Source: Octopus vulgaris (Eukaryota). From it: a DNA stretch of 64,000 bases. The translations under genes and the position numbers were made by a program. The stretch's first letter is position 1, and every line of letters begins with the position of its first letter. Below the pieces are notes generated by a model, which did no database searches, was not told the DNA's origin, and saw only the letters and a list, made by a program, of their open reading frames with translations. The stretch spans positions 21,948,001 through 22,012,000 of the forward strand of contig OX597827.1 in NCBI GenBank assembly GCA_951406725.2. Reading direction: 5' to 3'. This document shows, piece after piece, positions 1-64,000 of this stretch.

Positions 1-639
1 TGTCAAAGATGAGGTATTAGTGATTAAGTGGTGATTAATAATTGTTTGTATCCTGTTACAGGTATTTTCTGTATTTTTGGAGAAGATAAAAATTAACCAA
101 TAGTTTACAACCTGAATTTATCAGTTCTCAGTTCCATAAAATATCAAAACGGTTTTATTACATTTTAATTTATGGGTCTTATTAAATGAATATATTGTCT
201 AATAATTTTAAACAAACTGAATGGCAGTCATTGAGACCAGGCAATAAATACTGACATTAGAGGTGGTGTCATCATCATCATCATTACTGTCATCATCATT
301 AATATGTCTGCTTTATTTTTCTGGTGAAACCTAATTCACTAAGACTCCCTGAGATACACTTTACAAAGACAAAGAACCATTACTTAAAGACAGACAATGC
401 AGCAGAATCTGTCGGTACCACATAGAGTGTTTCAGGCTTTTAATGCATGTTCCGTACCAACAATTACAATTTCATTAAATTAAATTAAAGTGTGGATAAT
501 CCAAGATGAATGTTAATTGGATTTAATAAATTTCCAGTGAGATTAAGGAAAGCACACAGAGGTAAGGGTTTTTACGAGTGTTCATATCAACAGTAACATG
601 TAGGAATTATGGCATCTCCAGGAGACTCACTTATTGCTA

Positions 640-1100
640 TTGTTATTAATACAGAAACAGAACTGAATAGGGGCCATCGGTTCAGTTACTTGGAGTACAT
701 TCCCTCATGTGATGCTAAGATCAATAAAAAGGAAGGCAACAGATCAGCAAAAGTAAACAGCACAGTTGGTGGACTTTACAAAAGAATCAGGAACAGCAAG
801 CACCTGAGGAAAGACAGAAAGCTAAGTGTAGGGGCCAACAGGGCAGGATTGTGTTTCCATGAAAGAGAATCGTTGTCTGTCCTGACTTATGGTGCTGTGA
901 GGTGAACTCACCAATGATGGCAGCAAACAGAATGTGCAAAGACACTCTGAAGAAATCTTTTGGTGCTTGTCACATTGATCCTTGTGGTTTAGTATAGCTT
1001 TGAAGTATGAAGTTTACTGATATGTCTTCCATTAATCTGTTCCCTATCTCTGAAAACAAAATCAAAAATTGCTGAGGAAGAACAGTGACACAGCAACACT
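640..1100 (+). mobile_element. Degenerate RTE-BovB-like LINE fragment (RT C-terminal region)
   Basis: ORF 609-905 contains FSYLEYI..CDAKINKK..NR.AK.NST.G.LYKRI..SKHLRK..KLSV...SVLTYG, resembling the RTE F.YLGS..../LLYG.E segment. A downstream KDTLKKSFGACHID-like stretch follows. Confidence 0.55.
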
Positions 1101-2450
1101 AAAACCTGGTCAGACTTTCCCTTAAAGTTGTGTCTGCTGCCAATGAGCAGGCAATAAATATGGACCATGCCCTTCAGGAACCTTCATGCATGAAACCAAG
1201 CAATGAAATATATTTACGTAAAATTATACGCAGTAACATGACAATATACACCCTATACATGCTCTTCAGCAAGCAATATGTTCTGTTCTGGTCCCTTCCT
1301 TCATACCTTAGCCTCTCATATTTTAGCATAAAGTCCCCTCCCACTCTGCTGACCCTACCCAGTTGAAAGGGATCTCAGTCTTGCAAGCTGCATGGTGACC
1401 TCACTAGGGCTTGTGCAACAAAACAAAAGCGCCCAGTTGGCATTAGGGAGGACAGCCAGCTGTAGAAACCTTATTGAAACTGGCACTGGAGTGGCTGACT
1501 CCTCATAAACAGGTCATTCTATGCGTAGAAAACCAGTTAAAAAACAATGGTGATCAAAATCATGTCCCTGCCTCAAAAAACAAAAAAGAACAGAAGAAAT
1601 GAGCCTGTTTATCATTAAAGGCATTCCACCAAGCCATCGTTTGAAGGTGTGTAAAACTACTTTATTATCTAATGTTGCCATTCTTTAGACAAGCTTGTGA
1701 AGTGGAAAACTTGGCTGTTATTTTCAGTGGATGTGCAACCAGTTAGCAGCCATTGCTTTGTTTCTTTCATATGAGAACAGATAATGAGGGCAGGTGTTGA
1801 CATGTTTGAATAACTACCTGCCCCACATTGTAGGAGATATCAAAGGAATGCCAAGGACTTAGTTTGAAAGCCACATCAAATATTTATGTCTTTGTTATTT
1901 AAACTCCGTCCATCAACCTTAATCATGCAGATCTGAAACCGAAGTCATTCAGGCTATGACCATCCCATATGTTCTCCCACACAGGATATCTAGAATTACA
2001 TTATCCAATTTCTCTTTTCTTTTTGGTTTTGTTTTTTAAGATAATAGAGTGCAATTAGAAAGGCATTTGGATGCTCTTTCTAGCAAATCAAATGTGCCTG
2101 TAGACACTAGCATGTTGTCTTCAAGCATCAGTGATTGAAAAGGCAAGATTCTATAAGTAGGTTATAAGTAAGTTAATAGGTTCAAAACTAAAATTAAACT
2201 CTTAATTCTCGCTGTTAAGAAAGAAGAGATCTGCTGCCACTTTTGGTGCCATTTTGCCATGAGGTGACCTCAGCCCTCCCCAACGACCTCCACATTTCCA
2301 CATCAAAACACATTATCAACAACAGAATATAATGCAAGACCATAGAATGACAACCAAACAAAGGAGCCTCTAAGAGAAATAGCAGCTAAATCTCTCTCGA
2401 GTTACAGTACTACCATGTTCAAAAAATAAAAGGACATCTTAGACAATGTA

Positions 2451-2643
2451 CAACTAGGCACCCAGCAACTAACTTCACAGTAACTAGGTACCCAACAAAT
2501 AACTTCACAGTAACTAGGCATCTAGCAACTACCTTCCCAGTAACTAGGTACCTAGCAACTACCTTCCCAGTAACTAGGTACCCAACAATTAACTTCACAG
2601 TAACTAGGTACCCAGCAAATAACTTCACAATAGCTTGGTACCC
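2451..2643. repeat. 30-bp minisatellite, about 6.5 copies (AACTAGGTACCCAGCAACTAACTTCACAGT)
   Basis: Direct reading; it explains the repetitive ORF 2419-2802. Confidence 0.9.
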
Positions 2644-2962
2644 GGGAAAAGAAATACCTTTGGTAATATATCTGATCATCAGGGTTAGTTGAAAGTATAT
2701 CACCAATGATAGAGTAAATGTACCTTGTTTTTGAATAGGCACACAGCTAGTTTCAATGTGCCATAAGAACTGATAAAAAGGTTTTGCTGTTCCTGTTGCC
2801 AACCCTCATTTGTTTCCAGACAATCTCATACCTTCCCATGACCAGATATGTTTACATGGAAGCTTAGAAACCAAAAAACACAATTTCTCTGACAGTGTCA
2901 CACATTTACAAATATCATGCATTGTTGACGCAACAAGGCACAAACACATTCATTTATACATT

Positions 2963-3286
2963 TACTTACCACCCAGCCACTCTTACGCCTACATTATGTC
3001 AAGAAATATGATGTAATAAACTAAGACAACAATTGTACGTTAATAATGAAATGTCAATAAAAAAAAGGTAAATAATATCCATATCTTAGTGAATTTTAAG
3101 AAAAGTTACTTCGCAAAGAGCCATCTCTTCCACAGTAGTCGTACTTACTCCAGGAAAGGGGATTTTCTAGTCCCAGAGGCCCCATTACTCATTATGTGAA
3201 AAATTTTGAGAGTCTAAAACCATCTCTGGAGCATAAGAAATATGTGTTCCCAGTTTGAAGAAAATCAGTTCAGAAGTTATGCAGGT

Positions 3287-3323
<37 letters not shown>

Positions 3324-3341
3324 TACTGAGTTTTGTGTGTG

Positions 3342-3378
<37 letters not shown>

Positions 3379-3741
3379 GCAAGTGAGCGAACAAATGAAA
3401 GGAAGACGAAAGAGGCACTCAATAAATTTAGCAAGAATTGCATATATTATTATTTAAAACCAGTTTGATTTGGCCCCATGCAACTGAAAGTACTGAAGAA
3501 AAAAATCTAGTTCATTAGGCACAGGGGACTGAATAGGGAGATGTTGGAAAATCCAAGACCTTCAACTTCCAACATCTTTCCATTTGGCCATCTGAACCCA
3601 AGCTAGGTTCCTATAAGAAACCTACAAAACTTTAAGTTGCATGGGGTCAAATCAAACTGGTTTTAAATAATAATATATGCAACTCTTGCTAAATTTATTG
3701 AGTGCCTCTTTCTTTCTCCTTTCATTTGTTCGCTCACTTGC

Positions 3742-3776
<35 letters not shown>

Positions 3777-4108
3777 AAACTCAGTATGTGTGTATAAACC
3801 TGCATAACTTCTGAACTGATTTTCTTCAAACTGGGAACGCATATTTGGTTTTAGACTCTCAAAATTTTTCACATAATGAGTAATAGGGCCTCTGGGACTA
3901 GAAAATCCCCTATTTCCTGGAGTAAGTACGACTACTGTGGAGGAGATGGCTCTTTGCGAAGTAACTTTTCTTAAAATTCACTAAGATATGGATATTATTT
4001 ACCTTCTTTTTTATTGACATTTCATTATAAACGTACAATTGTTGTCTTAATTTATTACATCATATTTCTTGACATAATGTAGGCATAGGAGTGGCTGTGT
4101 GGTAAGTA
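2963..4108. repeat. Inverted duplication: arms ~2963-3485 and ~3636-4108, ~150-bp spacer
   Basis: The arms are reverse complements and encode near-identical peptides on opposite strands (ORFs 3242+ and 3663-), with small indels. Confidence 0.9.
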
Positions 4109-4250
4109 GCTTGCTTACCAACCACATGGTTCCGGGTTCGGTCCCACTGCGTGGTACCTTGGGAAAGTGTCTTCTACCATACCCTCAGGCCAACCAAAGC
4201 CTTGTGAGTGAATTTGGTAGATGGAAACTGAAAGAAGCCTGTCGTATATA

Positions 4251-4293
<43 letters not shown>

Positions 4294-4510
4294 TTGTGCA
4301 TATGTTTTTGTGTCTGTGTTTGTCACCCCCAACATTGCTTGACAACCAGTGCTGGTGTGTTTACGTCCCCCATAACTTAGCAGTTCAGCAAAAGACACCG
4401 ATAGAATAAGTACTAGGCTTACAAAGAATAAGTCTTGGGATCGATTTGCTCGACTAAAGGTGGTGCTCCAGCATGGCCACAGTCAAATGACTGAAACAAG
4501 TAAAAGAGTA
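4082..4510 (+). mobile_element. tRNA-derived SINE family A, full length
   Basis: Head GGCATAGGAGTGGCTGTGTGGTAAG...GGTTCGGTCCC (A/B-box like), ACCTTGGGAAAGTG core, internal (TA)n, 3' GAAACAAGTAAAAGAGTA. Multiple homologues in the window. Confidence 0.85.
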
Positions 4511-4879
4511 ATAATGTCTTTAAAGAAGAGATCCTCCATTTGTCGAAAATGGCAGTAGCAGAGAAAGTGAAAAGGAGAGAAAATGAATCGTCACATGAGA
4601 CTTCAATTAGATAATCACAAAATGCTACATGTACAGCTACTGCAAGAGCAATGGAAAGCGATGAGCAGTGTAGTATTTACATGGCCAGGAATGCTGCATT
4701 AACAGCTTCAGCCAATCCTCACCCCGTTACCATGTCATTTCTTTCATGTAGATTTCTCTCATGTGGTTCTGTTGAGCACATCCGACAGGCTTACTTTACC
4801 ACATAGATGTTGTTCCTATGTCTGCTAATTGTCTGGCATGGTAGCAGCAGCGCCGACAGCCACAAAGGAGAATATATCC

Positions 4880-5077
4880 ACTGAAAGCTTTTTGGCGTGC
4901 TCAAAAATCACATACCCCACCCCACCCACTTTTCCACAACAAGGTTAGAGATGGGAATCTTCCAAACAGATGTCACTTAGTCGAATTAGCCCTTCGTGTT
5001 TTGTCATCAATTAACTGCACCATATATGCAAACCATGCCATTTAAATCCAGAGCAATGCCAGGCATGTCTGCTAGTA
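4880..5077 (+). mobile_element. Degenerate Helitron-like 3' end
   Basis: Ends CCAGAGCAATGCCAGGC...TCTGCTAGT, a decayed hairpin plus CTAG, similar to the terminus at 45672-45710. Confidence 0.4.
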
Positions 5078-5405
5078 TATATATAAATATATATACATAC
5101 ATACACACATACACACACATGTATATATATATATATAATAATAATATTAGGGAGTAAATCCAAACTTACAGGGAAAAATCAGATTTAGGATTAAATCTAA
5201 TTTTACAGTATAAATATATATATTAAATTAGAGATAAAACCACTATTAGGCAAATCAAACAGTGAAAAACATAAACAAAACATAGAAATAAAATTAATTA
5301 ATATAATATACAAAATATATAAAATATAAAATTCAAAATTTAAATTATTTAAATTTAAAGTTAAAATAAAAAAAATTTTTTTTAATTATTAATTTCTACT
5401 TATAA

Positions 5406-5487
<82 letters not shown>

Positions 5488-5492
<5 letters not shown>

Positions 5493-7194
5493 TAAAGAGA
5501 GTCTGCCAAATGTTGACCCAACAGAGGGACCAGCTATCCGAGTTGATAGTTCCGTGGTAGCTAAGGCAATTAGAAGCATGAAGACAGGGAAAGCCCCAGG
5601 CCCATCAGGAATTACTGCAGAGATGCTCAAAATATCTGGCAGTGTCGGCTATAACCTAGTCACCCGCATAGTCAACCAGGTGATACACGAAGGAGTCATA
5701 CCCAATGACTGGTGTAGCAGCATACTAGTCAACTGCTACAAAGGTAAAGGTGATGCCCTGGATACAAATAATTACAGAGGTATGAAGCTGTTGGATCAGG
5801 TAATGAAGGTTACGGAGAGGGTCATAGCCCAACTAATTAGAGAGAGAGTTAGTTTAGATGAGATGCAGTTTGGGTTTGTCCCAGGGAAAAGCACCACTGA
5901 TGCTATATTCCTGGTAAGGCAGCTGCAGGAGAAATACCTAGCCAAGGATAAGCCCCTGTACCTGGCTTTCGTTGACATGGAGAAAACCTTTGATAGGGTC
6001 CCCCGATCCCTCATCTGGTGGTCAATGAGGAAACTAGGGATAGATGAATGGCTGGTGAGGGCTGTGCAAGCCATGTACAGAGATGCCGTAAGTAAGGTTA
6101 GAGTTGGCAACATGTACACAGAAGAATTCAAAGTAGAGGTTGGGGTCCACCAGGGTTCAGCACTCAGCCCCCTCCTATTTATCATAGTCCTCCAGGCAAT
6201 AACGGAGGAATTCAAGACAGGTTGCCCCTGGGAGCTCCTCTATGCTGACGACCTCGCTCTAATCGCTGAGTCACTATCAGAACTGGAGGAGAAGTTCCAG
6301 GTGTGGAAGGAGGGTTTAGAATCGAGGGGCCTTAGAGTCAACCTAGCTAAAACCAAAGTACTAATAAGTAGAAAGGTAGAAAACCCACAAATATCATCAG
6401 GAAGATGGCCCTGCTCGATCTGTAGAAAAGGTGTAGGTAGAAACTCTATAAGATGTACCCAGTGTAAGCTATGGACACATAAGAGGTGCAGCAATGTCAA
6501 AGGTAGGCTAACTGGGAAGATAGTTTTTGTATGTGGCAGGTGCTCTGGAGCACTGACCTCCGAAAATCTGCAGAAAACAACTTCTGTCACTTTCCGGGGG
6601 GAAAAACTAGAAGTAGTTGATAGTTTCCGCTATCTAGGTGACCAAGTCAGTAGTGGGGGTGGGTGCGCTGAAAGTGTAACTGCTAGAATAAGAATAGCCT
6701 GGGCAAAGTTTAGGGAGCTCTTACCTCTGCTGGTGACTAAAGGCCTCTCGCTCAGAGTAAAAGGCAGACTGTATGATGCATGTGTACGAACAGCTATGCT
6801 ACATGGCAGTGAAACATGGGCCGTGACTGCTGAGGACATGCGTAAGCTCGTGAGGAACGAAGCCAGTATGCTCCGATGGATGTGTAATGTCAGTGTACTT
6901 ACTCGACAGAGCGTTAGTACCTTGAGAGAAATGTTGTACCTAAGAAGCATCAGTTGTTGTGTGCAAGAGAGACGATTGCGCTGGTATGGTCATGTGGCGA
7001 GAATGGATGAAGAGAGGTGTGTGAGAAAGTGCCAATCCCTAGCAGTTGAGGGAACCCGTGGAAGAGGTAGACCCAGGAAAACCTGGGGCGAGGTGGTGAA
7101 GCACGACCTTCGGACGTTAGGTCTCACCATGGAAATGACTAGAGACCGAGACCTATGGAAGTATGCTGTGCGTGAGAAGACCCGGCAAGACTAG
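5488..7194 (+). CDS. RTE-clade non-LTR reverse transcriptase, 5'-truncated (no APE endonuclease), open 568-aa frame with internal PHD finger
   Basis: KAPGPSGITAE, NYRG.KLL, QFGF.PGKSTTDAIF, AFVDMEK.FD, GVHQGS.LSPLLF, YADD, FRYLG, RLRWYGHVARM and RGRPRKTW motifs. The ATG is supplied by the upstream (TA)n. Confidence 0.95.
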
Positions 7195-7927
<733 letters not shown>

Positions 7928-8215
7928 CACAAATTGAGATAGGGGTTGTAAATGCAACCCTCCTTGGGATAACATATATCCAATATACTGCTAGTGAAGT
8001 ACCCAACAAAGTTAATACATAAATGTTAAGGATTGCGATGCAATCAATTCATTTACTGTATTATATGGGCAAAGGTAAAATGATTTACCACAAATTACTA
8101 ATACAAGATACATCTAAATCAAATATCAATTACCAGATAATACTCAATCACATACTTTATTAAACCACCACATAAGAGACTGTAGGGTTAAACATAAAAA
8201 AGCAGAACAAATCAG

Positions 8216-8431
8216 TGTACATAAAGGAATGTACATAAAAAAGTGTACATAAAAGAGTAATGTTGTATAATAAGTAGAATATATATAAAAAAGAGAATAT
8301 AAATATAAGTAAATATAAATATAAGTATTTATATTTACTTATATTTATATTCCCTTTTATATATATATTCTACTTATTATACAACATTACTCTTTTATGT
8401 ACACTTTTTTATGTACATTCCTTTATGTACA
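8216..8431. repeat. Near-perfect AT-rich palindrome (~105-bp arms) inside a (TA)n-bounded insert 7930-8875
   Basis: TGTACATAAAGGAATGTACATAAAAAAGTGTACATAAAAGAGTAATGTTG... versus its reverse complement ending ...CCTTTATGTACA. Confidence 0.85.
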
Positions 8432-8870
8432 TTTCAAGACTTGAAATTAAATTTAATAATATGAATAGTGGGTTTTTTTTTTGTTAAATATTTAGGTAAT
8501 TAGATATTGACTATAACTGAGATTAGATTATTTGTGGGTTTATTATGTTTTTTTAAAGCCATATTATTTCTGAATAGATAAATACATTTTCTATCTATTC
8601 TTACCTTAAAAATTAATACTTAAAAATTAATATTGAACATTATAATTAATTAAAGAAATATTGTTTAAATATATTTGATTATTTATATATATATCAATAA
8701 TTTATATTATAACTTTATAATTTGTATTCTTATCTTATATATGTATTGAATTATAAGATATATATGTATGCTATTGAGGTGCTCATTTTGTTAAATGAAT
8801 AAATAATCCAACATTATAATATCCGAAAGTTAATGAACAAACTAAATTTGTTTCTCCATTTTCTTATTTG

Positions 8871-8907
<37 letters not shown>

Positions 8908-8909
8908 AC

Positions 8910-8942
<33 letters not shown>

Positions 8943-9419
8943 TGTATGTATGTATGTATGTATGTATGTATATATGTATGTATTTATGTATGTATGTATG
9001 GATGGATGGATGGATGGATGGATTGATTCAGGTAATTCAGTTAATAAAACCCGTTGACATATTTCTTTTGCATTCACTTATTTTATAATTGTCATTTTAC
9101 TTGTAACTACACTTTTCCTGTTTTAAAACCCGTGGGAAAATAATTTTTAGTGGTTTTGGTGGGGCTGGAATGGATTAATTATATTTTAGTTAATTTCAAT
9201 GGGGAAAATTGATTTGTAAAACAAGTAAATCCTAAAACAAGCTTGGTCATTAAACCTGTACTGTGAGGTATCATTGCACTTACTCTTATTTCTTCTCATC
9301 ACGCCCCACCCCACCTCATCCCCGTCCCCGTACCATTCTTTCAGTGTTCTGCTGGGTTATAACCAGAGATGGCTCTGAAACAAATAGTATTAATTTTCTA
9401 GGTTGTTCTATTTCTCTCA

Positions 9420-9839
9420 ATTAGCTTACCAGTTCCAGTCAAACCATCTAACCCATGCCAGCATGGTAAATGGACGTTAAATGATGATGGTGATGATGGT
9501 GATGATGGTGCCACATAAAAAGCACTGGTGCTGGTGCCTCGTAAGAAGCACCCAATACACTCTGTAAAGTGGTTGGCATTAGGAAGGGCATCCAGCCATA
9601 GAAAGCCATGCCAAAACATTTGACTGGAGCCTGGTGCAACCCTTCAGTTTGCCAGATCCTGTCAAAACATTCAACCCATGTCAGATGATGATGATGATGA
9701 TGATGACGATGACGACGACGATCACAAAGACAATGATGATGACGAGGATAATGAATTATCATTATCGTCGTCGTCATTGTCATCATTAGATGAGAATGAT
9801 GATGACAATGATGACAATGATTATGACGATGATAATGAC

Positions 9840-9884
<45 letters not shown>
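9420..9884 (+). mobile_element. Two tandem RTE 3'-tail fragments followed by an expanded degenerate (GAT/GAC/AAT)n tail
   Basis: Same 3' core as 7670-7830; explains the poly-Asp and poly-His ORFs. Confidence 0.8.
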
Positions 9885-9885
<1 letters not shown>

Positions 9886-10088
9886 CTTCCTGGTGCTAAT
9901 AAATACTGTTGTAAAGTTTAACTTTCTTCTAATTTTCCGATCCCGATATTCTTCGTCAGAATGTAATGTGAACTTTTCTGAACACTTGAAATTCAAAGTA
10001 AATCGCGTAGAGATTGATTTCAGGTGTGTCTCGTAGTCAAATAAATTTCTTTTTCTTTTTTCTTTTTTTATCAAACTCAAGAATCAAG

Positions 10089-10532
10089 GGATCTTTTCGG
10101 TTTGAACGGCAGTTTTTTCTAGCGGTGTCATATGAAATTGTCACCCATAATTATGACCTTAGTATCGATCTATTGCATTTCAATCTGTTTTATGGTTAGG
10201 GTTAGTTACGGTTAGTTAGGGTTAGGGTTAGGGGTGGGGGAAGGGTATCTTTTTTTTCTTCACAAATGTAAATAAACCCAATCTGTTTCTTGAACGAGGG
10301 ACATATTCATACGGCACAGAATGTTTTTTTACCTCAATGGAGGTCATTGATTGGTAGAAATTGCAGAAACTGAAGAAAAAAAAACAACAAATATCTTACA
10401 AACTATAGAATTTTCTCAATAAAGCCAAGAGAAAAAGATGTTTTATAAACACATTCTACCAGTATACGAAGTTAAAAAATTTATAGTTACCTAGAAATTA
10501 TGTTAAAAACTGCGTTCAAACCGAAAAGATCC
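10089..10532. mobile_element. Non-autonomous DNA transposon (Merlin-like: GG termini, 8-bp TSD) with internal (GGGTTA)n
   Basis: TIR GGATCTTTTCGGTTTGAACG(G)CAGTTTTT / AAAAACTGCGTTCAAACCGAAAAGATCC; perfect TSD GAATCAAG at 10081-10088 and 10533-10540. Confidence 0.85.
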
Positions 10533-10909
10533 GAATCAAGGAATAGATTCGGTTTAGACTTAGAAACGGAAAATTAATCCAAGGGAGGCTATTCCTTCAA
10601 GCCCATTATTTAGCTTCTTTCCCATAACACTAAAGCTACATTCACTCTGTGAAATCCTCGACCGACGACGAAATTGGGTTTCATTTATCTATCCGACACT
10701 CACCCAGGTATTGCATTGAAAGCAAAAATAGTTATTGCTGCCGCCTTTGTACCTCTGTGCAATATATGAATGTTCTTACCACAGAGCTGCAGTAAGTTTA
10801 GCAAATAAAAGATGAGGCCCTCAGTTTCTCCGGGAATATGGAATCTTTTCCCAAAGAAATTTAAACAACTATCCACAGGCAGTCCATCGTCAATTAAAAT
10901 ACAAACTTA

Positions 10910-11071
10910 CCGTATTTTACCGTGTATGAGGAACCTTTTTTTGTCAAAAATTAGGTGAAAAGAATATAAGAGTTTCTTACACACGGATAGTATTATAATC
11001 CCTTACTAAACCATTTTTCCAAATTTTAACATCTCCAAATTAGGGGGTTCCTTATACACGTTAAAATACGG
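10910..11071. mobile_element. Tc1/mariner (Tc2-like) MITE
   Basis: TA|CCGTATTTTACCGTGTATGAG ... CTTATACACGTTAAAATACGG|TA. Confidence 0.85.
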
Positions 11072-11422
11072 TAGTTTGTAATATCCTATAATATGGACAT
11101 TAACAGATGGTCTACGTAAAACAGTCCAATATGAACCACCACCAAAATTTTTAAAGCTTAGAGATGCAGACAAGAATATATATAATTGTTACGAATTTTG
11201 CAAACATGGATGTTGTCGAATACCTAAGGAATATTGCCCATAGTTACCGAATAAAGAACTGAATAAAGTTATCTTTTCGGAAAATTAGTAAAATTATATA
11301 ATATTTTATTATTAATGATAATTTTCCACGACACATCAGGTAATGGGAGATAACTCTATTTTAACTAATCCACTGATTATATTCTCTGTTCGTTAATTCC
11401 TCTCCTTCTCTCTCTCTTTCTT

Positions 11423-11460
<38 letters not shown>

Positions 11461-11604
11461 TATTTGCATATGTATGTGTGTGTGTTTTCTTTATACATAT
11501 GTGGAGAAGAAACGTGTTTGTGGCAGTTGGAGTCATTTAATGTTTCTCTGGCTGACTGTGTGTCTCTCTCTCATTATATGTTTGTGTGTGCATGAATGTG
11601 TGTA

Positions 11605-11644
<40 letters not shown>

Positions 11645-11721
11645 TTGAGTTGTGGGGTATCGCACGAGTGGGATTATATAAGAAAAAAGGTTTGAAAATG
11701 CAATTTAAACGATGTTTATTT

Positions 11722-11762
11722 ACTTAACCGGTTTCACTCTTTGGTAAAAGATTGTCAAAAGT
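11722..11762 (-). ncRNA. Hammerhead-ribozyme-like motif (U3-A8 variant), left-arm copy
   Basis: Reverse complement of 14994-15034. Confidence 0.45.
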
Positions 11763-13294
11763 TACATTTAAGGAAACATTGAATAATATGGGTTCAAAAA
11801 AAGTTTTTTACATAATTGTCACATTGAATATTATGCATTCAAAAAAGTTTTTTACATAATTGTCACATTGAATATTATGCATTCAAAAAAGTTTTTTACA
11901 TAATTGTCACATTGGATATTATGAATTCAAAAATGTTTTTTTATACATAATTGTCACATTATTTGGGAAAATTTGGCAGAAAAGGATAAAACAAATATAT
12001 TATTGGGAATTGGTTGCGTTAATTATTGGTTGTCGCAAATTGTCACATTACATGTATATATATACAATCTTTGGTATATATATACAGCGTTTTGACAGCA
12101 AAAATTAAAATGGATTTTTTGTCCATCTCAGAATATTTTAAGTATGTTTTTACTGACCTGTCAGTATTAGCAGAAAGGCTGAACTGAGAGAACAGAAGTA
12201 GCCAATGTGGTGTATACTTCCCCTTTATGCATGAATGATTTTGGGGTTATCAGGAGGTTAGTATGCGGGTGTGAATAGATGTGTCCGTGCCTGCTGGTCA
12301 GACAGCGTCTGTTTGTCACACACATATATATACACACAAACACACACACACACAACAACACACACACACACACACATAGTATACAAACACAAACCACATA
12401 CAAACAACACACACACACACAGAACACACACACCCACACACAACGCACCCACATATATCACATATACACACAGCACACAAATATAACATGTATCTATATA
12501 TAACATACACAGATATATAACACACATACACACACACACACACAACACACGCACACATACATACATAATATAAATATCACACAAATACACCTAGCATATA
12601 TATATACACACATACAATACACACATACAGCATGTAAGTAATATACATACACAATATATGCATGCAATATACATACGCAATACATACATATAATATATAT
12701 ATATATAGACAATGCATATACATATATAGACATATACATATAAATAGTGTTTACATACACATACATAGATGTACCACATATACACACAGCACACATACAT
12801 ACAATGCATACACATACACGTACGCATACATATAATATATATATACACACACACACACATAACATACATACACACACAATGCATACATATATATACACGC
12901 AATGCATATACATGTATTCATGCACATATAGCACACCTACAATATACATATATACAGTGCACACATACACACAAATATATACACTTAATTGTACACGTAC
13001 ATATACAATACACATACATACAATATACATATATACAATGCGCATGCAAATAATGTACATGTTTATACACACATAAACATGCAAATAAATATACACACAC
13101 ACACATACACACACACACATATATATACACATATATATATATATATATACACACATACATACATACATACATGCACATACATATATTTTTTCACACACAT
13201 ACACACACACATATATATATAAAAAAAAAAAAAAAAATTCACCACCCCCCACACACACAAATTACATACGTGTGTATGTATTTACATATGTATC

Positions 13295-13341
<47 letters not shown>

Positions 13342-14993
13342 TGTGTGTGTATATGCATGGTATGTGTGTATATGTTAGTACTTTGTTTGTGTGTATGTGC
13401 GGCATGTAGAGATATATTTGAGTGTGTACGCTATAGGTTTGTAATTTGTGTGTGTGGGGGGTGGTGAATTTTTTTTTTTTTTTTTTTTTTTTTTTATATA
13501 TATATGTGTGTGTGTATGTGTGTGAAAAAATATATGTATGTGCATGTATGTATGTGTGTATATATATATATATATATGTGTATATATATGTGTGTGTGTG
13601 TATGTGTGTGTGTGTGTATATTTATTTGCATGTTTATGTGTGTATAAACATGTACATTATTTGCATGCGCATTGTATATATGTATATTGTATGTATGTGT
13701 ATTGTATATGTACGTGTACAATTAAGTGTATATATTTGTGTGTATGTGTGCACTGTATATATGTATATTGTAGGTGTGCTATATGTGCATGAATACATGT
13801 ATATGCATTGCGTGTATATATATGTATGCATTGTGTGTGTATGTATGTTATGTGTGTGTGTGTGTATATATATATTATATGTATGCGTACGTGTATGTGT
13901 ATGCATTGTATGTATGTGTGTTGTGTGTATATGTGGTACATCTATGTATGTGTATGTAAACACTATTTATATGTATATGTGTATATATGTATATGCATTG
14001 TCTATATATATATATATTATATGTATGTATTGCGTATGTATATTGCATGCATATATTGTGTATGTATATTACTTACATGCTGTATGTGTGTATTGTATGT
14101 GTGTATATATATATGCTAGGTGTATTTGTGTGATATTTATATTATGTATGTATGTGTGCGTGTGTTGTGTGTGTGTGTGTGTATGTGTGTTATATATCTG
14201 TGTATGTTATATATAGATACATGTTATATTTGTGTGCTGTGTGTATATGTGATATATGTGGGTGCGTTGTGTGTGGGTGTGTGTGTTCTGTGTGTGTGTG
14301 TGTTGTTTGTATGTGGTTTGTGTTTGTATACTATGTGTGTGTGTGTGTGTGTGTGTTGTTGTGTGTGTGTGTGTTTGTGTGTATATATATGTGTGTGACA
14401 AACAGACGCTGTCTGACCAGCAGGCACGGACACATCTATTCACACCCGCATACTAACCTCCTGATAACCCCAAAATCATTCATGCATAAAGGGGAAGTAT
14501 ACACCACATTGGCTACTTCTGTTCTCTCAGTTCAGCCTTTCTGCTAATACTGACAGGTCAGTAAAAACATACTTAAAATATTCTGAGATGGACAAAAAAT
14601 CCATTTTAATTTTTGCTGTCAAAACGCTGTATATATATACCAAAGATTGTATATATATACATGTAATGTGACAATTTGCGACAACCAATAATTAACGCAA
14701 CCAATTCCCAATAATATATTTGTTTTATCCTTTTCTGCCAAATTTTCCCAAATAATGTGACAATTATGTATAAAAAAACATTTTTGAATTCATAATATCC
14801 AATGTGACAATTATGTAAAAAACTTTTTTGAATGCATAATATTCAATGTGACAATTATGTAAAAAACTTTTTTGAACCCATAATATCCAATGTGACAATT
14901 ATGTAAAAACTTTTTTGAATGCATAATATTCAATGTGACAATTATGTAAAAAACTTTTTTGAACCCATATTATTCAATGTTTCCTTAAATGTA

Positions 14994-15034
14994 ACTTTTG
15001 ACAATCTTTTACCAAAGAGTGAAACCGGTTAAGT
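14994..15034 (+). ncRNA. Hammerhead-ribozyme-like motif (U3-A8 variant), right-arm copy
   Basis: ACTT-TTGACAA-[TCTTT TACC AAAGA GT]-GAAA-CCGG-TT-AAGT: helix I ACTT/AAGT, palindromic ACCGGT helix III, GUU triplet. The helix II junction is imperfect. Confidence 0.45.
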
Positions 15035-15077
15035 AAATAAACATCGTTTAAATTGCATTTTCAAACCTTTTTTCTTA

Positions 15078-15108
<31 letters not shown>

Positions 15109-15109
15109 C

Positions 15110-15850
15110 GTATAATATGCAAAGGTAAGATCCGAGGGTCCAATTGTAGGAAGTTAGTAAGTTTCGAGCTGTCCATAAAAGGTATTAAAAAAAAATACTT
15201 TCAGGCGGAATAATGGTTTATTGATGTAGAAGGTTGTAAATTTTTCCCATAACAAAGTTTGATAAGCTGAAGAGAATGGTAAAATAGGAAGTAAGGGTGG
15301 GTAGAGGTATGAGGAGGTTGAGAGATGGTTAGAGATGAAGAATGTGTGAGGAGTGAATATAATAAATGAAGAAGTGCTGATAAATGATGAATATATATTT
15401 GAAGGAAGTGTAGGTGATGACTGTCAAGATTGGCAGGGTTGAGAGACAGACGTAGTGAATGGTGGAAAAGGGTAGGGGTGATCAGTGATACATCTGAGTT
15501 GTGGGGTGGGTGGGTGGGTAGAGGAGAGTAGATAACAACTGAAAAGGGTGAATAGCTGCAGAATAATAGTAATAATAATACAATAGATATGCAAAGGACA
15601 CGGGAAATGTGTCAAGTCCAACAGGAAATGGTGTTTCCTAGGGCTAAATAACAGTAGCATTCTTCCCTTTCGTGGGACTGCCACATTAAGTTGACAACAT
15701 ACTATCACTTTATCGTGTTGCTACTGCATAAATCTATCTGAGAGATTTAGAAATGTGTTATTTCTATATTCAGATATGCAAAGGTCGAGAAGAAGAGAGA
15801 TGACATGTAGCTGGACAGGTTGTGAGAGTGTAAGGGAAGAGGTAGGTGCA
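15110..15850 (-). mobile_element. Highly degenerate Penelope-like (Neptune-type) 3' relic
   Basis: Minus-strand peptide ..LCISEYRNNTFLNLSDRF..HFLLDLTHFPCPLHI resembles a GIY-YIG C-terminus. A pyrimidine-rich 3' region ends at (TA)n near 15105. Confidence 0.35.
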
Positions 15851-15909
15851 TGGGGAGAGTGAGAGATGCATGGTGGTGGTGGTGGAGGAGGAGGAGAGAA
15901 TCCGATGAT

Positions 15910-16535
15910 GCTTCATTCAATAGAGCTTATACTGTTCCTACAGTTAGACCTTTCTAATGTGGTGCTGTTATGTAGGACTACCTTTTTGAAAATAGCTTTG
16001 AAATCAGCAACTAAGACGGAAACATGCTTAATTAATACTATCAACTAATTGTTTCGTTATTCACCGGGTGGGTGGGTAGAGTCTATATCAATGCAGGGTT
16101 AGGGTTCTCATTTGGTTTTTAGCAGGGCTTAGATTTACCTGAACTAAATTCATGTCTAGGAGATTAACTTTTTTAAGGTTAGTATTAAATGTAGCTTTAG
16201 GCTGACTTGGTTAAATATTTTGCATAAATTTTCTTTATCTTATCAATATCATGTCCATTTTTATTACGTACCACTCCTAGACTGTCGTCCTCATACAGCC
16301 TTATGTCAGCTTATTTTCTTTCATTTTTGAGGACATCAAAGACGTAAATGCCAACCTAGCTCTGCACCATCATACCTTCCCATAACAACATCAAATAGCT
16401 CATCTCCCTTCTTTTTCATCCAAACAGAATTATCATGAAAAAGCAATGACTTCCTTGCATTCCTTATAATGGCTGTATTAGCATTAATGATGGTTGTATC
16501 TCCTTTACTAAACTCAAGTGCCTCTTAGATCAGGC
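15910..16535 (-). pseudogene. Penelope-like element RT fragment (Nematis/Hydra-like)
   Basis: Minus-strand motifs LFDVVMGRYDGAE..VGIYV, LYEDDSLGV (consensus GLYRDDGL), KVNLLDMNL, KPNE.P...IDSTHPP..KQL..SINKH. Confidence 0.75.
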
Positions 16536-16559
16536 TTTTGGAAATTAAAGAGTAATATG

Positions 16560-16945
16560 GAACAGGAAAAAGAACCGGTGCACAAGGCCAGCATTACAGA
16601 TTTGAATGGAACAACAAAAACTTACATTGAAGTAACAGGAAACACCTTCAAGGAGAGATGTGCACAGCATTTGGCTTCATTCAGAAACAAAAACAAAAGA
16701 TAAGCAACATCTTTATCCAATATGGTTTGGATGCTTAAAGAGAGGATCATGAGCAACACCCATATAAACTGGAGCATCATAGCTACGGCAAACAAATATA
16801 GGGGACAGGGGAGTAAATGTGAGCTTTGAATTAGAGAAAAACTAAATATCATAACATCAACAGTGAAGGTTTTAAATATTAGGGAAAAATCCTCACCTTG
16901 CATGCACAAGCAGCAATTCATACTTTTCAATTTCAAGTATGACCC
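16560..16945 (+). pseudogene. Penelope-like GIY-YIG endonuclease fragment
   Basis: VHKASIT...KTYIEVTGNTFKERCAQHLASFRNK..ATSLS.MVWMLKE...INWSII...Y....KCEL*IREKL.I...LNIR...PCMH; contains stop codons. Confidence 0.8.
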
Positions 16946-17232
16946 TCCCATCCACCCACTCTGTCACCGCTCCAACCAGGATAAATTTTTGGACAGCATG
17001 CATTATATGTACATCTTGCATTAAAGACATAAACTCTCATGAAATTAGCCCTGGTCCCCTTACTACACAGATATATGTGCATGACGTGTACTTTGCATGA
17101 TCCACAGAAAAGAAAATATGATCTTATGGATTTACAACTTCATGGACCAAGCTTGGCATAAAAAAATCTGTGAAATCCCAAAATTATGCACACATACTCA
17201 AGCATGAACAGAATGCATGTATGTGTGTGTTC

Positions 17233-18698
17233 ACCATCGTCATCATCATTATTTAATGTCTGTTTTCCATGCTGGCATGGGTTGGACAATTTGACAGGAA
17301 CTGGCAAGCCTGTCCAGTTGTCTGCTTAGGCATGGTTTCTATGGGTGGATGCCCTTCTATATGCCAACCATTTCACAGAGTTTACTGGTGGCACCAACAC
17401 CAGCACTTTTATGTGGCACCAGCACTCACGAGCCCTCAAGACTAGGATCTCTCAGCTGAGAGACGGATGTAGTAGAGGACATTCCTGTATGTAGGGATGG
17501 CCATGATTTCGCTTAACATGTCTTCTCGGTCATAGCAAACTGCCAGGAGTCTCTGTTCTCCTGTCATCCACTCTGTGAGATCCAACGTCTGAGGATTCTT
17601 TCTCACCACTTCATCCCACATCTTCCTGGGTCAATCCCTTCCACATGTTCCCTCCACAATTAGAGATCAGCACCTCTTGGTGCAACTGTCTTCATTCATG
17701 TGCATCACGTGGCCACACCAGAGCAGTCTCTTCTCTCTTGCACACTACACCTGATACTACATATACCCAGTTTTTCTCTCAAATCCCTTACACTCTGTCA
17801 TTTATGCACACTGACAATTACCCATCCAGTGGAGCATATTTTCAAGACTTCACATATCCTCAGTAGTCCCAGCCCATGTCTCACTACCATGTAGCATAGC
17901 TGTTCATACTCAGACATCATACAATCTGCCTTTCACTCTGAGAGAGAGGCCTTTTGTCACTAAGAGAGGTAGAAGCTCTCTGAACTTTTCTCAGTCCAGT
18001 CTTATTCTAATAGCTACACTTTTGGAACTATTTCCTCTGCTGCTAATTTGGCCACCTAAGTAATGGAAATTGCCTACTGCTTCTAAGGAACAACCCAGAT
18101 ACTTGTTTAATGCACCTGTACAACTGCCACACACAAACACTACTTTCTTGGTTAATCTTCCCCTGATACTGATGCATCTTTTATGTGTCCATAGCTTGTA
18201 CTGGGTACACTTATGGAGTTTCTACAAACACTTTTTCTATAAATCAAGCAGGGCCATCTTCCTGAAGGGATCAGTGATTTGTCTGTTTTCCTACTTATAA
18301 AGACTTTGGTCTTTGCTAAAATTATCTCTAAGGTCCTTTGATTCCAGACCTTGCTTACACTCCTGAATTTTTTGGTCTAGTTCTGGTATTAATTCAGCAA
18401 TGAGAACAAGGTCGTCAGTGTAGAGGAGCTCCCAAGAGCAGCCAATCTTAAATTTCTGTTATGACCTGAAAAACCATGATAAAGAAGAAGGGGTTGAGAA
18501 GCGATCCCCAGTAAACTTTACCTATACTTTAAATTTCTTGCATACCTTGCTGCCTTTCATGTTACTGACAGCATCCCTGTAAATGGCTTGTACAGCTTTC
18601 ACTAATCACTCATCTATCCCTAGCTTCTGCATTGCCAACTAGATAAGGGATCAGGAGACTCTGTCAAAGGCTTTCTCCATGTCAACAAAAACCAAATA

Positions 18699-18730
<32 letters not shown>

Positions 18731-19575
18731 CCATCAGCATCGTTTAATGTCTGCTTTCCATGCTAGCATGGGTTGGACGATTTGACTGAGGTCTGGCAAA
18801 CCAGATGGCTGCACCAGACTCCAATCTGATCTGGCAGAGTTTCTACAGCTGGATGCCCTTCCTAAAGCCAACCACTCCAAGAGTGTAATGGATGCTTTTA
18901 TGTGCCACCGGCACGAGGGCCAGTCAGGTGGTACTGGCAATGGCCATGCTCAAATGGTGTTTTTTACGTGCCACCTGCACAGAAGCCAGTCCAGTGGCAC
19001 TGGCTAAATACTTCTGTAGTTGCCTAACCAGAAATATAGCATTGGTTATGCTCTTGCCTGGTACAAATCCAAACTGCATCCCATCTCCACTAACTCTCTC
19101 CCTAATTAGTTGAACTATGACCCTTTCTGTGACTTTCATCACCTGGTCCAGCAAATTTGATACCCCTGCAATTATTTCTGTCTAAAGCATCACCTTTACC
19201 TTTGTAGCAGTTGACTATAATGCTGCTCTCCCAGTTGTTGAATATAACTCACTCATGGACAATCTGATTAACTATATGCGTGACTAGGTCATATCCCACT
19301 CCACCAGATATTTTAAGCATTTCCCTTTCTTCATATTCTTAATTGCTTCATTTACTAAGCTACTGTCAATTCAGATAGCTGTCCCTTCTGTTGGGTCCAC
19401 ATTAGACAGACTCTCCTTCTTCCAAGCATTCTCTACATTTAGCAACTTTTCATAGTAGTACTTCCAAGCCTTCTTCTTTACAGAATCACTAACTGTAAGT
19501 GAGCCATCATCCATGTGAGCACACTTCTCTCCTGCAATGTCACAATTTTCTGTGACACACTGTCTTGCAATCTAA
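17233..19575 (-). mobile_element. Degenerate RTE LINE with a nested RTE-tail insert (18699-19005)
   Basis: Homologous to 5488-7832 (MQFGFVPGKS..AIFLVRQLQ, PHD region, CAT tail); frameshifted. Confidence 0.85.
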
Positions 19576-19793
19576 AACTTTGTTTTATATGCATGTATGT
19601 GGGTTTGCTTACTATACTGCTTGTACCCATGGTTTTATTCCAAAAGAATAAACGGTGTAAAATGCAATCTTCTCATCAGGAAAGAAACAGAATCTATCTC
19701 AACAACAAGACATTATAACAATGTTGTCTTCGAAACATATGTCGAAAGTAAAAGAATTTGAATAGCATCTGTGTTCAACTCCATTCATTTACT

Positions 19794-19843
<50 letters not shown>

Positions 19844-19870
19844 TATATATTTATATGACTATATATATAT

Positions 19871-22800
19871 CATCATCATTACCATTATCATCATCATTAA
19901 TGTCCATTTTCCATGCAAGCATGGGTTGGACGGTTCGACCAGGTCTGGGAAGCCAGGAGGCTGCACCAGGCTCCAGTCTGATCTGGCAGTATTTCTACAG
20001 CTAGATACCTTTCCTAACACCAACCACTCTGTAGTGGGTACTTTTTACGTGCCACCGGCACAGAAGCCGGTCATGCGGTGCTGGCATCAGCCATGTTTGG
20101 ATGTTGCTTTTTACGTGCCACTGGCATGGGTATCACAACTACAATTTCCATTTGATTTTTATTTTGATGTTGATGTACTTGACTCAATAGGTCTCCTCGA
20201 GCACAGCAGGTTGCCCTACGATCCAAGGTTAGCACAGCAGGCTGTCCTGCGAGCCATGAACTCACTTCATTTGTCAGGTCTTCGCAGTCACAGTATATCT
20301 CCAGAGGTCTCGGTCTTTCATCATTGCCTCTGTGAGGCCCAATGTTCGAAGGTCATACTTGACCAGCTCATCCCATGTCTTCCTGGGTCTACCTCTACCC
20401 CGGATTCCTTCAACTGTTTGGGAGTGGCACTTCTTCACACATCTCTCCTCATTCATCAATAGTACATGACCATACCAGCGCAAACGCCTCTCCTGCACAC
20501 CACATCCAATACTTCTTATGTCCAATAGTTCTCTCAGGGCACTTACACTCTGCCGTGCAAGCACACTGACATTACACATCCAGTGGATCATGCTAGCTTC
20601 ATTTCTTTCAAGCCTATGCATGTCCTCTGCAATCATAGCCCATGTTTCACTGCCATGAAGCATGACAGTTCGCACACATGCGTCATACAATCTAGCTTTC
20701 ACTCTGAGCTAGAGACCCTTTGTCACCAGTAGGGGAAAAAGCTTTTTAAACTTTGCCCAGGTTATTCTTATTCTAGTAGTAACACTCTGAGCATCGACCC
20801 CAACTAATAACTTGGTCACCTAGGTAGTGGAAGCTATCAACTACTTCTAGTTTCTCCCCCAGTAGTGTGATGGAATCTGTTTTCTGAGTATCTGTGGTGT
20901 CTATTGTCCCTGTGCATCTGCCACACATGAAAGCTATCTTCTCAGTTAATTTTCCTTTGATGTTGTTGCACCTCTTATGTGTCCATAGCTTACACTGGGT
21001 ACATCTTATGGAGTTTCTACCTATACCTTTTCTATAGATTGAGCAGGGTCACCTACCTGAGTGGGTGTGTGATGAGTTCCCTTCCTACTTAATAGAACTT
21101 TGGTCTTTGCTACATTGACTCTAAGGCCTTTTGATTCTAAACCTAGCTTCCACACACGAAATTTCTTTTCTAGTTCTGGTAGTGGTTCTGCTATGAGGGC
21201 CAGGTCATCAGCATAGAGGAGCTTCCAGGGGCAACCCATCTTGAATTCTTCTGTTATTGCCTGGAGGACTATGATGAATAAAAGGGGACTGAAAGTTGAA
21301 CCTTGGTAGACCCCTACTTCTACCCGGAATTCTTCACTATACTCATTGCCAATCCTAACCTTACTAACGGCCTCTCTGTAAAGGGTCTGTACAGCCCTTA
21401 TTAACCATTCATCAATCTCCAGTTTCCACATCACCCACCAGATAAGGGACCGGGAGACCCTGTCAAAGACTTTCTCCAAGTCCACAAAAGCTAAGTATAG
21501 AGGTTTATCTTTAGCTAGGTATTTCTCCTGCAGTTGTCGAACCAAGAATATGGCATCAGTGGTGCTTCTACCCGGCACAAAACTGAACTGCATCTCATCT
21601 AAGCAGACTCTCTCCCTGATGAGATAGGCTATAACCCTCTCTGTGACCTTCATCAGCTGATCCAGCAGTTTGATACGCCTGTAGTTATTTCTCTCTAGAG
21701 CATCACCTTTACCCTTGTAGCTATTGACTATGGTGCTTCTATGCCAGTCGTTGAGTATGACTCCATCATGAACTACTTGGTTTACAATGGAGGTGACTAG
21801 GCCATAGCCCACACCACCAGATGTTTTAAGCATCTCAGCAGTGATTCCTGATGGGCCAGGGGCTTTTCCTGGCTTCATACCTTTAATTGCTTTATCTACT
21901 AGGGAGCTATCTATTTGGATAGCTGGTCCCTCTACTGGGTCAACATTTGGCAGGCTCTACTCCTCCCATTCATTCTCCACATTCAGCGGTCTTTCACAGT
22001 GGCTTCTCCAAGTCTCTTTCTTTTCTGAATCACTAAAAGCAAGCGCCCCATCATCCAGCAGGTCTTTTGTTAGCCGCTCTCCAGCCATCTATTTAAAACT
22101 GTATACAGCTATGGTACGACCACACTTGGAATTCGCATCATCAGTTTGGAACCCCTATCTTGCACAGAACATTGACCTCCTGGAATCTGTCCAGAGACGT
22201 GCAAACAAACGCATACCCTCCATCAGACACCTACCATATTCTGAGCGCCTTGTTTCCCTGGGCATGGATTCACTGAAGCTCCGGCGTTTGGCGACGGACT
22301 TGGTAAACACCCACAAAGTTATCAACCACCTCACCAACAACAACACTGAACACCTTTTTGATCTCCATGTGTCTAACACACGTGGACATGCCTACAAAGT
22401 CAGAAAACAATACAGCTCCCATGACTTTCGGAAACATTTTTCACGCTCAGAGTTGCTGAAGCATGGAATAAACTGCCTGCGTCAGTTGTTGACTGCCATG
22501 ACACTGCATCTTTTAAGGCCCTCATGCTTTCCGAAATCCGCCGAAACTACACCTGATTATATATACACTTTAGATGAGTTGTAGTGCACCTGAGCACTGT
22601 ACACAATTATTATTATTATTATTATTATTATTCAAAGACATTTCTCTCCTGTGACATCACAATTTTCTCTCACACACTGTCTTGCAATTCGAAATACCTC
22701 AGTTCTTTAGTCCTCACATCGCTGGACACTAGCAAACCTCTTCTTTTCCGCTTCACTCTTGGCTATGTATACCTGCTGCCCAGCCTCCCTTTTAGCTACC

Positions 22801-23312
22801 TGGTACAGTTCCCTGCTACCCCCACCCTTTCAGGCTTTCCAGGTCTGTTTCTTTGATCTAATGGCTTTGTCTACCATACTATTCCACCACATAACTCTAA
22901 GTCTGGAAGGGACCTTGCACCATCCGCAGACTTAGTCTGTGGCACTCAGCAAGCTGACCCGTAGGAATTTCCAGCTACCTTCTATGTCTGATGTTTGTAG
23001 TTCCTCCTCCCTCTCCTCAAATTTCTTGATGAGGATGTCCCTAAATCTCTGACCATGTGAAGGGTTCTTTAGCCTCCAAATTTTTGTTTTGGGGATTATC
23101 TGCTCCTTGGTATCCTTCTGGCCTCAAGCCTAAAGTCACTAATGACTAGCCTATGCTGGGGGGGTGGGGGTGTACATTCTTCACCTGGAAGGGTCTTTGT
23201 ATTTAAGAGCAACCCTGCGTCCCGCTGTCTGGTGAAGATAAAATCAATCTGACAAGCAGAGTCCCTTGATTGATAGGTATAAAGTGGCTGTCTGGCATCC
23301 AGAAGTTAGTGT

Positions 23313-23313
<1 letters not shown>
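19871..23313 (-). mobile_element. RTE LINE, longer copy reaching the APE-domain end, interrupted by a CR1 fragment
   Basis: ORFs 21021-21878 (YADD) and 20274-20702; (CAT)n tail at 19871; 5' part continues 22633-23313. Confidence 0.9.
22062..22632 (+). mobile_element. CR1/L2-group LINE 3' fragment with (ATT)n tail, nested antisense in RTE
   Basis: LYTAMVRPHLEFASSVWNPY...LLESVQRRA.K...LPYSERL..L.MDSLKLRR..DL...TRGH. Confidence 0.9.
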
Positions 23314-23345
<32 letters not shown>

Positions 23346-23350
<5 letters not shown>

Positions 23351-23720
23351 ATTTTATAACTTGGGTTCAGCAAAGATTTGCTTAACCACATACCGAAGTT
23401 TAGAAATAGCAGCCAAAGAACCTTACCTATTTCTTCTACAATCAAATACCGATTGATTTTCGTTATTTTTCCTCTCTGTCTGCGTGGGTTCTTTCAAGTA
23501 CTTTGTTGTTGTCCGGGATTCTCTTCTTAAAGTAGAAGAAATAGCTAAGGTTCTTTGGCTGCTATTTCTAAATTTCAGTATGTGGTTAGCAAATCTTTGT
23601 TGAACCCTAGTTATAAAATATTGTTTAAGTTTACCGAGAAATGGTCCTTTTTCATGCTGAATTTTACTTGGTGAAATTATTGATTACTAGTTAATTAATC
23701 AATTTTACCCTTTGTTATTA
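23346..23720 (+). mobile_element. (TA)n-bounded fold-back insert (PLE pseudo-LTR-like); IR 23346-23439 / 23532-23624
   Basis: Inverted arms visible; the 3' terminus is homologous to the reverse complement of 24390-24600. Confidence 0.7.
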
Positions 23721-23738
23721 TATATGTATATACATATA

Positions 23739-24042
23739 TCATGTGACCACATGACCAACCAGACCATCAGATATTGTTACACATCGCTGGTCACAATGCG
23801 TTCGCATTGTTTTAGCCTTTGAATGATGCCACCCCGCTGGCTAAGTGAGCAGGCCAACAGAAGAACGAGTGGGAGAAAGAGTGGTGAAAGAGTATAGCAG
23901 GGATCACCACCCCCTGCCGGAGTGTCGTGGAGCTTTTAGGTGTTTTCGCTCAATAAACACTCACAACGCCCGGTCTGGGAATCAAAACCGCGATCCTTCG
24001 ACCACGAGTCCACTGCCCTAACCACTGGGCCATTATGCCTCC
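23739..24042 (-). mobile_element. tRNA-derived SINE family C variant
   Basis: Minus-strand head GGAGGC.TAATGGCCCAGTGGTTAGGGCAG...GGTTTTGATTCC; related to 35822-36111. Confidence 0.75.
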
Positions 24043-24389
24043 ACATATATACATATATATTCCTGTTTAAATTCCATTCTGTCAACATTTCAAATGTAAA
24101 ATTCTTCCCTGAAGGTGGAGGCTGATGTTATCCGATGAGGGGATCAAGTTACAATCATTATTTTGGACCACCAAGCCCCCAGAAACAGCTGTTGGAGTTG
24201 TAAAACTCTTATTTAACCCCTTTAATTCCTGATTTCATTTTTATTCTGTGTAAGTCAGATCTTTCTATATGTAAGACACACACACACACATATATATATT
24301 GTGTGTATATGTAAATATATATGTGTATGTTTGTGTGTATATATATGTGTGTGTGGTGTGTGTATACATATATATATATATTTTTTTTT

Positions 24390-24850
24390 AAATTAATAAT
24401 AGAAGGGTAAAAATTTATTAATTAAATTAATTATTTAATTAATCAAATAATTAATAATTTTACCAAGTAGATTGGCATGTTAAAATAACCTTTATAAGTA
24501 AAATTATACAAATATTTTATAATTATCCACATAATTATAATCCGGGTTCAGCTAATTGCTTCACTACATGCTGAATTAAGAAATAGAAGTTAAAATTCCT
24601 TTTCTACTACTGTAAGAATCTCCATGATGGTAAACACACTTTTTTACGAAGGCAAAGAGAAAAGCAATGAATCAACAAGGACCAGGATTAACTACATACG
24701 CGTTTCGAGATTAAAGTGATTTAAATTTTACTTACTTCTCTCTTCAGTATAATATCTCCAATTTTTTTCAAATTTTATTAAAAAAATGGGAAATATACTG
24801 AAGAGAGAAGTAAGAAAATTCAAATTACTTTAATCTCGAAACGCGTATAT
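24390..24850 (-). mobile_element. (TA)n-bounded PLE pseudo-LTR-like insert with inverted 5' segment
   Basis: IR 24697-24751 / 24794-24847 carrying a hammerhead motif; terminus shared with 23346-23720. Confidence 0.75.
24691..24753 (-). ncRNA. Type-I minimal hammerhead ribozyme
   Basis: ATTATA-CTGAAGA-GAGA...TCTC-GAAAC-GC-GTA-TGTAGT: 6-bp helix I with two G:U pairs, helix II GAGA/TCTC, palindromic ACGCGT. Confidence 0.75.
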
Positions 24851-24851
24851 A
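24794..24851 (+). ncRNA. Type-I minimal hammerhead ribozyme (inverted copy)
   Basis: TATA-CTGAAGA-GAGA...TCTC-GAAACGCGTA-TATA. Confidence 0.65.
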
Positions 24852-24921
24852 AATATATATATGTATACACATATATTTATATATATATATATATATGTAC
24901 ACACACACATATAGTTATATA

Positions 24922-25185
24922 TATCATCATCATCATCATTTAACGTCTGTTGTCCATGCTGGCATAGGTTGGATGATTTGACCAGGGCTGGTAGAAGGCT
25001 GCATCAGACTCCAGTCTGATATGGCATGGTTTTCTATGGTCGGATGCCCTTTCTAATACCAACCACTCTGAGAGTGTAATGTGTGCTTTTGCATGCCACC
25101 AGCATGGGTGCCATTTGCATAACACCAGTATCTGCCACAACATAACGCCAAAGGTCTTGGTCACTGGCTCTGTGACACCCAACAC
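24922..25185 (-). mobile_element. RTE 3'-tail element
   Basis: (CAT)n plus the conserved RTE 3' core and the DLWRY ORF end. Confidence 0.8.
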
Positions 25186-26130
25186 TCGAAAGGAACTCAG
25201 CCAGTTTGCCTCCGTCAGGCCCAATGCTCAAAACGAACTCAGCCACCTTGCCTCTGCCAGGCCCAATGCTCAAAACGAACTCAGCCACCTTGCCTCCGTC
25301 AGGCCCAATGCTCAAAACGAACTCAGCCACCTTGCCTCCGTCAGGCCCAATGCTCAAAACGAACTCAGCCACTTTGCCTCCATCAGGCCCAATGCTCAAA
25401 ACGAACTCAGCCACCTTGCCTCCGTCAGGCCCAATGCTCAAAACGAACTCAGCCACCTTGCCTCCGTCAGGCCCAATGCTCAAAACGAACTCAGCCACTT
25501 TGCCTCCATCAGGCCCAATGCTCAAAACGAACTCAGCCACTTTGCCTCCATCAGGCCCAATGCTCAAAACGAACTCAGCCACTTTGCCTCCGCCAGGCCC
25601 AATGCTCAAAACGAACTCAGCCACCTTGCCTCCGTCAGGCCCAATGCTCAAAACGAACTCAGCCACCTTGCCTCCGTGAGGCCCATGCTCAAAACGAACT
25701 CAGCCGCTTTGCCTCCATCAGGCCCAATGCTCAAAACGAACTCAGCCACTTTGCCTCCGCCAGGCCCAATGCTCAAAACGAACTCAGCCACCTTGCCTCC
25801 GTCAGGCCCAATGCTCAAAACGAACTCAGCCACCTTGCCTCCGTGAGGCCCATGCTCAAAACGAACTCAGCCGCTTTGCCTCCATCAGGCCCAATGCTCA
25901 AAACGAACTCAGCCACTTTGCCTCCGCCAGGCCCAATGCTCAAAACGAACTCAGCCACCTTGCCTCCGTCAGGCCCAATGCTCAAAACGAACTCAGCCAC
26001 CTTGCCTCCGTCAGGCCCAATGCTCAAAACGAACTCAGCCACCTTGCCTCCGTGAGGCCCATGCTCAAAACGAACTCAGCCGCTTTGCCTCCATCAGGCC
26101 CAATACTTAAAAGAACTTAACCACTTTGCA
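25186..26130. repeat. 42-bp minisatellite (~22 copies) with higher-order structure
   Basis: Unit AGGCCCAATGCTCAAAACGAACTCAGCCACCTTGCCTCCGTC; a 41-bp variant recurs at ~25676, ~25843 and ~26052. Confidence 0.95.
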
Positions 26131-27002
26131 TCTTCACCATCTTCTCTCTCTCCCCCTCCCTTCCTTTCTTCAACTGGGGTAGCCATGTATCTGCTCTGCT
26201 ACAAGAGCCCTGATGCTGTCCCTCTGTCATACCCTAACCTCTTATCACCTGGCACAAAGCCACCTCTCTCAATACAACCCTGCCCCACTCAACAGAGAGG
26301 CGAGTACTTAGTCACCTCGCCAGTACTGGTGTTACATAAAAAGAACCCAGTACACTCTGTAAATTGGTTGACATTAGGAAGAACTATGCCAAAGCAGACG
26401 GTCGGGCATAATGTAGTTCTCTGGCTCGTCAGTTCCTGTCAAACCGTCCAACCCATGCCAGCATGGAAAACGGGCGTTAGATACAAGATGATGATGCTGA
26501 TGATATATTCGTAGTACAAACGGCAAAACAGAACACAAAATACCACTTTTGAATTAACCAGCAAAAGTTAGAAAGTGACATAAAAGCCGAGGGTTTCGTA
26601 CATCGATAGTTACCAAACTGTGATAAATTCCAATACACGAATGTCTCAACCCATAAATTATGCAGATTATTAATAACACACACACACACACACACACATA
26701 TAAATACAGGCGCAGGCGTGGCTCTGTGGTAAGACGTTCGCTTCCCAAACATATTTTGGGTTCAGTCCCACTGCGTGGCACCTTGGGCTAGTCTCTTCTA
26801 CTATATCGTCGGCCCGACTAAAGCCTTGTTAGTGGATTTCATACATGTGTGTGTCTGCGCGCGTGAGTCCACGGCTTGTCAACCGGTGTTGGTGTGTTTA
26901 CGTCTCCCCTAAACAAGCGGTTCGGTAAAAAAAAATACCAGGCATAAAAAAGAAAACGAACTGAGGTCGATTTGTTCGACCAAAACTGTCCAAGGCGATG
27001 CC

Positions 27003-28451
27003 AGTACTACTAGCGAACAGTGGTCCCGGTGCGCGCACTCGCGCTAGCTAGTCGTAAGTAGTCGATCCCGCAACGTCTTTTTAACCCTAACCCTAACCTT
27101 AGTTTGTTTATAAAAATAAATTGGCGAAGTTTCGCATGTCGTAGATCAGATTTCCGTCGATTTCCGTAAAAAACTTTTATTTTTTTTACATAAGTAATGA
27201 GAGCGAAAGAGACTAAGAGGAAGCGATTTTACGACGAGAAGGTTTCACTTTGAAGTCGGCCTGTGTGTGTTTGATGGGGTGTGGGAGACAGACAGTATGT
27301 TGTGTAAGTGAAGTGCTTCTGTTAGTGTGTGCGAAGAGACAGAGAGAGTAATGTGTGAAAGAGAGAGATAACTGATTTTTTACTCGGTGTATGTGTATAT
27401 GTATGTATGCATGTATGTGTGTGTGTGTGTATGTATCTATGTATGTGTGTGTGTGTAAGTATGTGTGTGTGTATGTATGTATGTATGGCCGATTCATGCG
27501 TAATTTTTTACTCGGTGTATGTGTATATGTATGTCTGCATGTATGTGTGTGTGTGTATGTATCTATGTGTGTGTGTGTGTAAGTATGTGTGTGTGTATGT
27601 ATGTATGTATGTGTGTGTGTGTGTATGTATCTATGTATGTGTGTGTGTGTATGTATGTATGTATGGCCGATTCATAGTAATTTTTTACTCGGTGTATGTG
27701 TATATGTATGTCTGTCTCTTCACACACACTAACAGAAGCACTTCACTTACACAACATACTGTCTGTCTCCCACACCCCATCAAACACACACAGGCCGACT
27801 TCAAAGTGAAACCTTCTCGTCGTAAAATCGCTTCCTCTTAGTCTCTTTCGCTCTCATTACTTATGTAAAAAAATAAAAGTTTTTTACGGAAATCGACGGA
27901 AATCTGTGCTACTACAACCGAAACTATGCCAATAAATTATTTATTTACTTAGTTTAAAAAAATTATTTACTTTGCGTTTTATTTACTTTGTTCGAAAAAT
28001 ATTATTTAATTTTCTTTGATATGTTTTCAGCCTTGAAATACAAACATACGCGTAGGATCGACTACTTAGGTACTACTTGAGAACAGTGGTCCCGGTGCGC
28101 GCACTCGCGTAGTCGCGCATCCGCGCTAGCTAGTCGTGACTAGTCGATCCTAGAAAGACTACCTAGCAAGGTAAATAAAACACAAAATAAATAATGGATC
28201 TTTTCGCTTATAATAATTTTTTTACACAAAGTAAATAAAACACAAAAACACAAAGTAAATAATATTTTTAAACAAAGTAAATAACACAAAAATACAAAGC
28301 AAGGATCGACTAGTCACGACTAGCTAGCGCGGATGCGCGCGTACGCGAGTGCGCGCACCAGGACGACTGTTCTGGAGTAGTACCCTACATACGACTAGCT
28401 AGCGCGGATGCGCGAGTGCGCACACCGGGACCACTGTTCGCTAGTAGTACC
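27003..28451. mobile_element. Merlin-like non-autonomous DNA transposon with internal long IR (27119-27343 / 27711-27933) and (AACCCT)n
   Basis: TIR (A/G)GTACTACTAGCGAACAGTGGTCCCGGTG...; perfect 8-bp TSD GCGATGCC (26995-27002, 28452-28459). Confidence 0.85.
28069..28384. mobile_element. Related MITE nested in the right TIR of the element above
   Basis: GGTACTACTTGAGAACAGTGGTCCCGG...GACTGTTCTGGAGTAGTACC; flanks CTACTTA / CTACATA. Confidence 0.8.
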
Positions 28452-28867
28452 GCGATGCCCCAGCATGGTCGCAGCCTAAAGGCCACATGATTGCTAAAAT
28501 AGAAGAGAGTAATTGACACCGAAGTCTTAAGGAAGCCGTTCGCATCGAGTTGTCTCCCCCTGCCGTCCGATGTCTTGGTGTTTACCAACATCGAAGGCAA
28601 GAGACCTGGGTTCCTCCTCTATGTCGACCTTCCAACCAATTCGCTTCTGTAGCCACATCCTACAACTGTTTACGATTCTTTTACTTTAGGATTTGTTTTA
28701 ATTTTCAATATTGTTTTTTTTTTTTGATGTTTTGTTTTTGATCATCTTTGTTGGAGGAAATGATATTTCTTATGTTTGGATGCTTTACGTCGACACACAA
28801 TGGAAGTAGTCTAAGCTGTGGAACATCAAATTCTTTACAAAGGTAAAAGTACATAACACACACACAC

Positions 28868-28927
<60 letters not shown>

Positions 28928-29007
28928 GACACAAATATATTTATACATATATCTGTATTTTTATAGTCTTATTTTGTTTCGGCCCTCCCCTTTATGTGTA
29001 TTACAAG

Positions 29008-29058
<51 letters not shown>

Positions 29059-29089
29059 AAAAAGAGATTTTGTTTATATAGCTATTGAC

Positions 29090-29131
<42 letters not shown>

Positions 29132-31116
29132 ATACATACACACAAAACACACACACGCATGTGTTTAATACACGCTCAACTCATATTTATGTATGTGTGT
29201 GTTACTGTAATATCTTGTTTTTAAAAAATTACTGGCAATGATTTCGTAAATTTTAAAATCTTGTAGATACACACACACACACACACTGCGAAGACTCTTA
29301 TAAGGATTCGTCTCCTTCCTAAATGTCCCGAAGGATTATTTGTGGTCGCTTTCAAAAGTCCAGTTTGGAAGGTTTCTGTCTTATACCTGGAAGGTCCTGG
29401 TTGGATAGGATGTTGCTGTCAGATATGGCACGGGACGATTTAAACACGTGCATTTGAAGCTGAATGGATCGATCGTCCATCTAAACCCCTTATAATGAAA
29501 TATATTACATCCTCACCCCCACCCCGTTGTCATATTGGAATTTTGGCGATTCCACAACTGTTTAGTATCAGATCATCCCAGATGAAATTTTATCCACATC
29601 TCTCCTTTTCCTTCTACGTGTTTTTCGCAGCCATCCGAAAGATCCTTCTTTTTTAAGGTGGTAAGGAGATTTAGCTGCAATTTCTAGGAGGCCGAGGTGT
29701 CTCATAGGTGTCACCCTCACCAGCCAGTGTTCTCATGTGTTAAAAGAATTAAGCTTACAGACAGTACATGATATCAGTAAAAGGACTCGAATATTTTGTT
29801 TGTTAATTTAACAGCTGAATTCAACTCGAGCCACTCTCCATTCAACAAAGAATATAGGAAGTGAGTCTATGAGGTCTCCATGTAAGATTAATTAATTATA
29901 CTTATTACGTTATTTTAACTTTCTTTTTAATCATTTAATCAGAGGAGGAGGTGTAGCCTACATGCCTTTTTCCGAAATTAGTGGAACAATGAGCGTATTA
30001 TCCCCGGATTAGGGATCTGACCTCAACGCATACAGCAGAATGAACTTGAATAAAGACACCTAAGTGTCATATGGCGGTGTTAAACCGGACAACTGATTTA
30101 ATCTGCCACCCAAGAACGGGAATAAACCCATGAACAGCCCCCCCCCACACACACGTTTCAATCCTTAAATTTCACTTGCAATGAAAGACACTTACTCAAA
30201 GTGCTGTGCAACGGGATTGAACCTAAAACACATGGTTGAAAAGTGAACCTGTTAACATGTCTGCACTTGTTTATGTACACACTAATTGTGGGATGCAATG
30301 AATGATTGTGGACTTGTAGATGAAAAATGTAATGTGTGAAATTACGTGAACGCAAGCCGTGGATTCAATGTGTTTCTGAAAACTATTTCTACGTTATCTA
30401 AATTACACCTCAGTTGTCAGGTAGGTTGGCTGAGCACCTGGCAGTGGTGAAACACCAGACATCATCCGTTGAACATCCAGGGAGAAATTCTGTTTTACTT
30501 CAACACCCGTTTCGTAAGAAGGGTATCATATAATGAATTTACAAGGAAAAGGGCACGGAATTACGGAGAGGCAGAAATGTCAGAAACTACATTTTGTGGA
30601 CAAAAAATTATTTCGCAGAAGGAAACACCCACCCAATTCATCGCTCTTTCCTTTCTCCATGAAGCAGTGACAGCTATTTGGAAAGATGGATGTAAGAGTA
30701 ACAATTTATTTGAAATTCAGGCCAAAGCACTGGTTCTTTAGACTTAAAAAGAATTGTCATCGCTCTCTTCTGGCCACTCTCATAAGAGGTTCCGAACTCC
30801 ATGCAATAGGCTAATACAGCAGTTACCAACTACACTGTTCTGCTTATGATTGTTATTGCAGGTATTTGAAATCCTCCACCACCAGTGAAACCTCTATGTG
30901 GTCGCCTGACCTGGCTAAAATAAATTTACCTGAAATTACTCCGTATTGTTTACAAAAGAACACATTGGATAATGGGGACCTAATCGCAACATGGTGGCCA
31001 CGGCTGGTATACCTTTCATCGTATGATCGTTTAATTTCTTCTCAAATAACTTCCATTGTCATGCCTTGTATGTTAGTGTAACTGGGATTAAATGATATCT
31101 CAAAACATGCTAAACG

Positions 31117-31500
31117 TATTTCTTTCCTACCCACAAGGGGCTAAACACAGAGGGGACAAACAAGGACAGACAAACGGATTACGTTGATTATATCGACCCC
31201 AGTGCGTAACTGGTACTTATTTAATCGACCCCGAAAGGATGAAAGGCAAAGCCGATCTCGGTGGGATTTGAACTCAGAACGTAGCGGCAGAAGAAATACC
31301 TATCTCTTTATTACCCACAAGGGGCTAAACACAGAGGACAAACAAGGACAGACATAGGTATTAAGTCGATTATATCGACCCCAGTGCGTAACTGGTACTT
31401 AATTTATCGACCCCCGAAAGGATGAAAGGCAAAGTCGACCTTAGCGGAATTTGAACTCACAACGTAACGGCAGACGAAATACCGCTGAACATTTTGCCCA
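31117..31500 (-). mobile_element. SINE family B, tandem partial dimer
   Basis: Two copies of CCCACAAGGGGCTAAACACAGAG...GAAAGGATGAAAGGCAAAG...TTTGAACTCA; homologous to 55410-55628. Confidence 0.85.
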
Positions 31501-31743
31501 GACAAGTCATCTAAGGGAAGAGCTACATTAAACTTCTAACTGCTGTCCGAAACACCTTTCATATTTATTAAGAATATATATTTATCGATGGAGTTAAAGT
31601 CTGGAAAACGAAAACATTTAATAATATATACTTTCACTGAGACATAACCGAGCAATTATCATACATCTGCTTATCTCCCTTCGCCTTCACTCTTCACTGC
31701 AGAGTCCCAAACAGTACAATTCATCCCTTTTAATGTTTGTAAT

Positions 31744-31873
31744 GTAAGATGGCGGGAAAAGGGGTACGAAGGATTTTGAAGAACGGCAGTATTTGATCCA
31801 TCAGCTATTTGTTTTCGCTGCTGTTTTTAAAACTATGTTCTTGCAATACACTTTTATTTATTAAGTTTTGCTT
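31744..31873 (+). promoter_or_regulatory. Candidate TSS / non-coding first exon
   Basis: YY1-type AAGATGGCGG motif in a CpG-retaining region, followed by the donor-like CTT|GTAAGTA at 31873/31874. Confidence 0.4.
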
Positions 31874-32082
31874 GTAAGTAAATATGCTTACCATTTCGCT
31901 TTCCTTTCTTAATCTAACGTAGCATTAAAAAATGTTTTAATGATTCTCAAATAAACTCCCTCTCACGACTATTTTTTTTTCTCTTCAAAACATTTCAAAA
32001 TTTAGAGTTTTGAACTGTTTTGCTTTATGGGATTCAGGATTCTAAGCTTTTCGTCTTTTAAGCTTTCATTATTCTGACCCTC

Positions 32083-32467
32083 TTTACTCTTTTACTTGTT
32101 TCAGTCATTTGACTGCGGCCATGCCGGAGCACCGCCTTTAACCGAGAAAATCGACCCCAGGACTTATTCTTTGTAAGCCTAGTACTTATTCTATCGGTCT
32201 CTTTTGCCGAAACGCCAAGTTACGGGGACGTAAACACACAAGCATCGGTTGTCAAACGATGTTGGGGGACAAACATATACACACACACATATATATATAT
32301 ACATATATACGACGAGCTTCTTTCAGTTTCCGCCTGCCAAATCCACTCACAAGGCTTTGGTCGGTCCGATACTATAGTAGATGACACTTGCCCAATGTGC
32401 CACGCAGTGGGACTGAACTCGGAACCATGTGGTTGGTGAGCAAGCTACTTACCACACAGCCACTCCT
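32083..32467 (-). mobile_element. SINE family A
   Basis: Reverse-complement homologue of 4082-4510, with CpGs retained. Confidence 0.85.
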
Positions 32468-32479
32468 TCGGGACTCTCT

Positions 32480-33235
32480 ATATAACTTAGATATGCTTCA
32501 ACAAAAGATTGACTCGGGCCATGTCTAACTTAATAGCAACACCTGATAGGATTAGCTAAATCCTTTTTTAAGTCAAGTTTTGTGGTATCATGGTCCATTC
32601 GAGTAGGGAGTTCTTGTTGAGTGAGTTGTATTCAGATATAGGTGACTTATCTGGTATCCCTTGAAGAAATTTGTCCAGATTCCGTTTAAAGGTGATGGGA
32701 TCCTTTTTTCTTTGATCTGTTTTGGGACAATGTTAAATAAGGCAGGGCCTGTTAAGAAAAACGCATTGTGTTGCAGTGTATTTATGTATTGTGATCCTGA
32801 ATTGGGTAGGGGACGTATGGCCCGTGGTCCTAGCCTAGGATGAATCTTGAAGCTAATGCTGAGGTCGTTTGCGCAATGCTGGTAGTATATTCTCCACATC
32901 CTGCGAATGTTATATCATTCACGGCAGCGCTGGGGAGAATAGAGTTCCAATGCTCTAAGGTGGTCCCAATAATTGAGATCAGTCATGCCCTTAATTCTTT
33001 TAGTGAATGACCTCTGGGGTGATTCGATTTTCAAGCTGTTTTGTATTGTATGGGGAGACCACAAGGGGCAGCAGTATTCAAGGTGTGGCCGTACAAAGGA
33101 GGAGAAAAGAGGACTGATAACACCTTGTTCTCTGGATGGGAAGGTTCTTAGGATCCAGGAGCTCATCCTACGAGCTATATCGACCTTATTGTTGATGTGG
33201 GCACTCCAGCTGAGATTGTTATCAACTCCTAGGTT
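32480..33235 (-). mobile_element. CR1-group LINE 3' fragment
   Basis: LGVDNNLSWSAHI...WILRTF.SRE...LFSSFVRPHLEYCCPLWSP...IESPQRSFTKRI.GM..LNYW..L..L.LYS.QR..E; GPALFNIVPK. Confidence 0.85.
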
Positions 33236-34407
33236 GCTGATATTAGATGCTACAATACATACATAGAGGGTACGATGAGTAAATTGTTGCCGGTTCATAT
33301 TTTAATTTTGCGCATGTGCATTGTTTTTGATTTTGTCGACTTACACAGTGGGTCCATTCAGGGTTTCAAGGCAGAATTGGAAGCACAAATTATCAGCCTT
33401 TCTGAATATGAAGCATAAACTCCTTAACCATGGAGGGTGTGTGTGCTCTGAGAAAGCACCCAATAGACTATGTAAAGCAGTTGGCATTAGGAAAGGCATC
33501 CAGCAATGGAAGCCATGCTACAACAAGCTTGGGTCACAATGCAATCCTTGGGTTTGTTAGCTGTTCTTGAATTACCCAACCTATCCCAGCATGAAGAGCA
33601 GATGTTGAATGATTATGATGATGATCACATGTGTGTGTTGTTAATGTGAGGGTAATTGAGAAAGAATGAAATGAATACACTCTTTTGTCATTCGGTAAGT
33701 AATGAGAGTGAGCAAGACATAGATAAATAGAAAGTGACAGTGTAGAGAAAGAAGCAACATGAAGTTGATAGAGATTATTAGAGAGAGAGAATAAGCAGAA
33801 GTAGGCAAGGAAGGAGTGGAAATGTTTATAGGTGAAAGAGCGGGAGTGAGGTGATGAGGTGGGGGTTGAGGCAGATATTTCTGTCTAGTTTTATAACACT
33901 GTCACTCACCATCCCTACTACTGCCTCCACAACAACAACAACAAAATCCATTTCCCAATCTAATAACAGTGTAATCAATATTGAGATTTATCTATTTACA
34001 TCTAAGCCATGAAGGTTTCAAATCTGTGTTAATCCTAAATCTTCAGCAGTTGACTGTAGCACACTCACTACAGTGACAACAACAACAACACTTGAAAAAG
34101 AAACATTAGTAGAAGGCCACAAAATCATAATAGGGACGACAGAGTCCAATTAAATCAACCCTTGTACATGGCAGGGTTTTGAGGGCCCTTTTTTATTGAT
34201 TCCAGGAGAGATGTAAGACAAAATCAACCACGGCAAAATTTGAACTCAATCTGTTGAAAAATGCTACTAAACGGTGCAATATATTTATTCAAGCATTCTA
34301 GATTGCTTTGGTTTTTTTTTTTAGATATAATAAGCCTTCTTTAGTGATACCTAGTGTTTTAATAAATGTACTGATTTGGCAATGTTCTAGAGAGACTGCA
34401 TCTGAGT

Positions 34408-34915
34408 CAGTGGTGCTCAACAGATTTTTACCTGTGATGGTTCTGGTGCCACGTAAAAAAACACTCAGTCCACTCTGTGAGGTGGGTGGTGTTAGGAAGG
34501 GCATCCAGCTGTAAAAGCCTTGCCAAAACAGACAGGGAAACCTGGTGCAGTCTTCTGCCTAGCCAGCCCCTGTCAAACCATCCAACACATGCCAGCATGG
34601 AAAAACGGACCTTAAATGATGATGATGATTACTAATTTACTCTGGTGGACCTCCATTACCACTCACAGTTTAAAAACTAAATTCTATAGACATTTTTTCC
34701 AAAATTCTTCTTTTGCTTTTCGCACATTAATTCAGTGTAGACTGACCCATGTAAAACTTCAGAGAAGAAAGAAACCTTTGCTGTTTCTTGTAATAAATAC
34801 ATCTATAGCAAAACCTTTTCATGGACCCTTAATATACTACTATGGATCCCCAATTCACTATTTTGCTCGTGTAGACCCCTAAAAATCTTATAAAGATCCT
34901 GGTTGTGAACCACTG
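34408..34915. mobile_element. hAT-Charlie-like MITE with an RTE tail (34430-34630) inserted
   Basis: CAGTGGTGCTCAAC ... GTTGTGAACCACTG termini; TSD not recognisable. Confidence 0.5.
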
Positions 34916-35413
34916 GATACAGAAGGACCTCCCTCTAGGAGTCATATACCAAGGGTATATAAGACCCTGTCCAACTGTCATTCTCAACTTATAGATGAAC
35001 TTAGAGTGGTCCCCTACCTTTTAAATTCACTTGAGGATAGCACCTCCCTCTCAGCTTTCACCTTCCTTTTCAAGTGAAACTTGATACAGTTGAGAGCTTG
35101 ACCAAAGAGGAAAGTATTTGCCCTTAACCCTTTCAGTCTTGTCCACTTTGTAACTTCTTTTGCTGTAGTCACCACACAGGCTTGGGGCAATCATCATCAT
35201 CACCATCATCGACTTGGCTTATCTATCCAAATCTATCTCATGCACGACTACTGTTGTTTGACATTATGCTGCAAGTCAGCAATTCTTTGAACTTTTGACT
35301 TGGATTTTTTTTATTATTATTACTCCAGTTATGGTCTCTAGTGACAACTTTGTTTTGGCCCTGTTGCATAATGAGGTTTCTGAATCTTCTCAAATCTATG
35401 CCTGGAGGAGGTA

Positions 35414-35621
35414 CAGCAATCCCTCGCCGTATCGCGGTTCACCTATTTAAGCCTACGTTGATTCCCCCGTGGTGTTGTTTTGCATTTATAATAAAATAAA
35501 TATATAAACATTATAAAAATAATAACAATAAAAAATATACAGTACTGTTTCTACTTCATGGATTTTCACCTCTTGTGGGTGATTTTGGAACATAACACCC
35601 ATAATAGTTGAGGGATTACTG
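35414..35621. mobile_element. pogo/Tigger-like MITE
   Basis: TA|CAGCAATCCCTCG ... TGAGGGATTACTG|TG. Confidence 0.7.
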
Positions 35622-35821
35622 TGGAGGTTTGTGTGTGCATGAGGTTCCTCCTTTTTGTTGTGGGCAGAGAAATTTCAAATGGCTGGTGTTACCATACATA
35701 TGGCACCTTGAACTTTTGTCTTCTTTCGTAACATACAGTTGGTGCTCATTTGGGAGCTCTATAAAGAGTAGAATGTTGTCAGAGTTTTCTGGTCTAACAT
35801 GGATGAAGACCTTGTTGTTGT

Positions 35822-36111
35822 TTGTTCCTTCTCAAGCCATGCGTGTCACATAAGGGCTGGTTTCCTTGGCATATAGGTTCCCCGCCTGGACGGGACACCG
35901 GTCCGTCGCAGGTGAGCTGCAGGATGCAGGAGGAAAGAGTGAGAGAAAGTTGTGACAAAAGAGTCAGCAGAAGTTCACCATTACCTTCTGCCGGAGCCGC
36001 GTGGAGCTTAGGTGTTTCGCTCATAAACACACACATTACCCGGTCTGAGATTCGAATTCACGATCCCTCGACCACGAGTCGGCTGCTTTAACTACTAGGC
36101 CATGTGCCTCC
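35822..36111 (-). mobile_element. tRNA-derived SINE family C (further copies 37675-37949 and 37956-38188)
   Basis: Minus-strand head GGAGGCACATGGCCTAGT.GTTA.AGCAG...TTCGAATCTCAGACCGGG with A/B boxes; body repeated at 37675. Confidence 0.85.
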
Positions 36112-37261
36112 ATGGATGAGGACTTGCAACCCTCTGATAGATCCGTTTTCCTGGTGACGCTTTTTAATGTCTGGAAATGAGTTCCTTCTAGAACAATACA
36201 CACCACCATTCACCAGATGTTCAATTCTGGTAGTACATCCCATACTTTTATTTTTATTAATTACCTGCCTTTCTATATTAAAATGAGGACAAAATCCTCA
36301 CTCTTGCTTGAGACAGTTGAATGCCTCAGAGACTATGCTTCTAAAAGGAGTCTTACTGTGATGCTGCCATTCTAGTTTTTGGTTCTACAAATGAAGTGAG
36401 TATCACATAATATTCCTCTCAATTACTTCTCCATTTGGCCATACTTCTCCATTTCTGCTTTTAACTCACAATGGTATATATTATGCTTCTATTGGCCATT
36501 CTTTGTCTTGAAGCTCTAAGTGCCAATGTGGCTCTCCTGTTGTCAGTACAGACAAGTTCTTACACTTAAGTGAGTATGCTTCTTCTCCATACATTATGCA
36601 GTTGTTTGGGGTTTCCTTTTTTTTTTTTTTGGCCTTTGTTGTGCTTTTAGTTAAATTGCTGCTGGATCTAAGTGAAATCAGCCATGGTTGTGGGTGTGGT
36701 GGTGGGTATTATTTGTATTGTTATAGTTTGTCATCTTTGAAACCATGAATCTTGGCAAATGTTCGTTATATTCCCATGTGATTCCAATGTTCTTGTTGCT
36801 GGTGTTGTTTCCGTTTATGCTGCTTCTGTTACTGTCACTGTTTTTTTACTCTCTCGATATTTTACAGTTGTCTTTCTTCTTGGTGCTCTTTAATGCTTTT
36901 ATTATTTTGGGGGTAGTTGCTGCTTCATTTACCACAAATACTCTGGTTGCCTTCTTTGGGTGTCAAAGAATCTATAGAAAGCAGTGCTGTGATGACGATA
37001 GTATCTCTATTCCCAAATCAACTCAATCTGGATGATGGCCTCTGAGCATTACAAGTGGATGTGTAAGAAGCTTTTCTTTTGGAAAAACTTCCTCTAAATG
37101 AATGCTTTGTTAACAGAGAAACTCCGCTTTCCATATTGGTCAGTCTTTCAATAAGATTGTCAAGAAGGAACAAAGTGAATATAACAGAAAATATATGAAA
37201 CACACAGACACACAGAATTCTGTGATGTTCAGGGCAAATACCAATAATGATAATAATAATA

Positions 37262-37627
37262 ATAAGAGCACTCAGAGAGCGCAAATCTCCGCCAAGGCAA
37301 CAGCAGCGTCCTCTCAACAATTAGCCAGAGATGATTTTTAAAATGAGAATATCTGAAATAAATTCAACTGCTCTCACAAATGAGAATACTAAAAATGAAC
37401 CCAACCACTCTCGAAAATTAAGTAAAGAAACATGGAAAATAATCCAGAATCCTTGTCTGGTACTGAATTGATCCCAAAATCTAATCAGTTCTTGCCAGTC
37501 ATGAGGTCAAACATCCCTGAAAGTTTCATTCGAATCCATCCAGCAATTCTTGAGATATCTTGTCCATGGACAAACAATCACACATAACTGAAAACAATAC
37601 CTCTACCTTCCCTATGGTAGAGGTAAT
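37262..37627 (+). mobile_element. Helitron/Helentron-like non-autonomous element in (AAT)n
   Basis: 5' CTCCGCCAAGG, 3' hairpin TACCTCTACC...GGTAGAGGTA, flanked by (AAT)n. Confidence 0.5.
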
Positions 37628-38692
37628 GATAATAATAATAATAATAATTTCATCCTTTAGGAGGAACAGTTGATTGTTCCTTCTCAAGCCATACCTAGCT
37701 CATAAGGGCTGGTTTCCCAGTTTCCTTGGCATATGGGTTCCCCTCCTGGACAGGTGAGCCGCAAGATGCAGGAGGAAAGAGTGAGAGAAAGTTGTAGCGA
37801 AAGAGTCAGCAGAAGTTCGCCATTACCTTCTGCTGGAGACATGTGGAGCTTAGGTGTTTCGCTCATAAACATATCGTCCAGTCTGAAATTCAAACCCGCA
37901 ATCCCTCGACCGCGAGTCTGCTGCTCTAACCACTAGGCCATGTGCCTCCACAAAATGTTCCTTCTCAAGCCATGCCAGGCTCATAAGGGCCGGTTTCCCA
38001 GTTTCAGTAGCGTAGAAATTCCCCCACCTGGACGGGACACCGGTCTGTCACAGGATTTCTCATTTTTGCCAGCTAAGTGGATTGGAGCTACGTGAAAATG
38101 AAGTGAACACAATGCATCGCCCAGTCTAGGAATCGAAACCACAACCTTACAATCATGAGTTCAACACCCTAACCACTAAGCCATGCACAATAATAATAAT
38201 AAGGGTTTCTAATTCTGGCACAAGGTCAGCAATTTCAGCAGGGTGGGGGTGGTAAGTTGACTACATCGATCTTAGTACTCAACTGGTACTTCTTTTATCG
38301 ACTTTGAAAGGATGAAAGCAAAGTCAACCTCAGCAGAATTTGAACTCAGATCGTTAAGTTGTAAGAAATGTTGCTAAGCATTTTGTCTGGCACAGTAACA
38401 ATTCTGTCGGTTTTCAATAAAATAAGTACTAGTTGAGCACTGAGGCTGAAGTAATTGACTTACCCCCTCCTCTTGAAATTGTTTGCCTTGTGCCAAAATT
38501 TGGAGCCAATATCTGTCGTTCTATAATGCCATAGGGTTGGATAGATATCACATTTTGGTAGCTGTCTTTGATAATCTAAGAGTCAGGCCTCACACCTTGC
38601 CACATCTTAATTTGCGACAAATATCTTTCATTAAGCACTTATAATCTATTTAGATCACATTCTTCATCAATTCAGATCATATATTTAACACA

Positions 38693-39090
38693 GGTGCAAG
38701 TGTGGCTGTGTGGTAAGAAGCTTGCTTCCCAACCATATTGTTCTGGGCTCAGTCCCACTGTGTGGCACCTTGGGCAACTGTCTTTTACTATAGCCTCAGG
38801 CCAACCAAAGCTTTGTGAGTGGATTTGGTAGATGGAAACTGAAAGAAGCCCATCATATATATATACATATATGTATGTTTGTGTGTCTGTGTTTGTCCCC
38901 ACACCATCGTCTGACAACTGATGTTGGTGTGTTTACGTACCTGTAACTTAGCAGTTTGGAAAAAAGAAATGATAGAATAAGTACCAGGCTTACAAAGAAT
39001 ATGTCCTGGGGTTGATTTCTTCAACTACCACCCTTTAAGGTAGTGCTCCAGTATGGCCACAATCAAATGGCTGAAACAAGTAAAAATAAC
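38693..39090 (+). mobile_element. SINE family A
   Basis: Homologous to 4082-4510. Confidence 0.85.
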
Positions 39091-39329
39091 AAAAAAAAAG
39101 ATCTTAATGCCAGTGCTGTCAATTCTCTTAAATACATCTCCACTAATCTTCTTCACACACTCCCTCACCTCCCCTCTATCCTATATTTCAGTAATAATAA
39201 TGATGGGGGTTGGGGGCTGATTGGCCCATGGTCTGTGGTGGGAGATAGCCATATCTTACAGGTAAAAAATGTTCTTTACTTTTGATTGACAAGATTCCTA
39301 GAAACGGTGTCTTGATAGAAACACAGGTG

Positions 39330-40640
39330 ATTGCACAACCTTACACAGCCTCGAGAAAAGTGTAATGCAAAATGAAAACTTTCTAAATAATGGTGAGAGC
39401 AATACTGGAACCAGTAGTGAAGTTGTTGCATCTTGCATGAATGGTGTGGAAAGGCAGTTGTGTTGTGGTTGTCATCCGGAACCTGCCAAACTAAGTGAAA
39501 GAACTAAGCAAACCAGTGATGAAGTGTTGTATCCTGGGCACAACCACATGGAGGGGTTTCAGAAAAGAAAGGTATCTGGAAAGACATTGGAGTCTTTGAG
39601 TTGTCTGAAGAATGGCTTGCAGGACAAGCTTTGGCAATAAAGAAGAATGGCTGTCTTTCCAAAGTGGAAATTGAAACAATCAAGAGAGAGATAGGAAGCA
39701 GTGAAAATGACATTATTCCTGGTGAATCTTCAGAAGATAATTCTAACAGGATTGCACAGATTTGGAAGTAGAACCAGTGGGAGAGTAAAGTGCCCAAAGC
39801 AGAGAATGAATCCTCAACAAAACACATGCAGACGACATTGAAGAGTAAAATCCAGCTAATGGAGGAAGTTTGGGACAAAATGCAAAATGGGGTCCAGAAT
39901 AATCTACCTAAGACACACAGACAGAAAGAAGATGAAAGAGAAAGCCAAAAAATGCAGGGGGAATTATTTACTACATATTCAAACTCTCCCTTTCTCTCCT
40001 AAATTCAGCTGCCCCAGGCCTTCTCTTGAAACAGATCAAGAAATTACTTAGCTGGATGGTATATTGGCCCAGATGAAGTAAAAGGATTTTGGTATAAGAC
40101 CATGATGAGTGGCCAAGACATGCTAGCAGAGATGTTGGACCAATGCTTACAACAGTGACTTGTTCCTTATTGGCTCTGTGAAGAGAGAAGGGACACATAT
40201 TTGAGATAAGGAAAATGTCAGGAACTGTCACCCAACCACCTGTTTCCTAATAGTGTGGAAAATATTCACAGGAATTATTTTCTACAGAGATATATGACCA
40301 CCTAGAAGCAAAGCGCCCTCTACCTAAAAAGATAAAAGGTTGCAGAAAGAAATACAGTGGCACCAATCACCAACTTCTGAGAGATAAACTGATTTTCAGA
40401 AATGCTAAAGGAGACAAGTTGGACTGACTCTACTGGTGTGAGTCAACAACAAGAAGGCCTTTGCTATGGTTCCTTCACTTGTGGACCAGCAAATGTCTGG
40501 ATCTCTCTAAAATTGATCCAAAGATAAAGAATGTGATTAAAAGTAGTTTGAAATCCTTGAGAACTGAGGTAACATCTTGTGAAATATTCCTTGGTTAAAA
40601 TAAATTGTCATATCTTTCAAGGCAATAGCACATCACCTAT
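39330..40640 (+). mobile_element. Degenerate R4/Dong-like non-LTR retrotransposon fragment
   Basis: GPDEVKGFWYK, KGCRK...GT..QLLRDKLIFRNAK and KKAFAMVP-like motifs across frameshifts. Confidence 0.55.
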
Positions 40641-41116
40641 TCATATTATTGCTGATAATCAGATGGACTATGGTCAGAGACTGAACACATTGACCTACGA
40701 CCCATTGACAGCCAGGTGGACTGGGGTTTCAGACTAAACCATATTGATCTGATACCTATTCCTTCTGATACTTCGGTGAACTGTGATAGAATCAGTCACA
40801 ACTTTAATGCCTTTTGCCATAGATCTGGTTGATCAAGTCTGACCTGGGGCTAAATACCATTGACATCAGCTCTCTATAAATCTAAGGTCTCATGCTTCAT
40901 AATATCTTATCTGAAACAGAATCTATGTGGTTCAAGTTTCTTGTTTTTGTCTGATCTCAACAGTGAAGCTTAAACTTAATAAGCTGGATTATCCAAAAGC
41001 GTGTTTTAATCAAAAGATTATCAGTTATGAAATGTTGTTGCAGGTCACATGCTGTAAACAATTTCAAAGTTAGCAGCCAGATAAACAAATTCCTTCGGCT
41101 TCTTGTCATTTTCAGT

Positions 41117-41350
41117 TGCCAAGACAACATACTCCTGGTCATTCTATGCTCCCTGGACGAAGAAAAGACTTCTGAAATTCTCTGTTGCCTGGACAAATAC
41201 ACCTTTGGTCATTCTCAACTCCCTGGACAACATACTTCTGGTCATTCTATGCTCCCTGGATGAAAAAAAAAACATCTGAAATTCTCTGTTGCCTGGACAA
41301 ATACACTTTTAGTCATTCTCAACTCTCTGGACAACATACTTCTGGTCAAG
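41117..41350. repeat. ~104-bp tandem duplication (2.3 copies)
   Basis: GACAACATACT..TGGTCATTCTATGCTCCCTGGA...TCTGAAATTCTCTGTTGCCTGGACAAATACAC repeated. Confidence 0.85.
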
Positions 41351-42594
41351 CAATTCTTCTAAACTTCACTGACCACAGAGTTCTGCTTCATTTTCTGTTC
41401 TTGTCTGTGGCATCTGGTTTGCTATCAAGATTGTTTTACAAATTGGAAAATACTTTTATATGAGCTGACTTCCGTCAGATTTGAAACTGTGGCTCATTAC
41501 TTCCCTTCTGTTGTACAAGTTTTAGTGTTTCCTCCGATCTACAGGTCTTTGGTTTCAATACTCCAACTATCTTCTTTGGCCAACAGAAACCTGATTCACT
41601 TCACTTTAGCATCTGTTTTCCACAATGATTCAAGTAGGTTCATATTCTTCTGAAATCTAATTTAAGCCATTGTTATAATGAAACTTGTGGTGTAATATTT
41701 ATATTGATTATGCTAATGAAATACTAATTGTATCTTATCTAATTGTATGTGTATGTGTTTATGTGCATTTATATATGTGTGTACATGTATGTTTATATAT
41801 GTATGTGTGTATAAAGATATATGCATATATGTGTGTTTATGTGTATATATGCATAGGTGTCGAAAATGTGATGTTTGGTCAATAACTGATGAAGGGTGGG
41901 TGTATCCACATCCTTTGTGTGTTCTTTTGACATCGTCCTGCATCACATTTCACTTGTGTGTGTGTGTGTGTGTGTGTGTACGAGGGGGTACCCAGAAGTA
42001 ACCAGAAATGTTCTCTGTGGGACAAGCCAGTTCAGGCTTCCTCCACTAGAAGCCATTTGATGCAACCCCCTCGTATATGTGTGTGTGTGTGTGTATTCTA
42101 TCATCTTTTGCAGACATCATCCTTTTTTAACACTTTTTTTTTTTAACCATAGATTAATGAGTTCCACCTGAATTAGATAATTATTCACTTCTACTAATTA
42201 TTTAATATCTACCTGTCTAAACAAGGCAGGTTTTAGATTCTTCAACTTTATCCTTAGTATTGTCTGATACCAGATCTTATAACTATATTCATTAATATCC
42301 TTTAGACATTATTTAAGCAATTACATATGTGGTTATATGAGTTTTAATATGTTATATAATATTGCTCTTGTAGTTACCCCTCATACCCTCCTAACTTGAT
42401 CATCTTTTCACCCTCGTTATTAATGTTTTCCTGAGTCCTTCATGGACAGACTTGCACTCAATAGGAAATCTTTTGGCTTTTCCTATCTTTTCTCTTCAAT
42501 TATTCTTATTTTTCTTTGATATTCCACCCTACCATACATCCTCATAGCTTCATACAATCTGCTGAGTCACCATGTTGTCTTAGCCCACCGCTTG

Positions 42595-43605
42595 TTCGTC
42601 ATAGTCCTCCTGGCAATAATGGGGAAATATAAGACTGGCTACCTCTGAGATCTCTTCTATGCTGATGACCTTGTTCTTATAGCTGATTCACTACCAGAAC
42701 TAGAGAAGAATTTCCAGGTGTAGAAGTAAGGTCTAGAATCAAAGGGACTTAGAGTTTATTTAGTAAAAACCAAAGTCTTTGTAAGTAGGAAAATGGACAA
42801 GTCACAAATCCCTTCGGGGAGATGACCCTGCTTGATGTGTAGAAAAGGTATAGATAGAAACTCCATAAGGTGTACCCAGTGCAAGCTATGGCCATATAAG
42901 AGGTGCAGCAATATCAGAGGGAGGTTAATAGGGGACATAGTCTTTGTGTGTGGGAGATGTACAGGTACAATAAACACTAGAAATGTAAAGAAAATAGACT
43001 CTCCATCAAATACCAGGTGGGAATACCTAGAAGTAATTGATAGCTTCTGTTATCTAGGTGACCAAATCAGCAGTAGAGGTGGATGCTCTGAGAGTGTGGC
43101 TGCTTGTATAAGAATAGGCTGGGCAAAGTTCAGAGAGCTCCTACCTTTGTTGGTAACAAAGGGCCTCTCCTTCAGAATGAATGGCAGACTGTGTGTGAAC
43201 AACCATGCTCCATAACAGTGAATCATTGGCTTTGTATGGATGAGAACCGTTGTATAAAGAAGCACTGATCTCTAACTGTGGAGGGAACCTGTGGAAAAGA
43301 TAGATCCAGGAACCTCACAGACATGATGACTAATGACTGAGACATTTGGCGATATGCTGTGCTTGAGAAGATTCATGAAGCCAAGAGAAACCAAAGTCAT
43401 GACTGTTGCCAGTATCATGCAAGTGGCACTTGTGCTGGTGGCACGTAAAAAGCACTCATTACACTCTTAGAGTGGTTGGCATTAAGAAGGGCATCCAGCT
43501 GTAGAAACCAAATCCAAATCAGACTGGAACCTGATGTAGCTCTCCAGCTTATCAGTTCCAGTCCAACCCATGCCAGCATGGAAAGTGAATGTTCAATGAT
43601 GATGT
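42595..43605 (+). mobile_element. Degenerate RTE LINE 3' half
   Basis: YADD, PHD (C.MCRKG...CTQCKLW..KRC...CGRC), FCYLGDQ, 3' core and GAT tail. Confidence 0.85.
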
Positions 43606-43812
43606 AGTTACATCTCCATCCCTCTTCTTTATGTATTCTTTGTTATCTCCCTTTTTTCTTGTCCCCCACACCCACCTCTAATGTTATTTTGATTATGCTC
43701 TTTTAAACCTTCCTTCTGTTACCTACCCTATTGTTTTCCGTCCCCACTCTCTTTCCCCCTGTCACAATAAGGCTTTCTATTTATAGATATTATCTTCAAC
43801 AGCCAAATTTAT

Positions 43813-43970
43813 TCCTTCTGATGATGGCGTATAGGTGACACTACAATTGTAACTTAAATTTGTGTTATTCCATTTACATTTGCTAACACCAGTTTAGTAC
43901 ATGTATGTATGCACACGATATCCATGACTACATTCATTGATCACCAACTCTCAGAAACAGCTGTAAAGGA
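43813..43970 (+). ncRNA. Type-I hammerhead ribozyme with 129-nt helix-II insert
   Basis: TCCTT-CTGATGA-[TGG...TCA]-GAAAC-AGCT-GTA-AAGGA: perfect 5-bp helix I, intact core, palindromic ACAGCTGT. Confidence 0.6.
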
Positions 43971-44581
43971 TGACTTTGGTTTCTCTTCTTCCCCTTTATC
44001 TGTGTTATTAATGTATGAAATCTCTGGACATCTACCTATCGGTGAAGAACTCTCATGGACCTTTTTTCTGCTTGCTTTCTGTTTCATAATATTTATACTC
44101 ACTTTTATATAACAAATTAATAAATGTAAAGCATTGGTGCTGGCACCACATAAAATGTATTGGTAATGGTTCCACATAAAGAACATCCAGTTCACTCTGT
44201 AGAGTGGTTGGTGTTAGGAAAGGCATCCACCTGTAGAAACCAAGCCAGAACAGATGATGGAACCAGGTGTGGCTCCTGGCTTTGTCAGCTCTTGTCAAAC
44301 CATTCCAACCCATGCCAGCATGGAAAACAGATGTTACATGGTGATGATGATGAACTGATGCCATTAACAGCTTGCCTGTCCACTTTTAAAATTTATTCTA
44401 ATTTCATTAGCTCGACTGGTGCTTTTCCTGTAGCCAACTCTTGTCTTCCTGGATTATGTCTCTCATCATCTGATGCTCAGTTTTAGGTATTTGATCAGGT
44501 TTCAGCACTTCTGTATCTGTATCTATTATACACTTTTCAAAGGACTCTTACCTCCTATATATTAAAATAAATAAATGCAAA

Positions 44582-44792
44582 AGGTGGCAAGCTGACAGAA
44601 TCATTAGGATATCAGGCGAAATGTTTGGCAGCATTTCGCACATCTTCATATCCTAAGTTCAAATTCTGCCCAGGTCGACTTTGCCTTTCATCCTTTCAGG
44701 GTCAATAAAATAAGTACCAGTTGAATACTGTGGTCAATGTAATTGACTTACCCCCTCCCCTAATTTGCTGACCTTGTGCCAAAATTTGAAAT
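44582..44792 (+). mobile_element. SINE family B (other copies 38204-38510, 55410-55628, 59042-59128)
   Basis: GGTGGCAAGCTGACAGAATC...GTTCAAATTCTGCC..GGTCGACTTTGCCTTTCATCCTTTC. Confidence 0.8.
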
Positions 44793-45360
44793 CATTATAA
44801 ATCAATAAATGTGTGTGTGTGTGTACATATTAAACATTTAAATTGGTTCAAAAATGTTTGGCATGTAAAAAAGCCATTTTCGCTGCAGTTTGCCATGGAG
44901 AAAAACTCCCACTTTAAGCGACAAGTGTCAAAATACCAAGTCATTTCATGGCAGCCCCTGATGGAATGATAAAGGCATGTCAAGCTGTTTGGCTATCATT
45001 AGCTTGGCATAATACAAGAGAGATTAACCCTGAAGTGACTGTGGAAGTCATTGCTTCCTTCCATCCACCCCTGGACATAGAAAAGTGGAGATGTGTATGG
45101 TGTTAAAATGTTGGAGGTTGAGAAAGTATAGTTGGTGGTGGTGATGATGATATAGCAATGGTCAATGGGGGAATGTCCAGTGTTAATGGATTTGATGTTC
45201 ATGTGTTTGGTAGGGTTAGAGGAGGGAGCAGCATCAATAGAGGTGGGGGTGGAGTTGCTGGTGTTGGTTGAGGAGGTGGAGGTGATGGTGTGAAGGCTAG
45301 CGATGGTAGGGAAAGAATTGCAAAGGGGAGAATGGAGTAGATGCTGCAGACATGTGAATA

Positions 45361-45710
45361 TCTCTCTATATATAAACAGCAAAATGTGTGTGTGTAATAA
45401 AAATTTTTCAGTTAGAGGGCTCGCACTTTCTATGGTCATTCAAAACCGTCCAAGGGTGGTCGTGCACATCTTTACATTTCCCCAGTCACCCCGCAAAGCC
45501 ATTAAAAAATCAATAGAAGTGACTTTTTTGTGAATTTTCTATCCAAAACCCAATCAAAATGCCCGAAACTTGATACGCCAATTGAATGCCAGCTAGCTGT
45601 ATGTGATTGGTCGGAGATTTGGACAGTACTCGCGTGTATGTGTGCACGCACGCAGCTGTATATGCATGCACTAGCACTATGACCCGGCAACGCCGGGTCA
45701 TAGTGCTACT
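45361..45710 (+). mobile_element. Helitron-like non-autonomous element
   Basis: 5' TC(TC)TATATATAAA..GCAAAATGTG; 3' perfect 17-bp hairpin TAGCACTATGACCCGGC-AAC-GCCGGGTCATAGTGCTA. Confidence 0.6.
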
Positions 45711-46129
45711 CACAGATAATTCTTTTTCAGAATGAGGAATATTGAAGTAGATGAAGCTATAAATAATAGCATGTAAATAGGGGGTTAAAAATCCCTTTGG
45801 ATAGGAAAAGTTGAAGGCTGCCTGTGCGACTTGAGCCCATATCTCCTGTGAACATGACAGGTGTTCCATCGTTTGATGGGTAACCTTTGACTGTTTATAG
45901 TTTGCTGTATCTCACTTGTCTCATCAGAATGGGTTTATATGTATACAGGTGTATGCATATGTGGCTACTCACATTTGTACACATGTGTGTTGGTTCTGAA
46001 GACATCTCATCTGTTACTTCTCATATTTCTGTATGTATGTGCATATATGTGTGTGTATGTGTATGTGTGTGTGTGTACACAAATGTGTGTTGCTGTCCCC
46101 TATCTCACCTATGTTCTGTCATCCATCAG

Positions 46130-46273
46130 ATGAAGATGATGAGCTGCGTCCAGTCCCCTGATTTAAAGGAAGATGCTCAGGACCATAGTGGAAACCCTGA
46201 ACCCCGGGGCACTGATACGACTCTCACCCCTATGATGACCTCTTCAGAATTTCTGCTGAACTACGACCTCCAG
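46130..46273 (+). CDS. Candidate host coding exon (48 aa, MKMMSCVQSP...EFLLNYDLQ), product unknown
   Basis: Pyrimidine tract plus CAG acceptor, strong CAG|GTAAGT donor, 144 nt, only frame 0 open, non-repetitive composition. Confidence 0.6.
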
Positions 46274-47094
46274 GTAAGTCCTTATTAATAGAAATGAGTC
46301 AACTAGAAAGCTGTGTGAACAGAAGATATATATATATATATAGATTGTTATGACCATCAAGGAGCAGCTGATGTCAGAATCGATAGGGCACCGGGTAAAA
46401 TGTCTTTAGATTGGTTGTTGCCACCAGTTCTGTTTTGGTTTTATCTTTCATTCTTCTGGAATCAATAAGTACAAGTAAACTACTTAGTTGAATATAGTCA
46501 ACCATGTCCCTTCATCCCTTCCGAAAAACTTCTTCTCGTGATCATCAGAAGGTGGCAGAGTGTTCTAGTCATGACCATCCCATCCTTTCCTCAAGCACAC
46601 TGCATCCAGATAGAAATAATCTAATATATTCTTTTCTGAGACAGTAAGATGCAGTTTGAAGGCAATTTGACTGCTATTATTAGCAAGTCAGGCAATAATA
46701 TATTTCCCTCATTAACTCACTTCTTCACTCATGCTGTTATGGTTGTTGGTTGCAGAAAAATACATCGAAATGATGTTGGAAAAATGTAATAAAAAAAGGT
46801 ATAACTCCTTAAAGATATTTTTAGCACAAATTTATTCATGATACATTTAGGGGAGCTTTAATAATTAGTGGTTTCTAACATAAGCACAAATAAGGGAGTG
46901 TAAACCATTTAATCCACTCTGTATTTATGTCTTTAATATTGCTGTTTTGCTGCATTTCTGATGTTGAAAATAACAAAGAATTACCTTTTGGAATGGATAC
47001 CACACAAAGTTTTCTACTTCAAATGCACTACTTTTTTCTGTTTTGTCACCATTGTATACTGACAAAAGATTCACACACACACACACACACACAC

Positions 47095-47535
47095 AGGCAC
47101 TGGTGTGGCTGTGTGGTAAGAAGTTTGCTTCCCAACCACATGGCTGCGGGTTCAGTCCCTCTGCATAGCACTTTGGGCAAGGGTCTTCTACTATAGTCCT
47201 AGGCTAACCAAAGCCTTATGAATGGATTTGGTAGATGGAAACTGAAAGAAGCTTGTCATATATTTGTATGTGTGTGTGTGTGTGTGTTACACTGTCTTTT
47301 TGCCTTGACTTCATGTGATACTTGTAAACGTATGCCAGCATCATGCAAGCACTGTCCTTCATTTCCAGTTGTCCCTGACAACATGTCTGATCATGGGGGT
47401 ATACACGACCAACATTCTCCTTGTTTGGAAACAAGGTGGACACCTGACTGTAGAAAATCTACCTCAGTGAATTCCATCTGACACAGGCAAGTAAGGGAAA
47501 GTGGACATTAAATGATGATGATGATGAAGATGATC
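47095..47535 (+). mobile_element. SINE family A head with an RTE-type 3' tail (also 62270-62620)
   Basis: Family A 5' half, then a different body ending GAAAGTGGACATTAAA(TGA)n. Confidence 0.65.
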
Positions 47536-47594
47536 TGTAATAATTATTGGCTTCCTTCATTTTATACATCCGATAATTAAGTGTTGCATATATA

Positions 47595-48833
47595 CAGCGT
47601 GCAGTGAATAAACTGTCATCTAAATTACGTAAAAAGGAAAATAACACTAACAGCTCATTTTAACAGATATTTACCAAAATTACATAAAAAATATCTTGAA
47701 ATACTGAAGAATAAATTTATTCAATAAAATCGCCAATGACTTCAACCATGGCCTCCAGACAACTTTGGAATCTCCTGCAACTCTCCTTGATGGTCTCCTT
47801 GTTTAAGTTGGTGAATGCTGCCATAATCCTTGCCTTCAGTTCATCTTTGGTGTTACAAGGAGTTTTGTTGGTCTCTCGCTCAACTGTACCCCACACATAA
47901 TAACCATGGGGGTTGCAGTCTGGGGAGTTATGTGTCAGGGGTGATGTGGTCACAGAAATTGTCTGACAGCCATGATTGGGTTCTCCTGCTTGTGTGGCAT
48001 GGTGGAGAGTCCCGTTGCCAGACATAGGGTCTTCCACCCTCTTGACCTAGGGCAGCATTACCTCCTCCAGGCACTTGATGTAGACCTCTGTGTTCTGTGT
48101 GGGAACATGAATGGCGGCATAATGTTGCCATCACTAGTGATCACTCCAAACACCATGATGTTGACTGGAATTTTGATTTTTTGAGAGGATATAGCAAGCT
48201 AACGGTTGTTGATCTTGGCAGATATTTTCTCGTCTGAGAAAAACCAAAGCATATTCGGTTGGAGGGGATGTTTGAGTTTGTTCAAAAGCTTCAAAAGCAG
48301 TCTTTCTTCTTCTCCTTGATGGCTTGGGATAAAAATTGGCCCTTTCTCATCTGGTATGAGGAATACCAAATGTCTTCATGCATTACCTGCGTGATAAGAA
48401 ACTCAGACACTCCCATGTCCCTGGCGATGGGCCTGACTGACTTGGAGGGATCATTGTTAATCATGGCCTGGATCTCACCAACAAATTCAGGAGTCCTTTT
48501 CTTATCAGAACAATCAGAGTGAGTTTTCTGAACTGCTATAGCTTCGTAATCACCATTAGACTCATCCAGCTCTTTCCAAAACCTCTCCTGTTCTCAGATT
48601 GACATCCAAACACTCTGAAATGTTTGTATTAGAGCTTCCAGCACAAATGCCAAACAGAACAGCATGTAGTTTCCAAATTTCTGGCAGAGCGAATTGCGTC
48701 CTGGTGCTATTTTTCTCATAGATGGTGCCCAACTGACCCTACTATACTGTGTAGTTAACAAAATCAAAAGCAAACAATGCACATGCACGAAATTAAAAAT
48801 ATAAACTGGCGACAATTTACCCATTGTGCCCTA
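47595..48833 (-). mobile_element. Tc1/mariner (maT/DD37D-like) transposon with pseudogenised transposase (~47717-48720)
   Basis: WFFSDE, YVWQRDSPPCH, NSPDCNP.GYYVWG.VE and CRRFQSCLEAMVE motifs; decayed TIRs CAG.G.GCA..G.(G/A)TAAA(T/C)TGTC between TA dinucleotides. Confidence 0.85.
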
Positions 48834-48923
48834 TATATATATATCATCATCATCATCGTTTAACATCTGTTTTCCGTTAAATGATGATGATGTTGATATA
48901 TATATATATATATATCCTTGAAA

Positions 48924-49135
48924 TATATATTTATATATGTATGTGTACATAATTAGGTTAAAGTCATTATTTAATGATTTATCAGTGGCCAGCATACTAA
49001 CAAGACCATGTTGATTAATTTGTATTACTTAAATACAAATTAATCAACATGGTCTTGTTAGTATGCTGGCCACTGATAAATCATTAAATAATGACTTTAA
49101 CCTAATTATGTACATATACATATATAAATATATAA
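48924..49135. repeat. Near-perfect palindrome (~102-bp arms, ~6-nt loop) next to (TA)n
   Basis: ...ATCAGTGGCCAGCATACTAACAAGACCATGTTGATTAATTTGTAT / ATACAAATTAATCAACATGGTCTTGTTAGTATGCTGGCCACTGAT... Confidence 0.9.
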
Positions 49136-49705
49136 ATTATGATAAAGGGCACTGAAGTGACAATGCCTGTATGCTAGAAATAGATACCAAATGGACTTCA
49201 AACCACTGAAGTTATTACTCCATATACCACAAGGCTGTATGCGAGGAAAATGGACAAAGAATTTATAAAAATATTTAGAAATATTGTGAACAATCCTAAT
49301 ATTTTTATAAATTCTTTCTTTTTTTAATTTAATTTAATTTTTTTTAAATTTAATTTTTATTGGCTCAAAAAGCAAAAGCAAGGCCATGTAGGGGGACAGG
49401 GAGTTATGTACAGGGTGGTCATACAAAGAGTTCAGGCCATTTCTGGTCAAGAGAGACTTTGAACCAAGTGGTCCTCGGCATCTTCACTATCTCGTCCAGC
49501 AGCTTATTCCACGGATCCGCAACCCGGATGGAGAAAGCCCCTCTCCTTCGATTGAGATGAAATCGTCGTAGATAGAGCTTTCTGTCCATTTTCCTTGCAT
49601 ACAGCCTTGTGGTATACAGAGTAATAACTTCAATGGTTTGCAGTCCATTTGGTATCTATTTCTAGCATAAAGGGATTGTCACATCATTGCCCTTTATTAT
49701 AATTA
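49135..49705. repeat. Inverted repeat 49135-49256 / 49583-49705 enclosing a CR1 3' fragment
   Basis: The arms are reverse complements with scattered mismatches. Confidence 0.85.
49318..49582 (-). mobile_element. CR1-group LINE extreme 3' end with (TAAAT)n-like tail
   Basis: KLYLRRFHLNRRRGAFSIRVADPWNKLLDEIVKMPRTTWFKVSLDQKW. Confidence 0.8.
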
Positions 49706-50377
49706 TATCTTTGTAATTATACTTAAATATATATGTATATATAAAAGCACACACACACACACAAATGCATTTAGAGACATACTAGAGGAAGTATTTGATG
49801 AAAAGGAGGAGATAGATATACTGTATAGATGATAACTAGAGGTTATTATGGGACAACCTTCTGAGGATTACAGACCAAATCTGTTGCTAGTACAAAGTTC
49901 CTGGTTGGCCAAAAGTGATGTGGTGTCAGAATAGTGCAGGAGACAGAGCTGTAAAAGAAGATACAGGCTTGTAAAGATTGGGAAAACGAAGGCAGCCGAG
50001 AATTGTATCAGGCAGTCAGAAGAGGAGCTAGGTTAGAAGTTTATGTAGTAAGGAGAGAGAAGCAGAAAGGAAGAGGTTTGTCAGTGTTCTGCTGCATGAA
50101 GTTGAGAGGCATGAGGTATTCCAGATTGCATGACAGTGTGTCAGAGAGAATTGAAATGGTAGGTGAGAAGTGTGCTTGGATGAATAATGGCACACTCGCA
50201 TGTAGTGGTTCTGAAAAGAAAGTGGTGTGAAAGGGGTAAGATGGAAAGCTGTTAAATGTGAGCATGGCAACAGGACTCTCCACCATGCCACACAAGCAGG
50301 AGAACCCAATCATGGCTGTCCGACAATTTCTGTGACCACATCACCCCTGACACATAACTCCCCAGACTGCATCCCCC

Positions 50378-50886
50378 AATGTGAGCACCATACGAGCGGG
50401 ATCATTGACAGAGCAGCTAACCAGCTTCCGTGCCAGTGGCACTTAAAGGGCACCATTCGAGCGTGATCGTTACCAGCGTCGCCTTACTGGCACTTGTGCT
50501 CGTGCTAGTAGGGTGCCAAGAGCACCATCCGAGCGTGATCGTTGCCAGAGCAGCCAACTGGCTTCCATGCCAGTGGCATGTAAAAGGGCACCATTCGAGC
50601 TTGATCGTTACCAAAGTCGCCTTACTGGCACCTGTGCTGGCGGCATGTATAAAAGGATTCGAGCGAGGTCATTGCCAGTATCGCCTGACTGGCCCCCGTG
50701 CTGGTGGCACGTAAAATGCACCCACTACACTCTCGGAGTGGTTGGCATTAGGATGGGCATCCAGCTGTAGAAATTCTGGCAAATCAAGATTGGAGCCTGG
50801 TGCAACCATCTAGTTTGCCAGCCCTCAGTCAAAATTGTCCAACCCATGCTAGCATGGAAAGTGGATGTTAAACGATGATGATGATG
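50378..50886 (+). mobile_element. RTE 3'-tail element with tandem CACCATCCGAGCGTGATCG modules (related: 60255-60783 on minus strand)
   Basis: Conserved RTE 3' core and (GAT)n. Confidence 0.8.
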
Positions 50887-52935
50887 TATAGGAGCAAGAT
50901 ATCTCTCTATAACTCACTGACATTTAGCATCTCAGACTGCCACTTGCACTCACTTCACTTGTTTTAGTTTCCCTCAATCAGTATGATCTTGCTGTGAAAC
51001 ACATTTCATTTTTATTGCATGTGAGATTACAGGGCTATTTCCTTACCGACAATTTTTAGAATGACCTTATTTGTATGAAGATTCAGATGTTTGCAGCATT
51101 CTCAGGAGATTAAGGAATGAAATGAAAATTGTAAGCTTTAAACAATCATTCTTGCTTGCATCACTTACACAATTTTTAAATAAAAAATTTAGATAAGTTT
51201 TCTTCATAACTTGCATATAATATTTCAAAACGTATCCAAAGATAATTCAAGAGAAGCAAGTTTGAATTAAGTGAATGATTAGAAACATGTAACTTGGAGT
51301 ACTGGAATTATGCGACTTTCAGTTAATGTTATTATATATGTTTATATGAAGTTAAATATATGGCCAGTCATAGAGTGACCAATGATTTTGCATCCATAAA
51401 GCGCTTACCTTTATAGACTCATTGGCCACAGGCATATAATCTCTCTTCATACTGGAGATAGAAAGCCATTATGATCAGTTAATTTATAAACAGAAGAATA
51501 ATATATTCTATCTGAGCCTTAAACGGATGAGTTAGAGTGGTGCAGTTGGCAAATTTTAAAGACTTGCTGGACCTGGAATCTTTCTTAAACTCAAGACATG
51601 AGATCTATAGCCCCTGCCCCCATTTCAAATGCTACCTGCTGCAGGCGTTGGATTCCCTGTTCATCAATTAGTGCTATAAAAAGTACTTGCGAACTGGAAC
51701 TGGCCTATGGACAGAGATTCTCTGTTCACCCTTTAGGTCCATAAGATTTGTCAACCAGACCAATCTAAACGCATAGCTCACCATCATCATTTTATATCTG
51801 TTCTTGCTGACATGAGTAGCACAGTTCAACAGTTCAGCAGGATTCAATGAGTTGAAGAACTACATCTTGTTTCAATTGTCATTTTTGACATGATTTCAGT
51901 AGTTTGATTCCCTTTTTATCCCCAACCACTATACAGAGTGTTCTAGATGTGTTTTTGTCATGGCACCAGCACTATAGAGGTTACCTTGCCATCAACAAGG
52001 TAAGCACCCTCTCAAGCCCTACCTTGTCACTGATGAAATCAATTAGAAACGACTTATAGATTGTACTGGGTGTGGCACCTGCACTGTTCTTCAACTTATA
52101 AATGAAAAGGCAGCCCTGACAATGGATGGCACAGATTCATTGTGAAAAGATGATAGTGCAAAAAAGAAGAAGGAAGAGTGTTGGGTGGGGAGTAAAAGGT
52201 GTAGAAAAGAGAGGAAGGAGAAGAGTAATGGCAGAAATTAACAAGAAGGAGATGGGGAAGACAAAGTGGTGATGGGATAGGGAGGTTTGGTGGTCAGTCT
52301 GCCTTCCAAACCAGAATTGATTGGATTGTTTGTTAGGATCCAAGATAGTTCTTATCGGGAGTTACACAGGTTTATTTTTGTGAGAGGGCATTAGGGGGAC
52401 TAACAGTATTAGAAATGGGGGTAACAGGAGGTAAAGGGAAACGTAGTATGTTGTGAGGGTTATTAAGAAAAGTTAAGGAAGAGAGTAGGAAGCTTGTGTA
52501 AGAGATGACACAATGCTACCTGAGTAAAATGGTGGACGAAGGAAAGACAAAATGGAAGGGAGTAATAAGGGAAGGGGAAGACGGTGTCCGAGGGTTAGTG
52601 AGAGAATGAGTTAAGGATAAGGCTTTTGTTATGGTTTTGAGAACTATAATAAATAGAAGGATGCTGAGAAGTGATCCCTCATGTACCCCAAACTGTGCAC
52701 TAAATTCATCACTGAGCTATGCCCCCTTATAGGCATTCTCCAGATCAAAAATGCTAAGTGTAGAGGCTTATTCCTGACCACGTATTTCCCTTGCAGTTGT
52801 CTCACAACAAATACAACATTAGTAATGTCTTTTCAAGAGACAGAACCAAGCTGCACATCATTCAGATGAATCCGGTTCTGAATCAACTTTGCAATAATTT
52901 TTTTTATACCTCTCATAACGTTTGTCTAGTTTGAT

Positions 52936-53608
<673 letters not shown>

Positions 53609-53889
53609 TATATTATATAGAGGGCATTATTACACATTAATGCCACATGCTAGGAGGGACCTTCAAGGTCAAAACTACCAAAAATAAACGGATCGTACCG
53701 TATTGACCTTGAAGGTCCATCCTAGTGTGTGGCATTAATGTGTAATAATGCCCTCTATATAATATAAATAAATATTTTGAAGTGAAAAAAATTTTCAGAT
53801 TTTTTCTCTTATGAGGTTTTTCATGCTAACTACCTGATAATTTCTTGTTAAGATTTCTTTTCAAGATTTTATCCTTAATTGTTAAATTT
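53609..53889 (+). mobile_element. (TA)n-embedded fold-back insert; IR 53609-53672 / 53703-53766
   Basis: TATATAGAGGGCATTATTACACATTAATGCCACA...GGACCTTCAAGGTCAA versus its reverse complement. Confidence 0.75.
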
Positions 53890-53900
53890 ATATATATTTG

Positions 53901-53931
<31 letters not shown>

Positions 53932-56831
53932 TGGTGTATATATATATATATTATGTATGTATATATATATTTGTATATATATATATTTGTATACACACAC
54001 ATATATATATTTATACTCCATGACTGAAGATAACCTTCCAGATTTTCTGCTGAGGAATTTTTCTTTCCTACAAATCCAAATAACTGCTGTTCACTAGAAT
54101 GGTACCTGAAGCAAATGCCTGGATTGTCTGATACCATTTCACTTTGTGTGTATGTGTGTGTGCATGTATGTGTTCTATTAAAAAGGCATATGTATGTATG
54201 TATGTATATATATATATATATTTTTATATATGCATGTGTTTCTGTCTTTGTTAGTGCATTATGTATATAAACAATTGAAGTGTGTAGATATGTGTGTGTG
54301 TCTGCAAGAGAGAGTATCTGTATAACGGTTAACTGGTTGAGTGTAATGGTGTGAATGTGTATGAATGTAGCTGTGTCTAGCTTTTAATAGTCATCAAATG
54401 GCAGCACTGCAGCTATTGTGCCAGTCCGTTTTCCAGTATGAACCTGCCAGCACAACCAACCTCCCTCATACCACTACTCTGTAGCAGAGTGGACGGACCA
54501 CAATTAGTGGTGCAAGTCTAATATGGAGAGACGGGATGGAAAACACACCGAGTCACATTAAGCTGGAAGTTGTACATATTAATGGATTTTGCTTGTGGAG
54601 TTGGAATCCTTTTTAGCTATAGGCTAGCCTTGATCATTTAATCAAAAACTTTCCAACCATGCCCATCCCACATTTTTCCAATGTGTCGTGAACCCAAGAC
54701 CCTCATCACCTAGTGTGTCCATTTCGAAGATGGTGGGGCTTGATTTAAGGGCGACTTGGCTGTTATTTCTAGCAAATTGATTGAATATATTGATAGTCAT
54801 TATTGTTGTTTAACCCTGGGTCAGTGCTGATTGAGTAGACCCATCATCACTGATACTCCAACTTTGATAATCCTTGCATTATCCAATACTTATTTTGTTC
54901 TTTAGATGAGTGTGTGTAATTTGGATGCTATATCTTCTAGTTTGAGTAATCACACACAGTCTCCCTTGTTGGTTTATAGTGGAGGTGATGGTGGTGTTGT
55001 GTTGTCCTATGGCATGTAAGTAGTTGGCCAAACAACAAGCTATGACCCACAGATCTATATTCCGAGTTATATTTGAGTCATGCTAAGGACCCAGCTAGAC
55101 TCTTTGGGACATGCAATGATAAATTATACAAGGTACAGTAAGACACTTTGGACATGCTACACTCTTCCCTTTTATCTGTCTACTTTCTGTATTCCTGCCA
55201 GTTCTGTTAGTGGTGCCCCCTGTATTGACAGGCAAAGCAGATTCAGTCAGAATGCAACAACTGCTCTTCCTGTGCCCCTTGTTTTGGTTTTTGTATACCT
55301 CAGCAGTTTGGAGGTTCACTAAGATTACAGTTATTACAATTATTTCTGTGTCTCTCTTTGTCAGGGTTGAGTAAGAGAGAGAGAGATGATGTTTGTAGGA
55401 TGGTATTGTAGCTGGCAGAAACGTTAGCACGCCGGACAAAATGCTTAGCGTCTGCCATTACGTTCTGAGTTCAAATTCCGCCGAGGTCGACTTTGCCTTT
55501 CATCCTTTCTAGGTCGATAAATTAAGTACCAGTAACGCACTGAGGTCGATGTAATCGACTTAATCCGTTTGTCTGTCCTTGTTTGTCCTCTCTGTGTTTA
55601 GCCCATTGTGGGTAGTAAAGAAATAGGTACCGTAGTCATGCTTTAGGCTATTAAATATGTCTGGTATTTGAATATATCTGGGAATTTGGAAGTGGTTTTT
55701 TTTTTTTCTCAATGTAGTGACAGGAACCGGAGAGGGTGAAGTTTGTTATGACAGCAGTGTTCGTTTCACGTCCAGTTTGTCTTCCATTTTACGTATTTTC
55801 ATTGTGTTTTGGATGTGGTTTATGGAGCTGATCTGTGTAGAACCTGTGAGACGAAGCATCATGCACTGTCTCGTGTCCTTTGTATTTTATTGTGGTTTAT
55901 AATGGAGAGATTAGGGGCCCAGGTAGGACTGGTATAGTCCAGGAAGGATCAAACATATTGTTTGTATTATTGTTTCTTTCTGTTGGCCAAATGTAGGGAG
56001 TTAGTATTGCTCCTTTAAGAAGTATGTCTCTTATTTAGCTTCCTTTCATATGTCCTCTTATGTAGCAGGGTTGTATGTAAGTCTTAGCGTTGTTGTCTTC
56101 TGTTTGCTTTTGTCATTGGTGCCGCTAATGCTCTTGCATTAGTGTTGTTATTATTGTACTGTTTTTGCTGTGCTGTTGCTGTTGTTGTTGTTGTGCTGTT
56201 GTTGTTGGTGGTGTTATTTAACAGCAGATTAACCCAGTTGCATCAGGCCTATTATCAACCGACGTCCCTGCTGCGTTCCAGCTCATTTTTTATTCAGACG
56301 TTTCTATCCTTTGATGTTTGTTTTTTTTATAGCTTTGGATATTATTTGATGTAAATTTGGCTGATATTTCTAGCAGATCAATGAAACTGCAAACAGACTC
56401 ATTCACTTGCTGGTGGGATAGAGGGATCGGGGTAGGAAGGGTGTTGTTGATGTTGCAGTTAGTATCCGTGTTGTTACTGCTAATGTTCTTAATCATTGAT
56501 TTTTTTTTATTGTTATTAAATAGTAATAGTGGTGGTGGTGGTGGTGGTAGTAGTGTTTACTTCGGCCAACCTATATCTCCACCACCTTTATTGCCATCGT
56601 TCTGTAATCCTAGCTAAGTGTATTAATACATTCTGCTGCAGTAAACACTACAACAACAACAACAACAGCAGCAACAACCATCTTTTCACACCTCTCTCTT
56701 TCTCTCTCTCCCTCTTCCCCCTCTTTCCCTCTTGCTCTCCCTTTCCGTCTCTCTCTCTCTCTCTTTTACACACACACACACACACATGTCAGCAGAAGTG
56801 ATTGAAAACAGCGAGCACATAGGTAACCGTG

Positions 56832-57173
56832 ATGGATTTGACTAAAATGTGGTGTGGTTTCCCCATCTCCAAATGCTGTCCTCTAACCCCTGTCTGCCGG
56901 TGTGTCTCACAATTGAGGAGCGTCTACACATGGACAATTTCCAAAGTGAATATTCTTCAATTATTATTAATATTTATTATTGTTGTTCTTGTTCTTGTAA
57001 TGAGGATGAATTTTCTTTTACACTTTTCTTTAACACTGAAAAAAGAAAAAGACCCAAAAATATTCCAGGTTGTCCCTGCTTATATTATACAAATGGTCCC
57101 CTTTTTTTTGAAGATGCTAACATGTGGTTTGAAAGGTTTTTCAATTGCTGTTTCTACAAGGTCAAATAACCAG
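56832..57173 (+). CDS. Candidate alternative first coding exon with a hydrophobic segment
   Basis: ATG-initiated 114 codons containing ILQLLLIFIIVVLVLVM, ending at the phase-0 donor CAG|GTGAAG; preceded by (CT)n/(CA)n. Confidence 0.3.
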
Positions 57174-57457
57174 GTGAAGGCTTGCCTATTGGTAGGGCAG
57201 TATGTGATGGTGGTGGTGGTGGTGAGGTTGGAGTGTGGCAATGTGGTGGGGCTGGTCTGTAGCCCCAATTCATTGATAAAGCAAACATATACTACATATG
57301 TGGTGGCAGCAACCATAGGTCTAATATACACATCCACTCTATACATACATGTATACATATGTGTGTGTGTGTGTGTGAGTACATGCGCATATGCGTGCAC
57401 ACACACACATTTATATATATTATATATAGAAATATATATACAACATATATATATATA

Positions 57458-57502
<45 letters not shown>

Positions 57503-59129
57503 TTAAGTCCAGGGGTTGATTTGTTCGACTAGATAGCGGTGCTCCAGCATGGCTGGAGTCAAATGACTGAAGCAAGTAAAAGAGAATATGATCAATGATT
57601 TACTGTGCTCAAGAAAACACGTCTATCTAAACAAAAATGTGGCCCTACTCAGTGTTATTTCATACGACTTTATTTTCCACTGAATGCTCCTTTTCTCACC
57701 TATGCCCTTTCATTTTGCCAATGGCAGCCCTCCATCATTACCACTGTTTTGTCTCCCACTATTTCCACCTGTCTGTACTTCTGTTTTTGTCCCTGGCACT
57801 GCACATCTCTCTTACCCCTACCCCACACACTTTACATCATCTGTGCTGCCACCTATCACCTCCCTGACCCACTCCCTCCTCCTCTACCTCCCCCTCCAAT
57901 TGACATTCACGATCCGCCATGCTTCCATCCATGCTTACCATTCACTGCATTCCCTTTTGGCCATCTCCCAATCTTCGTTCACACTCCCATGAGTTTACTT
58001 CCCCACCCACTACCCCTGCCCAATCCTCTCTCTCACTTCTCACATTCCTGAACTTAAGGATACACCTTCACACATCCTCACCACCCTTCTCTTTCTCTTT
58101 TCCAATGTGGTTACCCATGTAGCTCCCCTACAGCAAGATAGCTGTGCCCATCTGTCTCTGTCATACTTTAACCTCTTATCACTTGGCATAAAGCTGCACC
58201 CCTTAATACTGCTCAGTTGAGGGGTTTTGTCTTCCAAGCTACTAGTATATACACACACACACGTGTTAGCCTTCTAATAGTTACAGTTTTTACAAGGGAG
58301 ATAATCATTTTCTTTCAGTATAAAAGAAATTTGAAGTGGAAATTAAGCAATTATAAGGAAAAGGTACATAGAATTCACATAGACATCTATTTTTTACTTA
58401 GTAAAATGTTCTTAATATTTCTAGTTGTTGGCAATCATGTACAACACTATTTCATTCTTTTTAGAAATCTTCAGCTTAATATAACCTGAAATGTTTTATG
58501 AAATGAGACATTTTATTTCAGATGGAAATAATTACAGTTTGAAGTAAATTCATGAAATTTTTCATCTGTTTATTTGGAAGAATGTTAGTAGATTAGAAAT
58601 TGAAAGAATAGATAGGAAGTTCTTTGTGTTAACATACAGAGTAATAACTGTTTCCCTTGTGAAAATGTCTCAGGCAATAATTTTAGTTTTTGCTACAAAC
58701 AACATCACAAGTTCTTTTTAATGCATTCTTTAAAGCGTAGACAACATAAGTCTCAAGATGTTATTTTGTAGTGATGTTCCATTGTGTACAGTAGAACAGA
58801 CTTTATCTGTTCACAAGTACAAAAGCCTTGACCGTCAGAAAAAGTTTCAAGCGGTTTTTCCCAAATCACAACTGAAAATTTCCAAACATGTAATCCCGCT
58901 CACTGTTACAGCTATTATACGTGGGCAGTAATTATCTCATCATAGTTCGAAACAGGATTAGCATTCATACATATGTATATATATATAGAGAGAGAGAAAG
59001 AGAGAGAGAGAGGGAGGGAAGAGAATGGTATAGATGGTCAAGGCGGCGAGCTGGCAGAATCGTTAGCACGCCGGGCGAAATGCTCAGCGGTATTTTGTCA
59101 GCCGCAACATTCTCAGTTCAAATTCCGCA

Positions 59130-59395
59130 TATTTTTAAAAATCTGAAGATTAAAAATTGTTTTACATACAAAATTTAAAGGACTGACCACTAAAAGTGTA
59201 AAAATAAGCAAGACACATGAAAATATACGAAATAAAAAACGATTACCTATGTTCCAATTGGTTTCACTTGTTAATATTTGGTTTTTTGCTGAGATTTTTC
59301 TTGAGAACACATTCTTTATGGTAAATGGCGATTTGATGTCTATGTTTAGCATATAGGCTGTCCACTTTTAGTGGTCAGTCCTCTAAATTTTGTAT
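59130..59395 (-). mobile_element. Fold-back insert truncating a SINE B; IR 59166-59198 / 59363-59395; ends in (TA/TG)n
   Basis: ATACAAAATTTAAAGGACTGACCACTAAAAGTG / CACTTTTAGTGGTCAGTCCTCTAAATTTTGTAT. Confidence 0.7.
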
Positions 59396-59400
59396 ATATA

Positions 59401-59455
<55 letters not shown>

Positions 59456-60782
59456 ATGTATGTATAAAAAAGGATGCAGAATTTACATATTTAAGTTATT
59501 TTGTTTACTTAATGCAATATATATATATATATATTCCTTGCAATACCTTAAGTTTCATTACAACTTTCTAATCCTGCATCACACAAAGACAAAGTGATTG
59601 CCTCCCTTGTAATAACTGTTGCCATTAGTAGGATGACATATTTCTGTGTGTGTGTGTGTGTAGATAAATATTTGTATATATACTCCAATGTATGTGTGCA
59701 TATACACACACACATCAATTAACATTTATTTTCCATGCTGACATGTGTTGGTTGGTTTGAAAGGATCCAACAAGTTTCAGAACAGTCATCCCTCCCCACT
59801 CTCTGATCTATCCACAGATGTATGACACAGCTGTTCTCTACACCTCCTGTGCCCCTGCTTGTCACCTCTGCCTTCCTGGACCACTTCTATCCCCCTCGCC
59901 TCCCCCTTTCATGCGGATATTTCCCACCAACCACACTCCCACCCTTATTCATCACTCACTATATCCACCTCTAACCCTCTGTCATTCTCCTCCCACCTAC
60001 TTATCAAACTACCCACTCTTTCTTTCCTTCCTGTTTTCCTGTCTCTACTTTCTCGCACACTTGCTTTCTTATATACTCTGGGACCCAGCAGAGGAAATAT
60101 TATCTTACTTGGAAACAGGTGAAGATTGGTGACAGAAAGAGCATCCACCTCAACAAAGTACGTTTGACCCAATGCAAGCATGGAAACTGGCAGCACTGGA
60201 TGTTAAATTATGAAGATAACTTATGATGATTTTGTGTGTGTGTGTGTGTGTGTATCATCATCATCATCATCGTTTAACGTCAGTTTTCCATGCCAGCATG
60301 GGTTGGACGGTTCGACCGCGGTCTGGGAAGCCAGGAGGCTGCACCAGGCTCCAGTCTGATCTGGCAATGTTTCTACAGCTGGATGCCCTTCCTAATGCCA
60401 ACCACTCCGTGAGTGAAGTGGGTGCTTTTTACATGCCACCAGCACAGGGGCCAGGGTAAGCTGGCAGTGGCCACAAACAGTTGGTGCTTTTTACGTGCCA
60501 CTGGCATCGGCCATGTAACGGATGGTGCTTTTTACGTGCCACCAGCTCAGGTGCCAGGGTAGGCTGGCAACAGCCACGAATGGTTGGTGCTTTTTACATG
60601 CCACTGGCACAGAAGCCAGTCAAGAGTGCTGGCATCGGCCACATACGGATGGTGCTTTTTAGGTGCCAGGGTAGGCTGGCAAAGGCCATGAACGGTTGGT
60701 GCTTTTTACGTGCCACTGGCACGGAAGCCAGTCACAGCGGCACTGGCATCGGCCACGTACAGATGGGGCTTTTTACATGCCA

Positions 60783-60842
<60 letters not shown>

Positions 60843-61752
60843 TATAACACACACACACACACACTAGCAAATGCACCCATCCTTTGGATGGTTTAAGTTG
60901 CTCTGGTGGTATTTTTTTCACCAAATAATTGGAATACCGAGAAGGTTTGTGAGTAACATGGCAATCTATGTTTCCGATTGACCTAGGAACAGAAAACCAA
61001 ATTGAAGGCTGGTTATTGTGGAAGTAGTTTCACTTTAATGAACATAGAACATATAAGTTTGCAAGCGATGCAAAGTAGAGCTGCTGAAGTGTTTTGGGAG
61101 TAGATTATGGATAAAGACTACAAAATATAGTTGTTTTGCATGAAAGCGAAATATCTTGTCAGAAACAGCCACATAAATGGTGTAAGAAAATTGAAGGAAG
61201 ACATTGAAACTTCCCCTCTGCAAGTTTATGTTTTTTTTTAACAGCAAAGGGAGCTTTTTTTTTTTTTTTTATCGGAGAGTTAAGCTAACAAAAGCCCTTT
61301 TATTCTGTCTTCCCACATAGCGTGCACATAAACTAACAGTGAATGCTGCATAAAGTTAAATTGGTATGGAGATATCTGAAAAACATGTACAGCTTTTGCT
61401 AGTGGAAGCAAAACTCTTATTTAAAGGCTGATTCTTTAAGATGAATCATATGTGGTTATTTAAAAAAGGCTAGAATGACAATACTAAAATGTATTTGAAA
61501 CAACGGACAACAGTCGAAACATCATATTGGATGGGTAAATAAGCATCCTTAAAGTGAAACATCGAATTGGCAGGTAAACAAAGGTATCAACATATAGAAG
61601 AGAGGGAAGGGAACATCACCTTTCAAGTAACCTAGAATAGGTAATGGTAAACTTGCCAAAGTTTAAACCAGTTTAAATATGGAGATTAAGATTGTTTGGT
61701 ATTGGATATTCACCCCGTATAGTGTTCCTAGTCAATTTAACCACCGTCGCAG

Positions 61753-62215
61753 GTGGACAGTCGAAATAAATAAATAGACAAAATCCTTTCACTTTTATAA
61801 AAAGATTTTAAAAGTATGGAAGACCCTACATACAAAAAAAAACTGTGTCCATTTAGGTCCATTTACTTGGGAGCTCTGGGCAAAATGTTTAGTACATGAC
61901 CATCCTTGGGACATAAGTAATGTGTGTGTGTAAAGTTTGGTGAAAATTGGTTGAGAATTGTGGAAATGTATGCTTTCAGTGTTCCTAGTCATTTTAATCA
62001 CCATTGATGGTGGACAGTGGAAATAAATAAATAGACAAAATCCTTTCACTTTTATAAAAAGAAATTAAAGTATGGAAGACCCTACATACAAAAAAACCAT
62101 GTCTATTTATGTGGGAGCTCTGGGCAAAATGTTATAGTGCACAACCATTCTTGAGACACAAATAATGTGTGTGTAAAGTTTGGTGAAAATCAGTTGAAAA
62201 TTGTGGAAATGTATG
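61753..62215. repeat. ~256-bp tandem duplication
   Basis: GGTGGACAGT.GAAATAAATAAATAGACAAAATCCTTTCAC... at 61753 and 62009. Confidence 0.85.
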
Positions 62216-62946
62216 TGTTAGTCATTATATACACACATACTGTGATTTATATGTACTAAATGTATGGGGTAGGCATAGCTCTGTGGTTCAGAAGTTAACT
62301 TTGCAGTCTTTAGGTTCTGTCCCATTGTGTGGCACCTTGAGTAAGTATCTTCTGGCCTCAGGCTGACCAAACCTTTCTGAGTCAGTTTAGTGGATGGAAA
62401 CTAAGGGAAGTTGTAAATGATTGTCACTGTCATACAAGCATTGGCATTCATTGCCAGTATTCTGCCAGAGCATGTCTGGTCTTTGGGAAAATAATGCTGT
62501 GCTTGAAAACTGGTGGGAGTTAGCAACAGGAAGGGCATCTGGATGTAGAAAATCTGCCACAACAAACTCTGTCCAACCCATACAAGCATGGGAAAATGGA
62601 CCTAAAAGCAATGATATTGATGAGACACACACACATACATATATAGTGTATATACACACCTATGAATGTGTGTGTGTTAGTTGCTGTCTTTATCTTTTAC
62701 AGGATTACCTATCATTACTAAGTCTACACTGCGAGATGCAGGCAAAATTTAATGAACGAAACCAGATTATTACTGTCATTGTGTGTTTGTGTGTGTGTAT
62801 GTGTGTGTGATAGAAAATGACTCAAAATTTGGTCTGCATCCTTTTGTTTTCTCTCATCTGCATCTCATCATAGGGTGACAGGTAATCCTATAAAAGATAA
62901 AAAAAAAAAACAAGTAATGCTTACACAAATACGTACATATGCATGG

Positions 62947-62982
<36 letters not shown>

Positions 62983-63359
62983 CTCTTTTTTCTTACTCTG
63001 TTTCTCAACTTTAACCCCCGATAATCATCAGATTGTTCTGCTTTTCCACTGTTTTACTAATCTTCTTTATCCAGCAGCTGTTTGAAGCAGTTTTACTGAT
63101 TCTACAGTTTTATCACATATCCTTGAAGAAGTACATATTTTCAACACACACACACACACACATGTATTATATGTATGTATATGCATATGGTATGTACATG
63201 TGTATCTGTTTGTATATATATATATATATAAGATTGGAGCCTGGTGCAGCCATCTGGTTCACCAGTCCTCAGTCAAATCGTCCAACCCATGCTAGCATGG
63301 TAAGCAGACATTAAACAATTATGGTGATGATGATATATGTATATATATATATATATATA

Positions 63360-63915
63360 TAATGTCCATTATATGCAGTAGAAGCTGTATTAGATTAAAA
63401 TAGCCACGTGTGGATCATACTTAATGTAAATACATTGCAAAAAAAAAAAAAAAGCAACTTTATTGCTGTATTTATCTGGAGATCATATATTGAAAGGATA
63501 TGAAAACCTTCCCTGCAGTGGCAAGTGCAAATGCTAGATGCATTTCTGCCTTGTTGGGCTTTCATATTTTGCTTTCGACTATTTTGTGTATATCAAGTGT
63601 TTTAGGGTTTTTTCCCCCATTCTTCAGTTTTGCTTCAATACTGGAATGTTTTGATGAATAATGTTGTATGTTTCCATATTTCTTGTATTTATGTGTGGTG
63701 GGGTGGAATGCTTGTGTATTTTGCTTCAAAATAGAATATTTGTTTTATTTGAATTATTTTTGTCCTTCTTAATTCTTTAATGTCTATTGCTTTGACCCAT
63801 CCATTATCAATTAATCTTTTTGTGTAGTATCCTCCAAGTAGTATTTGATTTATTTCTTGGAGTCTTTTATTCTGAGTTTCAAAATTCAAAATATTTGTGT
63901 TTATGCTTCTTACTA
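63360..63915 (-). pseudogene. Internally deleted Neptune-type Penelope-like relic ending at (TA)n
   Basis: ETQNKRLQEINQILL..YY.KRLIDNG..KAIDIKELRR and RNMETYNIIHQNIPVLKQ resemble the PLE RT thumb/linker. Confidence 0.55.
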
Positions 63916-63921
63916 TGTTAA

Positions 63922-64000
63922 CCCTTTCGTAACCAACCCAGCTGAAATTGGTTCTGGCTCTGAATACAAATATTTTGTTTTCATAAGTTTTGAATTAAAA
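63922..64000. mobile_element. piggyBac-like MITE left end (runs off the window)
   Basis: TTAA|CCCTTTCG terminus. Confidence 0.4.

What the first reader, a model, noticed from the sequence alone, without database searches (positions are those of the whole stretch)
11641..15081. 3.4-kb hairpin locus: 1.6-kb arms of mostly low-complexity DNA capped by a hammerhead-like motif
Seen: near-identical arms, including ~950 bp of cryptic TA/TG sequence preserved almost base for base, which suggests a recent event. The arms still differ (4 vs 5 units of the 44-bp tandem, a few substitutions). The left side has 34 extra nt (11641-11674), as expected for a PLE 3' end, and the hammerhead-like motif lies about 80 nt inside it. 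Inference: a non-autonomous retro-element whose cargo is microsatellite-like DNA, which would spread pseudo-microsatellite and form a very long dsRNA (ADAR or siRNA substrate) if transcribed.
Basis: partly seen in the sequence, partly recalled or inferred. Interest (0 to 1): 0.72.

Follow-up and report, generated by a model that had tools for sequence, protein, structure and literature searches.

The report
Mirror-image stump of young Penelope retroelement
The 3.4-kb hairpin is two back-to-back copies of the untranslated tail end of a young, protein-coding Penelope-type jumping gene present in hundreds of copies, likely made when both strands of a cut (TA)n target each primed a copy of its RNA, and the intact parent likely makes its copying enzyme by a one-base ribosome slip.

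Summary
The hairpin is in the sequence as described: arms 11675-13266 and 13437-15081, two substitutions, one 44-bp unit, a 36-37-nt tail on the left only. It is not a non-autonomous family with cargo. Both arms are the 3' end of the 2.2-kb 3' UTR of an autonomous 5.8-kb Penelope-like element (RT, CX4CxxC linker, C-terminal GIY-YIG; Neptune/Nematis type), with 304 tailed and 242 untailed exact ends in the genome. Head-to-head truncated copies with one tail are the known Penelope layout; 34 of 36 sampled pairs have one tail. All 99 sampled ends stop at one of two TA tracts inside the element. Here neither arm contains the other, which argues for two priming events, not snap-back. The microsatellite-like UTR is peculiar to this family. 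The parent has a separate ORF1 and one in-phase U UUU UUA in the ORF1/RT overlap, kept in five sister families (33 of 39 junctions); 60 of 69 distant ORF1 relatives end near the matching FL/FF. The scan noted this frameshift, the one-tail rule and the U3-A8 hammerhead before on other DNA. Transcription, editing, cleavage and frameshifting are untested; no read bridging this junction was seen.

The parts
11608..11638 (.). Left half of the (TA)n target site
   Evidence: sequence
11638..11674 (-). 36-37-nt tail: the stretch between the element's two internal TA tracts; present on this arm only
   Evidence: in tandem copies it runs on into (AT)5 and the ORF1 leader
11675..11681 (-). Internal TA tract, the upstream end site (where untailed arms stop)
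   Evidence: 39 of 39 untailed ends stop here
11722..11762 (-). Minimal type I hammerhead-like motif, U3-A8 core, palindromic helix III (CCGG), U-U at 10.1/11.1; cleavage untested
11776..11960 (-). 44-bp array, 4 units (family norm 5; 66 of 99 ends show the 5-unit pattern)
11961..12316 (-). Non-repetitive segment of the 3' UTR
   Evidence: 40 of 40 scored hits about 100% identical, 899 candidates
12317..13266 (-). Microsatellite-like (TG/TA) 3' UTR body, left (tailed, shorter) arm; arm ends at position about 4161 of the 5824-nt parent
13266..13266 (.). Head-to-head junction; one base shared exactly by both arms (3 of 5 imperfectly); unique in the genome
   Evidence: (loose ends at 13266)
13267..13436 (+). 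Apparent loop: further 5' UTR sequence that belongs to the right arm and has no partner
13437..14393 (+). Microsatellite-like 3' UTR body, right (untailed, longer) arm
14394..14753 (+). Non-repetitive segment, right arm; identical to the left copy
14754..14980 (+). 44-bp array, 5 units
14994..15034 (+). Hammerhead-like motif, right copy; predicted cleavage after 15030
15076..15108 (.). Internal TA tract merging with the right half of the (TA)n target; no tail

Best explanation
The hairpin is a non-coding, 5'-truncated, head-to-head double copy of the 3' UTR of a young autonomous Neptune-type Penelope-like retroelement, likely made in one insertion in which both nicked strands of a (TA)n target primed reverse transcription at two TA tracts inside the element's RNA. 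Shown: identity of the arms with the parent UTR, the parent's RT and GIY-YIG frame, the (TA)n flanks, the two end sites 36-37 nt apart, one tail per pair, shared haplotype of paired arms. Inferred: the GIY-YIG domain nicks (TA)n on both strands; one 3' end pairs with the downstream AU tract (giving the tail) and the other with the upstream tract (no tail); both cDNAs stop early inside the microsatellite-like UTR and are joined end to end with little homology; the left arm's two substitutions and lost 44-bp unit are copying errors or later changes. The locus itself most likely does nothing; it would form about 1.6 kb of double-stranded RNA only if read through. The parent likely makes an abundant helical ORF1 protein and a rarer ORF1-RT-EN fusion by a -1 slip at U UUU UUA.
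For: Arms match a full-length copy at positions 4161-5824 and 3988-5787, 4 substitutions per arm. Parent frame of 776 aa has RVT_1 (E 6e-08), CGRPNCKTC linker and a C-terminal LLYVIRCEGCHEDYIG motif. Exact counts: 304 tailed ends, 242 untailed ends, 273 body 31-mers, reversed controls 0. Of 99 sampled 3' ends, 39 stop at the first TA tract, 50 at the second, both into host (TA)n, and 10 run on into a tandem unit. 34 of 36 head-to-head pairs have one tail; the other 2 are internal to complex arrays (a 37th had no simple junction). Paired arms differ by 0.19 substitutions in the 360-nt segment (17 of 21 identical) against 1.17 between loci. In 12 of 34 pairs, 9 by over 200 nt and including this one, the untailed arm is the longer, so neither arm contains the other. 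A purified Poseidon element nicks and extends both strands and starts at two internal sites that bound the tail (PMC11167929). Frameshift: T6A occurs once in 3611 coding nt, in the overlap; T6 in 11 of 13 copies, T5 in 2, never T7; bridged without gaps by contigs of 3 of 4 runs; in phase in 33 of 39 junctions of five sister families, four of which lack an ATG for the RT frame; FL/FF within the last 45 aa of 60 of 69 ORF1 relatives against a shuffle mean of 6, maximum 13.
Against: Copies were sampled from top hits, many chosen by a tailed end or by pairing, so proportions are biased to young and paired insertions. In PMC11167929 priming is at sites not homologous to the cut DNA, so pairing-assisted priming here is an inference from end positions alone. 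9 of 36 junctions have gaps of 16 nt or more with filler or rearrangement, which a simple two-cDNA join does not explain. No target-site duplication can be read in (TA)n. No stable RNA structure is predicted after the slippery site (z +1.4), and this family has an ATG in the RT frame overlapping the ORF1 stop, so re-initiation is possible here. The hammerhead has U-U at 10.1/11.1 and a weak Rfam score.
Confidence: 0.8

Rival explanations
1. Same parent, but the second arm arose by self-priming or a template jump: the first cDNA stopped and jumped onto an antisense transcript or another cDNA, which it copied back to the first TA tract.
For: Proposed for Adineta Penelopes from palindromes at junctions (PMC3846280). 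Paired arms share a haplotype. The tailed arm is the longer in 22 of 34 pairs, as snap-back predicts. A small hairpin can be drawn across this junction (z -2.0).
Against: Plain snap-back cannot give 12 of 34 pairs, including this one, where the short arm has the tail and the long arm has the spacer. Most junctions are not palindromic. A jump to a second molecule is not excluded.
Confidence: 0.15
2. A separate non-autonomous retro-element whose cargo is microsatellite DNA.
For: The locus has no coding frame; the body travels with this terminus in hundreds of places.
Against: The body is contiguous with the RT-EN stop in all 35 arms that reach it; 5' ends are scattered; this junction is single-copy.
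Confidence: 0.02
3. Fold-back chimera or misassembly at this locus.
For: Long inverted repeats in low-complexity DNA are error-prone to assemble; the two left-arm alleles are private (1 of 59 and 1 of 58 copies).
Against: A fold-back read would not give a tail on one side, a spacer in the other arm's orientation, canonical ends in (TA)n on both sides and unrelated flanks; 35 other loci show the same layout with different junctions.
Confidence: 0.03

Closest known systems
Canonical C-terminal EN+ Penelope-like elements, Neptune/Nematis type (Craig et al. 2021, PMC8557442; seen: abstract, Introduction, passages, supplement search rows; figures not visible)
   Same: RT, CX2-5CxxC linker, C-terminal GIY-YIG with two internal cysteines; partial tandems; adjacent inverted 5'-truncated copy; 30-40-bp tail at one end; hammerhead near the 3' end; (TA)n bias.
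   Different: Described as single-ORF; here a 447-aa ORF1 overlaps the RT frame at a conserved U UUU UUA. The Fig. 1 legend mentions an ORF1 separated by a frameshift with a pseudoknot without naming the clade in the text I could see. The 2.2-kb microsatellite-like UTR is not described there.
Poseidon_Ac (PAc) of Anolis, in vitro (Frangieh et al. 2024, PMC11167929; seen: parts 1-2 of 4, whole main text and start of methods)
   Same: Both target strands cut and extended; two internal start sites that bound the tail; AT-rich targets; hammerhead upstream; a stem near the start sites (tail pairs with the leader here).
   Different: PAc is Poseidon clade, single ORF, and starts at sites not homologous to the target; here both end sites are TA tracts matching the (TA)n target.
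Adineta vaga Penelope elements (Arkhipova et al. 2013, PMC3846280; seen: passages and Discussion)
   Same: Head-to-head inverted ends with optional 31-bp tail; 0.9-1.5-kb spacers before the 3' pLTR attributed to captured host DNA; proposed capture of simple-repeat flanks.
   Different: Their junctions carry palindromes and spacers differ between copies; here the long UTR is fixed in the family and most junctions show 0-7-nt overlaps.
Minimal hammerheads of metazoan PLEs, U3-A8 variant of Schistosoma Cercyon (Cervera and de la Pena 2014, PMC4209133; seen: passages)
   Same: U3-A8 core, short helix I, palindromic helix III, position in the terminal repeat; same core in three sister families.
   Different: This family has U-U rather than a purine-pyrimidine pair closing helix II; activity untested.
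HIV-1 gag-pol -1 frameshift (PMC4373837, PMC3561942; seen: start of abstracts in a search listing)
   Same: Same U UUU UUA heptamer, downstream frame in -1.
   Different: No stable stem-loop predicted downstream; the ORF1 stop often lies 30 nt on (20 of 60 relatives).

Membership tests
EN+ Penelope-like elements (parent) | [quoted passage not shown] | tested here: met
   RVT_1 hit; motif LLYVIRCEGCHEDYIG and later H residues read from the translation. Pfam gave no GIY-YIG hit; the domain call rests on the motif.
EN+ Penelope-like elements (parent) | Partial tandems, inverted 5'-truncated copy, 30-40-bp tail at one end | tested here: met
EN+ Penelope-like elements (parent) | Hammerhead motif in the terminal repeat | tested here: inconclusive
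   Core and helices present with U3-A8 in four families; Rfam 11.6 bits, E 2.6; cleavage not tested
EN+ Penelope-like elements (parent) | Single ORF (as stated in PMC8557442 and PMC11167929) | tested here: not met
   Two overlapping frames as the family state; a fused product is likely but not shown
Neptune/Nematis clades | CX2-5CxxC linker between RT and EN | tested here: met
   CGRPNCKTC
Neptune clade | Microsatellite (TA)n insertion bias | tested here: met
   89 of 89 outer ends abut (TA)n
Neptune clade | RT phylogeny groups with named Neptune elements rather than Nematis | not tested
   No named reference proteins were available through the sequence tools
Naiad | N-terminal GIY-YIG, no canonical hammerhead | tested here: not met
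   EN is C-terminal
Non-autonomous PLE derivative or retrozyme family | Many ORF-less copies with a shared boundary or unit | tested here: not met
   Junction unique, breakpoints scattered, body contiguous with the ORF
Programmed -1 ribosomal frameshift | In-phase X XXY YYZ heptamer in the overlap, conserved | tested here: met
Programmed -1 ribosomal frameshift | Downstream stimulatory RNA structure | tested here: inconclusive
   No stable local fold, z +1.4; pseudoknots and long-range pairs not modelled
Programmed -1 ribosomal frameshift | Trans-frame protein observed | not testable with these tools
   Needs reporter, ribosome profiling or mass spectrometry

The most novel reading that the evidence does not exclude
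A widespread Neptune-type lineage is not single-ORF but gag-pol-like, making RT-EN by a -1 slip at U UUU UUA that is stimulated by a ribosome queued behind the ORF1 stop about 30 nt on rather than by RNA structure; and it inserts by priming both target strands through base pairing of (TA)n with two AU tracts in its RNA, which sets the tail length and yields head-to-head hairpins. This family has also fixed 1.4 kb of pseudo-microsatellite in its UTR and seeds hundreds of kilobase-long hairpins.
Probability: 0.4. Interest if true: 0.7.

Novelty: new variant of a known kind. Interest (0 to 1): 0.42.

Why it matters
The locus is an ordinary by-product, but the family is young, has intact copies and records its own mechanism. 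Its pairs separate two models for the inverted ends of Penelope elements, a point that PMC8557442 lists as unresolved: about a third cannot be snap-back products. Both ends fall on TA tracts that match the target, which makes pairing-assisted internal priming directly testable with the published in vitro assay. The conserved slippery site would change the single-ORF description of these elements and offer a frameshift with no evident RNA stimulator. Practically, a share of what repeat finders call microsatellite in this genome is retroelement UTR, and hundreds of such inverted copies are candidate long double-stranded RNA sources.

Tried and rejected
Junction in independent DNA: contigs of 4 DNA runs laid on 13236-13300 showed both parental sides but none of the 24 listed pieces bridged 13266 (12 more not shown); a hole proves nothing and the individuals may differ. 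Expression: no RNA holder listed on record; three runs guessed to be RNA cover the ORFs as contigs but cannot show strand, level or editing, so A-to-I editing and small RNAs were not tested. Rfam on the whole window gave only microRNA models on simple repeats, all below gathering score. ORF1: no Pfam family shared by more than 1 of 69 members; Atlas best score 0.76, a lead only; confident all-helical model, pLDDT 91.6, no Foldseek match at E 0.001, best VIA Z 8.5 to unrelated helical bundles, inconclusive. No solved-structure relative of ORF2 by sequence. Two different source elements for the two arms: rejected, since paired arms share haplotypes and the left-arm alleles are private. Homopolymer error as the cause of the two ORFs: rejected. 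Host gene context: 136 window frames of 75 aa or more gave only LINE RT/PHD hits and repeat artefacts; short exons would be missed. One diagnostic pattern matched nothing and was corrected; a miscount was corrected. Arkhipova 2006 and 2017 were not held; either, or Fig. 1 of PMC8557442, may already show a frameshifted ORF1 in Neptune. Searches that found no text on it; none on a microsatellite-like PLE UTR.

Full report
Observation. The two halves of 11641-15081 align as arms 11675-13266 and 13437-15081 with two substitutions, one 44-bp unit and a few microsatellite or homopolymer indels. The left side has 36-37 extra bases. Both outer ends abut (TA)n. About 950 of 1626 bases of an arm are TG/TA-rich. 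The window lies at G000:C14:21948001 in a 2.8-Gb genome; earlier scan notes call it octopus, which I did not test.

What the arms are. The terminus and the non-repetitive segment each returned 40 of 40 scored hits at about 100% identity, from 1251 and 899 candidates. Longer stretches around 20 of them showed tandem units 5.8 kb apart with coding frames. [quoted passage not shown] The window arms map to positions 4161-5824 and 3988-5787 of such a unit, each with 4 substitutions against a full-length copy. All 35 sampled arms that reach the RT-EN stop carry this UTR at 1.9-2.2 kb to the hammerhead. So the low-complexity body is native UTR, and the apparent loop is just more UTR in the right arm. 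Exact counts are 304 tailed ends, 242 untailed ends and 273 copies of a body 31-mer; these are lower bounds. The window junction occurs once. By the linker, the C-terminal endonuclease and the (TA)n bias the parent is of Neptune/Nematis type as defined in PMC8557442; I built no tree.

How the hairpin arose. I examined 60 stretches of about 9.9 kb for this family plus the window, chosen from top hits and biased to tailed, paired and young copies. They hold 99 distinct 3' ends: 39 stop at an internal TATATA, 50 stop 36-37 nt further on at a second TA tract, and 10 continue through that tract into the next unit's leader. Of 37 head-to-head candidates one had no simple junction; 34 of the other 36 have exactly one tail. 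Paired arms share their haplotype: 17 of 21 pairs are identical over 360 nt, mean 0.19 substitutions against 1.17 between loci. In 22 of 34 pairs the tailed arm is longer; in 12, including this locus, the untailed arm is. In those the short arm has the tail and the long arm has the spacer, so neither could be copied from the other by snap-back. The simplest reading is two priming events from opposite target strands, as a purified Poseidon protein does in vitro, where two internal start sites also bound the tail (PMC11167929). That element starts at sites without homology to the target; here both sites are TA tracts matching the (TA)n target, and three sister families have TA tracts at their corresponding ends, so pairing-assisted priming is inferred. 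About half of the junctions overlap by 0-7 bases; this one shares one exact base. Nine have gaps of 16 bases or more with filler or rearrangement. A jump to a second molecule, as proposed in PMC3846280, remains possible. The layout itself is textbook: an adjacent inverted 5'-truncated copy and a 30-40-bp tail at one end (PMC8557442; PMC3846280).

Hammerhead. The motif reads helix I ACUU/AAGU, core UUGACAA, a 5-bp helix II closed by U-U, GAAA, palindromic CCGG, UU. Three sister families have the same U3-A8 core with different helices, and this variant is reported for Schistosoma Cercyon, where such minimal motifs cleave poorly and as dimers (PMC4209133). Rfam support is weak. In a read-through transcript of this locus each motif would likely be paired with the opposite arm.

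The UTR. In the printed part sister families at 53-61% RT-frame identity reach their hammerhead 0.2-1.0 kb after the stop with no TG/TA-rich body, so the pseudo-microsatellite is a family-specific gain; capture of a simple-repeat flank, as proposed for Adineta, is a plausible but untested origin.

The parent's two frames. The RT frame is -1 to ORF1, and the only TTTTTTA in 3611 coding bases lies in phase in the 60-nt overlap. It is T6 in 11 of 13 distinct copies, T5 in 2, never T7, and contigs from 3 of 4 public runs bridge it without a gap. From 40 further stretches (3 without an N-terminal hit) 39 junctions of five sister families were read: 34 hold the heptamer, 33 in phase; four families have no ATG for the RT frame. 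Among 155 ORF1 relatives I kept the 69 of 340-560 aa: 60 have FL or FF, the peptide the heptamer encodes, in the last 45 residues (shuffle mean 6, maximum 13; upstream windows 4 and 6), and 20 of the 60 stop exactly 10 codons later. In this genome the ORF1 stop lies 33, 30, 30, 60, 60 and 90 nt on in the six families, the last from one decayed copy. No stable fold follows the site. The idea that a queued ribosome replaces the RNA stimulator came from earlier scan notes; I tested the spacing, not the mechanism, and related sequences are not independent. ORF1's first 247 residues are predicted all-helical with no assignable fold. A killifish Neptune is reported with two ORFs and no mention of frameshifting (PMC12602865, passages); Neptune-like elements with esterases are mentioned in PMC5408684 (passages). 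The bioRxiv retrozyme paper was seen as abstract only. The legend of Fig. 1 in PMC8557442 mentions a frameshifted ORF1 without naming the clade, and two key papers were not held, so prior description cannot be excluded.

Verdict. The value lies in the parent family: testable two-site priming on TA tracts and a likely conserved -1 frameshift.

Noticed in passing
window 5386-7194 (+) and 20262-21958 (-): Two LINE remnants with RT followed by a PHD-like finger, about 80% alike and facing each other 13-15 kb apart, on either side of the hairpin.
   Followed up: partly
window 3352-3768: A 417-bp fold-back with 147-nt arms (93%) sitting between (TA)n runs, with some flank sequence also inverted; family not identified.
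   Followed up: no
window 27169-27885: 175-nt inverted arms (97%) enclosing a 124-bp tandem of TGTA-rich sequence; looks like a fold-back or terminal-inverted-repeat element carrying microsatellite.
   Followed up: no
window 25178-26129: 42-bp tandem array, 22.8 copies, 93% matches, open in several frames.
   Followed up: no
L066:1745-1802: The tail (ACTCGTG) pairs with the ORF1 leader (CACGAGT) around the second TA tract; a sister family keeps a similar pair (L220). It may present the priming site.
   Followed up: partly
L066:3118-3150 and sister families: GACAC lies exactly 21 nt after the slippery heptamer in five families, reading DT in ORF1 and H in the RT frame; a protein constraint or a stimulator motif.
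   Followed up: partly
L219; L189: Elements of different families lie next to or inside each other's TA-rich ends, consistent with shared targeting.
   Followed up: no
L061-L062 (G000:C16:11404400-11417200); L145-L146 (G000:C26:33638900-33650900): Complex insertions with two near-full-length units joined head to head through short tandem and inverted pieces, over 11 kb.
   Followed up: partly
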